From Terriglobia bacterium (GTDB lineage Bacteria; Acidobacteriota; Terriglobia; UBA7540), in NCBI GenBank assembly GCA_046706005.1, contig JBJKPU010000132.1, positions 1-64,000 on the forward strand: a DNA stretch of 64,000 nucleotides, read 5' to 3'. The notes beneath the pieces were generated by a model. The model did no database searches. It worked only from the letters and a program-made list of their open reading frames with translations, and was not told the origin of the DNA. Each line of letters begins with the position of its first letter. Within the stretch, counting starts at the first letter, position 1. Positions 1 through 64,000 of this stretch are shown in pieces. Position numbers and translations under genes: made by a program.

Positions 1-2392
1 GCGCGTCCGTCAGCTTGTAGGAAAAGTCGTAGTGCGGGGTCGCCGTTCCATAGACCCATTCGTTGAAGAACCAGTCCACGGGCCGGCCGAAATGTCTTGC
101 CACGATGTACTCAAAGTCCTGCGTGGATGGATTCTTGCCGGCGTAGGTGCTGACGAAGTCGTGCATCATGTCGATGAATCGTGCGTCGGGTTGCGGCGAG
201 CCGGGTTTTTGCATGATGGCGCGCAGCATTCCCAGAACGTAGGAACCCTTGTTGTACATCAGGAATTGCGCCTCACGCGGCTCTTTGTGCGAAGCCCCCT
301 GATGGTTCAGCCAGACCGGCGCCACATCCACCGGCAGATGGCCGTCCTGATCTTTTTTGAGCAGCAGTTCGCGGCTGTGGTCCCAGAAGGCCTTGAACTT
401 CGCGGGCTCGAACGCCTGCATGAAGAGCGCCGCGGAAAAATCCGCAAACCCTTCGGAGAGCCACTGGTCGTGATAAGTCCGCCATCCCAGCATGTGTCCC
501 CACCACTGATGCGACATTTCATGCACGGCGACTTCATCGAAGAACTGCCGCTCGCCGGAGGTATTTTCCAGCCGCAGGCTGTTGAGCGTGGTCGTGTCGA
601 GCAGGGAAAGGTAGGGAAGAAAGATCAGAGTCGGCCAGCTTTGCCCGAAATTACCCACCGGCTGCTCGGTGACGCGAATCGTGTGGAAAGGCAGCGCGCC
701 GAAGTAACGCTGGTAAAGCTCAAAGGCGGTAAAGCTTTTGGCCGCGGCATACTTCGCTCCCGCAGCCGTATTGAAGCCGCCGGTCAGTATTCCGTTTTCC
801 GCTGCAAGGTCCCGTCCGGTCTGCATCTGGTAAATGTCAAGCGACTGTTTAAGCCCGGCCAGGGCGTCGGTCAGGTGCTTGCCGGCGTATGCCGTAACGG
901 TCAGGCCCTGGCCGGAATCGGTCTTGGAGACGAAGTCGCCGTAGTTGAATCCCACCACGCTGAATGGAATCTGCGAGGTGTACTCGCTCACCCAGCCGTC
1001 TTTCTCCTTACGCGAGCTGACCAGGTGGCCGGTCGCTTCAAAGGTGTATTTTTGGGGGGAAACGAAATGCAGATCGAAATTCGTCCGGTCCACAAACGCC
1101 CCGAAGCTCGGATACCACGATTCGCGCTCCTGCGTGAAGAAAAGCCCGGTGCCCATTTTCACCACCACGCGACTGTCCTCGGTGGAATCTTCCTTGTAAC
1201 TGATTTTGATGTCGTAGGTTCTTCCGGAAACTGCCGGCGCGGAAAGAATTAGCCACGGGTCGCTGTCCTGATTGCGAGCTTCCTGGATAAAGCTCACTGG
1301 CCGGCCCTGCGCGTCCTTAATGCTGTCAATGCGCAATACGCCCGACAGGTTGAACGGCACCACGCGCGGCGTGCCCATCAGCACGTTGAACTTCATTTCC
1401 GCCGTAGCCGAGAGCTGGTTCTTGTCGCTGATGGTGGTCCGCAGTGTTTCCTGGGAGCAGTGCGCGGGCAGCATGGGCCGCTCGGGAAACTGCGTGTTGG
1501 CATATTCCGCGCTCAGGTGATAGCCGGCCCACCATTCGTAGTAGCCGGTCTTGTAATGGAGCAGCGTCACTTCTTCATCGTCGGGCAGGCCCGGCATCAG
1601 GATGGAAGGCCTGTTCCAGGAAATTTCATAAAGCAGATTGGCGTATTGCCCGTCGCGAATGTCCGCCAGGAAAAGCCCCTTGCTCTTGGGATCGCTCAGG
1701 TCGGAGAGCATCCGCGCCGCCAGATTGCGCATGGTGAAATATCCGGGGTCGCCGTTGTCCGGCCAGTCGTTGAACTTCTGCTGGAACCGCTGCTCGTCCT
1801 TTTCAATTTCCTGGCCCGCATCGGGGCCGGGCGGGGTCGGGCGCACGTGAAGCAGCTTCTGAAGCTGCGCAAAGGAATCGTCGGTGAAATAGAAAATGGC
1901 GTGGTGAAATTGCTCAACCAGCTTCGGCTCACCGGTGTAGCGCGCGACTTGATTCTGTTCGATCGTGGTGGGCGGGTCCACTTCGAACGCGGCGTCACCG
2001 TCAAAAGTCGCTGCAACCACATGCCCGGCCACCGGCGCCGCGAATGAAAGTTTGCCGTCCTTAAAGGTGAAAGTGGCTCGGTCGCGTTTCCAGACGGCGT
2101 TCTCCGTAACGGCATATTGAGTGCAGGTTGAGATATCGCGCAGTCGGTCGTATATCTTCAGCAAATCGGCCGTGGGCGCGGTGGAAAGATCTTCCGGGGT
2201 GGTCGCGGCGTCGGCCGCGGTCGCCTTAGTCACTGGCGGAGTTATGGCGCTCGCGGGCGCAGCCTTGGGGCCGAAGGATGTCTGTCCGTGGGCCGCTGTC
2301 GCGCCGAAGATCAGCATGAGCGCCGCCAGCGTGCACAGTTCGGCCTTCAGACTCGATCGCTTGCGGACCGCCCTGGGTTTCAGTTGAAACAA
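1..2392 (-). CDS. M1-family zinc metallopeptidase (aminopeptidase N-like); C-terminus runs off the window start
   Basis: Minus-strand translation shows HEMSHQWWGHM (HExxH zinc site) at about 500-540 and a downstream WLSEGFADF (cf. the M1 'LNEGFA' motif). An N-terminal signal peptide (RKRSSLKAELCTLAALMLIFGATAAHGQ) follows a TTG/CTG start at about 2383-2392. The gene is not in the ORF table because it has no in-window stop. The + strand ORF 32..1252 is its R-rich antisense shadow. Confidence 0.8.
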   Translation of the reverse strand, partial: MFQLKPRAVRKRSSLKAELCTLAALMLIFGATAAHGQTSFGPKAAPASAITPPVTKATAADAATTPEDLSTAPTADLLKIYDRLRDISTCTQYAVTENAVWKRDRATFTFKDGKLSFAAPVAGHVVAATFDGDAAFEVDPPTTIEQNQVARYTGEPKLVEQFHHAIFYFTDDSFAQLQKLLHVRPTPPGPDAGQEIEKDEQRFQQKFNDWPDNGDPGYFTMRNLAARMLSDLSDPKSKGLFLADIRDGQYANLLYEISWNRPSILMPGLPDDEEVTLLHYKTGYYEWWAGYHLSAEYANTQFPERPMLPAHCSQETLRTTISDKNQLSATAEMKFNVLMGTPRVVPFNLSGVLRIDSIKDAQGRPVSFIQEARNQDSDPWLILSAPAVSGRTYDIKISYKEDSTEDSRVVVKMGTGLFFTQERESWYPSFGAFVDRTNFDLHFVSPQKYTFEATGHLVSSRKEKDGWVSEYTSQIPFSVVGFNYGDFVSKTDSGQGLTVTAYAGKHLTDALAGLKQSLDIYQMQTGRDLAAENGILTGGFNTAAGAKYAAAKSFTAFELYQRYFGALPFHTIRVTEQPVGNFGQSWPTLIFLPYLSLLDTTTLNSLRLENTSGERQFFDEVAVHEMSHQWWGHMLGWRTYHDQWLSEGFADFSAALFMQAFEPAKFKAFWDHSRELLLKKDQDGHLPVDVAPVWLNHQGASHKEPREAQFLMYNKGSYVLGMLRAIMQKPGSPQPDARFIDMMHDFVSTYAGKNPSTQDFEYIVARHFGRPVDWFFNEWVYGTATPHYDFSYKLTDA

Positions 2393-2535
2393 GTTCCCGC
2401 CCAATAACGACAAATTCTGGGCAGATTATCTGTCAGCGTTGGACCTGTTGCAAGCGGGAATTTGCGCCCCACCGCCGCCGCAGGGGCGACTTATGAATCG
2501 CCCCTACGAATGCCACGGTTAGCACAAATCCCGCG

Positions 2536-4521
2536 TCAATACGGCCTTGCCCCTTGCGTGACCAGCGGCCAATCGTCGGTGCGGAAAGGTCCGGCGGGCA
2601 ATCCCGCGCCGTTGAACAGATTTGCTGCGGGATTCGATTGCCAGGCGTAGCGCACCTGCGTGGGATCGGGAACCGACGGCGATGAAACGATAATCGTCTT
2701 GCCCTTGATGCGCGCCTCGGCCCAATACCATTTGCGGTCCTTGCCTGCAATCTGGAAACCCTCCAGCTTTCCGCCTTTGGCCACCAGGCCGCCGTTCGTG
2801 TGCGAAAAGCGCAACCGGATGTCGTGCCGCCGCCGCTTAACCGATGCCAGCGTCGGTCCCGAATACGCCACGTGCCTGCCGTAATGTTTTGCCAGCGCGC
2901 AATCGGCCAGGCGGTCGCCCACCGGCTTTTTCACCTTGGAATGAATATTGTTGGGGTCGCCCGTATCAATCGTGATGGCGAGGCACGTGTTGGGAGTTTC
3001 CGCGGCCGCCACCGCCATGGACTCGCGCACGTCCGCCCATCCGTCATCGGTGGGCGTCGAACTGCGCTGCCCGAAGCGCGGCAGACTGACGATGTAGAAG
3101 GGAAAATCGCCCTGGTCGAAAAGCTGCCGCCAGTTGGCAATCATGGCGGGAAGAATTTTGCGGTACTGGTAGCCGCGAGGAGAGTTCTGCTCGCCCTGAT
3201 ACCAGATCGCTCCGGTAATGGACATCGGCGCGACGGGCGTGAGCATTCCGTTATAAAGAACGTCCGGCTGGACGGGCCAGTTTTCAAAGCGCAGCGGCAG
3301 CGGATGCGGCGGCCGGGCGTCAACGCTCACTTTGCCTTTCCACTCGCCCGCCAGCGGAATGCTGGTGTGGTTGCCCAGTTCAAGATGCAGGACGCTGGCC
3401 TTATCCAGAAATCCGCCGTGCGGCTCGGTCTTGAAGATGCGAATGGCGATTACGTTCCGACCGGGTTTAAGCATTCCGGGCCGCATAAAATAGACGCGCG
3501 GATTTTCCACCCAGGCGCTTCCGCCTGCGAACGTTCCGTTCACCCACACGCTGTCCATGCGCTGAATTTCACCGAGGAAGATCATGGCGCGCCCCGGCGG
3601 CAGGGGATTGGGCAGAGTGATTTCTTTTCGAAACCAGACCAGAGCCGGCGCCGTCGGCACGCCGAGCGCCGCGAATCCGCCCGGAACGGGAACTTCTTTC
3701 CATGAGGAATCGTCGTAATCCGGTGCGTCCCAATGCTGCTTCAACCCGATGTCATATTTGTCGTACCAGCCCATGATGTAATTCCCGTAAGGCGGCAAAC
3801 CGTCCGCTTCTTCCTGTGCAACCGCTGCCAGCGGAACGTCAAAATCCTTCAGCGGTCGCAAGGCCGCGGCGCTGGCCCACGATTCCGCGGGCGTACCGCC
3901 CACCGCATCCACTACCAGTCCAATGGGCACGTGAAGTTGCTGCCGCAGCTTGACGCCAAAATAGTAGGCGACGGCCGAGAGCCAGTTCGCCGACTGCGGC
4001 GTAATGGCCTGCCATTTTCCACCCACAACGTTCACCGGCTTGTAAGCGGGGTGTCCGAAAACACTGAAGTAGCGAATCTGCGGAAAATTCGAATCCTTCG
4101 CCACCTGCGCACCGTTTTCGGTGAAGCGCAGCGGCAATTCCATATTCGATTGCCCTCCGCAAAGCCAAACATCGCCCACCAGCACATCGTGGAGTTCGAC
4201 GGTCTGCGGCCCCGTGATATTCATCGTGTAGGGCCCGCCCGTTTTGGGCGGCTGGATTTTCACCTGCCAGCGGCCGTCCTTGTCCGCGACTCCCGAAGCG
4301 CTGTGGCCGGCGATTTCCACCTGAACCGTTTTGCCGGGCTCCGTCCAGCCCCAGATCGCATCCGGCTTGCCGCGCTGCAGAACCATGTTGTCACCGAACA
4401 TCGTGCTGACAAACGGATGTTGATTCGTGGGCATGGCGGGGCGGGGAAACTGCGCCGGCAGCGTGCCGGCCGCCGTGAGCATTGCCAGTGTCAGTACCGC
4501 AAGAGTGCGTTTGAATTTCAT
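2536..4521 (-). CDS. sialate O-acetylesterase-like SGNH/carbohydrate esterase, secreted
   Basis: GGQSNM motif (LCGGQSNMELP) with family-wide similarity. Signal peptide MKFKRTLAVLTLAMLTAAGTLPAQ. ATG at 4521 preceded by AGGAGG. The longer table ORF to 4680 lacks an RBS. Confidence 0.85.
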   Translation of the reverse strand: MKFKRTLAVLTLAMLTAAGTLPAQFPRPAMPTNQHPFVSTMFGDNMVLQRGKPDAIWGWTEPGKTVQVEIAGHSASGVADKDGRWQVKIQPPKTGGPYTMNITGPQTVELHDVLVGDVWLCGGQSNMELPLRFTENGAQVAKDSNFPQIRYFSVFGHPAYKPVNVVGGKWQAITPQSANWLSAVAYYFGVKLRQQLHVPIGLVVDAVGGTPAESWASAAALRPLKDFDVPLAAVAQEEADGLPPYGNYIMGWYDKYDIGLKQHWDAPDYDDSSWKEVPVPGGFAALGVPTAPALVWFRKEITLPNPLPPGRAMIFLGEIQRMDSVWVNGTFAGGSAWVENPRVYFMRPGMLKPGRNVIAIRIFKTEPHGGFLDKASVLHLELGNHTSIPLAGEWKGKVSVDARPPHPLPLRFENWPVQPDVLYNGMLTPVAPMSITGAIWYQGEQNSPRGYQYRKILPAMIANWRQLFDQGDFPFYIVSLPRFGQRSSTPTDDGWADVRESMAVAAAETPNTCLAITIDTGDPNNIHSKVKKPVGDRLADCALAKHYGRHVAYSGPTLASVKRRRHDIRLRFSHTNGGLVAKGGKLEGFQIAGKDRKWYWAEARIKGKTIIVSSPSVPDPTQVRYAWQSNPAANLFNGAGLPAGPFRTDDWPLVTQGARPY

Positions 4522-4625
4522 GAAAACCAGCCTCCTGTTTTCGGACGATTGTAGTGCGACCTTCGCCGCACCCACATCATATAACGACGCGGCAATCAGG
4601 ACGGCGGTTTCGAAACAAATTTGAG

Positions 4626-4653
4626 TTGCAATCCGAATCCGGATTGGTATAAT
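4626..4653 (+). promoter_or_regulatory. sigma70-like promoter TTGCAA-N16-TATAAT with a 10-bp palindrome AATCCGGATT in the spacer; predicted leaderless transcript for the AIM24 gene
   Basis: TTGCAA at 4626-4631 and TATAAT at 4648-4653. The ATG at 4662 is 8 nt downstream of the -10, with no SD. The perfect palindrome is at 4636-4645. Confidence 0.45.
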
Positions 4654-4661
4654 CGCGCGCC

Positions 4662-5498
4662 ATGAGTGACACTCCTGCAAACGCCGCCCAGGGATCTTTT
4701 GAGCGAATTCAGTGCCAGTGGTGCGGGGGCATGAATGAAAAATCGGCGCTCGCCTGCCGCGCCTGCGGTGCGCCGCTCGACATCCGCAATCTGGTCAGCG
4801 AATCCGGCTGGCGCGAAGCGCCCCGCATTCGCGACATGACCGAAATTCATTTCAGCTCGAGCACCTGTCAGGTGGAGGGCGAAATCGTTCCCGCCGCCGA
4901 AATCAATCTCGGCCCGGGGGACTCCATCTTCTTCGAGCACCACGTCATGCTGTGGAAGGAAGAGGCCGTGGGCATGTCGGTGATGAATCTTTCCGGCGGC
5001 ATGAAGCGCGCCTTTGCCGGAATGCCGTTCATCATCAGCGTGGCCACCGGTCCGGGCCGCATTGCTTTCTCGCGCGACGCCACGGGCGAGCTGGTTGTGC
5101 TTCCGCTTCATCAGGGCATGGAGTTGGATGTCCGCGAGCACGCCTTTCTGCTCTCCTCGCACCAGATTTCCTATTCGTTCGTCCGCGTCAAAGGTCTCTC
5201 GAACATCCTGTTCGGCGGGCAGGGAATGTACATGGACCGCTTCGTCACTTCGGGCGAATCCGGCCTGCTGATTCTTCACGGTTACGGCAATGTCTTCGAG
5301 CGTCGCCTGAAGGCTGGGGAAAGCATCATGCTGGAACCGGGCGCGTTTCTTTACAAGGATTCCTCGGTCACGATGAATGTGGAATTCCAGAAAATCGGCA
5401 CTGGCCTTTTCGGTGGCAGAAACATGAGCCTGGCCAAAATGACCGGGCCGGGGCGAATCGGCATTCAGTCCATGTACGTTCATCACCACACCGAGTAA
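4662..5498 (+). CDS. AIM24/DUF124 (TIGR00266-like) family protein with N-terminal zinc ribbon
   Basis: N-terminal CxxC...CxxC (CQWCGG...CRACGAP). C-terminal pattern typical of AIM24 (GESGLLILHGYGNVFERRLKAGESIMLEPGAFL). Good coding composition. Confidence 0.8.
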   Translation: MSDTPANAAQGSFERIQCQWCGGMNEKSALACRACGAPLDIRNLVSESGWREAPRIRDMTEIHFSSSTCQVEGEIVPAAEINLGPGDSIFFEHHVMLWKEEAVGMSVMNLSGGMKRAFAGMPFIISVATGPGRIAFSRDATGELVVLPLHQGMELDVREHAFLLSSHQISYSFVRVKGLSNILFGGQGMYMDRFVTSGESGLLILHGYGNVFERRLKAGESIMLEPGAFLYKDSSVTMNVEFQKIGTGLFGGRNMSLAKMTGPGRIGIQSMYVHHHTE

Positions 5499-5504
5499 CC
5501 AACA

Positions 5505-6572
5505 ATGTTTTGCACAACCTGTGGCACGCCACTCGCGGAAACTCTGAACTTCTGCACCAAATGCGGAAAGCCGGTCGCGCACGCTGCCGCTCCGGCTGCA
5601 GTTCCGTCGGCAGCGCCGCCCGCGGCTTCGATGCCATCTCCGGTTGCGGCAGTCTCCGTGCCGCCGCCCGCGCCATCAACGCCTTCACCGGCTTCAGGCG
5701 GCAGTCGTTGCGACTGGTGCGGGGCGCAGATAGATGCTTCTTCCGCGGCCTGTCCGAGTTGCGGCGCCGCACTCAAACATGCGCCCGCATCCACGGAAAG
5801 CGGCTGGATCGAATTGCCCGGCCGCAAGGACATGACCAAGCTCCAGATCGGCAATTCCAGTTGCCAGATCGAAGGCAAGTTCGTTCCCGCTGCCGACATG
5901 AATCTTGCCGCCGGCGACAGCGTTTATTTTGCGCATCACGTCCTGCTCTGGAAGGACCCGCAGGTGAACATCACCACGATGTCGCTGAAGGGCGCCTGGA
6001 AGCGCCTCTTTGGCGGGCTGCCGCTCATCATGACGCAGGCGGAAGGGCCGGGCCACATTGCTTTTTCACAGGATAATCCCGGCGAGCTGATTCCCATTCC
6101 GCTCCGCGCCGGCCAGATGGTGGATGTCCGCGAGCACATGCTGCTGGTGGCTACTTCCAGCGTTGCTTACGACTGGTTCCAGACGGGCATCTGGTACACC
6201 ACGCGGGAAGGAAATGATAGCGAGACTCATTATCCCGTCGGCTACTGCATGGATCGTTTTTCAGCCGGCTCGACGCACGGCCTGCTGATTCTTCACGCGG
6301 GCGGCAACATCTTCACGCGGAATCTCAGTCCCGGCCAGACCATTCTGATCAAGCCCACGGCGTTGGTCTTCAAGGATCCGACAGTCCAGATGCAATTGCA
6401 CTTTGAACACCCCGGCGGCTTGTTCGCCATGTGGCGTCCCTGGAGCAATCGCTATATCTGGCTTCGGCTCACCGGACCCGGCCGGGTGGCCGTACAATCG
6501 GTTTTTGAGCCTATTGAAGGTGAGGCGCGGAGTCTCACGAGCTGGTCCAGCGCCACGCGCCGGCAATGGTGA
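5505..6572 (+). CDS. AIM24/DUF124 family paralog with two N-terminal zinc ribbons and a Pro/Ala-rich linker
   Basis: CTTCG...CTKCG and CDWCG...CPSCG ribbons, then an AIM24-like core (GSTHGLLILHAGGNIFTRNLSPGQTILIKPTALVF). Starts 6 nt after the previous stop. Confidence 0.8.
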   Translation: MFCTTCGTPLAETLNFCTKCGKPVAHAAAPAAVPSAAPPAASMPSPVAAVSVPPPAPSTPSPASGGSRCDWCGAQIDASSAACPSCGAALKHAPASTESGWIELPGRKDMTKLQIGNSSCQIEGKFVPAADMNLAAGDSVYFAHHVLLWKDPQVNITTMSLKGAWKRLFGGLPLIMTQAEGPGHIAFSQDNPGELIPIPLRAGQMVDVREHMLLVATSSVAYDWFQTGIWYTTREGNDSETHYPVGYCMDRFSAGSTHGLLILHAGGNIFTRNLSPGQTILIKPTALVFKDPTVQMQLHFEHPGGLFAMWRPWSNRYIWLRLTGPGRVAVQSVFEPIEGEARSLTSWSSATRRQW

Positions 6573-7567
6573 TTACTGCTGCGTGGTGCCGCACTCCGGA
6601 CAGAACTTCGCCGGTTTCGGAATTGATTTCCCGCAATTCAGGCAGAACTTAGTCGCGCCCGCCGCCGGTGCCGCGGCCGGAGGCGCTGCGGCCGGAGCCG
6701 GTTGCGCGGGTTGTGCGGCCTGCGGCTGCATGGCGCCCATCATCTGCTGCCCCATGGCCATGCCGGCTCCCAGACCCATGCCCAGCCCGGCGCCGCCGCC
6801 CGGATTCGCGGCCGCCACGGGCATCGACTGCGCCACCTGGAACTGCGTGTAGCGATTCATATCGCCGATCATGTTCATCCCGATGCGCTGGTCCAGCAGC
6901 TTCTGCAGTTCTTCCGGCAGCGAGACGTTTTCCACCACGAACTTTTCCAGCGAGAGTCCAAGGTCCGCGAATCCCGGTTTCAGCGCCGTCAGCATCGCTT
7001 CTCCCAGCTTGATCTGGCTGCCCGCCATATCGAGAAAATTGATGTGCGCGCCGGCAAACGTGTCCGTCATCCGCCCCACGATCGTATCGCGCAGTTGGCC
7101 TTCCAGGTCGCTCACCGAATAAGTCTCGCGCGAGCCGCTCACTTGGCGGTAAAAGGTCTTAGGATCGGAAATTTTGTAAGCGTAAATTCCATAGGCGCGC
7201 ATGCGCACGGCGCCGAATTCGGCGTCGCGAATCGTGATAGGCGTAGCCGTTCCCCATTTCTGGTCAATCCGCAGCCGCGAGGAGTAGAAATAAACGTCCG
7301 ACTTGAACGGTGACTTGAAAAGCTTGTTCCAGTTCAGCAGGTCGGTCAGGACGGGCAGCGTCTCCGTGCTGAGCTTATACAGCCCCGGGCTGAATGCGTC
7401 GGCAATGCGGCCCTCGTTCACGAAAACCGCCCACTGCGAGTCGCGCACGGTCAGCCGCGCGCCGGTCATGATTTCCTGGTCCTGTGTCGGAAATCGCCAG
7501 GCCAGCACCGAATCGCCCGTCTCCATCCACTGGATGACCTCGATGAACTGCTTGGTAAAGAAACCCA
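6573..7567 (-). CDS. SPFH/band-7 (stomatin-prohibitin family) protein with C-terminal zinc ribbon (COG4260-like)
   Basis: SPFH-like core. Gly/Ala/Pro/Gln-rich linker, then FCLNCG...CPECG. ATG at 7567 preceded by GGAGG. The table ORF extends to 7733 without RBS support. Confidence 0.8.
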
Positions 7568-7846
7568 TGGCTACCTCCAGATTTCCCCGAGTATACACCC
7601 GAAGCAGGGCCGAATGTCCACGCCGAAAATCCGCGGCATCGCGGCTCGCTTCGCGGAGCTCCAAAGTGAACGTTCCGGCCGGCCCCGCGCCAACCCGTGC
7701 AGATTGGCGCATCCTGATGACGTAAATCCACAATTATTGTAATATTCTTGTCCGAACGAGCCGAGGCGGTCCGCCTCAGGTCCGAACCCCATTCCGTCAA
7801 AACGGGCGGCGCCATCGCGCGCGAGTGAAAGGTTGGTGCCCTGGCG

Positions 7847-9961
7847 ATGAATGCCAAAACCAGAATCCGCATGGGGACGGCTGCGATTTCGCTTCTGGTA
7901 GCCGCCGTGGCGTTTGCCTGCTTCTCGGCGATTCGCGAATTGACTCGCGCCAACGACCTCGTCGCTCACACCAACCGGGTTCTTGATGAAATCGATGCCA
8001 TTCCTTCCTACACCAAGGATGTGATCTCCGGCGCGCGGGGATATGTCATCACCGGCAACCGGATTTATCTTCAAGTTTACAACGACGCGGGCTCCCAGAT
8101 CGGATCCCACCTGAACTCGCTGTTCGACCTCACGGCTGACAGCCCGGTTCAGCGGAAGCACGCCGCCGAGCTTCGCGCGCTGGTTCAGGACGAACTCGAT
8201 ATTCAGGCGAAGATCATTCAGGCCCGGGCGGCGGGCGGCAAGCAGCTGCAGCAGGCTGCTTTTCTGGAAAGCGGCAAGCAGACCATGGACCGCATCCGCA
8301 GCCTCAGCGCTGAAATGAAGTTGGAGGAAAACCGTGTCCTGACGGACAACATGGACGCGGCCGACCTCCGCACGCGGCAACTGGAGATTACGATCTTCGC
8401 CCTCTGCCTTCTGGCCGTGCTGATGGTGGGCGGCACCTACGCCATCTGGGTGCACGACGGCCGCCTGCATGAGCAGGCTTCGCAGGAGCTGCGCGAGAGC
8501 GAGGAAAAGATCCGGCTGCTTCTCAACTCCGCTGCGGAAGCTATTTACAGCATCGATTTGCAGGGCAAATGCACCAGCTGCAATCCCGCCTGCCTTCACA
8601 TGCTGGGTTATCAGGATGAGCAGCAACTGCTGGGGCACGACATCCACAAGCTGGTTCATCACACCATGGCGAATGGCATGCCGTTGCCGGGCCGCGAATG
8701 CCGCATCCTGCGCGCCCTGCCATTGGAGCGCGGCGTCCACTCCGATGACGAAGTTTTCTGGCGCGCCGACGGCTCCAGCTTTCCCGTCGAATACTGGTCC
8801 TATCCCATGCGGCGCGACGGCAAAATAACCGGCGCCGTGATCACTTTTTTTGACATCACGCGCCGCAAGCAGACTGATGACGCGCTGGTGGAGGCGAACC
8901 AGAGGCTGGAAGCTTCCGTCCGCGACCTGGAGCGCGCCGGCGACGAAATTTCCCGCCTCAAGGAAATGGGCAGCCTGTTGCAAAGCTGTTTGACGCTTGA
9001 GGAAGCCTATCAGGTGGTCGAGCGGAGCGTGCGCGGCCTTTTCCCGCAGGAGTCGGGCGGCGTTTTCGTCATCGCTTCCTCGCGCGACATCGTGGAAGCG
9101 CAAGCCGTGTGGGGGCCGGGGCTCAGCGGCGAGAATGTTTTCAGCCGCGACGATTGCTGGGCGCTGCGCAGCGGCCAGCCCCATCGCGTGGAGGGCGGAC
9201 AATCGGGTCTGGTCTGCCGTCACGTCTCGTACTCGGATGGAATGTCCTACCTTTGCCTGCCCATGGTGGCGCAGGGCGAGGCGCTGGGTGTTCTGCACTT
9301 GCAGTTTCACGCCCCCGCGGGCTCCGAGATGGCGCTCGATGGAGACCACTTCCTGGGCCACCGGGAGGGCCTGGCCTCAACCGTGGCCGAGCAAATCGCT
9401 CTGGCCCTGGCCAATCTCCGGCTGCGCGACGCTCTGCGCGCCCAGTCCATTCGCGATCCGCTCACCGGCCTCTTCAACCGCCGTTTTATGGAGGAATCAC
9501 TCGACCGGGAACTGAAGCGTTCGGCGCGCAGCGGCCGCCCCGTGGGCGTGATCCTGCTCGATGTGGATCACTTCAAGCGCTACAACGATACCTACGGCCA
9601 CGAGGCCGGCGACGCCGTGCTGCGCGAGCTTGGCAACTTCATCCGCGCCCTGGTTCGCGGCGAAGATGTTGCCTGCCGTTATGGCGGCGAAGAGTTCATC
9701 CTTCTTATGCCCGAAGCCACGGTTGAAATCGCCGCCGCCCGCGCCGAGCAGTTGCGCCAGGGCGTGAAGCGCATTCAGGTCAGCGCTCATGGCCAGCCGC
9801 TGGGCGCCATCAGCATTTCGATCGGCGTGGCCGCCTATCCCGTCCACGGCGTGCTTTCCGACGTCCTCCTGCGCTCCGCCGATAACGCGCTCTATGAGGC
9901 CAAAAGTCTCGGCCGCGACCGCGTCGTCATTTCCACCGCCATCCCCGAAACCACCGCTTGA
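7847..9961 (+). CDS. membrane sensor diguanylate cyclase: CHASE3-TM-PAS-GAF-GGDEF
   Basis: N-terminal TM, CHASE3-like periplasmic region, second TM, PAS (CNPACLHMLGYQDEQQLLGHD), GAF, and a GGDEF domain with intact RYGGEEF and DxLT motifs. Confidence 0.85.
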   Translation: MNAKTRIRMGTAAISLLVAAVAFACFSAIRELTRANDLVAHTNRVLDEIDAIPSYTKDVISGARGYVITGNRIYLQVYNDAGSQIGSHLNSLFDLTADSPVQRKHAAELRALVQDELDIQAKIIQARAAGGKQLQQAAFLESGKQTMDRIRSLSAEMKLEENRVLTDNMDAADLRTRQLEITIFALCLLAVLMVGGTYAIWVHDGRLHEQASQELRESEEKIRLLLNSAAEAIYSIDLQGKCTSCNPACLHMLGYQDEQQLLGHDIHKLVHHTMANGMPLPGRECRILRALPLERGVHSDDEVFWRADGSSFPVEYWSYPMRRDGKITGAVITFFDITRRKQTDDALVEANQRLEASVRDLERAGDEISRLKEMGSLLQSCLTLEEAYQVVERSVRGLFPQESGGVFVIASSRDIVEAQAVWGPGLSGENVFSRDDCWALRSGQPHRVEGGQSGLVCRHVSYSDGMSYLCLPMVAQGEALGVLHLQFHAPAGSEMALDGDHFLGHREGLASTVAEQIALALANLRLRDALRAQSIRDPLTGLFNRRFMEESLDRELKRSARSGRPVGVILLDVDHFKRYNDTYGHEAGDAVLRELGNFIRALVRGEDVACRYGGEEFILLMPEATVEIAAARAEQLRQGVKRIQVSAHGQPLGAISISIGVAAYPVHGVLSDVLLRSADNALYEAKSLGRDRVVISTAIPETTA

Positions 9962-10060
9962 TGCCCACCGGATGCGCAACGGCTTCCGAGGGCTTTGCCC
10001 ATCGGCTGTGGCCTGCGTAAAAGTCATGAGTCTTTTTCGCGCGGTTCGTCGTAGATCAGA

Positions 10061-10669
10061 TTGGAGCGTACAATGGACGGCGCGATTCACCTCTTCGCAA
10101 TCACGATGGAACCGGAAACCAGAGCAGTGGCTCGCGGCTTGCGCCGGCGCGATCCGGACTTGTTGGACGCCCTGATCTCGCATTACGAATATCGCCTCTA
10201 CCGATACCTGCTTTACCTGACCGGCAACGAGGATGCCGCCCGCGATCTCTTTCAGGAAACCTGGTTGCGCGTGCTGGCCCGCGGCCATCAGTACGACGGA
10301 GTGTCCCGTTTTGAGCCCTGGCTCTTCTCGATTGCGCGTCACCTGGTGATTGACGCAAGCCGCCGCAGAAAGATGGAAAGTCTGGATGAAATGCTCGACG
10401 CGTCTTCGGGAGCGGTTCAGGAGCCGCGCGCGCCGGAGGAAGCTTCGCCGCTCGCTGAATATTCGAACCGCGAGCTCGCAACCAGGCTGGGAGGAATTCT
10501 GCAACGTTTGTCGGCCGTTTACCGGGAAGTTCTGCTGCTGAGGTTTCAGGAAGACATGACGTTAAAAGAAATCGCCGGCGTCCTTCGGGTCCCGATTGCA
10601 ACCGTGAAGTCCCGGCTGTATCGCGGGCTGAGCGCCGCCCGGGATTTCATCGAGGAACAACAGTCATGA
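10061..10669 (+). CDS. ECF (sigma-70 family) RNA polymerase sigma factor
   Basis: Region 2 (DLFQETWLRVL) and region 4 HTH (LKEIAGVLRVPIATVKSRLYRG). Confidence 0.85.
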   Translation: MERTMDGAIHLFAITMEPETRAVARGLRRRDPDLLDALISHYEYRLYRYLLYLTGNEDAARDLFQETWLRVLARGHQYDGVSRFEPWLFSIARHLVIDASRRRKMESLDEMLDASSGAVQEPRAPEEASPLAEYSNRELATRLGGILQRLSAVYREVLLLRFQEDMTLKEIAGVLRVPIATVKSRLYRGLSAARDFIEEQQS

Positions 10670-11163
10670 AGAACCCAGATGATTCGCACGAACGCGCGCG
10701 GCGGCTGATCGATGCGGAACGCGTCGAAGGTCTTGCTCGCGAGGAAAGCCGCTGGCTTCAGGATCACCTTGCTGCTTGTGAAGACTGTGCCCGCCGGGCC
10801 GCGGGAACGGATGCGGCGATTCGCGCGCTGCGATCGATTTCCGTGGCCTTGCCGCCGGGACTTTCGGCCGTGACCAGGCAGCGAGTGCGCGTCCGGGCCC
10901 GAGAGCTGGCGCAACATCGAACCAAGAATCTGGTGTTGGCCGCCGCCTGCGCGCTCTCCTGGCTGGCCGGAGTGGCGAGCGCGCCTCTGGTGTGGAAGCT
11001 TTGCGCGTGGATTGGATCGCAGCTTGACCTTCCGCGCATCGTGTGGCAACTGGCGTTCTTTTTCTGGTGGGCTGTGCCTGCCGCGGCGGTCAGCGTTGTG
11101 ATTTTGCTGGCGAAGTCACGCAGCAATTACGGACTGAATTTTCCAGATTCCGACGGGTTCTGA
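10666..11163 (+). CDS. putative anti-sigma factor (zf-HC2-like, single TM)
   Basis: 4-bp overlap with the sigma gene (ATGA). HLAACEDCARR motif plus a TM segment. Confidence 0.6.
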   Translation: MKNPDDSHERARRLIDAERVEGLAREESRWLQDHLAACEDCARRAAGTDAAIRALRSISVALPPGLSAVTRQRVRVRARELAQHRTKNLVLAAACALSWLAGVASAPLVWKLCAWIGSQLDLPRIVWQLAFFFWWAVPAAAVSVVILLAKSRSNYGLNFPDSDGF

Positions 11164-11165
11164 AG

Positions 11166-11816
11166 ATGAAGCCGGCGGAAAGTAAGTCAGCAGAAGGTGA
11201 GGGTATGAAGATGGCGAACCAGGAAGGTTTTGCGGCAAGAATGAAAGAAAACCGGCGATTGCGCGCCGGTGAAAAGAAAACTTTCCGGAGCGAGCTGCGC
11301 GTTATTCCGGGCTGGCTGAGGAGTCTGGTTGCGGGCCTCTATCTGATTGCGCTCGCCTTCGTGGGGTATCTGGTCATTTCCAGACCGGGTGACGTGAAGA
11401 TGACCCCGGATCTGCTGGTCAACCAACCCATGATGTTAAAGCTGCTCGTCATGTTCGCCATCGTGACGGTGGTCGCCTTCTTTCTCGGAGGCTTGGTGTT
11501 GCTGTTCGGTTACGTCGGAGGCGACGCGAAGCGCCGCGGAATGATGGCGTGGCTTTGGGTGCTGGTGGCGATCTTCGTACCGTACCTGATCGGCGTGATT
11601 CTCTACTTTGTAGTGCGCGAGCCGCTGCCTTCGGAATGCCCCCAGTGCGGAACCACGGTGGCGGCGCAGTTCAATTTCTGCCCGAGTTGCAAGTTCAACC
11701 TGCGGCCCAACTGTCCGCAATGCCGGCTCGCGATTCGTCCCGGAGACACTTATTGCCCGCATTGCGGCCTCTCGCTTCCCCAGGACGCTCCCGCTCAGGC
11801 CGGCGCGAATGCGTAG
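11166..11816 (+). CDS. membrane protein with PLD-nuclease N-terminal-like (PLDc_N) segment and C-terminal double zinc ribbon
   Basis: GGDAKRRGMMAWLWVLVAIFVPYLIGVILYFVVR resembles PF13396. C-terminus CPQCG...CPSC...CPQC...CPHCG. The in-frame upstream part of table ORF 11043.. overlaps the anti-sigma gene and is rejected. Confidence 0.55.
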   Translation: MKPAESKSAEGEGMKMANQEGFAARMKENRRLRAGEKKTFRSELRVIPGWLRSLVAGLYLIALAFVGYLVISRPGDVKMTPDLLVNQPMMLKLLVMFAIVTVVAFFLGGLVLLFGYVGGDAKRRGMMAWLWVLVAIFVPYLIGVILYFVVREPLPSECPQCGTTVAAQFNFCPSCKFNLRPNCPQCRLAIRPGDTYCPHCGLSLPQDAPAQAGANA

Positions 11817-11867
11817 CGCACACCGCGGTTTCCGTGGTCACCGGCATCTTGTTAATGGGCTCGCGGC

Positions 11868-12038
11868 CTAACCTCTGAGGTTCAGGGGCGGGATGCTGTA
11901 TTTTCGCGCCACGCGCCGCAGGTAATCCTGCTGCTTGCCGTGCTTGAGCACGAACCATGCGGCGAAGATCGGCAGGAAAAGACCCGCGAAGAGGGTTACG
12001 ACCATAGCGATAATCTTGATGAGGGCGACTTTTTCCAT
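11868..12038 (-). CDS. small single-TM protein (56 aa), hypothetical
   Basis: MEKVALIKIIAMVVTLFAGLFLPIFAAWFVLKHGKQQDYLRRVARKYSIPPLNLRG. Strong GC3 codon bias. Lies 54 nt downstream of ilvE on the same strand. No clear SD. Below the ORF-table length cutoff. Confidence 0.3.
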   Translation of the reverse strand: MEKVALIKIIAMVVTLFAGLFLPIFAAWFVLKHGKQQDYLRRVARKYSIPPLNLRG

Positions 12039-12092
12039 AGGAGATTTATACGCCCGCCTCAGGCGCGAGTCAACCTTCCGGGAACGGCGGCC

Positions 12093-13037
12093 CTAGCTTC
12101 GGGCCGATACGGCCTGGTTGCAGAAGCTGAGCCATCCGTGCTTGTCCGGGGCTTCGCCCTGCACGATGGCGAGGAACCGTTCCTGCAGCTTGCGAGTGAT
12201 GGGACCCGGCTTTCCTTTACCGACGGTGATGCGGTCAACGGAACGAACGGGAGTGATTTCCGCCGCCGTGCCGGTGAAGAAGACTTCATCGGCAATGTAG
12301 AGGACTTCGCGGGGCAACGGCTCCTGAATGACCTCGTAGCCGAGCTCGCCGGCGAGCGTGATGACGGAGGCGCGGGTGATTCCGGGCAGAACCGAGGAAG
12401 CCAGCGAAGGCGTGAACAATTTGCCGTCGCGCACGATGAAGATGTTTTCACCGCTGCCTTCGCTGATGGAGCCCGCCGCGTCCAGCGCAATGCCTTCCAC
12501 GTAGCCGTTGGTGACGGCTTCCATCTTGATGAGCTGGGCATTCATGTAATTTGAAGCCGCTTTGGCCATGGCCGGCAAAGTGTTCGGCGCAATGCGTCCC
12601 CAGGAGGAAACGCAGACGTCCACGCCCTGCTTCAGGGCTTCATCGCCCAGATACTTGCCCCACTTCCAGGCCAGCAGATAAACCTCAATCGGATTCGTAA
12701 GAGGATTCACGCCCAGTCCGCCGTAGCCTCTGAAAACCAGCGGGCGAATGTAGCAGGACTTGACGCTGTTCGTGCGCACCAGTTCGATCATCGCCTGCTG
12801 CAACTGGTCAACGGTAAATTCGACGTCCATGCGGTAAATTTTGGCGGAGTTTACCAGCCGCTCGGCGTGATCCTTCAGACGGAAAATGGCAGGCCCCTGT
12901 GCCGTTTCGTAGCACCGGATGCCTTCGAAAAGGCAGGAGGCGTAACTCACCACGTGCGAAGCAACGTGGATCGTCGCCTGATTCCATGGGATGAATTTTC
13001 CGTTATGCCAAACGTGCTCATAGTAATCGAGTGCCAT
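12093..13037 (-). CDS. ilvE: branched-chain amino acid aminotransferase
   Basis: Full-length class IV aminotransferase similarity (ASCLFEGIRCY... TGTAAEITPV). GGAGAG RBS. Confidence 0.9.
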   Translation of the reverse strand: MALDYYEHVWHNGKFIPWNQATIHVASHVVSYASCLFEGIRCYETAQGPAIFRLKDHAERLVNSAKIYRMDVEFTVDQLQQAMIELVRTNSVKSCYIRPLVFRGYGGLGVNPLTNPIEVYLLAWKWGKYLGDEALKQGVDVCVSSWGRIAPNTLPAMAKAASNYMNAQLIKMEAVTNGYVEGIALDAAGSISEGSGENIFIVRDGKLFTPSLASSVLPGITRASVITLAGELGYEVIQEPLPREVLYIADEVFFTGTAAEITPVRSVDRITVGKGKPGPITRKLQERFLAIVQGEAPDKHGWLSFCNQAVSARS

Positions 13038-13379
13038 GGTGAACTCTCCGGTTGTTTCCAGCCTTTACTCCGCGCGCAATAACCGACCCTTCGCACAGAT
13101 GTGGCTTTGAAAATGCTCGAAATGATTATAGCACGAAGGGCTCGCGCCCTTTGCCCGGCTGTGGGGAAATGCGGCCGCCGCAATCATCCGGCGGGACGAG
13201 TCTGATGTGAGCCGCGGTTCGGGGCTGGTGCAATCGCGAGACGGACTTTTTCCGCGGCGCGAAGGGGGGTGATCGGGATGCCGGAAACCGGCAAAACTTC
13301 TTATGGCTGTAACCATATTTTTCTATTTGCGTCTATAGAAGTGTAGTGGTAATGTCGCCACTACGAAGGAGAGGCGCTG

Positions 13380-13808
13380 TTGCACATGGCCTTTATTCGC
13401 AAGCGCGGGAACTCTTATTACCTGGTTCACTGTGTCCGGGAGGACGGCCGGGTGCGGCAGATTCACCTGGCTCGCCTCGGACGGCGCCCGCGCATCAGTG
13501 ACGAAGTGATCCAGGGGGTCACTTCCAGGCATCCCTTTGTGCGCGTTGATTGGCGCGAGCTGCGCGAGAAGTCCTCGCGCGAACTGGTGAAGCCTTTTGA
13601 GAACGACTCACAGTATTTGCAGGATCTGGTGGGGACGGTTCGGGGTCTCCATCTGGACATTGCGGATTTGCATTTTCCGGTTCTGCAGATGACGAAGGAC
13701 CGCGAGTTGCTGGCGCAGTTGACGGCCAGCCTGCGGCTCCTGCGCTCGACACTGGACGTGAAACTCAATCAGCTTCGTAAAGGGAAGACGCATCCTTATG
13801 CGAATTAG
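13380..13808 (+). CDS. hypothetical protein; N-terminus resembles a phage-integrase arm-type/AP2-like DNA-binding motif
   Basis: MAFIRKRGNSYYLVHCVREDGRVRQIHLARLG resembles integrase N-terminal arm domains (xRKRGxSWxxxY). No recombinase catalytic region. AGGAGAGG RBS. Palindrome GTAGTGG-N8-CCACTAC at 13343-13364 just upstream. Confidence 0.5.
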   Translation: MHMAFIRKRGNSYYLVHCVREDGRVRQIHLARLGRRPRISDEVIQGVTSRHPFVRVDWRELREKSSRELVKPFENDSQYLQDLVGTVRGLHLDIADLHFPVLQMTKDRELLAQLTASLRLLRSTLDVKLNQLRKGKTHPYAN

Positions 13809-13825
13809 GGTGGGGAGACAATCAC

Positions 13826-14968
13826 ATGAGCACAGCACAGACAGTTCTTGATCCAAGCCTGCAAAGCCCTGAAGTCCAGGACTTCGAAAAGGCTTTGCTG
13901 GAACGCGTGGTCGGGCAGGACCGCGCCGTTCGGCGCCTGGCGCGCGTCTACCAGGTTTACACGGCTGGACTCTCGACTCCCGGCCGGCCCATCGTGAACC
14001 TGCTGTTTCTCGGCCCGACCGGTTCCGGCAAGACCCGGCTGGTGGAAGCCGTGGCGGAAGTGCTGTTCGGCGACGCCCGCGCCGTGCTCAAGATCGATTG
14101 CGCCGAATTCCAGCACAGCCATGAAATCGCCAAGCTGATCGGCTCGCCTCCGGGCTATCTGGGCCACCGTGAAACGCAACCGCTGATTACCCAGGAAGTG
14201 CTGGAAGGGCACTTTACCGAGAAGCTCAAAATCGCCCTGGTGCTTTTCGACGAAATCGAAAAGGCGTCGGATTCGCTCTGGCAGCTTTTGCTGGGGATTC
14301 TGGACAAAGCGACGCTGACCCTGGGTGACAATCGCCGCGTGGATTTTTCCCGCGCCATGATTTTCCTGACGTCCAACATCGGCTCGCATGAGGTTTCCCG
14401 CCTGATGGAAGGCGGTCTGGGTTTCTCCGCCACCAGTCGTCAGGTCGAAGGTGAAATGGATCAGAAGATTTACCGCGTCGCCGCGGAAGGCGCGCGCCGC
14501 AAATTTTCTCCGGAGTTCATGAACCGCATCGACAAGGTCATCGTGTTCCGGTCGCTGCAGCGCGATCACTTGGAGAAGATTCTGGATATCGAGCTCGGCG
14601 TGGTTCAGAGGCGGATCATGTCGGCTGCTGCGGACAATCAGTTTGTGTTCAAGTGCACGACCGCGGCGCGGGACTTCCTGATTGCCGAAGGTACGGATCC
14701 AAAATACGGCGCGCGCCACCTGAAACGCGCCATCGAGCGGCATCTGGTTTTTCCGCTTTCCAATCTGGTTGCGACGCGGCAGGTGCGCCTGGGCGATTTC
14801 ATTACCGTGGACGCGCCGCCGGAAAGTCCGAAGCTGGTCTTTGTGCGCGAAGAGCAGGGGGCCATCGTCGGCTGCGTGGAAGCGCCGCCGGCCGAGCCCG
14901 CTCCGCCGCCGGCAACGCCCGCGCATAAGACGGCTCGAGCGCTCGCCAAACGCGCCAGCCGGGATTGA
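13826..14968 (+). CDS. standalone AAA+ ATPase of the ClpA/ClpB D2 (AAA_2 + ClpB_D2-small) type
   Basis: Walker A GPTGSGKT, sensor/arginine-finger region, Walker B LVLFDEIEKA, and a ClpB-D2-small-like C-terminus (RVDFSRAMIFLTSNIGS...GARHLKRAIERHL). No N-domain and no D1. Confidence 0.8.
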   Translation: MSTAQTVLDPSLQSPEVQDFEKALLERVVGQDRAVRRLARVYQVYTAGLSTPGRPIVNLLFLGPTGSGKTRLVEAVAEVLFGDARAVLKIDCAEFQHSHEIAKLIGSPPGYLGHRETQPLITQEVLEGHFTEKLKIALVLFDEIEKASDSLWQLLLGILDKATLTLGDNRRVDFSRAMIFLTSNIGSHEVSRLMEGGLGFSATSRQVEGEMDQKIYRVAAEGARRKFSPEFMNRIDKVIVFRSLQRDHLEKILDIELGVVQRRIMSAAADNQFVFKCTTAARDFLIAEGTDPKYGARHLKRAIERHLVFPLSNLVATRQVRLGDFITVDAPPESPKLVFVREEQGAIVGCVEAPPAEPAPPPATPAHKTARALAKRASRD

Positions 14969-14975
14969 CCGGGCG

Positions 14976-15815
14976 TCATTTCAGTTTTTTTCCGCTGTAC
15001 ACGGTGAGGCGAGATCCATCGGCGATGAAGGCTGAATCCGGCCGGCGCGCAAGTATCTTTCCGAATTCCGAACCGTAAAGAGAACTCGTGTCACCTTCCA
15101 GTCCGGCTTCCAGGCAGGTCCAGACTTTCCAGCGCGGATGCGCAACGTGATATTCCAGCGAGCCGCCCCGGCCGCTTGAATAGCCCCAATAATGTTCGGT
15201 GATGAATTGTTCCAGGCTTCCGGCCCTGGCCGGCCTTGGCGCTCCATCGCCCCGCGCCGAAAGCTTGCACCAATCATTGCGGAGCTGCCACTCGTACGCG
15301 ACGGTTTTGTGCCTTGTGCCTCTGCTGAGCCTGTGCCGCATGGGAAGATGGATGTAATTTTCCCCATAGAGAAGGCGGGCAATTCCCGCCACCGCAACTC
15401 TGGGGACGATCTCGGCGATGAACGTCACGCCCTTCCGAACTTCACCCTCCGTCTTGCGCCGGACGTAAAATCGAAGATTGACTTCATCGAAATCGGTATG
15501 AAAGGGCACCGGAACTGCTCCCAGGAGCTTTGTCCTGCGAAATTGAAATCCCACCATGCTCACGTAGGTTCTTCCCTCAAACGAATCCAATTGCGTTCCC
15601 GCCGGAACATGCGCTTGCAGCAGGTTCGGGTCAACTTCGTAGTTCAGCATGATGAGATCGCGCCACTCGGCGGAAAGGAAGACCCGCTCGCGGTCGGCCG
15701 TTGGGACGTCTTCAGGCTTGGGATTCACGCCCTTGAGTTTACCAGGAGCAGCTCCGGACTGCTCAATCCGTCGAGCGGCGGTTTGTCTGCATCCGCGTTT
15801 TCCCAATATTTCCAA
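14976..15815 (-). CDS. DUF2071 (YqjF-like) family protein; true start probably internal
   Basis: The WRDLIMLNYEVDPNLLQAHVP start is typical of DUF2071. The N-terminal 50 aa of the table ORF are probably not translated. Confidence 0.55.
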   Translation of the reverse strand: MEILGKRGCRQTAARRIEQSGAAPGKLKGVNPKPEDVPTADRERVFLSAEWRDLIMLNYEVDPNLLQAHVPAGTQLDSFEGRTYVSMVGFQFRRTKLLGAVPVPFHTDFDEVNLRFYVRRKTEGEVRKGVTFIAEIVPRVAVAGIARLLYGENYIHLPMRHRLSRGTRHKTVAYEWQLRNDWCKLSARGDGAPRPARAGSLEQFITEHYWGYSSGRGGSLEYHVAHPRWKVWTCLEAGLEGDTSSLYGSEFGKILARRPDSAFIADGSRLTVYSGKKLK

Positions 15816-15914
15816 ATTTAGCTCCGGTGCTTCTTCGAATTTGTTGCAAAATGATTCCTCCGGCCGCGCGCGTATACGCGAGGCTCAGGAATGAAATAAT
15901 GGAAGGCGGAAATC

Positions 15915-17459
15915 ATGAAGAGAAACTGGAAATCCAAAATCTCTCTGTTGCTGGCGATTCTGTCGATCGCCATTGCCGCGCCGCAGCTTGCGGCGCAACG
16001 GCGCGGTGCGCCTCCGCAGCCGGTGGACTGGTTTACGGGAAAACCGCGCGTGGTGATCATCAGCGACATTGGTAATGAGCCCGATGACCAGATGTCCTTC
16101 GTTCGCATGCTCGTTTACTCCAACGAATTCGATATCGAAGCGATGATTGCCGCGACGTCCACGTGGCAGAAGAACGCCACGCATCCGGAGACGATGCACA
16201 AGCTGATCCGTGCTTATGGCGAGGTGCGGCCGAACCTGCTGCTGAACGCCAAGGGCTGGCCGACCGAGGAGTATCTTGACCGGCGCGTCTTCGCCGGGCA
16301 GCCCGCTTATGGATTGGCCTCGACAGGCAAGGGCAAGAGTTCGCCCGGCTCAAAAGCTCTGGAAGCCGCCATCGAGCGCAACGATCCGCGTCCTCTTTGG
16401 ATCTGCATTTGGGGCGGCGCCAACTCGCTGGCTCAGGCGCTGATGGATCTGCGCGCCGGAAAGAGCCCGCAGGAGATGAAGGAACTGGTGGCGCGGCTGT
16501 GCGTCTATTCCATTTCCGACCAGGACGATGCCGGCCCGTGGATTCGGCGCGAGTTTCCAGGACTTTTTTACATCGTCACGCCCAGCCGGCCCAACAGCGA
16601 CAACTCTTACTTCGCCACCTGGACCGGAATCAGCGGCGACCGTTATTATCGCAATTGCGAGGGCGCCGACACCAGCGTTGTCACCAACCAATGGCTTGAC
16701 CGGAATATTCGTTCCAAGGGCCCGCTCGGCAAACTCTATCCAAAATTCATGTTCATCATGGAGGGCGACACGCCCAGCTTTCTGGGGCTGATTGACAACG
16801 GCCTCAACGCCTACCGCCGTCCCGACTGGGGAGGTTGGGGTGGCCGCTACGTCTATCTGCAGCCTTACGGAGAGACGCATCCCATCTGGACGCAGGGCGG
16901 AGATGAATTCGGCCGCTACACCACCTCGCAGGACACCGTCATCGGCGCGGATGGCCGCAAGCATGTTTCCGACCAGGCCAGCATCTGGCGCTGGCGCGAC
17001 GCTTTCCAGAACGATTTTGCCGCGCGCATGGATTGGACCGTGAAGGATTTCGCGCACGCGAATCACAATCCGCTCGTGGTTGTAAACGGCCGGCCGGGCA
17101 CCGCACCCATTCAGATGGAAGCCACGGCCGGGCAAATCGTGAAGTTGACGGCAGCGGGAACCAGCGACCCGGACCGCGGACAGAAGCTCAGCTATCATTG
17201 GTTCGTTTATCCGGAAGCGGGGCTTGACGGAACCCATGGCGCTGATGTGACACTCGCGGGCGCTGATCAGCCGGTTGTAAGCGTGGACGCGAAATCGGCC
17301 TGCCGCCCGTTGTGGCTGCCGAGCCTGGTGCCGTGCCGGGGTTCCGGCGTTGTGCACATCATCCTGGCGGTTACGGACAACGGCTCGCCGCGCCTCACGT
17401 CATACCGGCGCGTGATTCTGAAGGTGAACATCGCGGCGAGTGTCTTTAAGACAAATTAA
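15915..17459 (+). CDS. secreted DUF1593 (nucleoside-hydrolase-like) domain protein with C-terminal Ig-like region
   Basis: Signal peptide. DUF1593 hallmarks: VVIISDIGNEPDDQMSFVRMLVYSNEFDIEAMIAATS and WICIWGGANSLAQAL. Confidence 0.6.
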   Translation: MKRNWKSKISLLLAILSIAIAAPQLAAQRRGAPPQPVDWFTGKPRVVIISDIGNEPDDQMSFVRMLVYSNEFDIEAMIAATSTWQKNATHPETMHKLIRAYGEVRPNLLLNAKGWPTEEYLDRRVFAGQPAYGLASTGKGKSSPGSKALEAAIERNDPRPLWICIWGGANSLAQALMDLRAGKSPQEMKELVARLCVYSISDQDDAGPWIRREFPGLFYIVTPSRPNSDNSYFATWTGISGDRYYRNCEGADTSVVTNQWLDRNIRSKGPLGKLYPKFMFIMEGDTPSFLGLIDNGLNAYRRPDWGGWGGRYVYLQPYGETHPIWTQGGDEFGRYTTSQDTVIGADGRKHVSDQASIWRWRDAFQNDFAARMDWTVKDFAHANHNPLVVVNGRPGTAPIQMEATAGQIVKLTAAGTSDPDRGQKLSYHWFVYPEAGLDGTHGADVTLAGADQPVVSVDAKSACRPLWLPSLVPCRGSGVVHIILAVTDNGSPRLTSYRRVILKVNIAASVFKTN

Positions 17460-17505
17460 TCGGGAAGGGGCTTTCAGCCGCAAAGGTGTTGTTGGTGTAA
17501 ACGGA

Positions 17506-18321
17506 TCAGCGCGTGCTGCGGCGGCGGGAAGAGGATTTTGCCAGCGGGTGCCGGTAGGCTTTCGAAATATGAGCGGCCGTGGCCTGAACAGATTTGGCAA
17601 GCGAAGGCAAACGCCGCCGGGCGACCCGGCTGACGGGCGCCGTCAGGCTGATGGCGGCGATGGCCCGCTGTCTGGAATCGAGAACCGGCGCGGCAATGCA
17701 GCGCGCGCCCGTAATCGCTTCTTCGTCGTCCACGGCAAATCCCCGTTTGCGAGTTAAAGCGAGTTCCTTCCGAAGCCGCGCGGCGGTGGTAATCGTGCGG
17801 GGCGTCATCTTCTGAAACCGCAGACCGGCCAGCAGCCGCTCCTGTTGCTCGGCGGGTAGAAAGGCCAGCAGGGCCTTGCCCAGCGCCGTCGAGTGCAGGG
17901 GTCGCTTGGTTCCGGGTGATGAAACCAGCCGGAACGCGTGCGGGCTTTCCAGCACTTCCACGTAAAGAACGGCGTCGGCATCGCGAATCCCCACGTTGAC
18001 TGATTCATTCGTAGAGCGCTGCAAATCGCGAAGGTACGGCCAGGCGATGGAGCGCAGCCCTTCCACCCAGTTGCCGCGCGCCGCCATTTCAATAAACTTG
18101 ATGCCCAGCACGTAACACTGCGAGGAGTTGCGCACCAGGTAGCCGTCGCGCTCCAAATGCGACAGAAACCGGTAAGCCGTGCTCTTGTTGAATCCCGAAT
18201 GTTGGCTGACTTCCTTCAGCCGCAGGCCGCGCGGCGATTCTGAGATGAGGTCCAGAATTCGCAGCGCCTTGATGAGCGTCCCAACCGGCTGAGCTTTGCT
18301 GATTTTGACTTCGATTTCCAC
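17506..18321 (-). CDS. IclR-family transcriptional regulator
   Basis: N-terminal wHTH (LIKALRILDLISESPRGLRLKEVSQHSGFNKSTAYRFLSHLERDGYL) plus IclR effector domain. GTG start at 18321 preceded by GGAGG. The table ORF starts further upstream. Confidence 0.8.
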   Translation of the reverse strand: MEIEVKISKAQPVGTLIKALRILDLISESPRGLRLKEVSQHSGFNKSTAYRFLSHLERDGYLVRNSSQCYVLGIKFIEMAARGNWVEGLRSIAWPYLRDLQRSTNESVNVGIRDADAVLYVEVLESPHAFRLVSSPGTKRPLHSTALGKALLAFLPAEQQERLLAGLRFQKMTPRTITTAARLRKELALTRKRGFAVDDEEAITGARCIAAPVLDSRQRAIAAISLTAPVSRVARRRLPSLAKSVQATAAHISKAYRHPLAKSSSRRRSTR

Positions 18322-18620
18322 GATCGCCTCCTCTGCGGAACTGTTGTTCGCGGCGATGACCGGCACGGCCCCACTGCAGCAACGGCACATATTTTAACAT
18401 CTGAAACTTATTACTCAAGCGTTTAAGGAACTTTTGAAGGGCGGGACTCCGCCAATCCCTTGGGCTGGGAGCCCACGGGAGGAGACAAAGGGGATTGGAT
18501 GTCTCTTTGTTTTCTCCGCTTACCGGCGCATTTCTTTTTTTGTGACGGACATCATATCGCCCGCAGTCCGCGGGGAGCATAATCCGTTTAACAATAGTGG
18601 ACCGAAAGGAGGCGAACGTT

Positions 18621-19088
18621 ATGCTCTCCTACAAACTGGTGAATTTGATCGAGGAGCATTCGGAGACGCTGTCCATGAAGCTTCTCGGGAAAGTGGATCG
18701 GTCCCCCTGCACACGGTCATACAGCCGAGTGCCGCAGCAGGAGTTGAAGGACCGAGTTTCAGAAATCTACCTGAATCTGGGCCGTTGGCTGCTGCACAAG
18801 CCGGAAACCGATCTATCCCGGCTTTACCAGGAGATCGGTGCGCGCCGGTTCCATCAGCAAGTGGCATTGGCGGACCTGGTCTGGGCCATCGTCCTGGCCA
18901 AGCAAACCCTTTGGGAGTTCCTGGACTCGGAAGGCATCCCGGAGCGACTGGCGGAAGTTTACGGAGAACTCGACCTGCTGCAGATGCTGGGCGGTTTTTT
19001 TGACCGCGCCATTCACTATGCTGTAGCGGGATATGAGGAAGCTCGCGCCAGCCAGTATTCACCCGGGCGCATGGCTGCCGTCAGGTAG
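18621..19088 (+). CDS. hypothetical protein (155 aa)
   Basis: ATG at 18621 preceded by AAAGGAGG. Good coding composition. Divergent from the IclR gene. No recognisable domain. Confidence 0.5.
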   Translation: MLSYKLVNLIEEHSETLSMKLLGKVDRSPCTRSYSRVPQQELKDRVSEIYLNLGRWLLHKPETDLSRLYQEIGARRFHQQVALADLVWAIVLAKQTLWEFLDSEGIPERLAEVYGELDLLQMLGGFFDRAIHYAVAGYEEARASQYSPGRMAAVR

Positions 19089-19123
19089 GGTCAAGGATCG
19101 GGTTTACTTCCAAAGGCCGCCGC

Positions 19124-20923
19124 TCACGCTCCCGCCGGAGTATCGGAGCGAGGGCTGGAAAAGAAAGCTTCAATTTCTTCCAGCGTCTTGCCCTTGGTTT
19201 CCGGCAGAAAGAACGTGACGGTTATAAAGTAGATGACCGTGAATCCCGCAAACAGCACAAACATCGTCGTGTATCCGTAGCGTCCGACGGTGGGCAGAAA
19301 AATCGCGGCCAGAAACGTGGCCACCGCCTCGTTGATCACGAGCGCGATGCTCATTCCGTTGGAGCGGATGCGCGTCGGCATCAGCTCTGAGAGGGCGAGC
19401 CAGACGCAGATGCCCGGACCCAGGGCGTAAAACGCCACAAAACTGAACAGGCTCAGAGCCACCAGCCAGCCGTTTTTCCGGCTGGGCAGCGGCGTAATCA
19501 GCGCGTGCTGGATACGCAGCGGAGCCGTCCGCGCCTGGTCGAGATTGCCGAACGGGTCGGAGAAGAACGCCAGCACTTTATTCGCGGGAAGGCAGTTCTT
19601 GCGGCTGATCTGGATTGGTTCCGAGGGCGGAGCGTTGGAGAGCGCGGCCGGCGTCACGGCGCTGAAATCGCCATAAGAATAAATGATGGTCAGCGTGTTC
19701 GGTTCGGCGGCCATCTGCGTGTTGCCGGATTCGGTCAGCCATTGCTTTTCGAGTTCGGGCGTAAGATGCAAGGTCAGGCTGGATTTTCCTTCCGCCATCG
19801 CCTGAACCGCCTGCCGTGCATCCACGCGATAGCGTTCCGTGCGATGGAAAAGGAAGGCCGTTCCCAGCAGAGAAATCACAATGCCCGCCGTCCCCAGCGA
19901 CAAAAGGAATTTGCGTCCTTTGCGGTCCACCATCAGGACACCCACCACGGTGGCCAGCGCCTGCACCACAGTGAAAAGGATGTAGCCCCAGTGCGCCTGC
20001 ACGTCCGTCAGCCCGCTCTGAATCAGGATGGCCGTGTTGTATCCGATAATGGAATTGATTCCCGTCGCCTGGTTGGCGGCCAGAATCACACAGGCCAGCA
20101 GAAACGGAATCACATATTTGCGCTGCAGCAGTGATTCCGCCGTGCGCCTTCCCGCTGACTTGATTTTTTCCGCCGCCTGGGCGCTTTCCATTTCCTCCAG
20201 TTCAAGCCGCGCTTTTTCAGGGGGCCGCGAGCGCAGGAGCGCCTGCAGAGCGGCATCTTTTTGCCCGCGCCGGAAAAGCCATCGCGGCGATTCCGCCACA
20301 AAAAATCCGCCCACAACGAACAGCAGTCCGGGCGGCAGCGAGACCCAGAAAATGCTGCGCCAGGCGTGATCCTTATAAGTGAACAGCAAAGCCGCATTGC
20401 CCAGCTTGGCGACTTCCTCAACCCGCAGACTGAAGTACATTCCCACGCCCGCCGCCGCCACAATGCCGATAGTCAGCAGCCACTGGAACATCGCCGTGCC
20501 CTGGCCGCGATCTTCCGGCGCCAGGCACTCGGCCAGGTAGAGCGGAACCACCACGCCGATCAATCCGGCGCTGATTCCCTGGCACAGTCGCCCCAGAATC
20601 AGGAACTCGTAACTGTGCGAAAGCGCGATGATCGGAATGCTGATGGCGAACAGTGTGCCGCTCAAAATCATCAGCCATTTCCGTCCCATCCCATCGGCCA
20701 GCAGGCCGGCAAAAAGCGTTGAGATGACCGTGCCCAGCAGCACGGCCGCGACGACAAAGGAAATCTGCCCGGCGTTCAGTCCCGAAGTCGCTTCCAGATA
20801 AGGCAGCGCGCCGGCGATGATGCCCACGTCCACGCCATAGAGCAGGCCTCCGAGCCCGGCCACGAGTTTCAGGAACCGGTTATAGTTTGCAGGAGTGATT
20901 CTATTGTTCGCTGTCGTTTGCAC
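19124..20923 (-). CDS. MFS sugar-porter family transporter with an approximately 135-aa insertion between predicted TM9 and TM10
   Basis: Sugar-porter signatures (GRKWLMILSG, PESPRWL, PETKGKTLEEIE) and 12 TM segments. A long hydrophilic insert HRTERYRVDARQ...SRKNGW sits between TM9 and TM10. Confidence 0.85.
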   Translation of the reverse strand: MQTTANNRITPANYNRFLKLVAGLGGLLYGVDVGIIAGALPYLEATSGLNAGQISFVVAAVLLGTVISTLFAGLLADGMGRKWLMILSGTLFAISIPIIALSHSYEFLILGRLCQGISAGLIGVVVPLYLAECLAPEDRGQGTAMFQWLLTIGIVAAAGVGMYFSLRVEEVAKLGNAALLFTYKDHAWRSIFWVSLPPGLLFVVGGFFVAESPRWLFRRGQKDAALQALLRSRPPEKARLELEEMESAQAAEKIKSAGRRTAESLLQRKYVIPFLLACVILAANQATGINSIIGYNTAILIQSGLTDVQAHWGYILFTVVQALATVVGVLMVDRKGRKFLLSLGTAGIVISLLGTAFLFHRTERYRVDARQAVQAMAEGKSSLTLHLTPELEKQWLTESGNTQMAAEPNTLTIIYSYGDFSAVTPAALSNAPPSEPIQISRKNCLPANKVLAFFSDPFGNLDQARTAPLRIQHALITPLPSRKNGWLVALSLFSFVAFYALGPGICVWLALSELMPTRIRSNGMSIALVINEAVATFLAAIFLPTVGRYGYTTMFVLFAGFTVIYFITVTFFLPETKGKTLEEIEAFFSSPRSDTPAGA

Positions 20924-21090
20924 GTTGGCCCCTCTGCGACAGGTGTCGCCACGCCAAAGATTCGGCTAAGAATGCCATCTCCGCGTGCAAAAGACAATCA
21001 AATGTGAACGGAGGCGCGTGAGATTTCGGAAGCCGTTTATCACGGGGATTCCGCTGCCGCGGTTGCTTCCGATTGGATTGCCGGGAATAA

Positions 21091-21166
21091 TGGTGGACCT
21101 GGAGGGGTTCGAACCCTCGACCTCATGACTGCCAGTCATGCGCGCTCCCAACTGCGCCACAGGCCC
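21091..21166 (-). tRNA. tRNA-Ala (anticodon GGC)
   Basis: The reverse complement folds as a cloverleaf: acceptor GGGCCTG/CAGGTCC with G3:U70, anticodon loop CTGGCAG (GGC), T-loop GGTTCGAACCC, encoded CCA. Confidence 0.85.
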
Positions 21167-21396
21167 AAACGATTGATTTTCCATATCCTACACTATTGCG
21201 TAGTAAGTGGTAAAGTCGGCCTTTTGGCCGCTCGGAACGGAGCGTGAATGGCGAATGCTCCTCTGATCCTCGCATTGCCTTCTCAATTCCGGCGTGCCCG
21301 CTATGTAAAGTTCTGCGCTGATCCCTGCGCCATGTTGCACGCTTTCGCCGCAGTTTCTATTGGAACCGTTGTGCCGGGCGCAGCATCCAATTCCCG

Positions 21397-21774
21397 ATGA
21401 ACCATGTCCGCACCAGCGCCTTGACTCTGCTGATGGCCTTCCTTGCTGCCATGACTCTGAGCCTTCCGATTCGCGCCGAAGTGTGCCGCGGCCCCATTTT
21501 CAGCCCTCCTTCGGGCCAATTGACACCAACTCAGGCGCCTTCTGAGCGCGATGCTAACCCACGTCCGGCACCTACGCCGTTGTGCCATCTACTCTGCCGG
21601 GGATTTGTTGCCGTCGTTGCGGATTCACCATCACAACTGCACAGGGGAATGCCCGCTGTTCTGGAAGTTCGTACGATTGATCCGATGGTCGCCATGCCAA
21701 CGGCCACAATGAAACAGACTTCCATGTTTCCGCCGGGCGCTTCTCCGCCGCATCTTACAGTTCTGCGAATCTGA
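21397..21774 (+). CDS. hypothetical small secreted Pro-rich protein
   Basis: Signal peptide MNHVRTSALTLLMAFLAAMTLSLPIRA. No homology recognised. Weak support. Confidence 0.25.
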   Translation: MNHVRTSALTLLMAFLAAMTLSLPIRAEVCRGPIFSPPSGQLTPTQAPSERDANPRPAPTPLCHLLCRGFVAVVADSPSQLHRGMPAVLEVRTIDPMVAMPTATMKQTSMFPPGASPPHLTVLRI

Positions 21775-21915
21775 TTTTCACTTCGATCCCAAACGCCATT
21801 CTCTTGCTGGTTTGCGAGCGGCAGCCTTTTGTGCCTGTCCTGTTTGCGAGCGGACCTCCACGGCTGCAATTACAGGCGAAGTGTTCGATGCAAATTCAAG
21901 GAGATCGGAGAAGCT

Positions 21916-23436
21916 ATGTTTAAAAAGTACGCGAAAAGAAATTGCGAGATGCGCCAGCGTTTTTGCAGGACCTCATTCTTGGTTGTCGCTGGATTGTTTC
22001 TATTTGCTGCAGCGTGGCTGGCAGACCCCGGTAGGGGCGCAGCCCAAAAAGGGAAGTCCGGCCAGAATGCGGTAGCAGCGGAATTTCCCTCCCAGTACCT
22101 TCCGAACAATCTTCCCAGCGCGCGGGTTGCCCGTTTTTATCCTCAAACGTGGACGACGTACGCCTCAAACAAAGGCAGAAACGCCGTCTTTGCCCTGCCG
22201 AAGCAGGCTCCCGGTACTTTGCGCAAGGGAGTGAACTGGAGATTTGCAGGAGCAGGAGCTATCCCTCTGGATGGTCCGGCCATCGACCACAATATCCTCA
22301 CAACAGCTTATGGAGTCGGAATGCCGGTCGGTGTTTCGGTTGTGAAAGGAATGGCTTATGTCGGAAGCGACAATGGCTATACTTATGCGCTGAATGCGGC
22401 TACGGGCAATCTGGTCTGGGCGCATTACGGATGGAACATGACCATGAGCAACCCGCTGGTGGTAGGCGGCCGAGTGTACGTCTCAACCGGAAGCGCCTAT
22501 TTTAATTATGCCAACACCATGCTGTACCTGAACGGGAAACGTCCGACGCGGGGGCCCGGACTCAACTCCATGTACGCGCTGGACGCCCGCACAGGGAAGG
22601 AAATCTGGGCCTACCATTTTCCCGGGGAAGCCATGCCGACCGCCGCGTATGATAACGGCTTCCTCTACATCGGAACCGGAGACGGCCACATTTACAAGCT
22701 CGACGCCGCGACCGGCAAGCCCGACTGGATTTCCGACATCGTTTCGTTTGTCAGCATGTCGTCGCCTGTTTTGGACGGCAAATATCTATTTGTCGGGGGC
22801 ACCCATCCGAATTTCTTTTACGCTGTGGACGAAAAAACCGGCAAAGTTGCCTGGAAGATGACGCTGCCGAAGCTGGTGGCTACGGGCATGGGTGACTGCA
22901 CGCCCGCGTACTCGGATGGCATCGTGGTCCAGGAAGCGACCATCGAAACCGGTGACCCGGTGAAGCCTGTTGCCAACGTTCTGCTGGCTCTCAACGCGAA
23001 CACCGGCAGGATCATTTGGGAACACCGGTTTGATAAAGGTCCGGTCCCGCCGGCGATGAAGACCGCGACGCCGATGATCGCCGAGGCCGCGGTTTTCGAA
23101 GGAAGTCCGGTAACCGGCAATTACTATGCATTCGACCTGAAAAGCGGGAAGGAACTCTGGAAGGTTCACCTCGGCGCCCAAATTCGCGCCGGCGGGGCAT
23201 TGTGGAATGGTATCGTTTATGTGCCGTACAAGTCCGGCGATATCGCTGCGATCCGGGTTTCAGACGGCAAGTTGCTCGGGAACAGGCACATCGGCGGAGC
23301 GTTTGGGCCTTCCTCGCCCGTAATTGTGGGCGGAACACTTTACGTCACCAATATTTTCGGCTACGCCATGGCAATACCAGTCTCGACTATCCCCGGACCA
23401 GCCAATGGGGTGGAACGGACAGCTCAAACCCGCTGA
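21916..23436 (+). CDS. secreted PQQ-like beta-propeller repeat protein
   Basis: Signal peptide after the ATG at 21916 (AAGGAGA RBS). Repeated xGxxxW / 'G.LYA.DA.TGK..W' blades. Confidence 0.8.
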   Translation: MFKKYAKRNCEMRQRFCRTSFLVVAGLFLFAAAWLADPGRGAAQKGKSGQNAVAAEFPSQYLPNNLPSARVARFYPQTWTTYASNKGRNAVFALPKQAPGTLRKGVNWRFAGAGAIPLDGPAIDHNILTTAYGVGMPVGVSVVKGMAYVGSDNGYTYALNAATGNLVWAHYGWNMTMSNPLVVGGRVYVSTGSAYFNYANTMLYLNGKRPTRGPGLNSMYALDARTGKEIWAYHFPGEAMPTAAYDNGFLYIGTGDGHIYKLDAATGKPDWISDIVSFVSMSSPVLDGKYLFVGGTHPNFFYAVDEKTGKVAWKMTLPKLVATGMGDCTPAYSDGIVVQEATIETGDPVKPVANVLLALNANTGRIIWEHRFDKGPVPPAMKTATPMIAEAAVFEGSPVTGNYYAFDLKSGKELWKVHLGAQIRAGGALWNGIVYVPYKSGDIAAIRVSDGKLLGNRHIGGAFGPSSPVIVGGTLYVTNIFGYAMAIPVSTIPGPANGVERTAQTR

Positions 23437-23542
23437 CGCATGGCGCGCCCCGCAGCATGGCCAGGTATGGATTGCTGCGGGGTGAAACCCCTGAGCAGTG
23501 TGTATGGGCAGTCTTTGGAGCCCCACTTCACCAAAATTTATT

Positions 23543-23570
23543 GGAACCAAACAGGCGCCGCGAGTGTCTA
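23543..23570 (+). promoter_or_regulatory. possible ECF-type autoregulatory promoter (GGAAC-N18-GTCTA)
   Basis: GGAAC at 23543-47 and GTCTA at 23566-70, upstream of the ECF sigma gene. The spacer is 1-2 nt longer than canonical. Confidence 0.25.
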
Positions 23571-23661
23571 CAGTTTCAGGAGGGTGTGTCTGGTTCCGAA
23601 GGCTCAGGCCTCTGGGCCGAAGCTTGATGAAGCGTAGGGGACCTGATATCTTGTAGGTGTT

Positions 23662-24294
23662 ATGGGGGCTTCAAGATACATCGGTGCGGCAATCGACCAG
23701 GACCTGGCGCGCGCCGCTAGCGGCGAGTCGGTGCTGGTTGCGGAGTTGCGAGGCGGGTCGGAGGAAGCGTTCGCCTATCTCCTGGGAATTTATCAGAACC
23801 CGGTTTACAACATGGTCGTGCACATGGTCCAGAATGAAAGCGACGCGGCCGACGTTCTTCAGGAGACTTTCGTCAAGGTTTTCCGCGGCATCCGGCAGTT
23901 CCATGAGCAGAGCAGCCTGAAGACGTGGATTTACCGGATTGCGATGCGCGAAGCTCTGAATTTCCGGCGCAGTCGCGGGCGCCGGTTGTTCCACGAGCCT
24001 GTTTCCATGGACGATGATGGCGAGGCTTCCTGGCCGAGCCGGCACGAAGCGGCAAGCGATTTGCCGGGGCCGGATAGTCTGTTCGAACAAGGGGAGCGCC
24101 AGCAGGCCGCGCGGCGCGCGCTGGCCAGCCTCTCGCAGCCTTACCGCGCTGTTGTGGTTTTGCGGGAGATTGAATGCTGCCGCTATGAAGAAATCGGAGA
24201 GATTCTGGGCATGGCGCCCGGTACGGTCAAGTCGCGTTTGAAGCGGGGACGGGAACTGCTCCGGCGAAAGCTGGAGGCGAGCTGGCATCAGTAG
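23662..24294 (+). CDS. ECF sigma factor
   Basis: Region 2 (DVLQETFVKVFRGIRQF) and region 4 (YEEIGEILGMAPGTVKSRLKRG). Confidence 0.85.
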   Translation: MGASRYIGAAIDQDLARAASGESVLVAELRGGSEEAFAYLLGIYQNPVYNMVVHMVQNESDAADVLQETFVKVFRGIRQFHEQSSLKTWIYRIAMREALNFRRSRGRRLFHEPVSMDDDGEASWPSRHEAASDLPGPDSLFEQGERQQAARRALASLSQPYRAVVVLREIECCRYEEIGEILGMAPGTVKSRLKRGRELLRRKLEASWHQ

Positions 24295-24301
24295 GGCGAC
24301 G

Positions 24302-24955
24302 ATGATTTTTGAGTCGTGCGGCGAAATTCGTGAATCCTTTTCGGATTACCTGGACGGTATTCTGGAGCCTGAGGCGGCGCGGGCGATGCGGTATCACCTG
24401 AGCCTTTGCCCGTCGTGCGCAAAGGAACTGGAAGCCTGGCAGGCAATGCAGGAAGGAATCCGCACCCTTCCCAGGCGGCACGTGCCGCCCGAACTCGCGC
24501 TGCGCCTTCGGGTGAAGATGTCGCAGGAACTGCATCGCAACTTGATTGGCCGCTGGCTGGTGCGGTTTGAGAATTTTTTCCGGCCCGTTCTGCTGCCCTC
24601 GCTGGGCGGAGTTCTGGTGGCCATTATCTGTGTCGGCCTGATGATGGGCGAAGGTGTGCCGCCGGTTTCCAACACTCCTGATGTTCCCACGGATCTGGCT
24701 ACTCCCGTCGAAGTCCAGCGGCTTGCGCCGGTTACGTTGAACACCGACGACCGTCCTCTGGTTCTGGTCACTTACGTCAACGCCAGCGGCCGGGTCACCA
24801 GTTATCGCGTGCTCTCCGGACAAAGCTCGCCCAAGTTGATGGAGGAGCTTGACCAGATGCTTTACTTCAGTGTTTTCCGGCCCGCCACGACGTTCGGCCA
24901 GCCGATCAGCGGCAAAGTGGTGCTATCTTTCCGCCGTATCACGGTTCGAGGTTGA
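24302..24955 (+). CDS. anti-sigma factor (zf-HC2, TM)
   Basis: HLSLCPSCAKELEAWQ motif, a TM segment, and a position 7 nt after the sigma gene. Confidence 0.6.
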   Translation: MIFESCGEIRESFSDYLDGILEPEAARAMRYHLSLCPSCAKELEAWQAMQEGIRTLPRRHVPPELALRLRVKMSQELHRNLIGRWLVRFENFFRPVLLPSLGGVLVAIICVGLMMGEGVPPVSNTPDVPTDLATPVEVQRLAPVTLNTDDRPLVLVTYVNASGRVTSYRVLSGQSSPKLMEELDQMLYFSVFRPATTFGQPISGKVVLSFRRITVRG

Positions 24956-26511
24956 TCGGCTTGCCTGTCTTTGCTTCCTGCCGTCAGATCAAAAAGGATA
25001 AGCGCCGCGCCCACGAAAAATATCACCTGCGCCGGGCAGGGTGCCTGGCCGCCGCTTTTTTATTTCTCGGCCTGACGGCCGGTCCGGCCCGCGCTGCTGG
25101 TGAGGGCGACGTTGTCCTGAAGTCCAGCGAACAGCTCTTTGACGTTCTAGCGGCCATCAACGCGGCGGGATACAACTACAACCTGAATGTGGACACCGGT
25201 GACAAAACGCGTGCCGGAGTCCGCGATGCGCTCGCCAAAGAACACATTCCCGTTCTCCCTGAACTCAAAGCTTTTTACTCCGACCACACCGCGGGATTGG
25301 ATGGCGGCGAAATTCTCGGCCAGTACGTTTCTCTGGCGTTGCTGCTGGGGCCGCCGCCGGATTTCAAGCCCACGCTTGCGGCGCAGGATCTGCCGCCCGA
25401 CGCGCGCAGCGTGGCTGGCTTTCTGCCCTTGCTGCGCGATTTTTACAAACAGGCGAACCTGGCGGATCTCTGGGCGCGCGTTGAATCGCCTTTCCAGGCG
25501 CAGGTCGAGCGTTACAGCAATCCGGCGAGGCATACCATCGAGCTGACGGACGGTTATCTGCGTTTTCCCAGCGGCGCTTATCTGGGACGCACCTACACGA
25601 TTTACCTTGACCTGCTGGCGGCGGCCGGGCAGGTGCAGGGCCGCATTTACCGTTCTGATTACTATCTGGTTGTGGCGCCCTCCACCAATCTCAGGCTGTC
25701 GGCGATCCGCTACCAGTACCTGCATTTCCTTCTCGATCCTCTGGCGGTAAAATTCGCCGCAGACATCGAAAAGACTTCAGGCCTTCTGGTGATTGCGCGC
25801 AAAGCGCCGGAGTTGGGCGAGGATTACCGAAACGATTACTCGCTGCTGGCGACGGAATGTCTGATTCGCGCCGTCGAGTTGCGGATGGACAAGACGCCTG
25901 CCGCCCAGGCGCAGAAGTCCGTGCAGAAGATGGCCGAGGCGGGATTCATTCTGGTTCCGTATTTCTACAACGCGCTCGCGACTTTTGAAAATCAGCCCGC
26001 CGGGATGAGCGATTACTTCAAGACGCTGATGGACGGCATCAATCCCGCCGCGGAAAGCGCCAAACTGGCCGGCATCAAGTTTTCATCGCCGCACCCCGGG
26101 CAGGCCGCCGCTCCCGCCCCCGTCAAGTCGAAACACGACCAGATGCTCGATGAAGCGGACAACGATATTTATCAGGGTAAATACGAAGAGGCGAAGAATC
26201 TTTATACGGAAATTCTGAGCAAATTCAGCACGCGGCGTCCCCAGGCCTATTACGGAATCGCCGTGGCGAACAGCTTCCTGAGGAAGCCGGATCTGGCGAA
26301 AGAGTATTTCGAGAAGACGCTCGATTCAGCCCGCGACGCGCGCCTGGTGACCTGGTCGCACATTTATCTGGGGCGGATTGCGGATATCAACGGCGATCGC
26401 AAGGCGGCCGTGGCGCAATATCGAGCCGCCTCCGTCACCGCGGCGGCTTATCCGGAAGCCCTGCGCGCGGTTCAGCAAGGGCTTCGCGCGCCTTTTGGAT
26501 CGGGCCAGTGA
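24952..26511 (+). CDS. secreted protein with C-terminal TPR-like repeats, co-operonic with the ECF pair
   Basis: Signal peptide (AAAFLFLGLTAGPARAA). C-terminal TPR-like (YYGIAVANSF...YLGRIADINGDRKAAVAQY). Start uncertain (TTG in table). Confidence 0.5.
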   Translation: MIGLPVFASCRQIKKDKRRAHEKYHLRRAGCLAAAFLFLGLTAGPARAAGEGDVVLKSSEQLFDVLAAINAAGYNYNLNVDTGDKTRAGVRDALAKEHIPVLPELKAFYSDHTAGLDGGEILGQYVSLALLLGPPPDFKPTLAAQDLPPDARSVAGFLPLLRDFYKQANLADLWARVESPFQAQVERYSNPARHTIELTDGYLRFPSGAYLGRTYTIYLDLLAAAGQVQGRIYRSDYYLVVAPSTNLRLSAIRYQYLHFLLDPLAVKFAADIEKTSGLLVIARKAPELGEDYRNDYSLLATECLIRAVELRMDKTPAAQAQKSVQKMAEAGFILVPYFYNALATFENQPAGMSDYFKTLMDGINPAAESAKLAGIKFSSPHPGQAAAPAPVKSKHDQMLDEADNDIYQGKYEEAKNLYTEILSKFSTRRPQAYYGIAVANSFLRKPDLAKEYFEKTLDSARDARLVTWSHIYLGRIADINGDRKAAVAQYRAASVTAAAYPEALRAVQQGLRAPFGSGQ

Positions 26512-26539
26512 AAAAGCGCCAAAGCCATCCGTCCGAAGA

Positions 26540-26568
26540 TTGACAGCCTATGGGGATTCTTGTAGGCT
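26540..26568 (+). promoter_or_regulatory. sigma70-like promoter TTGACA-N17-TAGGCT
   Basis: TTGACA at 26540-45 and TAGGCT at 26563-68, upstream of the TPR gene. Confidence 0.35.
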
Positions 26569-26609
26569 CAAAATAGAAAAGATACTCTAACAGAGAGAAT
26601 AGAGGCTGT

Positions 26610-27707
26610 ATGAGACGAAGCTTGAACTTTGAAAAAGTGATGGGTGCTGTTTTGGGAGCCGCATTGATAATTTGCGCGGCGAAGCCGTCGTTGGCGCTGG
26701 CTCCGCAGCAGTCCACTGAGGCCGGCCTTGCTCAGGCGCCCCTTTCTGAAAAACAAGTTATTGATCTGGTGAAACATAACAAGAAGGACCTGGCCAAGGT
26801 CGAACCCGTCCTGAAAGCGCAGGGAGTGGATTTCGAAGTCACGCCTGCGATTGAAAAGGCTCTTCGCAAGGCCGGGGCGACCGATGAGCTGATGGCTGAA
26901 ATTCAGAAGCTCACTCCGTCGGCGCGCGCCTCGGGCACGCCGGGCCAGGCCGCTGCCGCCGTGAATCCCCAGGCGCAGCAGGAGAAAACGGACTTCCAGG
27001 CGCTCGAGCGCGCGACCGATCCTGACCAGGCCATTAAGCTGGCCACGGCCTTCGAACAGAAGTATCCCAACAGTCCTTTCATGAGCTTCGTTTATTCCTT
27101 TGAGGCGAACGCTTATCAGCAGAAGAACGACGCGGCCCACACGGTGGAATATGCCGAGAAGAGCCTGCAGCTCAGACCCAATAACCTCTTAAGTCTGATG
27201 ATTGCTTCCTCAATCCTCCCGACGCCGCAGATCGTCGAGAATCTGAGTGACGCCGACAAGGCAAAGAAACTCGATGAGGCCGAAGCGGACGCCAACCGGG
27301 CGCTGCAGATCATCAACCAGTTGCCGCAACTGCCCAAAGAGACCGATGCAGCCTACCAGGCGCGCAAGAAGGCCGTTTCCAGCGGCGTCTATTCCGCCCT
27401 GGGAATGGTTCATCTGGAGCGGGCGGAAATGGGCCTGGAAGGTCCCGATGCGGCTGAGCTGGCGAAAGCCCAGCAGGATTACACGACGGCGGTCCAGAAC
27501 GCGCCCAAGCCCAATGCCGCGGATTATTACCGCCTGGCTGAAGTTTACACGAGCCTGGGCAAGGTGGACGAGGCCATTGACGCATACAACAAGGCCAGCG
27601 CCGCCTCACCGCCGGGTTCGCCGATTCCTTCGATGGCACAGCAGCAGATCCAGGAACTTAAAAAGAACAAGCCGGCCGCCGGCGCCCCGGCCCCGGCCAA
27701 GCCCTAA
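26610..27707 (+). CDS. secreted TPR-repeat protein
   Basis: Signal peptide. Multiple TPR-like helices. Low-complexity Pro/Ala tail. Confidence 0.55.
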   Translation: MRRSLNFEKVMGAVLGAALIICAAKPSLALAPQQSTEAGLAQAPLSEKQVIDLVKHNKKDLAKVEPVLKAQGVDFEVTPAIEKALRKAGATDELMAEIQKLTPSARASGTPGQAAAAVNPQAQQEKTDFQALERATDPDQAIKLATAFEQKYPNSPFMSFVYSFEANAYQQKNDAAHTVEYAEKSLQLRPNNLLSLMIASSILPTPQIVENLSDADKAKKLDEAEADANRALQIINQLPQLPKETDAAYQARKKAVSSGVYSALGMVHLERAEMGLEGPDAAELAKAQQDYTTAVQNAPKPNAADYYRLAEVYTSLGKVDEAIDAYNKASAASPPGSPIPSMAQQQIQELKKNKPAAGAPAPAKP

Positions 27708-27788
27708 GAGGTCATTAGCAACAGTTTCCGGCCCGTTTGTGCCGCGGAGGCCCGGGCCGGACGGCCTCGCGTTTTCCATCCGACCAGC

Positions 27789-28496
27789 ATGGCTTCAGAT
27801 CTCTTCCGCGACCTGGAAACCCGAATCGGTTACAATTTCAAGAGTCAGCCCTTGCTGAATGAAGCCTTATCCCATTCCTCCTCCGTCCAGGAAGGATCCG
27901 GGCAGGGAAGGGATAACGAGCTTCTGGAATTTCTGGGTGATGCGGTGCTCAATTTTTGTGTGACGGATCGGTTGTTCCGCGATTTTCCGGATTCGGATGA
28001 AGGCCGGCTCTCGCTTTCGCGAGCCAGTCTGGTCTCCGCCAGCCACCTCAAGGAAGTCGCAGTGAAGCTCGACCTGGGAAGCTTTCTGCGGTTGGGGCCG
28101 GCGGAAGAGAGGACGGGCGGCCGCCGCAAAACCAATATCCTGGCGGACGCGGTGGAAGCGCTGCTTGGGGCCGTTTATCTGGATGGCGGCTCGGAGGCGG
28201 CGCGGCGCTTTGTGGAGAATTTCGTGATTCCGCAAAATCTGGCTCTCACCATGAACGATTTTCTCTCGCGCAATCACAAAGGCGCGCTTCAGGAATTTCT
28301 GCAGTCGCGGGGCGGCGGACCGGCGGAATACCGCGTCGTCCGGGAGACCGGCCTGGAGCATCAGAAAGTATTCACGGTCGAGGTGCGAAACGGCAGTTCC
28401 TCCATGGCCTCGGGCGAGGGCACCAGCAAAAAAGCTGCTGAGCAGCAGGCTGCCAAGAACGCTCTGGAAGGCCTGCTCAAGGAGCGGAAATCGTGA
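27789..28496 (+). CDS. rnc: ribonuclease III
   Basis: RNase III signature ERLEFLGDAVL and a dsRBD C-terminus. Confidence 0.9.
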   Translation: MASDLFRDLETRIGYNFKSQPLLNEALSHSSSVQEGSGQGRDNELLEFLGDAVLNFCVTDRLFRDFPDSDEGRLSLSRASLVSASHLKEVAVKLDLGSFLRLGPAEERTGGRRKTNILADAVEALLGAVYLDGGSEAARRFVENFVIPQNLALTMNDFLSRNHKGALQEFLQSRGGGPAEYRVVRETGLEHQKVFTVEVRNGSSSMASGEGTSKKAAEQQAAKNALEGLLKERKS

Positions 28497-29257
28497 GTGA
28501 GCCTGCCAAAAAATCACCGACCCGCGACTTTTTCGAGTCGCTGGTGGTCACGGTGATCCTCGCCATTTTCGGCACCACCTTCGTGATTCAGGCGTTCAAA
28601 ATTCCCACCGGCTCCATGGAAGATACGCTGCTCATCGGCGACCACCTTCTGGTGAACAAATTCATTTTCGGGTATCCCAAGGGTCCGCTTGCCGCGATTC
28701 TTCCTTATCGTCCGATTCGCCGCGATGACGTCCTGGTCTTCAAATTTCCCGGCCCTCCGGAAGAAGCTCAGGAGCCCGGCGAGCACTTCGTGAAGCGCGT
28801 CATCGGCCTGCCCGGCGATCACATCCGGATTCAGGACCGCCACGTTTATGTCAACGGAAAGCTCGTCTCCGAGCCGTTCGTGCGCAACTCTTATCCCGGC
28901 CAGATCCGGCCCGGCGACAATTTCCCTCCGCCGGATTCCGAAGTCATCAACGGTTCCACCACGGAATGGAGCATGAAGCTTCCAAACTACGTCAAGAACG
29001 GCGAGCTCGTCGTGCCGCCCAACGAATTTTTCGTCATGGGCGATAACCGCGAGGAAAGCTGGGACAGCCGCTTCTGGGGATTTGTTCCGCGCAAGCTGAT
29101 TTCGGGTCGCCCGTTGTTCGTCTATTGGTCCTTCCAGACGCCTTCCGATCAGTACACCGAAACGTCCTTCGGCGACCGAATGAAGCAGTGGGGCAGCCTG
29201 CTGATTCACTTCTTTACCAGGACTCGCTGGCGAAGAACGTTTAAACTGATAAGGTGA
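28493..29257 (+). CDS. lepB: signal peptidase I
   Basis: SPase I motifs (GSMEDTL, KRVIGLPGD, GDNR). GTG start overlapping the rnc stop. Confidence 0.9.
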   Translation: MSEPAKKSPTRDFFESLVVTVILAIFGTTFVIQAFKIPTGSMEDTLLIGDHLLVNKFIFGYPKGPLAAILPYRPIRRDDVLVFKFPGPPEEAQEPGEHFVKRVIGLPGDHIRIQDRHVYVNGKLVSEPFVRNSYPGQIRPGDNFPPPDSEVINGSTTEWSMKLPNYVKNGELVVPPNEFFVMGDNREESWDSRFWGFVPRKLISGRPLFVYWSFQTPSDQYTETSFGDRMKQWGSLLIHFFTRTRWRRTFKLIR

Positions 29258-31884
29258 TGAACCATCGAGGACGCCGGTACGCACGGAATCTTCTCATCGC
29301 CGTGGGGCTGCTGGCGGCGGCCGGATGGCTCGCGCCGCACTTCTTCGGAGCCGAGGGTTACCGTCTCCGCCTCCGCGCCGCGCTCGAGCGCGCCCTGGGC
29401 CGCCCGGTAACATTTGGCGGCATCTCTCTCCATCTCCTTCCTCATCCCGGATTCACCGTGCAGGACGTCGTGGTCGGCGAGCTTCCGGACTTCGGCTCGG
29501 AGCCCTTCGGCAGGGCCGCCAGCCTCGATTGCAACCTTCGCTGGCGAAGCCTGTGGCACACGCGCCTCAGCATCTCCAGCCTTACCCTGGAAGACGTCAG
29601 CCTGAACCTGGTGCGCGACAAAAAAGGACAGTGGAATATCGAGGGCATGATGGTCCGGAGCGGCGGCAAGGCCGCCGGCGGCACGGCCGGCAGCGCCACG
29701 GGCGGTTCCGGCGAAAAGCCCCTGGGACTCGATGTTCTGGTGAAGAATGCGCGGCTGAATTTCAAGATCGGCGAAGACAAAAAGCCCTTCGCCATCACGA
29801 ATGTCGCGGGCAGCGTCCACATTGATCTGGAACCTAACCGCATTCGCTTTCACCTTTCGGGCAGCCCGGTCCGGACCGACCTTTCTTATCCCGGTCCCGG
29901 AACGGTCAGTCTCGCGGGCAACTGGACGCCCGGCGCAAATTCCGGCGGCAAGCTGGATGCCGAGCTTCGCGCCAACGGCACGCTCCTCTATGACTGGATA
30001 CCGCTCGTCAACGGCTCGAACCCCGGCGTTTACGGCATCTTGGATTCGCAGATTCACCTGACCGGCTCCTTGCGAGATCCTCAATTCGAGGGTGAAGCCC
30101 GCCTGTCGCAGTTGCATCGCTGGGAGCAGCTTCCGCCCACTTCTCCTATGCCCTGCGTTTTTCATTTCCGCGGTGATTTCAATCGCGACGCGGGCCGGTT
30201 GAGAATCGCCAGCCTGGATCTGGCCTTCGGCGGTTCCCAGATTCACCTGGCTGGAACGGTCAGCCGGATTCCCGCAGAGAATCACCTCGACCTGGTTCTG
30301 GGCATTGAGCGTTCCCAACTGCACGACCTGGAAGCACTTTATCGCCATCTGAGCGGCCGCGAAACCAGGACGGACGTTTCCGGCCGCATTGACGGCATGC
30401 TGACGGTTCAGGGCGCGTGGAGAGACGCGCGTTACGGAGGCTTTGTCTCCGCCCACGAAGTGAATCTGGCAACGCCGCTGGGAACCTTTCCCGTGTCGGG
30501 AATCGCGCTCAGAATCATGGGCCACCGGGCTTCGCTCGCTCCGGTCAGGGTCCAGCTTGCGCCCCATGTCGAAGTTGTGGCGGAGGGACTGCTGGAACTG
30601 CATCCTCCCGTCGAGGAGAAATCCCGCCATCCCGGTTCTCTGACCTACGGATTGACGCTCAAAGCCACCGCCGTCCCGCTGCATGAACTGATCCGGTTCG
30701 CGCAGGGAATCGGCGTCCGGGACACCCGCAACCTGGACGGTCGCGGCGTGGCGTCTTTAAGTCTTCATCTTTCGGGAGACGCATGGCCCTCCTCGCGTCC
30801 CTTTGTCTCGGCGCGTGCCTCGCTTGAAAGAGGCCGGTTGCTTCTTCCAGGGCTCACGGAACCCGTCAACGTCCCGCGGGCCCGCTTGCGCGTCGAAGGT
30901 TCCAGAATCACTGTTTCTCCCATCGTGGCCGTGCTGGGAACCAGCGTCTTTTCCGGGCGCATTGAGCATGAGGGCCGCCGCGAGCAACCCTGGCGATTCA
31001 ATCTGACGGCCGACCACCTGGATATCGGCCAGGGCTCGGCGTGGTTCGATGTTCTGGGCGAGCGGCAGCCGGCGCCGCTTTTGCAGCATCTTCCCGGCAT
31101 CAGCTCGTTCATCGAGCGGCGGCAGGCGGCAACCACCCTCTTTGACCGCTTGAACGCGCGGGGCCGTTTCTCGGCTGCGGCGGTCACCTATCGCGCGCTG
31201 ACGCTTCACCATTTTTCAGCTGCTGTTCTGGTTCAGGACAGGCTGATCCAGATCAAATCCGCGGCCTTTCGCGCCGGCGGCGGGCGTGGTTCGGGCGAAG
31301 CCTCCATCGATCTCGAAAAGCATCCGGCGCTTCTCAAGGCGGATCTTTCTCTTCAGGACGCGCGGGTCGGGGCGCTGGCTTCGGTTCTGCCTGCAAACCT
31401 GCAACAGGCGCGGGGCCTCTATTCAGCGCACGGCCGGTTTCAGTCGCGCGGGCTGAGCCGCTCGGAAATCGCCGCCAATTTGAGCGGCGCGGCGACCCTG
31501 CAATTGCGAAGGATTGCATTGGGCCGTTTTGATTTGCTGGGCGAAGTGGCGAAGCAGGCCGGCGTGGAGAGCTTCGAAGCTTCAGGCGCTTCCTCCGCCA
31601 TCGAGTCCGGAACGGCCCGGCTCACCGTCGCCAACCGTCAGGTCGAGTTGCAGCAGGGCATGCTGAATCTGGGGGCGGTCAGCCTGGCGCTGAACGGAAC
31701 CTATGGATTCGACGGCCGTGTTCATCTCAGCCTTCTGGCCGGCCGGCGCGGCTTTATTCGCCCCTGGGCGGCAGGCGGCAGGATTGATTTCAACGGCCCC
31801 CGCCTGGCAAATTTGGATCTGACGGGAACGTTTGATCATTTGGCGCCCAGCCCGCGGCCGCGCGCGCTCCATGTTCAGCGGTGA
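29254..31884 (+). CDS. AsmA-family outer-membrane biogenesis protein
   Basis: N-terminal anchor and long AsmA-like beta-rich body. Overlaps the lepB stop. Confidence 0.7.
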   Translation: MMNHRGRRYARNLLIAVGLLAAAGWLAPHFFGAEGYRLRLRAALERALGRPVTFGGISLHLLPHPGFTVQDVVVGELPDFGSEPFGRAASLDCNLRWRSLWHTRLSISSLTLEDVSLNLVRDKKGQWNIEGMMVRSGGKAAGGTAGSATGGSGEKPLGLDVLVKNARLNFKIGEDKKPFAITNVAGSVHIDLEPNRIRFHLSGSPVRTDLSYPGPGTVSLAGNWTPGANSGGKLDAELRANGTLLYDWIPLVNGSNPGVYGILDSQIHLTGSLRDPQFEGEARLSQLHRWEQLPPTSPMPCVFHFRGDFNRDAGRLRIASLDLAFGGSQIHLAGTVSRIPAENHLDLVLGIERSQLHDLEALYRHLSGRETRTDVSGRIDGMLTVQGAWRDARYGGFVSAHEVNLATPLGTFPVSGIALRIMGHRASLAPVRVQLAPHVEVVAEGLLELHPPVEEKSRHPGSLTYGLTLKATAVPLHELIRFAQGIGVRDTRNLDGRGVASLSLHLSGDAWPSSRPFVSARASLERGRLLLPGLTEPVNVPRARLRVEGSRITVSPIVAVLGTSVFSGRIEHEGRREQPWRFNLTADHLDIGQGSAWFDVLGERQPAPLLQHLPGISSFIERRQAATTLFDRLNARGRFSAAAVTYRALTLHHFSAAVLVQDRLIQIKSAAFRAGGGRGSGEASIDLEKHPALLKADLSLQDARVGALASVLPANLQQARGLYSAHGRFQSRGLSRSEIAANLSGAATLQLRRIALGRFDLLGEVAKQAGVESFEASGASSAIESGTARLTVANRQVELQQGMLNLGAVSLALNGTYGFDGRVHLSLLAGRRGFIRPWAAGGRIDFNGPRLANLDLTGTFDHLAPSPRPRALHVQR

Positions 31885-32582
31885 AGGAAAGGGAAGGAAG
31901 CACATTGAAATCTCCAGCACCCGATCGGCAGCATCCGCGTCGCTTTCCCTCTGCCGGGACGGCGGGGATGATTGTGTTTCTCGTCCTGGTTTCGACGCTT
32001 TCCTTTTCGAAACCCACGGAGACTTCCTCCGCCGGCATCGCTCCGCATCTGACCGTCGCCCAGGCCAACACTCTTGCCGAAAAGCTTCAGCAGCTTTCTT
32101 CTCCTTCGCTGCCTTCAATCGGGAAGCCCAAGCCGGTCGTGATTACGGATTCTGAAGCCAACTCTTATCTCCGCTTTCGCGGCAGCGAGTTTCTGCCGCA
32201 CGGCGTATCGGACACCGTCCTTCACATCGAGCCGAAGGGAATCTATGGCACGGCGCTGGTGGATTTCAAAGCGCTGAATCTGGGTCCGCATCAGAACGAC
32301 ATGGGCGCAAAACTGCTCCAGATGATTTTTCAAGGAACGCAGCGCGTCTCCGCCTTCGGCAAACTCTCCAGCGGCGACGGCAAGGCGACTCTGGCCATCG
32401 AAAACGTCAAAGTGGGAAAAACTCAGTTGAACGATTGGCTGGTGAACTGGCTGCTTCAGTATTACCTGCAATCCAATTTCAAGATTGACCTCAGCAAGCC
32501 GCTGCCGCTTCCCAACCACGTCTCCCGCATCGTCCTTCGCTCCGGCCAGGCGACCGTGATGCGCTCCGCCGCCAAACGGTGA
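31881..32582 (+). CDS. hypothetical membrane-anchored protein
   Basis: Start overlaps the asmA stop. TM MIVFLVLVSTLSF. No recognised domain. Confidence 0.4.
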   Translation: MKEREGSTLKSPAPDRQHPRRFPSAGTAGMIVFLVLVSTLSFSKPTETSSAGIAPHLTVAQANTLAEKLQQLSSPSLPSIGKPKPVVITDSEANSYLRFRGSEFLPHGVSDTVLHIEPKGIYGTALVDFKALNLGPHQNDMGAKLLQMIFQGTQRVSAFGKLSSGDGKATLAIENVKVGKTQLNDWLVNWLLQYYLQSNFKIDLSKPLPLPNHVSRIVLRSGQATVMRSAAKR

Positions 32583-32697
32583 AGGCCGACCTGCTCCGGC
32601 AATTTCTTTGGAAACCGGAGTCCCGCCTTTGCTACGCTATGGGTAAGGCGCCTCGTGTGCGCCCAAAGCCTGAAAGGAATCTTTAGGACGGTGAGCG

Positions 32698-33936
32698 ATG
32701 CAGCACTCGGGACAACTGCTGTTTGAGCTCTTCCTGATGTTCGGCGCCGGAAAGCTTCTGGCGGAAATCTTTGAGCGGCTTCGACAGCCCGGCGTTCTGG
32801 GCGAACTCATTGCCGGCGTCGTCATCGGACCCTCCGTCCTCGCCCTGGTTCATCCCAACGATCTTCTGATGGGCATTGCGGAAATGGGAGCCATCTTTCT
32901 GCTCTTTTCCGTGGGCCTGGAAACCAGCCCCGGCGATCTTCTGGAAGTCGGCTGGACGGCGATGCTGGTGGCGATCATCGGCGTCATCATCCCCTTTGTT
33001 TTCGGCTTCTTCTTCATCCGCACCACCGCGCACAACAACGTTGAAGCCATCTTCGTAGGCGCGGCCATGGTGGCAACCAGCGTTGGCATCACGGCGCGCG
33101 TGCTTTCCGATTTGGGCGTGCTCGCCGCCCGCGCTTCGCGAGTCATTCTGGCGGCAGCCGTGCTCGATGATATTCTCGGCCTTCTGGTTCTCGCCGTCGT
33201 CAGCAGCATTTCAACCGGCAAAATCAGTTATACGCAGCTCGCCATTGTGGCCGGGGAAGCCGTGGCGCTGGCGCTGGTCATGATCTTCTTCGCTTCCCGC
33301 ATCATCGGTCACTTTCACGTTCACGTCGCCAAATTGCGCGCCCGCAATTCCGCTTTTATTCTTGCCGTCCTGCTGTGCCTCGGCCTCTCGCTCGCTTCCG
33401 TCAAGATCGGCATGGCGGCCATCGTCGGCGCGTTTCTCGCCGGCCTCGCTCTGGCCGACCACAGCGAGCACTGGCAGTTGCGCGAAAATTTCCATCCTCT
33501 CAGTGAATTTCTCGCGCCCTTTTTCTTCGTGATGCTCGGCGTGCAGGTGGACGTTCACACGTTCGTCAAGCCCGGACTGATTTACATCGCCACGGTCATC
33601 TGCGTCCTGGCCATCATCGGCAAGCTGATCGGCTGCGGCCTGGGCTCGATTCATCTGGGCTTCAAGGACGCGCTGCGCATCGGAGTCGGCATGGTGCCCC
33701 GCGGTGAAGTCGGCCTCATCGTCGCCGGCGTCGGCCTGACGCTCCATACCATTTCGCAGGGCATCTACGCCGTGGTTCTGCTGATGAGCATCGTCACCAC
33801 TCTGATTCCGCCGCCGTTTATCCGGTGGATTTTTCCCCACCCGCCGCCCGTGCCTTTCGCCGGCATTCCCGCCGCAGCCGATTCCGAAGCGCCGGGCGAT
33901 TCCGCCCCGTCAGATTTCGTTCCGCCTTCGGAGTAG
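32698..33936 (+). CDS. cation:proton antiporter (CPA family Na+/H+ or K+/H+ exchanger)
   Basis: About 12 TM segments with a Kef/NhaP-like pattern (GELIAGVVIGPSVLAL; FLLFSVGLE). Confidence 0.85.
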   Translation: MQHSGQLLFELFLMFGAGKLLAEIFERLRQPGVLGELIAGVVIGPSVLALVHPNDLLMGIAEMGAIFLLFSVGLETSPGDLLEVGWTAMLVAIIGVIIPFVFGFFFIRTTAHNNVEAIFVGAAMVATSVGITARVLSDLGVLAARASRVILAAAVLDDILGLLVLAVVSSISTGKISYTQLAIVAGEAVALALVMIFFASRIIGHFHVHVAKLRARNSAFILAVLLCLGLSLASVKIGMAAIVGAFLAGLALADHSEHWQLRENFHPLSEFLAPFFFVMLGVQVDVHTFVKPGLIYIATVICVLAIIGKLIGCGLGSIHLGFKDALRIGVGMVPRGEVGLIVAGVGLTLHTISQGIYAVVLLMSIVTTLIPPPFIRWIFPHPPPVPFAGIPAAADSEAPGDSAPSDFVPPSE

Positions 33937-34058
33937 CAATCTCGGTGAATCACGCCACGCTTGCCTGCGCTGAATGGTCCGTCCCGATTTTTCATTTGCC
34001 AGCCGTTTCGCCCTGGCCTATCCTTGGCCTCGTGAATCAGCGAAATGAGGAACTATCG

Positions 34059-36179
34059 ATGACCGCAGTTCGCCGCGCCGCATTTCTTGCCCTTGCCACA
34101 ATTTTCGCGGCCGCACTTGTCCAGGCTCAGCAGAAGCCGTTCACGCTCCAGCAGGTGATGAGCGCGCCGTTCCCGTACGACCTGACCGCCGCTCCCGCCG
34201 GTGGCCGCGTGGCCTGGGTGTTCAACGCCGCGGGCGCGCGCAACATCTGGATCGCCGAACCTTCCACATCCGGCGCCGGCGGTTTCGTCGCCAAGCAGTT
34301 GACTCATTACACCGGCGACGACGGTCAGGACGTGGGCCAGATCAGTTGGGCGCACGACGGCAAAACGCTTGTCTATACGCGCGGCGGCGATTTCGATTTT
34401 CCCGACAAGCCTTATCCCAATCCCTCGGCCGACGTGCAGGGCGTCGAGCAGGATATCTGGGCGGTTTCAATTCAGGGTGGCGCGCCCGTGAAAATCGCCG
34501 AAGGACATTCCGCGGCGGTCTGGCCTGCAGGCAACTATGTCGCCTACGTTTACAAGGACCAGATCTGGTATGCCAGCCTCGACGGCAGCGGGAAGCCCCG
34601 CCAGTTGATTCACGATATCGGCAAGGCGCGTCAGTTGCGATGGTCGCCCGACGGTTCCGCGCTCGCTTTCGTCAGCCATCGCGGCAATCACAACCTGATC
34701 GCCGTTTATTATCTCAATGCGGAGCGTCTCGTCTTTCTCGATCCCGGCGTTGATTACGACATGGATCCCACCTGGTCGCCCGATGGCAGCCGCATCGCTT
34801 TCGTGCGCGTGCCCGCCGCTTCCTACCGGCAGTTGGATATTGATGTCTTCCCGCATCGCAGCGGCCAGCCGTGGTCCATTGATGTGGCGGATGCTTCCAC
34901 CGGCAAAGGCCGTGCTGTTTGGACGGCCGACCCCGGGCAGGGAAGCGTTTTTCGCGGCATTGCCGAGCCCAACGATATTTTCTGGGCGGCGCACAATCTG
35001 ATTATTTTTCCCTGGGAAAAAGACGGCTGGCTGCATCTTTATTCTGTTTCCGCCGATGGCGGCCACGCGCATTTGCTCACGCCCGGCTCGTTCGTCGTCG
35101 AAAACGTTTCCCTCACTCCCGACCGCCGCGAACTGTTTTTCAATTCCAATCAGAATGACATTGACCGCCGCCACATCTGGAAGGAAGCAGTCACCGCTTC
35201 GCATCCCGTGGCCGTTACGGAAGGCAAAGGAATCGAATGGTCGCCCGTCATGCCCGGCGGTTCGATGGCGCTTTTCATTCTGCATTCGGATGCGCGCCGG
35301 CCGGGCTGGCCCGCCGTGATTGACGCATCCGGCAAGGTGGAGGATCTTGCTCGCGCCGTCATGCCCGCCGATTTTCCCGCCGCCGATCTGGTCGTTCCCA
35401 AGCAGGTGATTTTCGCCGCGCCTGACGGCCTCAAGATCCACGGCCAGCTTTTTCTGCCGCGCAACGCTGAAAACGGCAAGCGGCATGCGGCCATTGTTTT
35501 CTTTCACGGAGGCTCGCGGCGCCAGATGCTCCTCGGCTGGCACATGATGGATTACTACTCGAACGCCTACGCGCTCAATCAGTATTTCGCGAGCCGCGGC
35601 TTCGTCGTGCTCTCGGTCAATTACCGCAGCGGCATCGGCTACGGACTCGATTTCCGCGAGGCGCTCAAGTTCGGCGCCACCGGCGCAAGTGAATACAATG
35701 ACGTTCGCGCCGCGGCGCTTTTTCTGCGCACTCGCTCCGATGTTGACGCGAAGCGCATCGGCTGCTGGGGCGGTTCGTATGGCGGATATCTGACGGCGCT
35801 GGCTCTCGCGCGTTCCTCCGATCTCTACGCCGCCGGAGTGGATATGGCCGGCGTCCACGACTGGAACAACGAATTTCCTCTCTGGGTCGAGGGCTACGAT
35901 CCCGCGCTCGAAAAAGCGCGCGCCCGCCTCGCCTTTGAATCTTCTCCGCTCGCTTTCATCAAAACCTGGCGCTCGCCGGTTCTGCTGATTCAGGGCGACG
36001 ATGACCGCGACGTGCCTTTTGAGGAAACCGTTCAGATGACCGAGGCTCTGCGCCGCCAGGGCGTGGATTTCAAGCTGCTCGTCATTCCCGATGAGGTTCA
36101 CGTTCTGCTTCGCCACGCCAGTTGGCTCGAAGCCTATCGCGCCGCTGCCGCCTTTTTCGCTCAGCATCTGGGGCAGTGA
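34059..36179 (+). CDS. S9-family serine peptidase (prolyl oligopeptidase/acylaminoacyl-peptidase-like) with N-terminal TolB-like beta-propeller, secreted
   Basis: ATG at 34059 after TGAGGAA. Signal peptide. GGSYGG nucleophile elbow. Asp/His of the triad near the C-terminus. The longer table ORF overlaps the antiporter and is rejected. Confidence 0.85.
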   Translation: MTAVRRAAFLALATIFAAALVQAQQKPFTLQQVMSAPFPYDLTAAPAGGRVAWVFNAAGARNIWIAEPSTSGAGGFVAKQLTHYTGDDGQDVGQISWAHDGKTLVYTRGGDFDFPDKPYPNPSADVQGVEQDIWAVSIQGGAPVKIAEGHSAAVWPAGNYVAYVYKDQIWYASLDGSGKPRQLIHDIGKARQLRWSPDGSALAFVSHRGNHNLIAVYYLNAERLVFLDPGVDYDMDPTWSPDGSRIAFVRVPAASYRQLDIDVFPHRSGQPWSIDVADASTGKGRAVWTADPGQGSVFRGIAEPNDIFWAAHNLIIFPWEKDGWLHLYSVSADGGHAHLLTPGSFVVENVSLTPDRRELFFNSNQNDIDRRHIWKEAVTASHPVAVTEGKGIEWSPVMPGGSMALFILHSDARRPGWPAVIDASGKVEDLARAVMPADFPAADLVVPKQVIFAAPDGLKIHGQLFLPRNAENGKRHAAIVFFHGGSRRQMLLGWHMMDYYSNAYALNQYFASRGFVVLSVNYRSGIGYGLDFREALKFGATGASEYNDVRAAALFLRTRSDVDAKRIGCWGGSYGGYLTALALARSSDLYAAGVDMAGVHDWNNEFPLWVEGYDPALEKARARLAFESSPLAFIKTWRSPVLLIQGDDDRDVPFEETVQMTEALRRQGVDFKLLVIPDEVHVLLRHASWLEAYRAAAAFFAQHLGQ

Positions 36180-36218
36180 GTTGCGTGCCCATGGCGAGCT
36201 GGCATTAAGGGGCCCTGC

Positions 36219-36247
36219 TTGACCTGCCTCGCTAATTAGTGTATATA
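36219..36247 (+). promoter_or_regulatory. brnTA promoter TTGACC-N17-TATATA; predicted leaderless brnT mRNA
   Basis: TTGACC at 36219-24 and TATATA at 36242-47. The ATG at 36255 is 8 nt after the -10. Confidence 0.4.
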
Positions 36248-36254
36248 CATAAAT

Positions 36255-36545
36255 ATGTTCTCCTGGGACGCTGCGAAGGCCCTGAGGAACTTGGAAAAGC
36301 ATGGCGTCCCTTTCGAGGAGGCAGCGACGGTTTTTGTCGATGCGGAGGCGCTGGATTGGGAGGACCTGGAGCACGGTGATCTGGAGCGCCGGTGGAAGCG
36401 TTTGGGGCGCGCCGCCCGTGGCCGCGTGCTCCTGGTTGTCTATACGTTAAGGAAGGTGAAGAATGGCACGGAAACGATACGCATTATCAGCGCGCGGCAA
36501 GCGAGCCGTAAAGAGCGCAAGGCTTATGCCGGACAGCAGGATTGA
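36255..36545 (+). CDS. brnT: BrnT-like (DUF497) type II toxin
   Basis: MFSWDAAKALRNLEKHGVPFEEAATVF matches the BrnT family start. Confidence 0.8.
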   Translation: MFSWDAAKALRNLEKHGVPFEEAATVFVDAEALDWEDLEHGDLERRWKRLGRAARGRVLLVVYTLRKVKNGTETIRIISARQASRKERKAYAGQQD

Positions 36546-36756
36546 TTTTTCCGACATTCCGGAAACGACGGACGCGGAACTCAAGCGCGCCCGGCGCGTG
36601 GGCCGGCCGAAAACCGGAGAGGCCAAGCAGTTGATTGCCATTCGAATCGCTCCGCGGTTGCTCGCCGAGTTGCGCCGCCAGGCGGCTAAACAATCAAAAC
36701 CCTACCAGACCCTGATTCACGAATTGCTGGAAAAGGCCGCCCGCCGCGCGGCATGA
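36527..36756 (+). CDS. brnA: BrnA-like antitoxin
   Basis: Overlaps the brnT 3' end. Typical BrnA motifs (IDFSDIPE...RxGRPK...KxxIxIRLxxxxLxxxK). Confidence 0.75.
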
Positions 36757-36767
36757 CGGTCGCACTT

Positions 36768-36861
36768 GTAGCGCAGGGTTTGTGCATTTCAAACTCTGCG
36801 GTTCGTTCCGGGATGACGGGGAAAAGACCGCAGAGTTTTCAGGAAGGAAACTCTGCGCTAC
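36768..36861. repeat. structured repeat, copy 1 (GTAGCGCAG...CTGCGCTAC termini, two internal hairpins)
   Basis: Hairpin CGCAGGGTTTG-TGCATTT-CAAACTCTGCG, then GCAGAGTTTTC-AGGAAG-GAAACTCTGC. Terminal inverted repeats. Starts 12 nt after the brnA stop. Confidence 0.7.
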
Positions 36862-36871
36862 ACGCTAAGTG

Positions 36872-37231
36872 TCAGCCGGATTTCACATCTTCGAACCCGC
36901 ACGAGGTCAGAAGGGCCCGGCGGACCTCGGACCATTTTGAATCAGGCAGAGTGCAAAGCGGCGATCCGATGCGATCGCGCCGGGCAAGAGATAAATGGTC
37001 GGAATTGAGAGCGCATACGACCGGCATTCCATCGTCCGGCGAAAGAGCCACCGCAGTCGCCAGGCCGCGGATGGTCCGTGTTACCGGGACTACGATGACC
37101 TCGTTGAGATGGTCCATGACTTCGTTGCGGGTCAGGATAAGGACTGGGCGGCGTTTATCGGGAAGCCGAAACGTGTACCAGCGAATCTCGCCACGCTTCA
37201 AGCGATCCCCTCCCAACCGCCGGAGTCCCAC
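36872..37231 (-). CDS. MazF/PemK-family toxin (endoribonuclease-type)
   Basis: LKRGEIRWYTFRLPDKRRPVLILTRNEV...VIVVPVT resembles the PemK/MazF fold. Confidence 0.7.
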   Translation of the reverse strand: MGLRRLGGDRLKRGEIRWYTFRLPDKRRPVLILTRNEVMDHLNEVIVVPVTRTIRGLATAVALSPDDGMPVVCALNSDHLSLARRDRIGSPLCTLPDSKWSEVRRALLTSCGFEDVKSG

Positions 37232-37407
37232 GCGAGAGGTTCGTCATCGCTTGAGAATTCTCCGTTTCGAGGAGGCAGGGCGCGGTAGGCATCGCTATCG
37301 GTCGCCGGAAGACGACTGGAGAGCAGCCGGAGCGGCCGGAGTTGCTCTTCGCGCGAAAGGTGATCGACCAGAAGTATAATCTCGTCTGCGCTCGGAGATT
37401 TTGGCAT
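37198..37407 (-). CDS. putative cognate antitoxin (about 70 aa), overlapping the mazF-like start
   Basis: MPKSPSADEIILLVDHLSREEQLRPLRLL... Start ATG at 37407. 34-nt overlap with the toxin ORF. No family assignment possible. Confidence 0.45.
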   Translation of the reverse strand: MPKSPSADEIILLVDHLSREEQLRPLRLLSSRLPATDSDAYRALPPRNGEFSSDDEPLAWDSGGWEGIA

Positions 37408-37455
37408 CGGAACGATTCTACCAGAAACCGGTTCGCTGGTTCTGATTTTCGAGGC

Positions 37456-37519
37456 GTAGCGCCCACCCCGCCATGCGGGGTGGGCAGGTGCCGACCCCGC
37501 CAAGCGGGATCGGCGCTAC
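37456..37519. repeat. short variant element with the same GTAGCGC...GCGCTAC termini, enclosing two GC-rich hairpins
   Basis: GCCCACCCCGC-cat-GCGGGGTGGGC and GCCGACCCCGC-caa-GCGGGATCGGC, bounded by GTAGCGC / GCGCTAC. Confidence 0.45.
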
Positions 37520-37542
37520 GGCCGGTTGACGTAACTACAGCA

Positions 37543-37552
37543 TGTAGCTACA
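37543..37552. promoter_or_regulatory. perfect 10-bp palindrome TGTAGCTACA in the promoter region of the antitoxin/mazF-like operon (candidate operator)
   Basis: Self-complementary. Lies upstream (minus-strand sense) of the antitoxin start at 37407. Confidence 0.3.
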
Positions 37553-37574
37553 TTGGGCGACGACAAATGAAGGG

Positions 37575-37666
37575 TGTAGCGCAGAGTTTGTGCATTTCAA
37601 ACTCTGCGGTTCGTTTCCGGGCACGGGAAAAAGCCGCAGAGTTTCCAGGAGCGAAACTCTACGCTA
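37575..37666. repeat. structured repeat, copy 2
   Basis: About 90% identical to copy 1. Same hairpins and termini (GTAGCGCAGAG...CTCTACGCTAC). Confidence 0.7.
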
Positions 37667-37680
37667 CCAGCTGGAAGCGC

Positions 37681-37920
37681 GTGGGCCGAACGCGCGAACG
37701 CCGGATTGATTTCTCCGACATCCCGGAAACGACGGACGTGGAGCTGAAGCGCGCCCGGCGCGTGGGCCGGCCGAAAACCGGAGAGGCCAAGCAACTGATC
37801 GCCATTCGAATCGCACCGCGATTGCTCGCCGAACTGCGCCGCCAGGCCGCCAGACAGTCGAAACCTTACCAGACCCTGATCCACGAAATGCTGGAAAAGG
37901 CCTTGCGCCGCGCGGCATGA
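37681..37920 (+). CDS. orphan second BrnA-like antitoxin copy (no adjacent brnT)
   Basis: The C-terminal 70 aa are near-identical to BrnA at 36527-36756. GTG start inferred. The table ORF 37342..37920 upstream part has no support. Confidence 0.5.
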   Translation: MGRTRERRIDFSDIPETTDVELKRARRVGRPKTGEAKQLIAIRIAPRLLAELRRQAARQSKPYQTLIHEMLEKALRRAA

Positions 37921-37956
37921 CGGTGTCGCCTTCTGACATCGAACTCTGTTTTTCTC

Positions 37957-38014
37957 TTGCCTCCTCCCTCATCCTAGTATATAACCAGTTATGTTCGAGG
38001 CAAGTGAACGCTAG
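37957..38014 (+). pseudogene. duplicated brnT promoter plus 7-codon brnT remnant (ATGTTCGAGGCAAGTGAACGCTAG = MFEASER*)
   Basis: CTTGCCTCCTCCCTCATCCTAGTATATAACCAGTTATGTTC resembles the brnT upstream sequence CTTGACCTGCCTCGCTAATTAGTGTATATACATAAATATGTTC. Confidence 0.4.
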
Positions 38015-38068
38015 TCCGTACGGCTGGCGGATGGATCGACGAGCACAGCAGCCGCGTTGGAGGGGGAT

Positions 38069-39193
38069 ATGCCCGACAATCCACAGCAGGGCCCGAGCGC
38101 GCCGCCCGCGAGAGGGGACACGCCTCGAAAGGCCAAGCGCCGCAAGCGACGGAGGCACGGCGCGTCCTCGGGCGCCCGCGCCGAAGGCGCAGGGGGTAGA
38201 TCGACCTTCGCGTTCCCGAAGCATGCTCTATCGGAGTGTCTAAGGATTCCGAAGGCCATCTTGGACCAGAACGCGGGGAGGCAGTGCCGAGACCGAGATG
38301 CGGCGAGGTTCGCGGGGCTCGGCTATACGGGGGAGGTGTCCACCGAGATCAGCTCAGCGCTGAAGTACGGGCTACTCGACCGCCCTGCGCCGGGGACTGT
38401 AAGGCCCACTGACCTAATCCGGAGGATTGTCAGGCCCCAGAAGCCGGACGATGTCACCGACGCCATGAGGGAGGCCGTGCTCCACGCTCCGTTGATCTCG
38501 GACGCTTACAAGCACTACCGGGGTGAGAACCTGCCCGACATTCCCTTTCTGGCTAACACGGCTCGGGACACGTTCAAGGTATCCCCGGAGAAAGTGGACG
38601 CCTTCGTCGGTGTGTTTATTAGAGCGCTTGGGGACGCAAAGCTTATCGAGGACGCCGGGGGGAAAAACCGCGTAGTGGACGTAACGCGGACTCAGGACGT
38701 CCAAGGGAGCAGCGCCTCCGCCGACGAGCACTTGAAGAAGGTCAGCAGGGGCATATCGGTGCAGTCCAGTGATACGTGCTTTGTGATGATGCCGTTCGCA
38801 GACCCTCTTGGTGGGTACTATCACACTATCTACGCGCCCGCGATAAAGAAGTCGGGGCTCACGCCCGTGCGTGCGGACACAGATATCTTTGGGACCGGTA
38901 AGATCATCGACCAGATCTGGACGGGTATCAACAAAGCGCGGGTTTTGGTGGCCGAGCTTACTGGGCGAAACCCGAACGTACTTTACGAACTAGGCCTCGC
39001 CCACGCCCTGCGGAAGCCCGTTGTGCTCGTGTCCTCGAACGAGCCTGACGTGCCATTCGACGTGCGACACGTTAGGGTTATCTACTACGACGTGAACGAT
39101 CCCTTTTGGGGGGACAAGCTCATAGCCAAGGTCGCTGAGAACATCGTTTCTGCACTGAAGAACCCGAAGGAGGCCATCCTCTTTAGTGACTGA
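38069..39193 (+). CDS. hypothetical protein with C-terminal nucleoside 2-deoxyribosyltransferase-like / SLOG-fold domain (catalytic Glu retained) and basic disordered N-terminus
   Basis: The C-terminal CFVMMPF...NPNVLYELGLAHALRKPVVLV...RVIYYD parallels the NDT/Rcl/MilB pattern (IYLAGPxF...DxGTxFELGxAxAxGKPV) with the nucleophile Glu in YELG. GGAGGGGG RBS before the ATG at 38069. Lys/Arg-rich N-terminal 45 aa. Confidence 0.6.
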   Translation: MPDNPQQGPSAPPARGDTPRKAKRRKRRRHGASSGARAEGAGGRSTFAFPKHALSECLRIPKAILDQNAGRQCRDRDAARFAGLGYTGEVSTEISSALKYGLLDRPAPGTVRPTDLIRRIVRPQKPDDVTDAMREAVLHAPLISDAYKHYRGENLPDIPFLANTARDTFKVSPEKVDAFVGVFIRALGDAKLIEDAGGKNRVVDVTRTQDVQGSSASADEHLKKVSRGISVQSSDTCFVMMPFADPLGGYYHTIYAPAIKKSGLTPVRADTDIFGTGKIIDQIWTGINKARVLVAELTGRNPNVLYELGLAHALRKPVVLVSSNEPDVPFDVRHVRVIYYDVNDPFWGDKLIAKVAENIVSALKNPKEAILFSD

Positions 39194-39240
39194 AACCGAC
39201 GCCGGCGGCTGGCTCAGCGGTTCCTGACGGCGAATTTGCA

Positions 39241-39265
39241 GGGGCAGGTCTGTAAACCTGCCCCT
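39241..39265 (+). terminator. GC-rich hairpin GGGGCAGGT-CTGTAA-ACCTGCCCC downstream of the NDT-like gene (no U-tract)
   Basis: Perfect 9-bp stem 48 nt after the stop codon. Confidence 0.3.
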
Positions 39266-39287
39266 ACGCAAGTCCAAGCGGCGGGTT

Positions 39288-39381
39288 GTGGTGCAGAGCT
39301 TTGGGGTTTCAAACTCCGCGGTTTGTTCCGGGATGGCGGGGAAGAAGCGGCAGAGTTTCCAGGAGTGAAACTCCTAGCTAC
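39288..39381. repeat. structured repeat, copy 3 (diverged)
   Basis: GTGGTGCAGAGCTTTGGGGTTTCAAACTCCGCGG...GCAGAGTTTCCAGGAGTGAAACTCCTAGCTAC. Same architecture with substitutions. Confidence 0.6.
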
Positions 39382-39630
39382 CTGCTGACCACGTTTGGAC
39401 AATTGAGGAGGTGCCTAGGTAGGCTGGCTTTTAGGCTGCAAGAAAGCCAAGAGGGGCTCTGACGCACAGAGCCCCTCTCAGACTAGAATATAATATGTTA
39501 GACTTACTTAGAATAGCTGAACAATAAGATGCACCGAAAATATACGCGGATAAGCCCTAGATGTCAAGTGTTTTCTTCCACTAGTCCAAGGTTCTTTCTC
39601 CAATCTCAAATAATCGGGTTTATTAGGCAT

Positions 39631-40416
39631 TCAACTGGCGAGTGCTACTTTTACCTTTTCATTGTTCCTATTTAACCTTAGGGCCGTCGTTGGATATTGT
39701 GAACTGGGATTAGGGACAGAGTGTGTCTCTAATATCCCCAACTCAAGGCCTTCATTGATGCACTGTTGGCTGAAGCCATACTTATCGCGGACCAGTTTTA
39801 AGCCCACAAACGGGAGTCTTGATTCTAAAGCTGCGAGCTTCTTAATCGTGGTTGGCCAATCAGTGTTCCCGCTTTCGCCAACAGACGCGACGATGGATTT
39901 CGGCGAACCAGCAGGTTCGATGCCCAACAGCTTCTCGATGAAAATCACATTGTCCTGCCCAACAGCATCAGTGAGTTCTTTCGCGGTAGCTGATTCAAGG
40001 GCACAAATTTTGACTGTTTTGCCCTGGCTGCGCAACCTGTGAATCAAGTCGAGACAACCCCTGTCGCCGGTCACAAGGACAAACTCGTTTATGTCTTTCC
40101 TCTCATACAAGGTCTCCTGTGCATCAAGCATAAGAGTAGCATCGGCAGTTTCCTTCCATACGGATTCGGTTCCTTTTACCGTCTTTTTGGAAAGTGTGAA
40201 GGCTGGCTTAACTCCGGCCTTCATAAAGGCAGCTTGCGCCCCATGGAATTCGAGCCTCTCCCAATCGGCGTACGCATTTTTTATAAGCAGATTCCCATCC
40301 TTCTCAACTTCTTTAAGAATAAGACCGAAAAGGTGTGGTACTTGGGGCTTGAAATTATACTGGTTGATCAGCCCCCAATAGACATTCTCATAATCGATGA
40401 AAATCGCAACTTCCAT
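39631..40416 (-). CDS. NYN-domain (PIN-like RNase fold) protein with C-terminal OST-HTH/LOTUS domain, on an AT-rich insertion
   Basis: MEVAIFIDYENVYW...FVLVTGDRGCLDLIHRL is typical of NYN/LabA. The C-terminus is LOTUS-like. Local GC is far below the flanks. Confidence 0.8.
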   Translation of the reverse strand: MEVAIFIDYENVYWGLINQYNFKPQVPHLFGLILKEVEKDGNLLIKNAYADWERLEFHGAQAAFMKAGVKPAFTLSKKTVKGTESVWKETADATLMLDAQETLYERKDINEFVLVTGDRGCLDLIHRLRSQGKTVKICALESATAKELTDAVGQDNVIFIEKLLGIEPAGSPKSIVASVGESGNTDWPTTIKKLAALESRLPFVGLKLVRDKYGFSQQCINEGLELGILETHSVPNPSSQYPTTALRLNRNNEKVKVALAS

Positions 40417-40667
40417 GGCTTTTCCCCATTTCTGATGCCCGATACTAACGGGACAGCGCTTTATATGTCAAGCTGATTAAGTGCTAGCCAATCTACCATC
40501 TGCCCCTTTCAAAATGTACCACTAGCCTTGAGCGTATCAATTTGACTTTACCTACCGCTCGGTAGGACAATAGGCGCAAGCGGCCTCGACGCGCGGGGAC
40601 CGGCGATCGGACGACCCATAAGGTTGCTGAAAAACATTCTGGAGCCCGTTATTCGGAGCCTTCGCTC

Positions 40668-40795
40668 CGTCATTCCGAGCGAAGCGAGGAATCTGCTTTT
40701 CGCTCCGGGCGGGTTCCGCGAGCGCTTTTGCTCCACGGGTTGAAAGCCAAGCAGATTCCTCGGGCCGATAAAAACGATCGGCCCTCGGAATGACG
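40668..40795. repeat. MITE-like element with 12-bp perfect terminal inverted repeats CGTCATTCCGAG / CTCGGAATGACG, inside the leuA leader
   Basis: The left end CGTCATTCCGAGCGAAGCGAGGAATCTGC and right end GCAGATTCCTCGGGCCGATAAAAACGATCGGCCCTCGGAATGACG pair over about 23 bp. The motif resembles a repeat I recall as dispersed in Acidobacteria genomes. Confidence 0.5.
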
Positions 40796-40854
40796 TTCGA
40801 GCACCGTTTTTCTGCAACCGACTTGTGGCAGAATCAGGGGCGGGAGGAAAGCGA

Positions 40855-42450
40855 ATGCCAGACAAGCTTTTTGTATTCGACACCACGCTGCGCGACGGCG
40901 AGCAGTCGCCGGGCTGCAGCATGACGCTGGATGAGAAGCTGGAAATGGCGCGCCAGCTTGACCGCCTGGGCGTGGACATTCTGGAAGCGGGCTTTCCCAT
41001 TGCGTCGGAAGGCGATCATGACGCCGTGCGCGCCGTTTCGCAGGAAGTCCGACGGCCCATCATCGCGGCGCTGGCCCGAGCCAACGAGCTCGACATTGAC
41101 CGCGCCTGGAGCGCCTTGCGCGATGCTGCGCGGCCGCGCATTCACACTTTTCTCGCCACTTCTGATATTCACCTGAAATACAAGCTGCGCAAGACGCGCG
41201 AAGAAGTTCTGAAAATGATCAGCTCGGCCGTGGGCCACGCCAAATCGCTTTGCGAGGACGTTGAGTTTTCGCCCGAGGACGCCGGGCGCACGGACCGCGA
41301 TTATCTGGTTGAGTGCTGCCACGCCGCGGTGGAAGCGGGCGCGACTGTTTTGAATCTGCCGGATACGGTCGGCTACTGTCTTGCGCCGGAATATGAAGCG
41401 ATGTTCGCGGACGTCAAGGCTCGCGTGCCGGGCATGGACAAAGTCACGCTCAGCACGCACACGCACGACGATCTGGGGCTTGCCGTCTCCAATACTCTCG
41501 CCGGAATTCGCGGCGGGGCGCGGCAGATCGAATGCACCATCAACGGCATCGGCGAGCGGGCAGGGAACGCGGCGCTGGAAGAAATCGTGATGGCGGTTTA
41601 TGTGCGGCGCGAGGCGCTGGGCATCACGACCGACATTCGAACCGAGCAGCTTTACGCTTCCAGCCAGTTGCTGACGCGCCTGACCGGAGTGGCCGTGCAG
41701 CGCAACAAAGCCGTCGTGGGCCGCAACGCTTTTGCGCACGAGGCCGGCATCCATCAGGACGGCGTGCTGAAAAACGCCATCACTTATGAAATTATTTCGC
41801 CCAAGACGGTCGGCATGCCGTCGAATTCGATTGTGCTGGGCAAGCATTCCGGCGGGCACGCTCTGGCGAAGCGCTATGAAGAGCTCGGCTACCAGTTGAC
41901 CAAGCCGGAAGTGGATCGCGCCTACAAGCTGTTCAGCGAACTGGCCGACCGCAAAAAGAATATCTACGACGAGGATTTGATCGCCATCGTCAACGAGGGC
42001 TTTGACCACATTCCGGAAATGTTCACGCTGAAATCGTTCCAGAGCGTGGTTTCAACCGAAGGACGCTCGACGGCGACCATCGAGCTGCTGAAGGACGGCG
42101 AGACGTTTACCGATTCCGCCACGGCTGACGGCCCGTGCGATGCCGCCTTCCGCGTAATCGACCGCCTGACCGGCCAGCCGGGCACGGTTGTAGATTTCTC
42201 GGTCCATACGGTCGGGCCGGGCGTGGACGGCGTCGCGGAGGTTTACGTGAGAGGGCGATTCGAGGGGCGCGAGTTTTCCGGCAAGTCGTTGAGCCAGAAT
42301 GTGGTTGAGGCCGCGGCCCGAGCCTACCTGCAGGCCGCAAACAAGGCCGTCTATGAAATCAAAAAAGCTAATGAAAAAAGCGCTCAGGCGGCCGCCGTTT
42401 CCATCCATGACGATGAGCTCGTTGACCGTTATTTCCCCGGCGGATACTAG
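40855..42450 (+). CDS. leuA: 2-isopropylmalate synthase
   Basis: LFVFDTTLRDGEQSPG and HxH motifs. GGGAGGAAAG RBS. Confidence 0.9.
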   Translation: MPDKLFVFDTTLRDGEQSPGCSMTLDEKLEMARQLDRLGVDILEAGFPIASEGDHDAVRAVSQEVRRPIIAALARANELDIDRAWSALRDAARPRIHTFLATSDIHLKYKLRKTREEVLKMISSAVGHAKSLCEDVEFSPEDAGRTDRDYLVECCHAAVEAGATVLNLPDTVGYCLAPEYEAMFADVKARVPGMDKVTLSTHTHDDLGLAVSNTLAGIRGGARQIECTINGIGERAGNAALEEIVMAVYVRREALGITTDIRTEQLYASSQLLTRLTGVAVQRNKAVVGRNAFAHEAGIHQDGVLKNAITYEIISPKTVGMPSNSIVLGKHSGGHALAKRYEELGYQLTKPEVDRAYKLFSELADRKKNIYDEDLIAIVNEGFDHIPEMFTLKSFQSVVSTEGRSTATIELLKDGETFTDSATADGPCDAAFRVIDRLTGQPGTVVDFSVHTVGPGVDGVAEVYVRGRFEGREFSGKSLSQNVVEAAARAYLQAANKAVYEIKKANEKSAQAAAVSIHDDELVDRYFPGGY

Positions 42451-42668
42451 AAACTGGTCTTCGCGTGAGGCCTGTCCAAAGGCCCCTGAACAAACAGCCT
42501 GAGACCATGGTCAAAATAAATAACTTGTGTAATATCAGTTATTTAGTAAAATTTTTGACCTGCAAAATCCTTAAAAATAGCCCCCCCTTAATACAATTCT
42601 GCATGTCATATTAAACAAAGCCTTGCATCTTCCGACATTAGTCCTGTAAGATGCTGTTAACTAAAGAT

Positions 42669-43772
42669 ATGCGTGCTATCCATAAGATAGCTGTCTTACC
42701 GGGAGATGGGATCGGGCCGGAAGTAACTGCCGAAGCTGTTAAGGTTCTGAAAGCCGTCGAAGAAGTTATCGGGCAGTCATTCCGATTCCAGTCAGGGTTG
42801 GTTGGGGGGAGCGCGGTTGACGCGACGGCCGTTCCTTTGCCTTCAGAAACCATTGCTATCTGTAATCAGGCCAGTGCCATTTTATTCGGCGCGGTGGGCG
42901 GTCCCAAATGGGATTCCAAGCGTCCTGAAGCCCGCCCAGAGCAGGGAATCCTGCAATTGCGTCAGCGGATGGGACTTTACATTAACCTTCGGCCCGCCGT
43001 TGTTCACGACTCACTGGTTGCCCATTCGGCCTTGCGCCCGGAGCGCGTTCGCGGAACGGATCTGGTGATTGTGCGCGAGTTGATGGGCGGGATTTATTTT
43101 GGCAATCCGCGCGGCATCTTTGCCAAGAACGGCGAACGCTTCGGCATCAATACGGAAATCTACAAAGAGCATGAAATTGAGCGTGTAGCTCACCGGGCCT
43201 TTCAGCTTGCCCAAATCCGGCGACAAAAGCTCACCTCGGTGGACAAGGCCAACGTGCTGGAGACGTCCCGCTTGTGGCGCGAAGTGGTCAACCGGCTGGC
43301 GCGGGCCTATCCCGACGTCGAGGTCGAGCACCTTTATGTGGACAATTGCGCCATGCGCCTGATCGACCGGCCAACCAGCTTCGATGTGATTCTGACCAGC
43401 AATATGTTTGGTGACATCCTGAGCGATGAGGCAGCCATGCTTACCGGATCTATCGGACTGCTGCCCTCGGCCAGCCTGGGCGAGCGTGCGGCGCTCTATG
43501 AACCCGTTCACGGTTCAGCCCCTGACATCGCCGGCCGCAACCGCGCCAACCCGCTGGCGGCGATTGCGTCGGCGGCATTGATGCTTCGATATTCCTTCCG
43601 AATGGAAAGAGCCGCTTTGGCCATTGAAACCGCCATCGAGAAGATTCTCAAGCGCGGCGTCCGGACGGCCGAACTTCCCGGCAAAAAGCGCCCACTTTCG
43701 ACATCCCGCGTGGGGGACCTGGTCGCCGCCGAAACCAAGAAGATTCTGAAGTCCTCGAAATTTAAAGCTTAA
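42669..43772 (+). CDS. leuB: 3-isopropylmalate dehydrogenase
   Basis: KIAVLPGDGIGPEV and the isocitrate/isopropylmalate DH signature NLFGDILSDEAAMLTGSIGL. The start could be 42651. Confidence 0.9.
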   Translation: MRAIHKIAVLPGDGIGPEVTAEAVKVLKAVEEVIGQSFRFQSGLVGGSAVDATAVPLPSETIAICNQASAILFGAVGGPKWDSKRPEARPEQGILQLRQRMGLYINLRPAVVHDSLVAHSALRPERVRGTDLVIVRELMGGIYFGNPRGIFAKNGERFGINTEIYKEHEIERVAHRAFQLAQIRRQKLTSVDKANVLETSRLWREVVNRLARAYPDVEVEHLYVDNCAMRLIDRPTSFDVILTSNMFGDILSDEAAMLTGSIGLLPSASLGERAALYEPVHGSAPDIAGRNRANPLAAIASAALMLRYSFRMERAALAIETAIEKILKRGVRTAELPGKKRPLSTSRVGDLVAAETKKILKSSKFKA

Positions 43773-43875
43773 ATCAACAGTGCAATCCAGTGCGGCTTCT
43801 GCCCGAGCGTCCTGCCGGCACGAGTTTGTCTCGTCGCGGTTCTTACAGTAGAATCCTCGGCAGAAGGAGAGGGAT

Positions 43876-45648
43876 TTGCGCCTACGCATTCTATCGCTGG
43901 CACTAATCTCCTGCGTTGTGATGGCAATGGATTCAAATTCCAGCAAAGCGGCTAGAGATCCCAAGAATCAAGGCGGACGGCTCGTTCGGGGCGCTGACCT
44001 TGTTCTGCTTGGCGGCAAGATCTGGACCGGAGAGCCGATGGCGAGGCCCGGTGTGAAGGACCCCACAGCGACGTTCGCTCAGGCGGTCGCGATTCTTGAT
44101 GGCCGCATTGCGGCCGTAGGAACGGACGAGCAAATTGAGCCCTACGTTTCCTCCAATACGCAGGTCATCAACTTGCATGGCCGCTTTGCCATGCCGGGAT
44201 TCATTGACTCCCACGTGCACTTCATGGACGGCAGTTTCAAGTTGCTGGAAGTAAACTTGAAACATGTCCACAGCAAACAGGAATTTGTTGACCAGATCGC
44301 GGCCAAGGCAAGGCTGCTTCCGGCGGGACGCTGGCTGCTGGGCGGCGACTGGGACGAAGAAGCATGGCCGGATGGCCAGCTTCCTACGCGCTGGATGATT
44401 GACGAGGTCACCAAAGGCATTCCGGTTTACATTGATCGCTACGACGGCCACGCGGGTCTGGCGAATTCGCTGGCGCTCAAAATGGCTGGAATTACGAAAG
44501 AAACTCCTGCTCCGACAGGCGGCGTCATAGTGCGCGATCCGGCGACGGGCGAGCCCACGGGCGTGCTGAAAGACGCGGCGCAGGATCTGATTACTCGAGG
44601 GATTCCCAACCCTACCGATGCCGAAGCCGAGCAGGCTTTGCGGGCTGGCCTTGCCGAGGCGCGGCGCGTTGGAGTGACCTCGGTTGAGAACATGAACTTG
44701 GGCACCAACACGCCTTATGGAACTTTCCAAGGTGAGCTGCTGCTGCTCAGGCGCGCCAAGCATGAAGGCTGGCTGACCTGCCGCTTTTACGAAATCATTC
44801 CCATCCTCGATTGGGAGCGGCTGCGGGATATCGGCATTTCCCGCAAAATGGGCGACGAATTCATCAAGCTGTGCGCGGTCAAAGCTTTTGCTGACGGCTC
44901 GGTCGGTTCCCGCACGGCATGGATGTTTAAGCCTTACATCGACGACCCGAACAATTTCGGGCTGGCGACGGCTCTGATGGATCCCCCAACAAAAATGGAA
45001 GCGCTAGCTCGCGAAGCCAATGCGGCCGGGATTCAGATTTGCATTCATGCCATCGGAACGCGCGCCATCTCCGAAGTGCTCGACATCTATCAATCCGTCG
45101 GAGGGTCCGATCCTGCGTCGAACCGTTTTCGCATCGAGCACGCCCAGCACCTGCGGCCGGAGGATTTTGCAAGGTTCGCGCGGCTCGGAGTGATCGCATC
45201 GATGCAACCCTATCATGCAATTGATGACGGCCGCTGGGTGGAGAAACGCATCGGACCTAAACGCGCCCGCTGGAGTTACGCCTGGCGGTCCATGCTGGAT
45301 GCCGGCGTGCCGCTCGCTTTCGGAACTGATTGGCCCGTGGCGCCCCTCAACCCGCTTTTGAGCATTTATGCTGCTGTGACGCGTGAGACGCTTGACGGGA
45401 AAAATCCCCACGGCTGGTTTCCGGAAGAGAAGATAACGCTCAATGAGGCGCTTCGCGCGTACACGGCCGGCAGCGCATACGCTGCATTCGAGGAAAATGA
45501 AAAGGGAACCATCGCGCACGGAAAGCTGGGCGATATCGTGGTGCTTTCAGATGACCTTTTTTCGATCGCTCCGGAGAAAATCAAAGATGTATATGTTGAC
45601 CTGACAATCCTCGGGGGGAAGGTCGTCTATGATACACAAAATCCATAG
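43876..45648 (+). CDS. secreted metal-dependent amidohydrolase (amidohydrolase-3 family)
   Basis: HxH (GFIDSHVHF) at the N-terminus of the barrel and a C-terminal HAIGD motif. Signal peptide. Confidence 0.75.
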   Translation: MRLRILSLALISCVVMAMDSNSSKAARDPKNQGGRLVRGADLVLLGGKIWTGEPMARPGVKDPTATFAQAVAILDGRIAAVGTDEQIEPYVSSNTQVINLHGRFAMPGFIDSHVHFMDGSFKLLEVNLKHVHSKQEFVDQIAAKARLLPAGRWLLGGDWDEEAWPDGQLPTRWMIDEVTKGIPVYIDRYDGHAGLANSLALKMAGITKETPAPTGGVIVRDPATGEPTGVLKDAAQDLITRGIPNPTDAEAEQALRAGLAEARRVGVTSVENMNLGTNTPYGTFQGELLLLRRAKHEGWLTCRFYEIIPILDWERLRDIGISRKMGDEFIKLCAVKAFADGSVGSRTAWMFKPYIDDPNNFGLATALMDPPTKMEALAREANAAGIQICIHAIGTRAISEVLDIYQSVGGSDPASNRFRIEHAQHLRPEDFARFARLGVIASMQPYHAIDDGRWVEKRIGPKRARWSYAWRSMLDAGVPLAFGTDWPVAPLNPLLSIYAAVTRETLDGKNPHGWFPEEKITLNEALRAYTAGSAYAAFEENEKGTIAHGKLGDIVVLSDDLFSIAPEKIKDVYVDLTILGGKVVYDTQNP

Positions 45649-45780
45649 GGAACTCTGAAGAGGCTCGCAGTTGTACTTACGCTGAATGAAAAGGGTTGCG
45701 CCGGACGGTCAGAGGCGCTAAGATTCAGGGTCGTTTGGTGCGACGGTTGTGGTTGGGGACCTTGGACCGTCGCTTTCGTA

Positions 45781-46377
45781 TTGGGACGCCTAATGTGGTG
45801 GGAAAAGAAGTCTTCTCAACCTGACACTTCAAAACTTCAGCCTGGAACTCCGAAGTCTCAACCGGAAACCCAAACACCTCAGTCCGAAGCCCGGAAGGTC
45901 GAGCCGCCGGCTCCGACCGCAGACCAATTATCGAAGGTGGAACGCCCTATGCCAGAAATCATTCGAAGAGACGCACCGCTTAGCACTGCCGGACAAGTTC
46001 AGGCGGCTGTTGGCCGCTCGCTTGTCATCAAAGGTGAATTGACAGCCAGCGAAGACCTTTTGATCGAAGGCCAGTTCGAAGGTACGTTGAATATCCAGGA
46101 TCATCGCCTCACCGTGGGCGCGAACGGCAAGGTCAACGCTGAAGTTCACGCGCGGCAAGTTATCATCCTGGGGACGATCAACGGCAACGTGAATGCGCGC
46201 GAGAAGATCGAGCTTCGCCGAAGCGGCAATGTGGTAGGTGATTTGCTGGCGGCGAGCGTGGCTATCGAAGAAGGCGCTTATTTCAAGGGCAGCATCGACA
46301 TTCACCGGGACGGAAAGGGCAGCGAGTCTCCGGTGGCTGCTGCAGCGAGCGCCAGCGCGTTCCGGGACGAAGATTAG
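45781..46377 (+). CDS. bactofilin-like cytoskeletal protein
   Basis: Central beta-helical bactofilin (DUF583) repeat pattern (LVIKGELTASEDLLIEGQFEGTLNI...VIILGTINGNV...). Pro-rich N-terminus. Confidence 0.7.
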   Translation: MGRLMWWEKKSSQPDTSKLQPGTPKSQPETQTPQSEARKVEPPAPTADQLSKVERPMPEIIRRDAPLSTAGQVQAAVGRSLVIKGELTASEDLLIEGQFEGTLNIQDHRLTVGANGKVNAEVHARQVIILGTINGNVNAREKIELRRSGNVVGDLLAASVAIEEGAYFKGSIDIHRDGKGSESPVAAAASASAFRDED

Positions 46378-46472
46378 GGCGAAACCCTCCTTGGTTCGCC
46401 TGATGCAACGTCGCGACCCGTTCCTGCGGACTGCGCGGGAGGGAAGTCGCTCGGACGGTTTCCTGATTTGTC

Positions 46473-47108
46473 ATGGGGCCAGCAAAAGTTCAGAACAGCC
46501 CGAGGAGGGTTGATTCTCCACCAACTTCCATGCCCGCCAGTCCCGCTCTGGATTGGCTCTGGAATTACCTCCGGGATGTGCGCAAGCCCCGCTTCCTGGA
46601 TTGTGGGCCCGCGGCTCCCTCGACGATTAATCTGCTATTGCAGCGGAAAGCCAAGGTTTACGTGGCCGACGTGCTTTCCATGTTGCAACGCAACGAACCC
46701 GGTTTTTGGGGAAAGACTAATCAGAAAGCTGTTTTCCTGCCGGAGAAGCTCGCGGCCCATTTGCCGCCCATACCGGCGGGAACGCTCTCGGCAATTTGCT
46801 CCTGGCATGTGCTCGACCTTGTTCCGCCGGACAAGCGGCCGGAAGTGGCGCAGAACCTCTTTCATTACCTCGAGCCCGGAGGAATCCTGATGGCAATCCT
46901 GCGCGAACCGCATCTTGCCACCGGAATGGATACGCGCTGGCGGCTCGAGAATTTGACCACGCTTAGGATTGAGGGCGCGGGACGGCGTGAATTTCCGTAT
47001 CCCGCCCTTTCCAATCGTGACCTGGAACGGTTGGTGCCTCTGGCGAGCATCAAGAGCTTTCTGACCAGAAGCCGGCGGCGGGAAGTGATTCTTTTGAAGG
47101 AGCGGTAA
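46473..47108 (+). CDS. class I SAM-methyltransferase-like protein (motif I degenerate)
   Basis: FLDCGPAAP (motif I-like), KVYVADV, LEPGGILMAIL. Confidence 0.4.
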   Translation: MGPAKVQNSPRRVDSPPTSMPASPALDWLWNYLRDVRKPRFLDCGPAAPSTINLLLQRKAKVYVADVLSMLQRNEPGFWGKTNQKAVFLPEKLAAHLPPIPAGTLSAICSWHVLDLVPPDKRPEVAQNLFHYLEPGGILMAILREPHLATGMDTRWRLENLTTLRIEGAGRREFPYPALSNRDLERLVPLASIKSFLTRSRRREVILLKER

Positions 47109-47114
47109 GGCCTT

Positions 47115-48062
47115 ATGTCGAAAAGAATGCTTTCGTTGACCCTGGCGATCTTCCTCGCAGCGATTGCCGGCCAAGCCTTTGGCCAGAACCTGGCGCAGGA
47201 CGCGCTTTCGAGCTTTCCTGCCGATACGGTTCACATTGAATTCTCCTCGCCTCAAAGGCTGCGCTCGCTTGCTTCCTACAACGATTTGCGACACCGCTTT
47301 GTCGGGCAGAAGCTCGTGGATCTGGAAACGACTTTGGGGAAACTTGGCATTCAGGAAAGCCAGATTGACGATCTTGTTCTGGGATGGAGGCCTTCCGGCA
47401 GCACGATGGAGCTGTTCGGTCTGGCGTCCGGCCACTTCGATATCGCGGGGATCAAAAAGAGCGCTCAGCAGAGGGGCATAGCTCCGGAAAACCTGGGTGG
47501 GTCGCCGGCCTACTGCGTAGGCGCGGGAGTCTCGACGGAGTGCGCCTTGATTTTCGACTCCACGCACGGCGCCTTTGGCACCCTGGAGACGCTCAGCGAT
47601 ATCATGGATGTTCGCCAGTCGGCGAAACCCAGCGTGGGTTCCAACTCCGGTTTTTCCCAGTTGGTGGATGAGGCGCCCAAGCAAGACCCGATCTGGGGCG
47701 TGGCGGAAGGGCCGGGGGTCGCGGACTGGTTCAACGGGTGGATTTCGAACGCCAGCTCGGTCCAACTCGACTGGACCAAAGTCTTCAGCAACGTGGATTC
47801 GCTCACTTATGGGATCGAAACCGGTGACAACGTGAAGATCGCCTTGCGCCTTAACTGCAATTCTCCCGACTCCGCAACGAGTTTGCGGCAGGTTCTTGAA
47901 GGCCTGAGGCTTGCCCAACAGCTTGCCTGGCAGCATCAGAGCCCGAATCAGCCCGATCCATTCGAAGGAACCGAGATCGAGCTGAACGGAAGCGAGGTCA
48001 CCCTCAAGATGGCGGCTACCTTCGGTCAGCTGGGGAAATTGCAATCAATCGGGGCGCAGTAG
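47115..48062 (+). CDS. hypothetical secreted protein
   Basis: Signal peptide MSKRMLSLTLAIFLAAIAGQAFGQ. Starts 7 nt after the previous stop. Confidence 0.45.
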   Translation: MSKRMLSLTLAIFLAAIAGQAFGQNLAQDALSSFPADTVHIEFSSPQRLRSLASYNDLRHRFVGQKLVDLETTLGKLGIQESQIDDLVLGWRPSGSTMELFGLASGHFDIAGIKKSAQQRGIAPENLGGSPAYCVGAGVSTECALIFDSTHGAFGTLETLSDIMDVRQSAKPSVGSNSGFSQLVDEAPKQDPIWGVAEGPGVADWFNGWISNASSVQLDWTKVFSNVDSLTYGIETGDNVKIALRLNCNSPDSATSLRQVLEGLRLAQQLAWQHQSPNQPDPFEGTEIELNGSEVTLKMAATFGQLGKLQSIGAQ

Positions 48063-48087
48063 CCAGCGGGCGAAGGAAGCTGAAAGC

Positions 48088-49722
48088 TCATGAGCTTTCA
48101 AGCGTAATTCGCTGATCGGGCGCGATGGCAAGAGTGCTTTCCTTGCGGTGGGGAAGTCTCAGCGTAATGGATTGGGCCTGCGATGCAGTTCCCACGATGG
48201 TCTGAGGGACACCGCGTAAATCGGTTTCGAGCCGCGCCTCTCCCGTGATTTCACCGCATTTTCTCCCGCTGATTGACAGCTCGGACCGGACTTCGGGATC
48301 ATCCTGCAAAGAGCCTTTTCGATCCTGTCTGGTCACCAGCTCGGCTTCTCCGGCCGAGGTCTGCAGAATAAATCGAGAAGTCGCAGCACCCTGGGGCAGG
48401 CGGCAATTCCAATCGAGCCTGTTTCTTTCTTTCCTGATTCCATACAGCCGGGAGACAAACTCAATCAGGAGCAGCATGGCCGGTGAATATCCGGTGCCTG
48501 TCGAAAGTGCGCCTGTCCACGGATTGGCCTGCTGCTGGAATTCGCCACCGCCGGTGAGCGCCTGAACCCACTGGCTCATCAGGTGAGTCAGGTCCGCCGG
48601 CTTTCCGTAGTGCTCCATCCATCGCGGCGCGCGCAATGCCGTCAACGTCTGCGAAGCTCCTCCCCAGGAATTTCGGGGCAAACTGTGATCGAAGAGCGGA
48701 TCGTCGGCGGCTATGGAAGGGAATGGATAAGGAGTCCAGAATTCACGGGGATTGTGAACATGCTTGCGGTAGATCGCCTCAAAAAGTTTGTCATCCACAA
48801 CATGCTCGCCTAGAACTCGGAGAAGCGCCACGCTGCGAACCTTAACGAAACGGTTCTCCGTATCGCGGTCGTAAAAACAGAGGTCGCCGGAGTCGAAGCA
48901 CCACTTCATGATGGCGGAACGAATCGCATCCGCCTTTTCCATCCACCGTGCGGCTTCAGCGGGCTTTCCGAGGATTGTGGCCATCCCTGCCAGCGCCACT
49001 CGGCCGCCGTAGACTGTGGCTGAGAGGTCAGGCGCTAACCGCGGCATTCCCGGGACATGAGGGCATTGCCGGGCGTCACCTTGCGGACATGCCCAGGGAA
49101 TGCCCTTGAAGCGCGGGCTATTGTCCTGGCCGGTGTCGTATCCGCAAAAGACTTCGCAGAGCCCGGTGCCGCGTGTGTTGCGATACCGAACCAGCCAATC
49201 GTCCCAGGCTGCGCAGGAGCGATAGGCTTGGGTCAGGAATTGCTCATCCTGCGTGAGGGCGAATAATTCAAGGGCCGTAGCGGCTATGGGAACGACCATC
49301 TGAATTTGGCTGCTACCTACCCAGTTGAAGCGAACGTAGCAGGGTAAATATCCATCCGACCGCTGCAATTGGAAGAAGATGTTGTGCCCCGCGGCTCCAA
49401 CCTCGCGGTTCAGGGGAGCATAAAGCAGGGCTTCCTGTGGACCATCCTCCAGCCAGATCCCGCCGTAAAGATTGCCTTCAATCAGCACGGACTGGTCAAA
49501 TCGATGGACTCTGGTGATATTCTTTTTGAGTCCTGCCAAGGCGGCGTTGTAGCGCGCGTGCAGAGCGCTGGCGTCGGTGGAGAAGGAAAAGGCTTGGCTT
49601 TCGGCGCTGCCGGCAGGTGCAGGTTGCGACTGGTCGCCAGAAGGGAATGATGCTTTAGCTCCGGCGAGTTCCAAAGCCCCACAGGCCAGCATTGTTTTGA
49701 TGAGGTTTCGTCGGTTGACCAC
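48088..49722 (-). CDS. Tat-exported six-hairpin glycoside-hydrolase-like protein (GH63/trehalase-like fold)
   Basis: RRNLIK Tat-like signal. (alpha/alpha)6 glycosidase-like composition. No exact family assignment. Confidence 0.55.
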   Translation of the reverse strand: MVNRRNLIKTMLACGALELAGAKASFPSGDQSQPAPAGSAESQAFSFSTDASALHARYNAALAGLKKNITRVHRFDQSVLIEGNLYGGIWLEDGPQEALLYAPLNREVGAAGHNIFFQLQRSDGYLPCYVRFNWVGSSQIQMVVPIAATALELFALTQDEQFLTQAYRSCAAWDDWLVRYRNTRGTGLCEVFCGYDTGQDNSPRFKGIPWACPQGDARQCPHVPGMPRLAPDLSATVYGGRVALAGMATILGKPAEAARWMEKADAIRSAIMKWCFDSGDLCFYDRDTENRFVKVRSVALLRVLGEHVVDDKLFEAIYRKHVHNPREFWTPYPFPSIAADDPLFDHSLPRNSWGGASQTLTALRAPRWMEHYGKPADLTHLMSQWVQALTGGGEFQQQANPWTGALSTGTGYSPAMLLLIEFVSRLYGIRKERNRLDWNCRLPQGAATSRFILQTSAGEAELVTRQDRKGSLQDDPEVRSELSISGRKCGEITGEARLETDLRGVPQTIVGTASQAQSITLRLPHRKESTLAIAPDQRITLESS

Positions 49723-49852
49723 GTAGAAACGGCGCCTGCTTCAGCGAGGCAAGGCCTCCTGGAATGGAGTTCTATACGTACAAAAGCCACCGGACATCCG
49801 GCCGGGGATGGGAAACATGGGTCAGGCAGTGTGGCGCGCAGCGAGCGACTAA

Positions 49853-50566
49853 TCAGCTGGCGGTGCGAATGACCAGAGAAGTCTGAAGTCGGAGTCGGCA
49901 CGGGGTCTGCGGAGGCAGGTTGACTTCACTCCCGCGTCCCCAGAAGAGTTCGTAGCCCACAAGGGCTGCGCCGGTCGCGGGAACCAGTCCCGCCATCGCT
50001 GTGGTGCTCAGGCCCAGTGCTTTTGCAGTAGCCAAGCCGCCAACGGAGACTGCGCCGGCCAGGAAATCCCTCCAGGAAAGATGGCGCTGACCTTCAACAT
50101 GGCCTTCAGAATCGAGCTTGATGTGCAACTTCTTCTGATTATCAAACTGGCTCAGGACGGCGGACACGGGTCCTTCTTCTCCGCTGGGAAGCATAATCTG
50201 ATCAAAGCTGAAAGCCAGTTCACCCGCCCGGTGAAAACGCCTCGCCTGCCGGATGACTGTGATGCGACCGTTGATGTAGGTTCCCGCCGGAAGAGCCATC
50301 TGGCCGTCGATATAAACGGGCGACGTCAATTGCGCGAGGACCGGATCATCGAGGTGGTTAATTTGAGTCTGGACGCCGGAGAGAAGCCGCACCCGAAACT
50401 CAGTTTCGGCGGGGATGGTTAAAGTCTGGGAGATGCCGTCTTCGAGCGTTGGCTTGGCGCTCTCTGAGAATCGCCTTGCAAGATGAATGGGCGAACCTGT
50501 CTCAGCCGGAAACGCCGGCATCGCAGCGAAAACCACGGCCAGAACAATCATTCCCGCTCTTCTCAT
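49853..50566 (-). CDS. hypothetical secreted protein
   Basis: Signal peptide MRRAGMIVLAVVFAAMPAFPA. No domain recognised. Confidence 0.4.
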   Translation of the reverse strand: MRRAGMIVLAVVFAAMPAFPAETGSPIHLARRFSESAKPTLEDGISQTLTIPAETEFRVRLLSGVQTQINHLDDPVLAQLTSPVYIDGQMALPAGTYINGRITVIRQARRFHRAGELAFSFDQIMLPSGEEGPVSAVLSQFDNQKKLHIKLDSEGHVEGQRHLSWRDFLAGAVSVGGLATAKALGLSTTAMAGLVPATGAALVGYELFWGRGSEVNLPPQTPCRLRLQTSLVIRTAS

Positions 50567-50750
50567 CACGCACCTCTTTTCTTGCTGGGACCCGGCAACA
50601 GCCATGTATTATAGACGAAAAACAAGCACTCTGGGTTCAAACATTTTTAAAACGTGTAAGACGACAAGAGTGGCACCGGGCGGCGGAGTCCCTGACCACC
50701 GGCCGGGCACATGGGTATCGAGCCTCATTTCGCTAAGCTCAGGCCTTTGC

Positions 50751-50960
50751 TCAGCCGACCTTGGTGACCTTGTCGGCCTGCGGACCTTTTTGGCCATCGA
50801 TGATTTCGAATTCGACGGTATCCCCTTCTTGAAGGCTCTTGAATCCGTCCGCCTGTATCGCGGAATAATGAACAAAGACGTCGGCTCCTTCGTCTCGACC
50901 GATGAAGCCATATCCCTTACTATTATTGAACCACTTTACCTTCCCTTGAAGTCGTGACAC
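50751..50960 (-). CDS. cspA: cold-shock protein (CspA family)
   Basis: [15 protein letters not shown] and [11 protein letters not shown] motifs. Confidence 0.9.
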
Positions 50961-51320
50961 TTGCGTTCCCTCCTTGGAAGAAAGCTGGGAATTGTATGGG
51001 ATTTGACGCGTACATCGTCAAATGTGAGTGAGAGGGGAGGTCTTGCAAGATTTCGACCCCATCCACTGAGGAAAAGATTGTCCCTGAAAGCACCCTGGCA
51101 ACTCCTTGGCAACTTATCTATATGAATTTAGGGGGGATTGTCAAGGGAATATTCATCTTTTCATATCAACCCGAAAAGAACTGAACTAGCGTGCCATCAT
51201 CGGGCGGAACAATTGTTCTCGGGGGGCGAGATCTTGCGTACGGCGCAGACGTGCTAAATTTCTCAACTAGGCCACGCGAACCGCCGGGCACTCTTAAAAT
51301 CTTGCAACGTGAAGGATGGC

Positions 51321-51860
51321 TCATCGGCCTTTGATGTCGGGCAGGAACCATAGCAGACCAATCAGAGTCTTGCCATCCTTAATCCTGCTTGTTCGAACCA
51401 TACTGGCCAGGCCAGGTGGGGAGAACGCCCTGCACTCAATCCTTTCGTCGGGCTCAGGCCGGGGCTTGGGACGGCCGGAAACCCGGCAAGTGAACAGGTC
51501 CATCCGTTCCGTAAGGAATCCGGGACTGGGATAGAAGCTGAGAAGTCTTTTGAAATTCCGGCCCTTGTATCCGGTTTCTTCGAGCAGTTCGCGCTTCGCG
51601 CCTTCCAGCGGCCGCTCTCCCGGCTCGAGCGAGCCGGCAACGAGTTCCCACAACGCCTGTCCTACAGCTTGCCGATACTGCCGCACGAGGATTACTCGAT
51701 GATCGGGAAGAACCGGAAGAATGACGACGGATCCCCGGTGGCGGACGATTTCCCGCGTGACCTTCAGGCCTCCGGGCTCGATGAGCGTATCGCGTCTCAA
51801 GTCGAACACGCGGCCCCGATAAAGGGTCTTGCTTGACAGGATCCTAGCTTTCGCGGGCAT
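51321..51860 (-). CDS. NUDIX hydrolase (ADP-ribose pyrophosphatase-like)
   Basis: Nudix box GSLEPGERPLEGAKRELLEETG. Confidence 0.85.
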   Translation of the reverse strand: MPAKARILSSKTLYRGRVFDLRRDTLIEPGGLKVTREIVRHRGSVVILPVLPDHRVILVRQYRQAVGQALWELVAGSLEPGERPLEGAKRELLEETGYKGRNFKRLLSFYPSPGFLTERMDLFTCRVSGRPKPRPEPDERIECRAFSPPGLASMVRTSRIKDGKTLIGLLWFLPDIKGR

Positions 51861-52027
51861 ACGATTCGCTCGCTGATTCGGAAACTGGCCACCCCATCAG
51901 GGCGGCCACAGGCATCCTAACACGCGCGACTGGAGATTTCCCGGATTACGGCTCCCCGTCAGATTAGGCTGTTATACTAGGGATGTGTAGCCCCGTCCGG
52001 GGCGCCGCATGCAAAGTGGTGGCTGAA

Positions 52028-52801
52028 ATGAAAATGTCCGCCCTGATTGTGGATGACGAACAGCCTGCCCGGGAAGAGCTGGCTTTTCTGCTGAAAGAGT
52101 TCCCGGACGTGTCCGTTGTGGGGCAAGGGAGAAACGGGGTCGAGGCGGTCAGTCTGATCCGGGAACTAAAACCGCAATTGGTATTCCTTGATGTTCAAAT
52201 GCCGGGCCTTGACGGATTCGGGGTCATCCAGCGGTTGCTGGAAAAGAAACTGCCGCTGCCTCTTTTCATTTTCTCGACGGCTTATGATCAGTACGCCGTC
52301 CGTGCCTTTGAGGTCAATGCCCTGGATTATCTTGTCAAACCCATCGATCATGATCGCCTGACGCGCGCGATGGAGCGGGTGGAGCGCCTGCTGAGCGGTT
52401 CGGAGAATGCTAACGCAACCATTGACCGGATCGTTCAAATGATTGCTGGGAAGCCGGCGCCGAGTTCCGCAAAAGTAGTTGTGAAGACGGGAGGCCGTCT
52501 TGTGCTCGTCAATTCTTCGGACATCGTTTACGCGAGTATACAGGACGGCGTCATCAACATTGTCACGAAGGACCTGGAAGGCCAATCGAATTTTCGGACT
52601 GTCGAGGAGCTCCAAGGCAGCCTCGACCCCAGAACATTCTGGAGAGTTCACCGGTCTTACCTTGTGAACGTGAACCGCATCAAGGAAGTAGTGCCCTGGT
52701 TCAAGAGTTCATACCAGCTCAAGATGGAGGACCGGAACCAAACCGAGATCCCTGTCAGCCGCGCGCAGACTCGAAAGCTGCGAGAACTTTTGAACTTGTG
52801 A
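52028..52801 (+). CDS. LytTR-family response regulator (REC + LytTR DNA-binding domain)
   Basis: REC domain with the phospho-acceptor Asp (LVFLDVQMPGLDG). C-terminal LytTR (FWRVHRSYLVN). Confidence 0.85.
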   Translation: MKMSALIVDDEQPAREELAFLLKEFPDVSVVGQGRNGVEAVSLIRELKPQLVFLDVQMPGLDGFGVIQRLLEKKLPLPLFIFSTAYDQYAVRAFEVNALDYLVKPIDHDRLTRAMERVERLLSGSENANATIDRIVQMIAGKPAPSSAKVVVKTGGRLVLVNSSDIVYASIQDGVINIVTKDLEGQSNFRTVEELQGSLDPRTFWRVHRSYLVNVNRIKEVVPWFKSSYQLKMEDRNQTEIPVSRAQTRKLRELLNL

Positions 52802-52974
52802 TTCAGCGCGGGCCGGCGAGCCTGCCGCTTTCCTCCGGAACAGGCCGGTGAGAGTTTTCATCCATCAATCTGATTCTCGATAGAGCGCCCGAGGAACCAA
52901 TCCTGTTCACAGACGGAATCGGCAAGGGATTTCAGTTTATGTGTGTATGAGAAAAGATAGAGGAGGCGTGCCTC

Positions 52975-54336
52975 ATGAAACGGATTGGAATACTTATCGT
53001 GTCGTGCTTTTTGGCGGTGTCCGCCGTTGATGCTCAGGAGCCTCTTCAGACGCTGGCCTCCGTTGTGCGGAGGGTCGCGACGAGCGATCCCGGGATTCTG
53101 GCTCAAAGGTCCGCCGTCCAGGCGGCGCGCGCCGGCGCCCGCGAAGCTGAAACTCAGCGCTACCCGAAGCTCTTCGTGAGCATGAACGCCGGAGAAGGTA
53201 AGAGCGTTAACGATCTGGCCAACGTTCTCCTTACCGGTCTACAGGGTGCGACTGTCGCCAGTGCTTCTACGCGCTCGCGACTGTCCGATCTTTCAAACTC
53301 GCGGCCTTATTTCGTTCCCGGCGCCCGGCTCGAGGAGAATTTGTACGACGGCGGGCTCATTCGCGCGACGATTCAATCCGCCCGCCTAAGCGAAGACAAG
53401 ACAGTTTTGGGCGAGCAGAGGGCGGTCGAAGCGGAATCGTCCAGGACGGCCTCTTATTTCCTTGACCTGGCGCGAGGCCAAATCCTGGAAAAGGATTTGG
53501 GGAATTACCTTTCGGCCGCGCAAGTCGCTGCTAAAGCTGTTGCAGACCAGGCTCAGGCGGGAAGAGCGACCGAAGCGCAAGCGCTTGCCATGCAGGCGAA
53601 AGCCCAGGCCGCTGAAGCAGCAGTAGAGAATAATCGCTCCGACATGCGGTTATGGAGCAAACTCCTGCGCGAGTTGGCGGCGCTTCCGGGGTCGGCAACG
53701 TTCGATACCCGGCCAATCGAAAAATATCTCGAAGCTTTTCAGGTGACGCCGATCCCATCTGAGCCGGACCTCGACCAGAATATCGCCCTGAAGGAAGCCG
53801 GCCTTGACACCCGGATTCAGGAACAGGCGCTCCGCAAGGCGGAATCCCGGCGGCTGCCGCAGATTCAGTTGGTCGCACAGTACGGATTCCAGTTTTCCAA
53901 TCTGCTCTTTACGTATCGTCCGGGCTACAATGCCGGAGTCGAAGTGACGTATCCACTGTTCACCAGCGGTGAAACCAAGAGTAAGATTGTGCAGGAGCAA
54001 AGGACACTGGAGGCGGCGAATCTGCGGAAGAGGAAGACGCAGGAAACTCTGAGCGGCGAATATGCAAAGGTTCAGGAGGAAAACGGCAAGATTGCTCGCA
54101 ATCTGGATGCCGCGCGCGCTCAATTGGCCCAAGCAGTTGAAGTTTATCGGGTGGCGCGGCTCAAATATGACCAGGGCGTCGGTTCGCCTTCGGATTTGCT
54201 CGACGCCGCCGGATTGCTGCTGACCAGCCGCGAGCGCTGCTTGGATCTCTCCCGCTCCAGCCTGCTACTCTACTGGAGCGTTCTGCAGTCGCGCGGCGGG
54301 CTTGAGGCTGAACTGGAAAAGGGGGCGCTTCCGTAG
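52975..54336 (+). CDS. TolC-family outer-membrane efflux protein
   Basis: Signal peptide. Two repeat halves with TolC-like coiled coils. Confidence 0.8.
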   Translation: MKRIGILIVSCFLAVSAVDAQEPLQTLASVVRRVATSDPGILAQRSAVQAARAGAREAETQRYPKLFVSMNAGEGKSVNDLANVLLTGLQGATVASASTRSRLSDLSNSRPYFVPGARLEENLYDGGLIRATIQSARLSEDKTVLGEQRAVEAESSRTASYFLDLARGQILEKDLGNYLSAAQVAAKAVADQAQAGRATEAQALAMQAKAQAAEAAVENNRSDMRLWSKLLRELAALPGSATFDTRPIEKYLEAFQVTPIPSEPDLDQNIALKEAGLDTRIQEQALRKAESRRLPQIQLVAQYGFQFSNLLFTYRPGYNAGVEVTYPLFTSGETKSKIVQEQRTLEAANLRKRKTQETLSGEYAKVQEENGKIARNLDAARAQLAQAVEVYRVARLKYDQGVGSPSDLLDAAGLLLTSRERCLDLSRSSLLLYWSVLQSRGGLEAELEKGALP

Positions 54337-54337
54337 G

Positions 54338-55570
54338 ATGAGAATTTTCAACCGGCGGAATCTGATCCTGCTGCTGCTGCTCACGGCCGTCGTCATCGGG
54401 CTTTTCCTCTGGCGAGAGCTGGGTGAGTCGCCTCCGGTGGCGCGCGTGGCCCGCGCGGCTGCCGGCAATCTGGTGCAGACGTTTCGGACCAACGGAGTGG
54501 TTGAACCGAAGCTGTTCCGGGAAATTCGCGCCCAGTTTGCCGGCCGCGTCGTCAAGGTTCGAGTACGGGAAGGGGACCGCGTACGCGCGGGTGAGTCGCT
54601 GGCGCAGCTGGATGACCGTCAGGCCCGCGCAGCCGTCGCAAGTGCGCAAAGTGATTTGTCCAATGCTCTCCAAACGTTGGCGAAAATCCGCGCCCGGACG
54701 CCGCTGCGCCAGCTCGACGGAAAGATTAATGCAGCCAAAGTTGATTTGTCGGTGGCCCGGACGAACCTGAGACGCGACCGGAAGCTTGTAGCCCAAAAAG
54801 CCATTACCCAGGTTGAATTCGAGCAAACCCACGCGGCTTATGAGAAAGCGAGCGAACAACTGAAATCGCTTGAAGCCGAACGAAAGACACAGGCCAGGAG
54901 CGTCCAGCCTCTCGAAGAGCAGGCTGCGAAAGCCGGCGTAAAACAGGCGCGCGAGGCGCTGGATAACGCCGAAGCCCAACTGAGAGATACCAGTGTCCCC
55001 GCGCCCATTTCCGGTACCGTGCTCGTCAAGCCGCCTGATCCCGGCTCTTTGGTTAATGTCGGGGACCTGCTGGCTAAAATCGGCGACCTCTCGGAACTGC
55101 AGGTCAGAGCTTACATTGACCAGCCGGATTTTTCAGAGATCCATCTGGGTTCAAACGTTCATATAACCTCCACGGGATTCCCTGGACAGGCCTGGCAGGG
55201 GAAAATAAGCTGGATCTCCGCTGAACTTTCGACGATGGGAAAGCGGATTGTGGGGCAGGCTTTATGCTCGGTTGAGGGAAGTCGCGATCCCTTGCCCGTG
55301 AACTCCAATGTCGATTTGACCTTTACCAGCCGGGAAATGAAGGGCGTTCTGCTGGTTCCGGTGGATGCCGTCTACCAGACGGACAATCACAACAGCGTCT
55401 ATCTGGTAAAATCCGGCCGCCTTCACCAGCAAACTGTCCAGGTGGGTGCCAGCAATGCCGACTCGATTGTCATTCTCAACGGGCTCAAGAGCGGTGACGA
55501 TGTTCTGGATGACTTGGAGATTCAGCCCAAAAACGGCCTCCGGATTTCACCGCAATTGGTTCCGCAGTAA
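54338..55570 (+). CDS. HlyD/RND-type periplasmic adaptor (membrane fusion protein)
   Basis: TM anchor, long coiled coil, then beta-barrel/lipoyl segments. Starts 2 nt after the TolC stop. Confidence 0.8.
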   Translation: MRIFNRRNLILLLLLTAVVIGLFLWRELGESPPVARVARAAAGNLVQTFRTNGVVEPKLFREIRAQFAGRVVKVRVREGDRVRAGESLAQLDDRQARAAVASAQSDLSNALQTLAKIRARTPLRQLDGKINAAKVDLSVARTNLRRDRKLVAQKAITQVEFEQTHAAYEKASEQLKSLEAERKTQARSVQPLEEQAAKAGVKQAREALDNAEAQLRDTSVPAPISGTVLVKPPDPGSLVNVGDLLAKIGDLSELQVRAYIDQPDFSEIHLGSNVHITSTGFPGQAWQGKISWISAELSTMGKRIVGQALCSVEGSRDPLPVNSNVDLTFTSREMKGVLLVPVDAVYQTDNHNSVYLVKSGRLHQQTVQVGASNADSIVILNGLKSGDDVLDDLEIQPKNGLRISPQLVPQ

Positions 55571-55627
55571 GCTTCTGAGTAACCAGGAGATCGCACCTGG
55601 GCGGCAGAAATCCCTGAAATAGCCGAA

Positions 55628-57163
55628 TCAGTGCCCTCTGGAATAGTATTTCCTGATTGCCTCCGCCAGCCCCGCCATGGTTGATTTCCGCGCTTCCGCC
55701 GCAACGCGCAGTCCGGCGTTACGAATCGTTTCTGAAGTCACCGGCCCGATTGAAAATAATGCTGTCTTTCCTAGCCACCTGGTGCGACCTTTTGGAAAAA
55801 GCTTGAGAAAGTTCCTGACGGTCGACGAACTCGTGAAGGTAATGCCATCGGGAGGATCGTCCAGGAGCTGATTGCGTTCGGAGGTGGAAAGCCGGGGAGC
55901 AACGGTCCGGTAAGCTTCTACAATGGTGACTGAGGCGCCGCGGGCACGCAGAGTTTTGGGAAGCAGATCGCGGGCCACCTTGGCACGCGGAATGAGGAAT
56001 GATTTCCCGCGAAGGTTCCGGTGCTTGAGAGCTTCAATCAATCCTTCGGCCCGATATTCGCGCGGGACGAAATCGGCTTTGATTCCGGCTGCCGCGAGCT
56101 CGGCGGAAGTGCCGGGTCCGATGGCGCCGATGGTCAGGCCCTTCAGGTCTCGCACGTCGCGGCCCTTTGCCGCGAGCCGCTCCTGAAACTTTTTGACGCC
56201 ATTGGTCGAAGTGAACACAACAAAGTCGAACTCCTCGAGACTTCGAATTGCACCATCCAGTTTTGACCATGTTGACGGATTCCGAATCTCGATGACCGGG
56301 AGCTCGATCACCTCCGCGCCCAATTCCTCAAGGAGTCTCGAAAAATCCTCCGCCTGATTGCGGGCCCGCGTGACGGCTATCCGCCGGCCGAATAGCGGCA
56401 GATTTCTGCACCAATTGATCTCACGGTGCAGCCCGACGACCCGGCCAATGATGGCAAGGGCCGGCGGTTCAATTCCTTTGGCTCTGGCGGCGATCTCAGC
56501 CAGTGTTCCCGTGACGACTTGTTGTTGAGCGCGCGAACCCCATCGAATCACCGCTGCCGGAGTCCTTGCAGGCCGTCCGTGCCGGATCAAGGTCTTCGCG
56601 ATTTCAACCAGCCTTCGCGTTCCCATGAAGAGCACGAGCGTGCCCGAGTCGGACGCCAACCTGGCCCAATCGGGCCCGTTTATCGATCCCGTTCCTTCAT
56701 GCGCTGTCGCGAATGTTACGCTCGATGCAAGGCCGCGGTGCGTGACGGGAATGCCGGTGTAGGCGGGCGCGGCGATTCCCGAAGTCACTCCCGGGACGAC
56801 TTCGAATGGAACGCGAGCGCGGGCAAGTGCCAGTGCTTCTTCTCCGCCTCGGCCGAAGAGGAAGGAATCGCCGCCCTTGAGCCGGACCACAGTTTTGCCG
56901 GCACGGGCTTTGCGAATCAGCAGACGGTTGATTTCAGATTGCGGAAGCGTGGCTCGCCCTGCCCGCTTGCCCACACAGAGCGCCTCACAGCCGGCGGGAG
57001 CAAATCGCAGCAACGCCGGATTGGAAAGAAAATCGTAGACGACGGAATCGGCTCGCGCGAGGGCGGCCTTACCCTTGAGCGTCAAAAGGCCGGGATCGCC
57101 CGGCCCGGCGCCGACCAATAAGACTCTTCCTCTGGCGCGTTTCGGTTTTCTGCTCATGGACAA
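55628..57163 (-). CDS. cobA: uroporphyrinogen-III C-methyltransferase fused to uroporphyrinogen-III synthase (CobA/HemD)
   Basis: N-terminal [15 protein letters not shown] (SUMT). C-terminal HemD-like half. Confidence 0.85.
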
Positions 57164-57174
57164 TTATGAAAGAT

Positions 57175-58101
57175 TCACACAGCAGCCAGCAGCGCGTGCG
57201 CGCCCTGGCGGATCAAATCTTCGGCAACTGAAGAACCGAGCGCTTCCGGATTCTCAAATGGCCCGCTCGATTCAGCCCGAATAACGTGCAAGCCGTCGGG
57301 TGATGCAACGACACCGCGCAAATGGAGTTTGTCATCCTCAACCCGGGCGTGAGCCGCCAAAGGCAACTTGCATCCGCCGCCGAGCGCGCGAAGAACTGTC
57401 CGCTCGGCTCTCACGGCAAGTTGAGTGGCCTCGTGGTTGAGCGCGCCGGCAATACTCAAGGCGTCGCGGGAATTCCGGTGCGCTTCGATCGCGAGCGCGC
57501 CTTGTCCGACCGCCGGACACATTTCGGATTCAGAAAAGCGCTGCCCGATTCTCTCACCGAAACCCAGCCGGAGAAGCCCTGCCGCTGCAAGCACAATCGC
57601 CTGGTAATCACCGCGGTCGAGTTTTTTCAGACGCGTATCCACGTTCCCGCGGACCGGGACAATTTCAAGGTCCGGCCGCAGCGCCCGGATCTGCGAACTC
57701 CGCCGCAGGCTGCCGGTGCCCAGCCTCGCGCCGCGGGGAAGGTCGGAGAGTTTGCTCCAGTTTTTTGAAATCAAGACGTCGCGTGCATCTTCGCGTTCCG
57801 GGACCGCCGCGATCAACAGGCCTTCGGGCTGTTCGACGGGCAAGTCCTTCATGCTGTGGACAGCCAGATCAACTCGACCCTCCAGCAGCGCTTCTTCAAT
57901 TTCCTTGATAAAAACACCTTTCGTTCCGGACGCAGCCAGTGGGGCCTCAGGAAGCTTGTCCCCGGTGGTCTTGATAATCTCGATTCGAGCCTCGCACCCG
58001 AGTGCCGCCAGCCGTTGCCGGACCCAGTTTGCCTGCCAGAGCGCGAGACTGCTGCCGCGTGATCCGATGACCATGGTCCGCGAGTTTGAAATTGGCGACA
58101 T
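57175..58101 (-). CDS. hemC: hydroxymethylbilane synthase
   Basis: IGSRGSSLALWQA start typical of PBGD. Confidence 0.9.
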   Translation of the reverse strand: MSPISNSRTMVIGSRGSSLALWQANWVRQRLAALGCEARIEIIKTTGDKLPEAPLAASGTKGVFIKEIEEALLEGRVDLAVHSMKDLPVEQPEGLLIAAVPEREDARDVLISKNWSKLSDLPRGARLGTGSLRRSSQIRALRPDLEIVPVRGNVDTRLKKLDRGDYQAIVLAAAGLLRLGFGERIGQRFSESEMCPAVGQGALAIEAHRNSRDALSIAGALNHEATQLAVRAERTVLRALGGGCKLPLAAHARVEDDKLHLRGVVASPDGLHVIRAESSGPFENPEALGSSVAEDLIRQGAHALLAAV

Positions 58102-58173
58102 AGAATTCAGGCGGTCGAGAAAGTCAGCACTGCTACATGAGGCGGGCGAAAGCAGCCCTGGGCAGCGCCGCGC

Positions 58174-59439
58174 TCAATCGGCAAGGCGAAACATCTTTCG
58201 GACGAGCTGAACGAGAGAACCGTGCTCGGGCTGGCCGATCCCGTTCTTCAGTTCCACGATCGGGCCGTGCAGAATCTTGTTGAGAATGCCGCGCGTCAGA
58301 GCCTCGACTGTTTCGCGTTGCTCGGGGCCGAGATCCGAAAGACGGCCGCGATAGCGCACAAGTTCCGCCTGTCGAATCTGTTCCATCCGGTCTTCGAGCG
58401 CCAGAATCGTGGGCACCACTTCGCGCGAGGCGAGCCTGCGCAAAGTCTTCTCAACTTCTTCCTTGATGATTTCTTCCGCCCAGACAGCCTCGCGCTCGCG
58501 CAGTTTCTTGTTGGATTCCACCACGCGCCCGAGATCGTCCATGTCGTAAACGAAGGCATTTTCAAGATCGTTGACGGAAGGATCGACGTTTCGGGGAACG
58601 GCGATATCCACAAAAAACATCGGACGATTGCGCCGCGCGGCGAGCCACTTGACCACGTGCTCGCGCTGGATGACGAAGTGCGGGGCGGCGGTCGAAACGA
58701 TCAGGATGTCCGCCTTTTCCGCCTTCTCCAGGAGGTCGTCGAAACGGATTGCCGTCCCACCGAAAGCCTGCGCCAACTCCACCGCGCGCTCGAACGTCCG
58801 GTTGCTGACAAAGATAGCGCTGGCGCCGCTCCTGAGCAGATGTTTGGCGGCAATTTCGCTCATCTTGCCGGCGCCGATAATGAAGATGGTTTTGCCGTGA
58901 AGATTGCCGAAGATTTTCCTTGCCAGCTCGACGGCGGCATAAGAGACGGAGACCGCGGCGGTTCCGATGGAAGTTTCCCTGCGTACCCGCCGGGCGACGG
59001 CGAACGATTGAAGCACGATCTCATTGAGAGGGCCGTTGAGCGCTCCCACCGAATGGGCGACGTTATAGGCCTGTTTCAACTGGCCCAGGATCTGCGGCTC
59101 GCCCAGAATCATGGAATCCAGGCTGGATGCGACGCGAAACAGATGCTCAATCACCTCTTCCTGGCGCCTTTGATAGAAATGAGGTTCGTAGGGGGCGAGA
59201 TCGCAGTGGTGATGGGCAGCGAGAAACTGCCGGATGATGGGTTCCGCTGGAGCGTCTTCGTCCGAGTTCGCAAGCACTTCGACCCTGTTACAGGTTGAGA
59301 GGATCAGTCCCTCCTGGATGCCGTCGCGGGAGACAAAATCAGTCAGGGCCTCGGTCATCCGGGCTTCATCAATGTTCATCCGCTCCCGGACTTCGACCGG
59401 CGCCGTGCGATGATTGATTCCAAGCAGGGTTAGCTTCAT
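58174..59439 (-). CDS. hemA: glutamyl-tRNA reductase
   Basis: LSTCNRVE active-site motif and NADPH-binding GAGKMSE. Confidence 0.9.
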   Translation of the reverse strand: MKLTLLGINHRTAPVEVRERMNIDEARMTEALTDFVSRDGIQEGLILSTCNRVEVLANSDEDAPAEPIIRQFLAAHHHCDLAPYEPHFYQRRQEEVIEHLFRVASSLDSMILGEPQILGQLKQAYNVAHSVGALNGPLNEIVLQSFAVARRVRRETSIGTAAVSVSYAAVELARKIFGNLHGKTIFIIGAGKMSEIAAKHLLRSGASAIFVSNRTFERAVELAQAFGGTAIRFDDLLEKAEKADILIVSTAAPHFVIQREHVVKWLAARRNRPMFFVDIAVPRNVDPSVNDLENAFVYDMDDLGRVVESNKKLREREAVWAEEIIKEEVEKTLRRLASREVVPTILALEDRMEQIRQAELVRYRGRLSDLGPEQRETVEALTRGILNKILHGPIVELKNGIGQPEHGSLVQLVRKMFRLAD

Positions 59440-59511
59440 AACTCCGGCGTTCGCCGCCTGAACTCTATTTTGCTCGCGCCTTTAACCCCTCAATGTGACC
59501 GCCGTCACAAT

Positions 59512-60342
59512 TCATGGCATCTTGCCGAGTTTGGGAAAGTATCCGTGGAATCCGCTTACGAAACTGATGCCCAGAAAAGTCACCATCATAATGACAAAGC
59601 CGAAGATGGCCACGTAGGCCGACCGTCTGCCTGACCAATTACCAGTCAAACGCGCTGAAAACAGAAGTAGATAGATAACCCAAGTGATGAGGGCCGAAAG
59701 AATCTTCGGGTCAACCTGCCAGTCCCCGTGCCACGCGATGCTCGCCCAGACGAATCCCGTCAGGATTCCGGCCGTCAGGAGTGGAAACCCGAACATCAGC
59801 GACCGGCGATACAGGTCGTCGCACACCTCAAGAGGCGGAAGCCGATGGTAAAACGAGCCGGGATTCTTATGCTTGAGGTTCTTTTCCTGGATCAGGTACA
59901 TCACGGCCGCGACAAAAGTAAGGAAAAAACCTGCATAACCCAGCATGATGCAAGCAATGTGTATCACGACCCACGGGCTGGCGAGGCTGGGCGGTTCCAT
60001 GGTGCGACTTGGCTCAATGGCTGAAATCGTGGTCAGGAGGAACGCCAGCGGCAACATCAGAATTCCCAGCAAATTGATTCGATAGCGCAAATAGGCGAAA
60101 AAGAATGCCAACGTGGCCAAAAAGGCAAAAAAGGACAACGCACTTCTTACGTCGGAGACAGGGAACCGGCCCATTTCCACAGTGAATGCGACAATCGCCG
60201 CAGCATGTGAGAGCAGGCCAACCGCCAGGACGGCGAGCGCGGCCTTGGAGAGCAGTCGCCGACCGCGCAGCGCGCCCGGGATAGCCAGTAGTATCCCTGC
60301 GCCGTAGAGGGCTGCCGCGCTCCACAAAAAAACCAGATGCAT
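59512..60342 (-). CDS. cytochrome c assembly protein-like (CcsA/ResC family) membrane protein
   Basis: Eight TM helices. WGxxxWxWD-like tryptophan-rich segment (ASIAWHGDWQVDPK). Confidence 0.7.
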   Translation of the reverse strand: MHLVFLWSAAALYGAGILLAIPGALRGRRLLSKAALAVLAVGLLSHAAAIVAFTVEMGRFPVSDVRSALSFFAFLATLAFFFAYLRYRINLLGILMLPLAFLLTTISAIEPSRTMEPPSLASPWVVIHIACIMLGYAGFFLTFVAAVMYLIQEKNLKHKNPGSFYHRLPPLEVCDDLYRRSLMFGFPLLTAGILTGFVWASIAWHGDWQVDPKILSALITWVIYLLLFSARLTGNWSGRRSAYVAIFGFVIMMVTFLGISFVSGFHGYFPKLGKMP

Positions 60343-60570
60343 GATGGCCTCAAGCAGGCAAAGTCGCTGACCTTAGAATTATAGCACCGCCGAAAGCCCG
60401 TCGAAGCCGCTCGGAGCGAGCCAAACCCGTTTTTCTGCGAAGCGGGAGAGCAGTGCTGCGGCCAGCCACCGGGCTACGCCCTTTCCAAAAACGAAAGGCG
60501 CGGATCCTTGGGGGCAAGGGGACCGCGCCTCTTGTTTCGCTCCACCCTGGAGCGGGGGTAAACTTGAGCA

Positions 60571-62313
60571 TCAGGCAGCGCACTCACCGCGGCCCAGCTT
60601 CAGCGAATACGTTTCCGTATCGCCCCAATCCACGAACAAGTCTTCTGCCGCAGTCGTCACGTCGAGTACAGGTTTCAGACGCTGGATCACCGCGCTGTTT
60701 GAAGTGCGCAGCGCCCAGCTTTGGAACGATTCGAGCGCATCGCGGTCTTGCCGGTAAAATTCGATCAGCTCGCGTAAGGCTTGCGGAATGCGCCTGGCGG
60801 GCACGGTGGTCACCTGGCGTCCGAAACGGACCCCGTCGGACGAGACTTGGCCGGCCAGCATGAGCTGATAGTATGGCACCTGCTTATTGCCGACCTTCCG
60901 CGCGTTGCCATAGAGCCCGATGTCCGCAATATGATGGTGCCCGCAGGAATTCGGGCAGCCGCTGATCTTGATTCGAATCTTGCGTACCTCAGCGTCGCTG
61001 TCGTGGGCGAATTCATCCGCAAGGACCTCAGCGAGTGTCAGCGATCGCGTGATGCCCAGGTTGCAGGTGGTCGCTCCTGGGCAGCCCGTCACGTCGGCGA
61101 TGGTGCGAGCGCCGGGGGTGACGAGATCCACCGCTTTCAGGTCCTTGAAAAGCTCCTTGGCGCGATGCGTCGGCACCCAGGGGATAACCAGATCCTGAGA
61201 GATGGCGATGCGCGCCGCGGGGAGCTGATGCTTTTCCAGCACATCGGCAAGGCCGAAGAATTGCGCCGAGGAGACGTTTCCGGCGCGAAGCTTGAGCCAC
61301 ACGATGGAATAACCGCTCTGCCGCTGCGGCTGAAGGTTGTGCGCAGCCCAGTCGTCGTATTCCGAATGATGACCGTTTCCGTTCGGCGCAGGCGGCCCGA
61401 TCTTCACCAATGGCGCGGCGAGCGGGCTGGGAACCTGCATGGATTCGGGCGGAGTTGTGACCTCAGATCGCTTTTCCTCGACCAGCCGGCGGAATTCCTC
61501 AATCCCTTTGGCTCGCAGAATGAATTTCATTCTCGCCTTGAGCTTGTTCTTGTAGTTTCCATGCTCCTTGAACACGCGGAGGATCGCTTCAACGGTCGGA
61601 ATCAGCTCTTCCTCCGGCAGGAATTCCGTCAGCGTGGCGGCTTCGGTGGGCAGACTGCCGAGTCCGCCGCCCACAAGCACCTTAAAGCCCCGCCGCGAAG
61701 TACCGTTATTGCCGCGAATGCGCGCGATCAATCCGACGTCGTGGATTCCGGCTACTGAGCAGTTGCCGTCGTCCTCGCAGCCCGAGAACGCGATCTTGAA
61801 TTTGCGCGCCATTTCGTGGAAATCGGGATGCCGCAGGAAAAAGCGCGTCGTGGCGAGCGCATACGGCGTCACGTCAAACGCTTCGCCGGCGCAAATGCCC
61901 GCCAGCGGGCAGGAAGTGATGTTGCGAATGGTGTTGCCGCAAGCCTCGCGCGTCGTCAGGTCAACTTCGGCGACGATTCTCATGATCGTCGGGACATTCG
62001 CCATGTTTACAAAATGGAACTGGATGTTCTCGCGCGTCGTGACATGCCCGCGCTTCGTGGCGTATCGCTCGCCGATTTCGCCCATCACGCGCAATTGCGG
62101 CGGCGTAAGGATTCCGGAAGGAACCTTCACGCGGACCATCTGGTAGCCCGGCTGCCTTTGCCCGTAAATGCCGTGCTTCAGGCGAAAGCTGCGCAGATCG
62201 TCTTCGCTGATCTCGCCACGGCGCAGTTGGCCGATTTTCTCCTCAAAAACCGCAATCTCATCCGCAATAGCCTCGGACGTGTGCCGGGCCTCGACTTCCG
62301 CAGTCAGCATCAT
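60571..62313 (-). CDS. ferredoxin-type sulfite (or nitrite) reductase hemoprotein, siroheme/[4Fe-4S]
   Basis: Duplicated NiR/SiR half-domains. Cys cluster TGCPGATTCNLG...SGCPNSCGHHH. The adjacent cobA and the Cys-codon leader favour sulfite reductase. Confidence 0.8.
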   Translation of the reverse strand: MMLTAEVEARHTSEAIADEIAVFEEKIGQLRRGEISEDDLRSFRLKHGIYGQRQPGYQMVRVKVPSGILTPPQLRVMGEIGERYATKRGHVTTRENIQFHFVNMANVPTIMRIVAEVDLTTREACGNTIRNITSCPLAGICAGEAFDVTPYALATTRFFLRHPDFHEMARKFKIAFSGCEDDGNCSVAGIHDVGLIARIRGNNGTSRRGFKVLVGGGLGSLPTEAATLTEFLPEEELIPTVEAILRVFKEHGNYKNKLKARMKFILRAKGIEEFRRLVEEKRSEVTTPPESMQVPSPLAAPLVKIGPPAPNGNGHHSEYDDWAAHNLQPQRQSGYSIVWLKLRAGNVSSAQFFGLADVLEKHQLPAARIAISQDLVIPWVPTHRAKELFKDLKAVDLVTPGARTIADVTGCPGATTCNLGITRSLTLAEVLADEFAHDSDAEVRKIRIKISGCPNSCGHHHIADIGLYGNARKVGNKQVPYYQLMLAGQVSSDGVRFGRQVTTVPARRIPQALRELIEFYRQDRDALESFQSWALRTSNSAVIQRLKPVLDVTTAAEDLFVDWGDTETYSLKLGRGECAA

Positions 62314-62325
62314 TTCACCCCGAAA

Positions 62326-62364
62326 ATAAAAAACCCACCACCGAACTTTTGGTCCGATGGTGGG
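62326..62364 (-). terminator. intrinsic-terminator-like hairpin + U-tract in the 5' leader of the sulfite reductase gene (attenuator)
   Basis: Minus-strand RNA: CCCACCAUCGG-ACCAAAAGUU-CGGUGGUGGG followed by UUUUUUAUUUUC, then GGGGUGAA-AUG. There is no upstream same-strand gene to terminate. Confidence 0.6.
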
Positions 62365-62391
62365 CTTTCGATTAGAACCGCTGAATCTTAA

Positions 62392-62478
62392 TTACTGATT
62401 AAGGGTCATCGTCCCACACACCGGCGCCTTGGGACAGCAACAACACATGCATCCGGTGTGGTGGAAAAGACGATCCAT
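62392..62478 (-). CDS. candidate Cys-rich leader peptide MDRLFHHTGCMCCCCPKAPVCGTMTLNQ (28 aa)
   Basis: Minus-strand ORF ATG GAT CGT CTT TTC CAC CAC ACC GGA TGC ATG TGT TGT TGC TGT CCC AAG GCG CCG GTG TGT GGG ACG ATG ACC CTT AAT CAG TAA. Six Cys codons, four consecutive. Weak SD. Confidence 0.5.
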   Translation of the reverse strand: MDRLFHHTGCMCCCCPKAPVCGTMTLNQ

Positions 62479-62643
62479 AACCAGGACAAAAGTGTACAGA
62501 TACTCTGCGGCCTTTGTAAAGGGAAAAATTCCACCACCGAGTCCATCTGAGATTTGCGACCTGGAGGGTTCATAGACAGCTTGGGTTGGCCTTGCCGCAA
62601 TGGTATCTTATTTCGGCTCTGAACCGCCTTTGAGGAGGACTGC

Positions 62644-64000
62644 CATGAGAGGGTTCGCACTTTGTTTATTAGCCTGGGTCACTTTTGTTCCGGCGGGATT
62701 GGGAGAAGCACGGCCTGCCGCGCCTGTTTCAGTACAAGTTCACGAACGCGGGGTCCAAATACAACGTCAATTGCTTCCGAACATTGCGGCGTCCAATGCG
62801 TCGGCGCTCGCGATGCTTGTTCCGCAAGCCGGCCAAACTTCCGCACCGCAGGGGCAAAAACCGAATCCCTCAGCCGGCAGTTTTGCAGCCCGAGCGGTCC
62901 TTCACCGCCTGGCCGTGACGATTGGCGTCATCCTCGTGGCCCTCGCGATCCTGGGAGCACTTTTCTGGGTTAAGCGCAAGCTTTCAGCGATTCTGGAGAA
63001 ACACCGCGGCCGGCTGCGGCCCTTGCGCTTTCGCGGCCTTGAATTGGTGTCGGCGCGAACGCTATACCGGAACTTGACCGCCGCACTGCTCCTAGTCTAT
63101 GCGGCAGCCTCACTGGTCGTGACGGTCGTTGCGGTGCTGCTCATCTTCGGCCAGTTTCCGCATACTCAAAAGTATGCGCGGCAGGTGGGCTTGTGGCTCT
63201 GGATTCCGGTCGTCCAGATTGCGCGCGGCATACTGAGCTATTTGCCGCACCTGTTCTATATTCTGGTCATTATCGTGGTGGCCCGGTTTGCCCTGCGGAT
63301 CCTTTCCTTCAACTTCCGCGCGGCGGAACGAGGCGTGATCAGCCTGGAACCGTGGGTCCATCGCGATACCGCCCGGCCGACGGCGATGATTGTCAAAAGC
63401 ATCATCGTCGTCGTGACGATCTTCTTCATCGCTCCGCTCGTTCCCGGAACCGGCAGCACGGCGGCGAGAGGCATTTCCATCATCCTGGGCCTGATGATCT
63501 CCTTCGGGTCCACCTCGACGGTGGGGAACTTCGTGGCGGGCATCGTTCTGATGTACATGCGACCCTTCCAGCTCGGCGACCGTGTGAAGATGGGCGAAAC
63601 CGTGGGCGATGTTGTCGAGCGAACTTTCCTCTATACCAAAGTTTTGACCATCAAGAACGAGGAGGTCATTGTGCCCAGCCTGACGGCTCTCTCGGCGCCC
63701 ATGACAAATTTCACCGCGCGCGCCTCGGAGCAGGGGCTGATTCTCCATTCCGCCGTGACCATCGGTTACGACGCACCGTGGCGCAAGGTCCACGAGTTGC
63801 TGTTACGGGCGGCGGAGAAGACCGAAAACGCCTTGAAAGATCCCAAGCCGTTCGTCCTCCAAACCGCGCTCGACGATTTCTATGTGCGCTACCAGCTCAA
63901 CGTGTACACGTCCAATGCGGCAAAAATGGCGGAGATCTATTCGGCATTGCACCAGAACATCCAGGACGCGTTCAATGAAGAGGGTGTCGAAATCTGCTCC
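62644..64000 (+). CDS. MscS-family mechanosensitive channel; 3' end beyond the window
   Basis: GAGGAGG RBS. TM helices then the MscS pore/beta domain (GSTSTVGNFVAGIVLMYMRPFQLGDRVKMGETVGDVVERTFLYTKVLT). No in-window stop, hence absent from the table. Confidence 0.8.

Follow-up and report, generated by a model that had tools for sequence, protein, structure and literature searches.

Enzymes of the NDT and TIR fold in immunity

N-Glycosidases of the NDT/TIR fold increasingly stand out as a major class of executioners in immunity, as illustrated by Thoeris, retrons, Avs, Swarozyc, and human TEP1. Type VIII Thoeris protects Escherichia coli from phage T2 and arrests growth once cADPR is supplied; its effector ThsI is composed of a "CMP hydrolase" domain and a TPR-S domain and has been proposed to manipulate the nucleotide pool (bioRxiv 10.64898/2025.12.03.692087). 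In type II retrons, the effector forms NDT-NDT dimers that are restrained by bound msDNA, and the effector of retron Ec86 reportedly depletes adenine and adenine derivatives (bioRxiv 10.1101/2023.08.16.553469). The fold does not fix the substrate in this group, since the related "CMP-hydrolase-like" domain DUF4062 proved to be a NADase.

The gene described here encodes a 374-residue protein with a C-terminal domain of this kind. By its sequence, the domain is homologous to the effectors of ThsI-type Thoeris: a TPR-S protein from plasmid pA7J1 matches it in its N-terminal domain at 34% identity over 146 residues (E 2e-19); this is a protein of ThsI architecture and not one of the ThsI proteins assayed in bioRxiv 10.64898/2025.12.03.692087. 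A ThsB_TIR gene follows the pA7J1 gene after 6 nt, as in ThsI/type VIII Thoeris. The motifs CFV.MxF, RAD, NPN..YELG..HA, and PFD..H.R are common to both proteins. The sensor parts differ. ThsI carries a C-terminal TPR-S sensor, whereas the target protein places a basic tail and a tandem winged-helix module at its N terminus and the enzyme domain at its C terminus; no TPR-S or TPR match was obtained for it in Pfam. The ThsI gene adjoins a ThsB-type TIR gene for cADPR synthesis, whereas the neighbours of the target include no TIR gene, and a small custom TIR profile found no TIR-like ORF in the window (the whole 64-kb stretch of DNA that was analysed).

The type II retron effectors (Ec86/Eco1, Sen2) resemble the target in joining an NDT-fold enzyme to a winged-helix nucleic-acid binder. 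Their NDT domain is N-terminal and followed by a single wHTH, whereas the target has the opposite order and two winged helices. They also depend on an adjacent reverse transcriptase and an msr/msd RNA. The annotated neighbours of the target (brnTA, mazF, NYN, peptidase, leuA) include no reverse transcriptase, and positions 36000-40800 gave no match in Rfam. Membership among the retron effectors was rejected on these grounds, and no retron effector appears among the sequence and structure matches of the target in the PDB. The likeness is best read as an analogy in design and not as close kinship.

MilB, DNPH1 (Rcl), and the NDTs provide the best structural and profile matches and carry their nucleophilic glutamate in the same YELG-like motif. 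They are small single-domain metabolic enzymes, unlike the three-part target, whose family has conserved RAD, AHA..KP, and PFD..R motifs of its own. The original prediction had named no defence system of matching architecture. This holds for the whole protein, which is undescribed, but not for its parts, as the effector domain is that of ThsI in type VIII Thoeris and effectors with NDT-like and winged-helix domains are known from type II retrons.

Gene, flanking elements, and domain anatomy

The gene, as originally predicted, is genuine (Table 1). The GGAGG core of its ribosome-binding site (38059-63) ends 5 nt before the ATG of the 374-residue product, an identical protein has been recorded, and more than 3000 homologs are found at E<=1e-3, the best 120 of them at E<=1e-154. 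TTG at 38057 is an alternative start.

Table 1. Features of the target gene and its surroundings in the window.
Feature	Position	Strand	Basis
brnT/brnA	36255-36756		Pfam
PemK/MazF toxin	36872-37231	-	Pfam
Structured repeat of about 100 nt, copy 2, upstream of the brnA' and target unit	37575..37673	+	
Second brnA copy (brnA'), 86% identical to the first	37675-37924		
Likely promoter region; 45-nt segment resembling the brnT upstream region, including an ATGTTC start remnant	37955..38020	+	local alignment, sequence reading
Target ORF with alternative starts	38057/38069-39193	+	
Shine-Dalgarno-like GGAGGGGG	38059..38066	+	sequence reading
Complete gene, 374 aa and stop codon	38069..39193	+	ORF list, identical protein P0001, homologs
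Disordered Lys/Arg-rich tail, residues 1-45	38069..38203	+	pLDDT, alignment, charge calculation
Tandem winged-helix module, residues 46-210	38204..38698	+	
MilB/DNPH1/NDT-fold (TIR-related) N-glycosidase-like domain, residues 234-374	38768..39190	+	
Glu307 codon, candidate catalytic nucleophile, YELG motif	38987..38989	+	
Structured repeat of about 100 nt, copy 3, just downstream of the target gene, with hairpin	39286..39386	+	
NYN gene, low GC (0.46)	39631-40416	-	Pfam

Most of the surroundings agree with what had been read from the DNA. The orphan brnA near the target is the second brnA copy, and the structured repeats beside the gene are three copies of one repeat. The hairpin in copy 3 may serve as a terminator. 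No Rfam match was obtained for the repeat (36000-40800 searched), and it was not found in other loci. A reading of the repeats as integron attC was dropped because they form two hairpins or nested stems and the attC core sites are absent. Other elements were confirmed in part. For the duplicated brnT promoter with a brnT remnant, local alignment of 36217-36260, upstream of brnT, with 37955-37996 gives a gapped resemblance that includes the start remnant. The toxin of the mazEF-like pair is recognised, whereas its presumed mazE partner has no Pfam match, and the low-GC NYN-LOTUS insertion contains the NYN gene, whereas its LOTUS part has no match in Pfam.

The protein is built from three parts. 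The N-terminal Lys/Arg-rich disordered stretch is borne out by the AF2 model, in which pLDDT stays below 50 for most of the tail, and by its composition (12 K/R, net charge +9). Homologs keep a tail charge of +7 to +11 while the sequence varies. The region that follows had been described as helical and of unknown function and is now assigned as a module of two winged helices in tandem, of the type seen in FokI recognition and BrxA. In the fold search, it matches the recognition domains of FokI and N.BspD6I as well as BrxA from BREX over 137-146 residues; at 9-10% identity, these proteins have no sequence-level relationship to the module, and the partners fused to BrxA, FokI, and N.BspD6I are unlike those of the target. 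Sequence searches of Pfam, PHROGs, and the PDB gave no match for the module. Its first winged helix (wH1) is basic (pI about 10, charge +6) and the second (wH2) acidic (pI about 5), and mean column identity among homologs reaches 76%.

The third part is an NDT/DNPH1/MilB-fold domain with a conserved glutamate. It is characterized by the motifs CFVMMPF, RAD, NPNVLYELGLAHA..KP, and VPFD..H.R. Glu307, within NVLYELG, aligns with the glutamate of GYELG in rat Rcl/DNPH1 and is present in all 32 close homologs (32/32) and in at least 90% of 28 diverse copies of the domain, so that it is maintained across homologs; conservation extends to about ten other polar residues. The NDT/DNPH1/MilB pattern, including the YELG glutamate, had been correctly recognised. 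Pfam PF05014, of the clan Nribosyltransf, scores 22.3 bits on the target, below the gathering cut-off of 28.8; several relatives of the domain clear this threshold at 29.6-37.2 bits, and 25 of the 28 diverse copies match PF05014. A profile built from these copies finds DNPH1/Rcl (E 1.3e-7) and an NDT (E 1.2e-3) in the PDB. Foldseek agrees, ranking DNPH1 and NDT structures highly with TM-scores of 0.6-0.7 (normalised to target length) and placing the C terminus in the NDT-type flavodoxin-like alpha/beta fold and not in an unrelated one. The AF2 model of the domain is of moderate confidence only (pLDDT 56-82).

NDT-type enzymes use a second acidic residue (Asp69 in rat Rcl, Asp72/Asp92 in L. leichmannii NDT) and an aromatic residue on strand 1. 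The position of Asp69 aligns with Ile283 or Trp284 in the target, neither of which is acidic; D281, which is nearly invariant, is located one turn of the helix before it. Strand 1 of the target has F238, in CFVMMPF. Assignment of the domain to the SLOG superfamily is unsupported, and the LOG/DprA/ThsA-SLOG type was rejected, as the domain is not closest to SLOG by sequence or structure. It is placed on the NDT/TIR continuum instead. The target itself gives no Pfam match to TIR, TIR_2, the CAP12/Pycsar TIR family PF10137, or the DUF4062 (Swarozyc/NIR) family PF13271, and TIR_2 is matched by 1 of the 28 diverse copies, weakly, as against the 25 that match NDT. Membership in DUF4062/NIR was dropped for want of the PF13271 match.

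Among its relatives, the domain is also found as tandem copies, in keeping with an active unit that is dimeric like that of NDTs, and fused to EAD7/EAD8, REC, GAF, or PP2C. EAD7 and EAD8 are effector-recruiting adaptors (eLife PMC7159879). Some relatives are located in prophage lysogeny modules. Together with the TPR-S protein encoded beside a ThsB-TIR, these fusions and modules give the domain the conflict setting that had been proposed for it.

Distribution and genomic neighbourhood of the family

Full-length homologs occupy 354 loci in 185,579 species-representative genomes (about 0.2%). Copies that are 55-80% identical occur across at least ten phyla, including Acidobacteriota, Bacteroidota, Planctomycetota, Verrucomicrobiota, Pseudomonadota, and Nitrospirota, and identity between phyla amounts to 55-60%. 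The whole protein was not found on phages or plasmids, which have the C-terminal domain only, and neither PADLOC nor NCBIfam holds a model that matches the whole protein. Conservation of this degree is unusually high for a defence gene, which suggests that the sensor binds an invariant feature and not a phage protein under rapid evolution. A regulatory or housekeeping role would fit it equally well.

The gene has no obligate partner. When the 1037 neighbour ORFs of 82 loci were clustered by BLAST, no conserved operon partner emerged, and no neighbour family occurred in more than 6 of the 82 loci. Divergent TIR and NDT-like neighbours were missed by this clustering and recovered by profile iteration, after which 7-8 of the 82 loci (about 10%), plus L139, were seen to have an adjoining TIR and/or paralogous NDT-like gene. 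Four loci (L033, L040, L059, L077) have TIR_2 genes or NDT-like-TIR fusions at +-1 or +-2, and L139 has a fusion gene at +1, which follows the family gene after 72 nt on the same strand. In L052, the gene at -1 is NDT-like and matches TIR_2 only weakly. Strand and position of these neighbours differ between loci.

The families that recur as immediate neighbours are mostly related to defence or mobility (TIR_2 with 4 members, parts of restriction-modification systems, an AbiEii-like AAA_21, and IS200). In seven of nine fully annotated contexts, genes that clearly belong to defence, toxin-antitoxin systems, or mobile elements lie within 8 kb, and an eighth contains only a PDDEXK_5 gene. By these raw counts, the homologs are not confined to housekeeping contexts, and genes of the defence, toxin-antitoxin, and mobile kinds are often near them; some loci have housekeeping neighbours only.

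Proposed function and competing readings

We regard the protein as a good candidate for a new antiviral defence that consists of a single gene. The reading we prefer, to which we give about an even chance, is that of a stand-alone, nucleic-acid-binding conflict effector, most likely directed against phages, with a Glu-dependent N-glycosidase domain. The basic tail and basic wH1 would bind nucleic acid and serve as a sensor or tether, and binding of the trigger would assemble the enzyme domain into its active unit, probably a dimer or a higher oligomer. The C-terminal domain would then use Glu307 to break the N-glycosidic bond in a small nucleotide. Candidate substrates are an NMP or dNMP, by analogy to MilB and DNPH1; adenine nucleotides, the reported target of the retron Ec86 effector; and NAD+, as with TIR and DUF4062. 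The loss of an essential metabolite would halt the replication of the phage and probably sacrifice the infected cell. The NDT-type domain and the relatives in conflict contexts speak for the nucleotide-targeting defence effector of the original prediction; the defence part of that label we infer, given that no partner gene is conserved and that some loci are of the housekeeping kind.

In an unlikely extension of this reading, the FokI/BrxA-like module would recognise an invariant feature of invader nucleic acid and bring the MilB/TIR-like domains together on that nucleic acid to form an active enzyme, which would strip bases from invader DNA or special nucleotides or destroy NAD+/ATP. Modified bases, free ends, and replication intermediates are features that would come into question for such recognition, and 5-hydroxymethyl-pyrimidine dNMPs are an example of the special nucleotides. 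If true, the family would represent a new class of immune sensor-effector made of a single protein, and nucleic acid would be the direct activating scaffold of an NDT-fold enzyme without a retron, TIR, or cyclase partner, a mode that is undescribed. A related reading, which we consider quite improbable, makes the protein a DNA-directed glycosylase: the winged helices would place the NDT-like domain on DNA, possibly modified phage DNA, and bases would be removed from the DNA itself, resembling a restriction glycosylase without a methylase partner. MilB and DNPH1 favour 5-hydroxymethyl-pyrimidine nucleotides (partly according to PDB descriptions), and some phages carry 5-hydroxymethyl-pyrimidines in their DNA. 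The match of the whole middle module to domains that deliver a catalytic domain to DNA in FokI and N.BspD6I, the basic tail and wH1, the solitary gene, and the restriction-modification genes that recur near homologs are all consistent with this reading. To our knowledge, however, mononucleotides, nucleosides, or NAD+, and not polymeric DNA, are the substrates of every characterised enzyme of the NDT/MilB/DNPH1 fold and of TIR domains. The same enzyme domain also serves with partners that do not bind DNA (TPR-S, REC, GAF), and the growth arrest of type VIII Thoeris upon cADPR points to a host metabolite.

The homology to ThsI-type effectors raises the question of whether the protein does the killing in a Thoeris-like pathway, triggered by a TIR-made nucleotide signal with the winged helices as the receptor and the TIR encoded next door, elsewhere, or not at all. 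The TIR_2 genes and fusions at the five family loci listed above, among them the co-directional fusion in L139, and the NDT-like neighbour in L052 agree with such a pathway. Against it, about 90% of the loci have no adjacent TIR gene, the window has no TIR-like ORF by the small custom profile, and the neighbours are inconsistent in strand and position; we also know of no winged-helix domain that acts as a receptor for cADPR-type signals. We regard it as rather improbable. A non-immune role is likewise unlikely, in which the protein would be a ligand-sensing DNA-binding regulator or a nucleoid-associated protein whose NDT-like domain binds or slowly turns over a nucleotide to control DNA binding, as the sugar-phosphate sensor does beside the HTH in RpiR/NanR. 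Very high conservation, a histone-like basic tail, fusions of the domain to REC, GAF, and PP2C signalling domains, and the housekeeping neighbours at several loci would suit a regulator, and Foldseek aligns the whole model to NanR with E 3e-4 but at a TM-score of only about 0.2-0.3. The family is, however, rare and patchy, of near-identical architecture across phyla and without synteny, and a core regulator does not show such a pattern. The conservation of the catalytic glutamate with its accompanying polar residues, the lack of a conserved target operon, and the defence, toxin-antitoxin, and mobile genes that are often near also speak against a regulator.

As such an effector, the family would provide the NDT/TIR-fold executioners with a compact form, a single gene of 374 residues, whose sensor is a DNA-recognition-type module and not a receptor of signals. 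The family is common in phyla of soil that defence screens have sampled poorly (such as Acidobacteriota, Bacteroidota, Planctomycetota), and no current defence or protein-family library includes it. Testing should be easy given how well the family is conserved, with a single gene, one obvious catalytic residue (E307), and a short panel of substrates. The enzyme domain is present in very many unannotated proteins (26,759 clusters at 50% identity), so that one assignment of its chemistry would annotate much sequence.

Domain architecture of the protein

The gene predicted at 38069–39193 is genuine: its product has an identical entry on record, a protein database search gives more than 3000 matches (E ≤ 1e-3; the best 120 of them at 63–80% identity and E ≤ 1e-154), and a GGAGG core lies 5 bases ahead of the ATG at 38069 that yields the 374-aa product. 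In an AlphaFold2 model of the whole protein built with a 32-sequence alignment, residues 1–45 are disordered, residues 50–205 are modelled very confidently (pLDDT >90), and residues 235–370 take on an α/β domain of moderate confidence. The sequence of the N-terminal tail varies across homologs, and its charge is always strongly basic (+7 to +11).

The middle region, originally described as helical and of unknown function, is corrected to a tandem winged helix by structure prediction and fold superposition. Modelled by itself (pLDDT 92.3, pTM 0.86), it consists of two winged-helix units and superposes as a whole on the domains with which FokI and N.BspD6I recognise DNA, on the uncharacterised Magnetospirillum protein 3bhw, and on the BREX protein BrxA (132–146 residues, 3.1–3.3 Å). 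The units differ in charge, with a basic first unit (pI about 10) and an acidic second one (pI about 5). The module is extremely conserved, with a mean column identity of 76%, and finds no match by sequence methods (Pfam, PDB profile search, PHROGs).

The C-terminal region is an NDT/DNPH1/MilB-fold domain, as had been proposed. The protein itself stays below the threshold of the Pfam NDT family PF05014 (22.3 versus 28.8 bits), which 25 of 28 diverse domain copies match and whose threshold several relatives pass. A profile of the 28 copies retrieves DNPH1/Rcl (E 1.3e-7) and a trypanosomal NDT (1.2e-3), and DNPH1 and NDTs rank high in Foldseek for the model. The additional assignment of the fold to SLOG is not supported. 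Glu307 in the NVLYELG motif aligns with the nucleophilic glutamate of Rcl/DNPH1, and its predicted conservation holds: it is invariant in 32/32 close homologs and has a counterpart in at least 90% of the 28 diverse copies. The one copy lacking it that was inspected is the degenerate second copy of a tandem pair. The position of DNPH1 Asp69 is non-acidic in the alignments, so the active site may be of the DNPH1 type only in part. A family-specific set of conserved polar residues (R268, D270, D281, N301, N303, H312, K316, D331, and R336) suggests a ligand larger or more highly charged than that of DNPH1.

Relatives of the enzyme domain and known systems

Among 1.84 billion cluster representatives, the enzyme-domain profile matches 26,759 at E ≤ 1e-3, of which 11,922 reach E ≤ 1e-10. 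Proteins beyond the full-length family carry the domain alone with C-terminal extensions of 100–150 residues, as tandem pairs, and in fusions with REC, GAF, PP2C, the PMT_2 membrane domain, and the adaptors EAD7 and EAD8. These adaptors are described as bringing effectors to NTPase-based conflict systems (Kaur et al., PMC7159879). In six proteins (P0205, P0260, P0263, P0235, P0184, and P0175), tandem enzyme domains stand behind REC, triple GAF, PP2C, or PMT_2, and some of these proteins end in EAD7/EAD8. Judging by such architectures, the domain also serves signalling proteins as a regulated output.

The domain is also present in prophages. In Streptococcus phage Javan37 (4004–4699 of the retrieved locus), the gene of a 231-aa enzyme-domain protein lies in the lysogeny module with the repressor gene, which has the same strand, on one side and cro on the other, a typical place for prophage-encoded defence genes. 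Phages of Staphylococcus, Enterococcus, and Klebsiella give similar matches, and several PHROGs of unknown function are matched. On plasmids, the domain forms the N-terminal part of "TRAFs-binding domain" proteins, and Pfam TPR-S was found in both that were inspected. On plasmid pA7J1, a ThsB_TIR gene starts 6 nt beyond the gene for the TPR-S protein; on an Agrobacterium plasmid, a TIR gene lies one gene away from the corresponding gene. The 374-aa protein shares 34% identity and all signature motifs with the pA7J1 protein in an alignment of 146 residues (E 2e-19).

This plasmid architecture is that of type VIII Thoeris, in which the TIR protein produces canonical cADPR and the effector ThsI combines a "CMP hydrolase" domain with TPR (bioRxiv 10.64898/2025.12.03.692087). 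The system guards E. coli against phage T2, and cells carrying it cease growing when cADPR is supplied; manipulation of the nucleotide pool by ThsI is the authors' hypothesis only (same preprint). The 374-aa protein is not ThsI, since it carries no TPR-S and has no adjacent TIR gene. Nor is it a type II retron effector, since it comes without reverse transcriptase or msr/msd and with the reverse domain order. TIR and DUF4062 proteins differ by their Pfam signatures, neither of which it bears. PADLOC (2023), NCBIfam, Pfam, and PHROG hold no model for the whole protein, and literature searches found no description of its architecture. The original statement that no known system matches therefore stands for the whole architecture and not for the effector domain, which has its type VIII Thoeris relative. 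With this relative, the fold class, and the middle region corrected, the original interpretation as a candidate nucleotide-targeting defence effector is largely right. The protein combines a known effector domain with a putative sensor module not described before, and its family is conserved across phyla. By analogy, it probably resembles nucleotide-targeting immune effectors in its working, yet it belongs to no defined system.

Genomic context and proposed mode of action

A scan of one genome per species gave 354 confirmed family loci. Full-length homologs of 55–80% identity are found in Acidobacteriota, Bacteroidota, Planctomycetota, Verrucomicrobiota, Alpha-, Beta-, and Gammaproteobacteria, Nitrospirota, Gemmatimonadota, Desulfobacterota, Spirochaetota, and candidate phyla; the closest matches are Terriglobia/Acidobacteriia MAGs. 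This patchy occurrence is consistent with horizontal spread. A Mucilaginibacter homolog (L029, 9764–10981) is apparently split into ORFs of 291 and 113 aa, possibly a frameshift or pseudogene.

ORF calling in 82 non-redundant loci yielded 1037 neighbours within 7 kb, which were clustered by BLAST. An obligate partner gene was not found, as no neighbour family occurs in more than 6/82 loci; the commonest cluster comprises IS200-type transposases, and phage-type integrases recur too. When 150 immediate and 144 next neighbours were scanned with Pfam and PADLOC, the families found more than once were mostly of defence or mobile types: TIR_2 (four neighbours), ResIII, HSDR_N, DNA methylases, Mrr, AbiEii-like AAA_21, PIN, BrnA, and IS200. 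The sole exceptions are two transporter families, MFS_1 and Sugar_tr. Singletons include defence genes (DrmD, S_4TM, Bpu10I, BglII, Shedu, ThsB) and housekeeping genes (Hsp70, GroEL, gyrase, RNR, GlyRS). Clear defence, toxin-antitoxin, or mobile genes lie within 8 kb in seven of nine fully annotated contexts; the other two are a locus with a PDDEXK_5 gene only (L007) and a 2.9-kb contig with the same sequence as the window locus. Context examples are AbiU2 with Schlafen/AlbA_2 and an SNF2/DUF1156/DUF499 cluster; DndB with GIY-YIG; type I restriction-modification with resolvase, ParB/RepB, RT, and ThsB/SIR2; HigBA with IS21; and HicAB. The association with defence islands is suggestive. A Schlafen/AlbA_2 protein of about 400 aa lies at most 1.2 kb from the homolog in two unrelated contigs (L003, 6609–7802; L142, 5498–6802).

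Profile iteration recovered neighbours that the BLAST clustering had overlooked. In 7–8 of the 82 loci and in a further one (L139), the adjoining gene encodes TIR_2, a paralogous NDT-like domain (sometimes tandem), or both fused. The NDT-like-TIR_2 fusion gene of L139 begins 72 nt after the homolog on the same strand; in L040 the ORFs for the NDT-like and the TIR domain share 4 nt. Such neighbours in about 10% of loci suggest an optional two-gene form of the system.

The elements of a mechanism are a basic tail, a tandem winged helix of the DNA-recognition type, and an NDT/MilB/TIR-continuum domain, which carries the conserved catalytic glutamate and is homologous, as judged by sequence, to the effector domain of a validated immune system. 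They are encoded by a stand-alone gene that frequently has defence or TIR neighbours. The tail and the first winged helix would bind nucleic acid, which would either keep the enzyme inactive on host DNA or assemble it on the nucleic acid of an invader. The enzyme domains would then pair, as proposed because NDTs are active as dimers and the domain is often tandemly duplicated, and the pair would split a nucleotide at its N-glycosidic bond. So strong a conservation of the winged-helix module speaks for recognition of something invariant, conceivably a nucleic-acid structure, a modification, or a small signal, and against recognition of a phage protein that evolves fast.

Three other readings are less favoured. 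A non-immune ligand-sensing regulator or nucleoid protein would fit the high conservation and a weak whole-chain resemblance to NanR, but not the rarity, the absent synteny, and the conserved catalytic glutamate, and is unlikely. A role as effector in TIR signalling, in which the winged helices would receive the signal, draws on the TIR or NDT-like neighbours, but 90% of loci are without them, and profile searches of the 64-kb window, with a small custom profile for TIR, found no TIR-like ORF and no second enzyme-domain copy; this reading ranks below the regulator in probability. The least probable is a glycosylase acting on polymer DNA: its FokI-like delivery logic is attractive, but we know of no enzyme of the NDT-type fold with such an activity. 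Under the favoured immune reading, the family is a clearly delimited candidate, cheap to test, from under-explored phyla, and with an unusual sensor. It is no conceptual surprise, since NDT/TIR-fold effectors are already established in immunity.

The island around the gene

The gene lies within a 4.5-kb stretch between a peptidase gene (33825–36179) and leuA/leuB (from 40825).

Features of the island and TIR_2/NDT-like genes adjoining homologs
Feature	Position	Strand	Evidence or remark
Gene of the 374-aa protein	38057 (TTG) or 38069 (ATG) to 39193	+	ORF calling
brnT/brnA	36255–36756		Pfam E 3e-25 and 2e-7
PemK/MazF toxin gene	36872–37231	-	Pfam E 6e-12
Second brnA copy	37675–37924		86% DNA identity to 36511–36760
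NYN-domain gene	39631–40416	-	Pfam E 2e-19; GC 0.46 versus ~0.60 around
Structured repeat (~100 nt), three copies	36766–36866, 37575–37673, 39286–39386		77–93% identical
TIR_2/NDT-like gene, L139	9227–10099
TIR_2/NDT-like gene, L040	10999–11888
TIR_2/NDT-like gene, L083	11084–12259
TIR_2/NDT-like gene, L074	11124–12218
TIR_2/NDT-like genes, L033, L052, L059, L077

The partner ORF upstream of the PemK/MazF gene has no family match in Pfam. The duplicated brn unit comprises the last 35 nt of brnT and the entire brnA. The NYN gene is convergent with the gene of the 374-aa protein, and the pair recurs on an independent Logan contig (L001); the "LOTUS" label given to the NYN protein is not borne out, as Pfam finds no LOTUS/OST-HTH match in its C-terminal 100 residues. 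The hairpins of the structured repeat are nested or paired and built on GCAGAGTTT...AAACTCTGC. Within the 64-kb window the repeat is confined to the island, where its copies bracket the mazF cassette and the cassette of the second brnA and the 374-aa protein. It has no match in Rfam and was not found in the other homolog loci retrieved; it looks like a REP/MITE-type element and may have brought about the local rearrangements.

A 45-nt segment ahead of the gene (37955–37996) resembles the brnT upstream segment (36217–36260) as a diverged copy, which includes an ATGTTC start remnant followed by an early stop. The "duplicated brnT promoter" originally proposed on this resemblance is plausible but weak; with the copy just before it, the gene may be driven by a copy of the brnT promoter. 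A 32-nt inverted repeat (37455–37520, 81% complementary, 2-nt spacer) overlaps the 5′ end of the unannotated ORF upstream of mazF and could be an operator or terminator.

Follow-up and report, generated by a model that had tools for sequence, protein, structure and literature searches.

In the 64,000-nt stretch of DNA analysed here (the window), which is from a soil acidobacterium of the Terriglobia, a 330-nt gap separates sir, the minus-strand gene for a sirohaem enzyme of the NirA/Sir family, from its divergent neighbour, an mscS-like gene on the plus strand that starts at 62645. To our knowledge, cysteine has long been the conspicuous gap among the amino acids with classical leader-peptide attenuators. 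The initial annotation of this DNA had proposed attenuation of the trp/leu type for sir, in which ribosome stalling at cysteine codons frees an antiterminator that competes with a terminator hairpin. Our in silico analysis supports this logic, with the RNA segments named B, C', T5 and T3 in the roles of segments 1, 2, 3 and 4, respectively.

We put the probability at about 85% that the leader is a ribosome-mediated transcription attenuator, which would sense charged tRNA-Cys and control sir; the product of sir, a probable assimilatory sulfite reductase, would catalyse the sulfide-producing step of cysteine synthesis. The attenuator reading is supported by constrained folding of the leader RNA, by conservation of a short leader ORF (sORF) with a run of Cys codons in 88 of 88 distinct acidobacterial leaders, by compensatory base changes, and by the lack of any riboswitch or T-box match. 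The elements, their alternative pairings, their conservation and covariation, and their association with sir were all observed in silico.

The sir gene and its neighbours

On the minus strand, the gap contains, in this order, one promoter-like site, one 28-codon sORF, one GC-rich hairpin followed by U6AU4, one Shine-Dalgarno (SD) sequence and the sir AUG.

60571-62321, minus strand: SD GGGGUG (62321-62316) and sir (AUG at 62313), encoding a NirA/Sir-family sirohaem enzyme of 580 aa

The coding span of sir runs from 62313 to 60571; the public gene call begins at the second AUG, at 62310. As had been proposed, the SD and AUG of sir directly follow the terminator. The product contains Pfam NIR_SIR and NIR_SIR_ferr domains, and the protein P0001 is 100% identical to the window's Sir protein. 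Public labels of these NirA/Sir-family enzymes vary between nitrite and sulfite reductase. When the Sir protein was compared with NCBIfam, no equivalog above its cut-off was reached, so the protein sequence does not decide between sulfite and nitrite as the substrate. The genomic surroundings of its relatives match the sulfite pathway: sir is co-operonic with cobA in L023 and with cobA-sirC-cysH in L024, and the Flexithrix operon around sir contains cobA, a sirC-like gene and cysH. The Cys leader itself argues that NirA/Sir-family enzymes behind such leaders reduce sulfite.

The leader had also been described as lying upstream of siroheme and heme biosynthesis genes. Sir stands as its target; that the heme genes share this control is doubtful. 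A long, terminator-like hairpin and its U run (60530-60487; -27.6 kcal/mol) are located between sir and the ccsA-like gene, and one TGcTATAAT promoter element (60386-60378) lies between sir and the heme-side genes, which are ccsA-like, hemA, hemC and cobA-hemD. Because the hairpin and the promoter element separate them from sir, the heme genes are probably under attenuator control only partly or not at all, and a single sir-heme operon is doubtful. In the second acidobacterial leader group (G2, described below) and in Flexithrix, cobA either overlaps sir or directly adjoins it, and the two genes are probably co-regulated.

Predicted promoter and 5' end of the leader RNA

62491-62520, minus strand: promoter-like site, with -35 TTTACA at 62520-62515, an 18-nt spacer and -10 TACACT at 62496-62491

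The sigma-70-like TTTACA-18-TACACT is the only promoter-like site that a promoter scan found on the minus strand between 62000 and 63000. The positions of the -35 and -10 elements relative to the sORF AUG are kept in L001, L002, L003, L021 and L115, and the spacers diverge. L115, the closest relative (83% Sir identity, same synteny), was fetched separately; its promoter is TTTACA-17-TACAAT. The -10 element ends 12 nt before the sORF AUG in the window, whose leader is of the first group (G1), and 8 nt before it in G2. Calculated from the predicted start, the 5' untranslated region would be ~5 nt long in G1 and 0-2 nt long in G2, and no SD was found before the sORF within this predicted short region. 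With the -10 element close to the AUG and no SD in front of it, translation of the sORF would have to begin on an mRNA that is leaderless or almost so, a weak point of the model.

The initial annotation had counted five alternating segments, the first of which was segment A. Segment A (CGGTGGTGG, 62539-62531) does exist; it lies 5' of the predicted -35 element and is not conserved, with unrelated sequence in its place in L115 and in other G1 loci. Being upstream of the conserved promoter and itself not conserved, segment A was excluded from the switch. Its pairings with B and T5 were dropped and those among B, C', T5 and T3 kept, which leaves a switch of four segments.

The leader ORF is rich in cysteine codons

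62392-62478, minus strand: leader sORF of 28 codons plus stop, MDRLFHHTGCMCCCCPKAPVCGTMTLNQ; absent from public gene calls
62434-62451, minus strand: regulatory Cys codons 10 and 12-15, UGC AUG UGU UGU UGC UGU

The 28-codon ORF running from 62478 to 62392 is present exactly as had been claimed, with cysteine at 6 of 28 positions and four of these consecutive. The cysteines are encoded by codons 10, 12-15 (the CCCC run) and 21; the sixth Cys codon, codon 21 at 62418-62416, sits within segment 2. The public contig is identical to the window, and no gene is called in it at 62392-62478. The sequence ATGTGTTGTTG is unchanged in 12 of 12 group-1 leaders.

The cysteine content of the sORF (21%) compares with ~1% in the long ORFs of the window and is not explained by base composition. 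TGY makes up 2.6% of the window's trinucleotides, which gives a probability of 8e-5 for six or more Cys codons among 28, and only 0.06 CCCC runs would be expected in the window in all six frames. Five other Cys runs occur in the window, all of them within long ORFs and in other frames; the sORF run is the only one outside a long ORF. When the flanks (+/-1-3 kb) of 116 loci were searched, no further Cys-run sORF was found besides the sir leader, apart from a few matches near locus ends; these flanks gave no sign of a larger regulon. The leaders favour the minor codon UGU: the UGU:UGC ratio is 44:12 in leaders and 52:180 in the long ORFs of the window. Across leaders, the wobble positions of the Cys codons switch between TGT and TGC while cysteine stays.

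Four segments with predicted mutually exclusive pairings

62453-62464, minus strand: segment 1 (B), CCACCACACCGG; 5' arm of the anti-antiterminator hairpin 1:2
62413-62424, minus strand: segment 2 (C'), CCGGTGTGTGGG, also CCGGUGUGUGGG; pairs with segment 1 or with segment 3 (antiterminator)
62352-62367, minus strand: segment 3 (T5), AAGCCCACCAUCGGAC; 5' arm of the terminator, core 62364-62354
62351-62347, minus strand: terminator loop, CAAAA
62331-62346, minus strand: segment 4 (T3), GUUCGGUGGUGGGUUU; 3' arm of the terminator, core 62343-62334
62323-62333, minus strand: U-tract U6AU4 of the intrinsic terminator

The sequences of B, C', T5 and T3 and the U6AU4 tract had all been correctly recognized, with the coordinates of B and C' shifted by 1-5 nt; B, which had been placed at 62454-62469, is actually at 62464-62453. 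Hairpin 1:2 reaches outward to about 62478/62395. The duplex energies are -23.8 kcal/mol for B:C', -19.6 kcal/mol for C':T5 and -28.2 kcal/mol for T5:T3; the C':T5 antiterminator is an 11-bp helix with one bulge. An independent terminator scan identified one 18-pair stem (62369-62329) followed by U6AU4, which ends 9 nt before the sir AUG. The minimum free energy (MFE) of the leader is lower than that of every shuffled sequence (z = -4.4). Its MFE fold comprises the long B:C' hairpin and then the terminator; the Cys codons fall between B and C', in the hairpin loop, as stated in the initial annotation.

To look for the two alternative states, we cut the transcript just before T3 and folded it both unmasked and with a 27-nt ribosome footprint masked. 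Both states were found. In the absence of a ribosome, the RNA folds into hairpin 1:2 and leaves T5 essentially unpaired; once a ribosome has its A site on Cys codon 10, 12, 13 or 14, C' (62413-62424) pairs with 62364-62354. With the A site at Cys codon 15, hairpin 1:2 is still allowed in this simple mask model. The two states differ little in energy (-33 to -39 versus -31 to -33 kcal/mol). The barrier for refolding out of the 1:2 state was estimated at 13-19 kcal/mol, so this state would be kinetically trapped for the roughly one second that transcription of T3 takes, except where a ribosome disrupts it.

When the full leader is folded at equilibrium, a stalled ribosome does not displace the terminator in any fold, as would be expected of a -28 kcal/mol helix. 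Since the terminator dominates the full-leader equilibrium, the model depends on kinetics and on coupling between transcription and translation. In classical attenuators the terminator typically wins at equilibrium as well, and the decision falls before segment 4 exists. We relied on the cut-transcript folds and the barrier estimate because the full-leader equilibrium fold is uninformative on this point.

The sir SD (62321-62316) is unpaired in all predicted folds of the window, which bears on another way in which such a leader could work. In translational attenuation of the mycobacterial type, stalling would mainly unmask the ribosome-binding site of sir, and the hairpin and U-tract would have no more than partial activity or be incidental. 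Ms5788A, the Cys sORF that has been studied by experiment, does act translationally, and the leader of L004 combines a Cys sORF and a weak hairpin (-10.5 kcal/mol) with a CCUCC/GGGAGG motif pair; this variant might work translationally. For the window's leader, however, we consider translational control improbable: the predicted folds contain no paired SD to be unmasked, and the hairpin of -27 to -28 kcal/mol with U6AU4 is a canonical terminator, which recurs in 85 of 88 leaders with compensatory changes.

The Cys-run sORF is conserved upstream of sir

Relatives of the locus were collected by a Sir-protein scan with one genome per species, which gave 34 loci, and by a metagenome scan, which gave 80 more. 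In line with the initial annotation, which had called for orthologues with a conserved Cys sORF and covarying stems, a Cys-run sORF precedes sir in 88 of the 88 distinct acidobacterial leaders with enough upstream sequence, and compensatory changes were found in helices 1:2 and 3:4. Under a strict rule, a hairpin with a U-tract follows the sORF in 85 of these 88. In total, the leader system is kept in about 90 related genomes. The Cys-run sORF is absent from the proteobacterial and clostridial sir homologues.

These data bear on the alternative of a chance ORF next to an ordinary terminator with no regulatory link. Short ORFs are plentiful in GC-rich DNA. Against this stand the probability of about 8e-5 for the Cys content and the 88/88 conservation, and the neighbouring gene is divergent, which leaves nothing upstream on the minus strand to terminate. 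Because of the comparative data, chance is effectively refuted.

The acidobacterial leaders fall into three designs with no obvious sequence similarity outside the Cys runs, and a fourth design occurs in Bacteroidota:

G1 (the window's design): M..LH.GMAMCCC..PTCGG
G2 (63 distinct sequences): MKTCCQMMCCPCxCNAAC..ISGQRSFRT
G3: ..CCxCxCCC..SGAWR
Bacteroidota design: MNCFNNCCCNCCCCCEIQQLKEGFIRTD, in Flexithrix dorotheae DSM 6795 and in one Flammeovirgaceae MAG

The Bacteroidota design has a three-segment antiterminator/terminator and lies upstream of sir-cobA-sirC-cysH. All designs have the parts that the model requires: an AUG, a Cys run, a terminator, and an antiterminator helix that joins the 3' part of the sORF to the terminator's 5' arm. 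The stop codon precedes T5 by 22-30 nt in nearly all G1, G2 and G3 leaders and by 17 nt in L026. The Cys codons are located in the loop just 3' of segment 1 in the window and inside segment 1, the 5' arm, in G2. Nucleotide identity within G2 is 85% in the leader, 78% in the sir coding sequence, 72% in the upstream DNA and 60% in the spacer between terminator and sir; columns 49-100 of the G2 alignment (A3) are almost invariant. For most G2, G3 and Bacteroidota leaders and for some G1 leaders, the MFE fold of the truncated transcript is already the antiterminator without a ribosome, so MFE alone cannot rank the two states in those homologues.

The comparison of designs also bears on whether the sORF makes a functional product, that is, a Cys-rich micropeptide (metal- or sulfur-binding, or a precursor) co-expressed with sir, with the RNA structures serving mRNA stability or partial termination. 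Peptide tails are indeed kept within groups (PTCGG in G1 and ISGQRSFRT in G2), as would be expected of a functional peptide. However, these tails are encoded where RNA segments 2 and 3 lie, and these segments engage in pairing and are conserved in nucleotide sequence; the peptides of G1, G2, G3 and Bacteroidota have only the Cys run in common. Moreover, a peptide gene needs no strong terminator that competes with a helix formed by the 3' end of its own ORF. A functional micropeptide is thus highly unlikely in our estimate.

No Rfam match to known riboswitches or T-boxes

As the initial annotation had advised, the leader was scanned for known riboswitches. With Rfam cmscan of 62200-62760 at E<=10, the only hit was a terminator-like fragment with 16.6 bits, against a gathering score of 88; no SAM-I/S-box, SAM-II or T-box match was obtained. 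Scans of L001, L014, L023 and L024 at the Rfam gathering scores gave no matches. To the extent of Rfam's coverage, this excludes a known riboswitch or T-box.

A leader that binds a ligand or a protein (a new riboswitch, a T-box-like element or an attenuator with an RNA-binding protein), with Cys codons as the by-product of a G/U-rich structure, would account for the very high conservation of the G2 leader, and riboswitches, too, use a terminator/antiterminator pair as their expression platform. The Rfam scans speak against such a leader, as no hit in the window exceeded noise and none in the four other loci reached gathering score. The four designs have no aptamer-like core in common, and what they do share is an in-frame AUG ORF with a Cys run; the TGT/TGC wobble changes with cysteine kept are likewise at odds with Cys codons as a by-product. 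We rate this alternative as very improbable and retain ribosome-mediated attenuation as the preferred reading.

Compensatory changes in the helices

In the 12 G1 leaders, the terminated state is 89.6% paired, compared to 28-47% in slid controls, and contains four compensatory pairs, a result that 0 of 500 shuffles reach. Within it, helix T5:T3 has 96.8% of cells paired and three compensatory pairs. By our reading of the alignments, L040 and L115 carry additional compensating changes in B:C'. In G2, helix 1:2 (P1) and the terminator together show 47 double-change cells versus 22 +/- 8 after shuffling (0 of 500 shuffles), and the G2 terminator contains three compensatory pairs.

For the antiterminator, 90.9% of cells are paired in the 12 G1 leaders versus 20-62% in slid controls, with one compensatory pair. 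By our reading of the alignment, this pair is the window's own change from C-G to U-A, which is matched in T3. The G2 antiterminator helix is 97% paired but invariant, and carries no covariation signal either way. Antiterminator-like helices also occur in G3 and Bacteroidota, according to folds and partly to our own reading of the sequences. With one G1 pair and an invariant G2 helix, covariation support for antiterminator 2:3 is thin.

Model for control of sir

From these elements, we infer the following course of events. The TTTACA-18-TACACT site would direct transcription to start a few nucleotides before the sORF AUG, and a ribosome would translate the sORF in step with RNA polymerase. Segment 1 (62464-62453) and segment 2 (62424-62413) would pair to give a stable hairpin whose loop holds the Cys codons. 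With ample Cys-tRNA, the ribosome would complete the sORF, and segment 2 would be covered or would pair again with segment 1; segment 3 would then be free to pair with segment 4, and RNA polymerase would terminate at U6AU4. When Cys-tRNA is scarce, the ribosome would stall at codons 10-15, hold segment 1 open and leave segment 2 free; segment 2 would capture segment 3 (11 bp, one bulge), which would block the terminator and allow sir to be transcribed. If the sORF is not translated at all, helices 1:2 and 3:4 would both form and transcription would terminate, as in superattenuation of trp.

If the model is correct, the leader would fill the cysteine gap among classical attenuators and would provide a first cis-regulatory handle on sulfur assimilation in Acidobacteriota, a phylum that is dominant but poorly studied in soil, with an echo in Bacteroidota. 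The independently evolved designs would be a natural set for studying the origins of attenuators, and Flexithrix dorotheae DSM 6795 is a culture-collection carrier of the fourth design.

Comparison with known systems

Leader-peptide attenuators are classical in enterobacteria, where they include trpL, hisL, leuL, thrL, ilvL and pheL. Like these, the window's leader has codons for the end product in a short leader ORF, mutually exclusive 1:2, 2:3 and 3:4 helices, and one intrinsic terminator just before the first structural gene; helices 1:2 and 2:3 are also of similar stability, and the position of the ribosome would decide kinetically. Different from the enterobacterial systems, the amino acid proposed to be sensed is cysteine, the host belongs to Acidobacteriota, the sORF lacks an SD, and the regulatory codons are in the loop 3' of segment 1; neither sequence similarity nor similarity to the Rfam models was detected.

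S-box (SAM-I) riboswitches and Cys T-boxes of Firmicutes control sulfur genes from their leaders, with sensing by a metabolite aptamer or through uncharged tRNA. In these elements, as in the model for sir, transcription of sulfur or cysteine genes stops early, within the leader, until a shortage lifts the block. The Firmicutes elements, however, bind their ligand or tRNA directly and without a translated ORF, and none of them was matched by Rfam here.

Leaders with Cys codons are known from other bacteria. In Actinobacteria, Cys-codon leader peptides of cys operons were predicted, without terminators (Seliverstov et al. 2005, PMC1262725). The polycysteine leaderless sORFs of mycobacteria were termed the 'Cys ribulon' (Canestrari et al. 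2020, bioRxiv 10.1101/834739 / Mol Microbiol 114:93); the Cys sORF of M. smegmatis acts translationally, with a poly-Cys tract that base-pairs with the downstream SD, which is thereby hidden until stalling unmasks it, and its authors were aware of no described uORF-mediated attenuation for cysteine (bioRxiv 10.1101/834739). Like the mycobacterial and actinobacterial sORFs, the window's sORF has consecutive Cys codons and is an unannotated first ORF near the predicted 5' end of the mRNA, before a gene of cysteine metabolism. The leaderless mycobacterial sORFs are paralleled by its predicted near-leaderless start, and stalling at low Cys-tRNA, the signal in mycobacteria, is the one that we propose for the window. 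Different from the mycobacterial leaders, for which no terminators were reported, the window's leader has a terminator and an antiterminator, its SD is unpaired, and it belongs to another phylum, with no homology between the two.

In Rhodobacterales, uORFC-8-2 upstream of cysS is a predicted ribosome-mediated attenuator; the first of its two stems holds a tandem pair of Cys codons at about codons 14-15, and it has a terminator stem and U run (Brewer et al. 2021, PMC8632094). Like the window's leader, uORFC-8-2, which is also a prediction, combines tandem Cys codons with a terminator; it differs in the regulated gene (cysS, not sir), in the number of Cys codons (two, compared to 5-9), in its host group (Alphaproteobacteria), and in structure and sequence, which are unrelated.

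The initial annotation had held that no Cys-codon attenuator was described in this lineage. Within the full-text literature that could be searched, which leaves most subscription journals outside, we found no description for Acidobacteriota, Bacteroidota or sulfite reductase, and the claim holds for the lineage; it does not hold for the kind, as Cys-codon leaders are known from mycobacteria and other Actinobacteria and from cysS of Rhodobacterales. As far as we could find in the searchable literature, the sir leader would be the first Cys attenuator of the terminator type for a gene of cysteine biosynthesis, and it is homologous to no described element. The wider proposition, that terminator-type Cys attenuation is a general way of controlling sir in much of Terriglobia, was invented several times and works through SD-less, leaderless or near-leaderless sORFs, has in our view about an even chance of being right. 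Should this wider proposition prove true, it would supply a regulatory criterion for naming ambiguous NirA/Sir enzymes sulfite reductases, and the leader would represent the first transcription attenuator of the classical type for a gene of cysteine biosynthesis and, beside the mycobacterial one, a second and independent 'Cys ribulon' outside Actinobacteria.

Probable function of the enzyme encoded downstream of the Cys leader

The enzyme encoded downstream of the Cys-rich leader in the window (60571–62313, minus strand) belongs to the NirA/Sir family, and its names in public records vary between nitrite reductase and sulfite reductase. The protein attained no NCBIfam equivalog cut-off; the top scores were those of the NirA and ferredoxin-nitrite reductase models, each less than half of its cut-off. 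The Cys leader is regulatory evidence that this enzyme serves sulfite reduction.

The choice of Cys codons was also analyzed. UGU is the minor Cys codon, and it is favoured by the leaders (alignments A2 and A3). In the leaders of G1, the acidobacterial design to which the window belongs, UGU outnumbers UGC by 44 to 12, a count inflated by kinship among these leaders; in the window leader itself (Cys codons at 62434–62451) the numbers are 4 and 2. The bias is opposite in the long ORFs of the window, with 180 UGC versus 52 UGU, and the sir coding sequence contains ten UGC and no UGU. Such a preference would make the sensing of Cys-tRNA sharper.

Region between sir and the heme genes

Three features are located at or beyond the 3′ end of sir in the window:

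60350–60583, minus strand, 77-aa ORF overlapping the sir stop codon
60487–60530, minus strand, hairpin AGGCGCGG...CCGCGCCU (−27.6 kcal/mol), then UUUCGUUUUU, directly past the sir stop codon
60378–60386, minus strand, extended −10 element TGcTATAAT, ∼100 nt beyond the hairpin and ahead of ccsA-like/hemA/hemC/cobA-hemD

The ccsA-like/hemA/hemC/cobA-hemD heme genes are probably transcribed from a separate promoter. The 77-aa ORF has no match in Pfam or NCBIfam, and neither of the two closest public contigs has a gene call there; this ORF is unlikely to be a gene.

Other leader designs

In the leaders of G2, another acidobacterial design, one conserved A/T-rich block, TTGATTACTTTTTTGAATGCGGTGCATCTAATCTTTG, lies immediately 5′ of the promoter −35 (2675–2712 in locus L023, equivalent site in other G2 loci); the window has no counterpart. 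The block could act as a UP element or bind a regulator; either role would bring extra control at transcription initiation to the G2 leaders. A typical acidobacterial G2 leader with sir is also present on contigs L011 and L018, from MAGs that carry the labels 'Candidatus Limnocylindria' (Chloroflexota) and 'Candidatus Udaeobacter' (Verrucomicrobiota); both contigs are probably mis-binned.

Locus L004 carries a variant leader (2830–3000), in which the short Cys ORF MFSLCSKTMCLMCCCR is present and the hairpin is weak (−10.5 kcal/mol). One CCUCC motif is located 5′ of this ORF, and the Shine-Dalgarno sequence of sir is GGGAGG; this leader may be a translational, SD-masking form of the switch.

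A Cys leader also occurs in Bacteroidota, at L024 2740–7171 (Flexithrix dorotheae DSM 6795) and L025. The Sir protein there is 715 aa in length, with a C-terminal extension that matches HEPN weakly (E = 3e-5), and the downstream operon is sir-cobA-sirC-like-cysH. In this fourth design, nine of the 28 leader codons encode Cys; the antiterminator GGAAGGCUU:AAGCCUUCC is strong and the terminator is weak (∼−9 kcal/mol).
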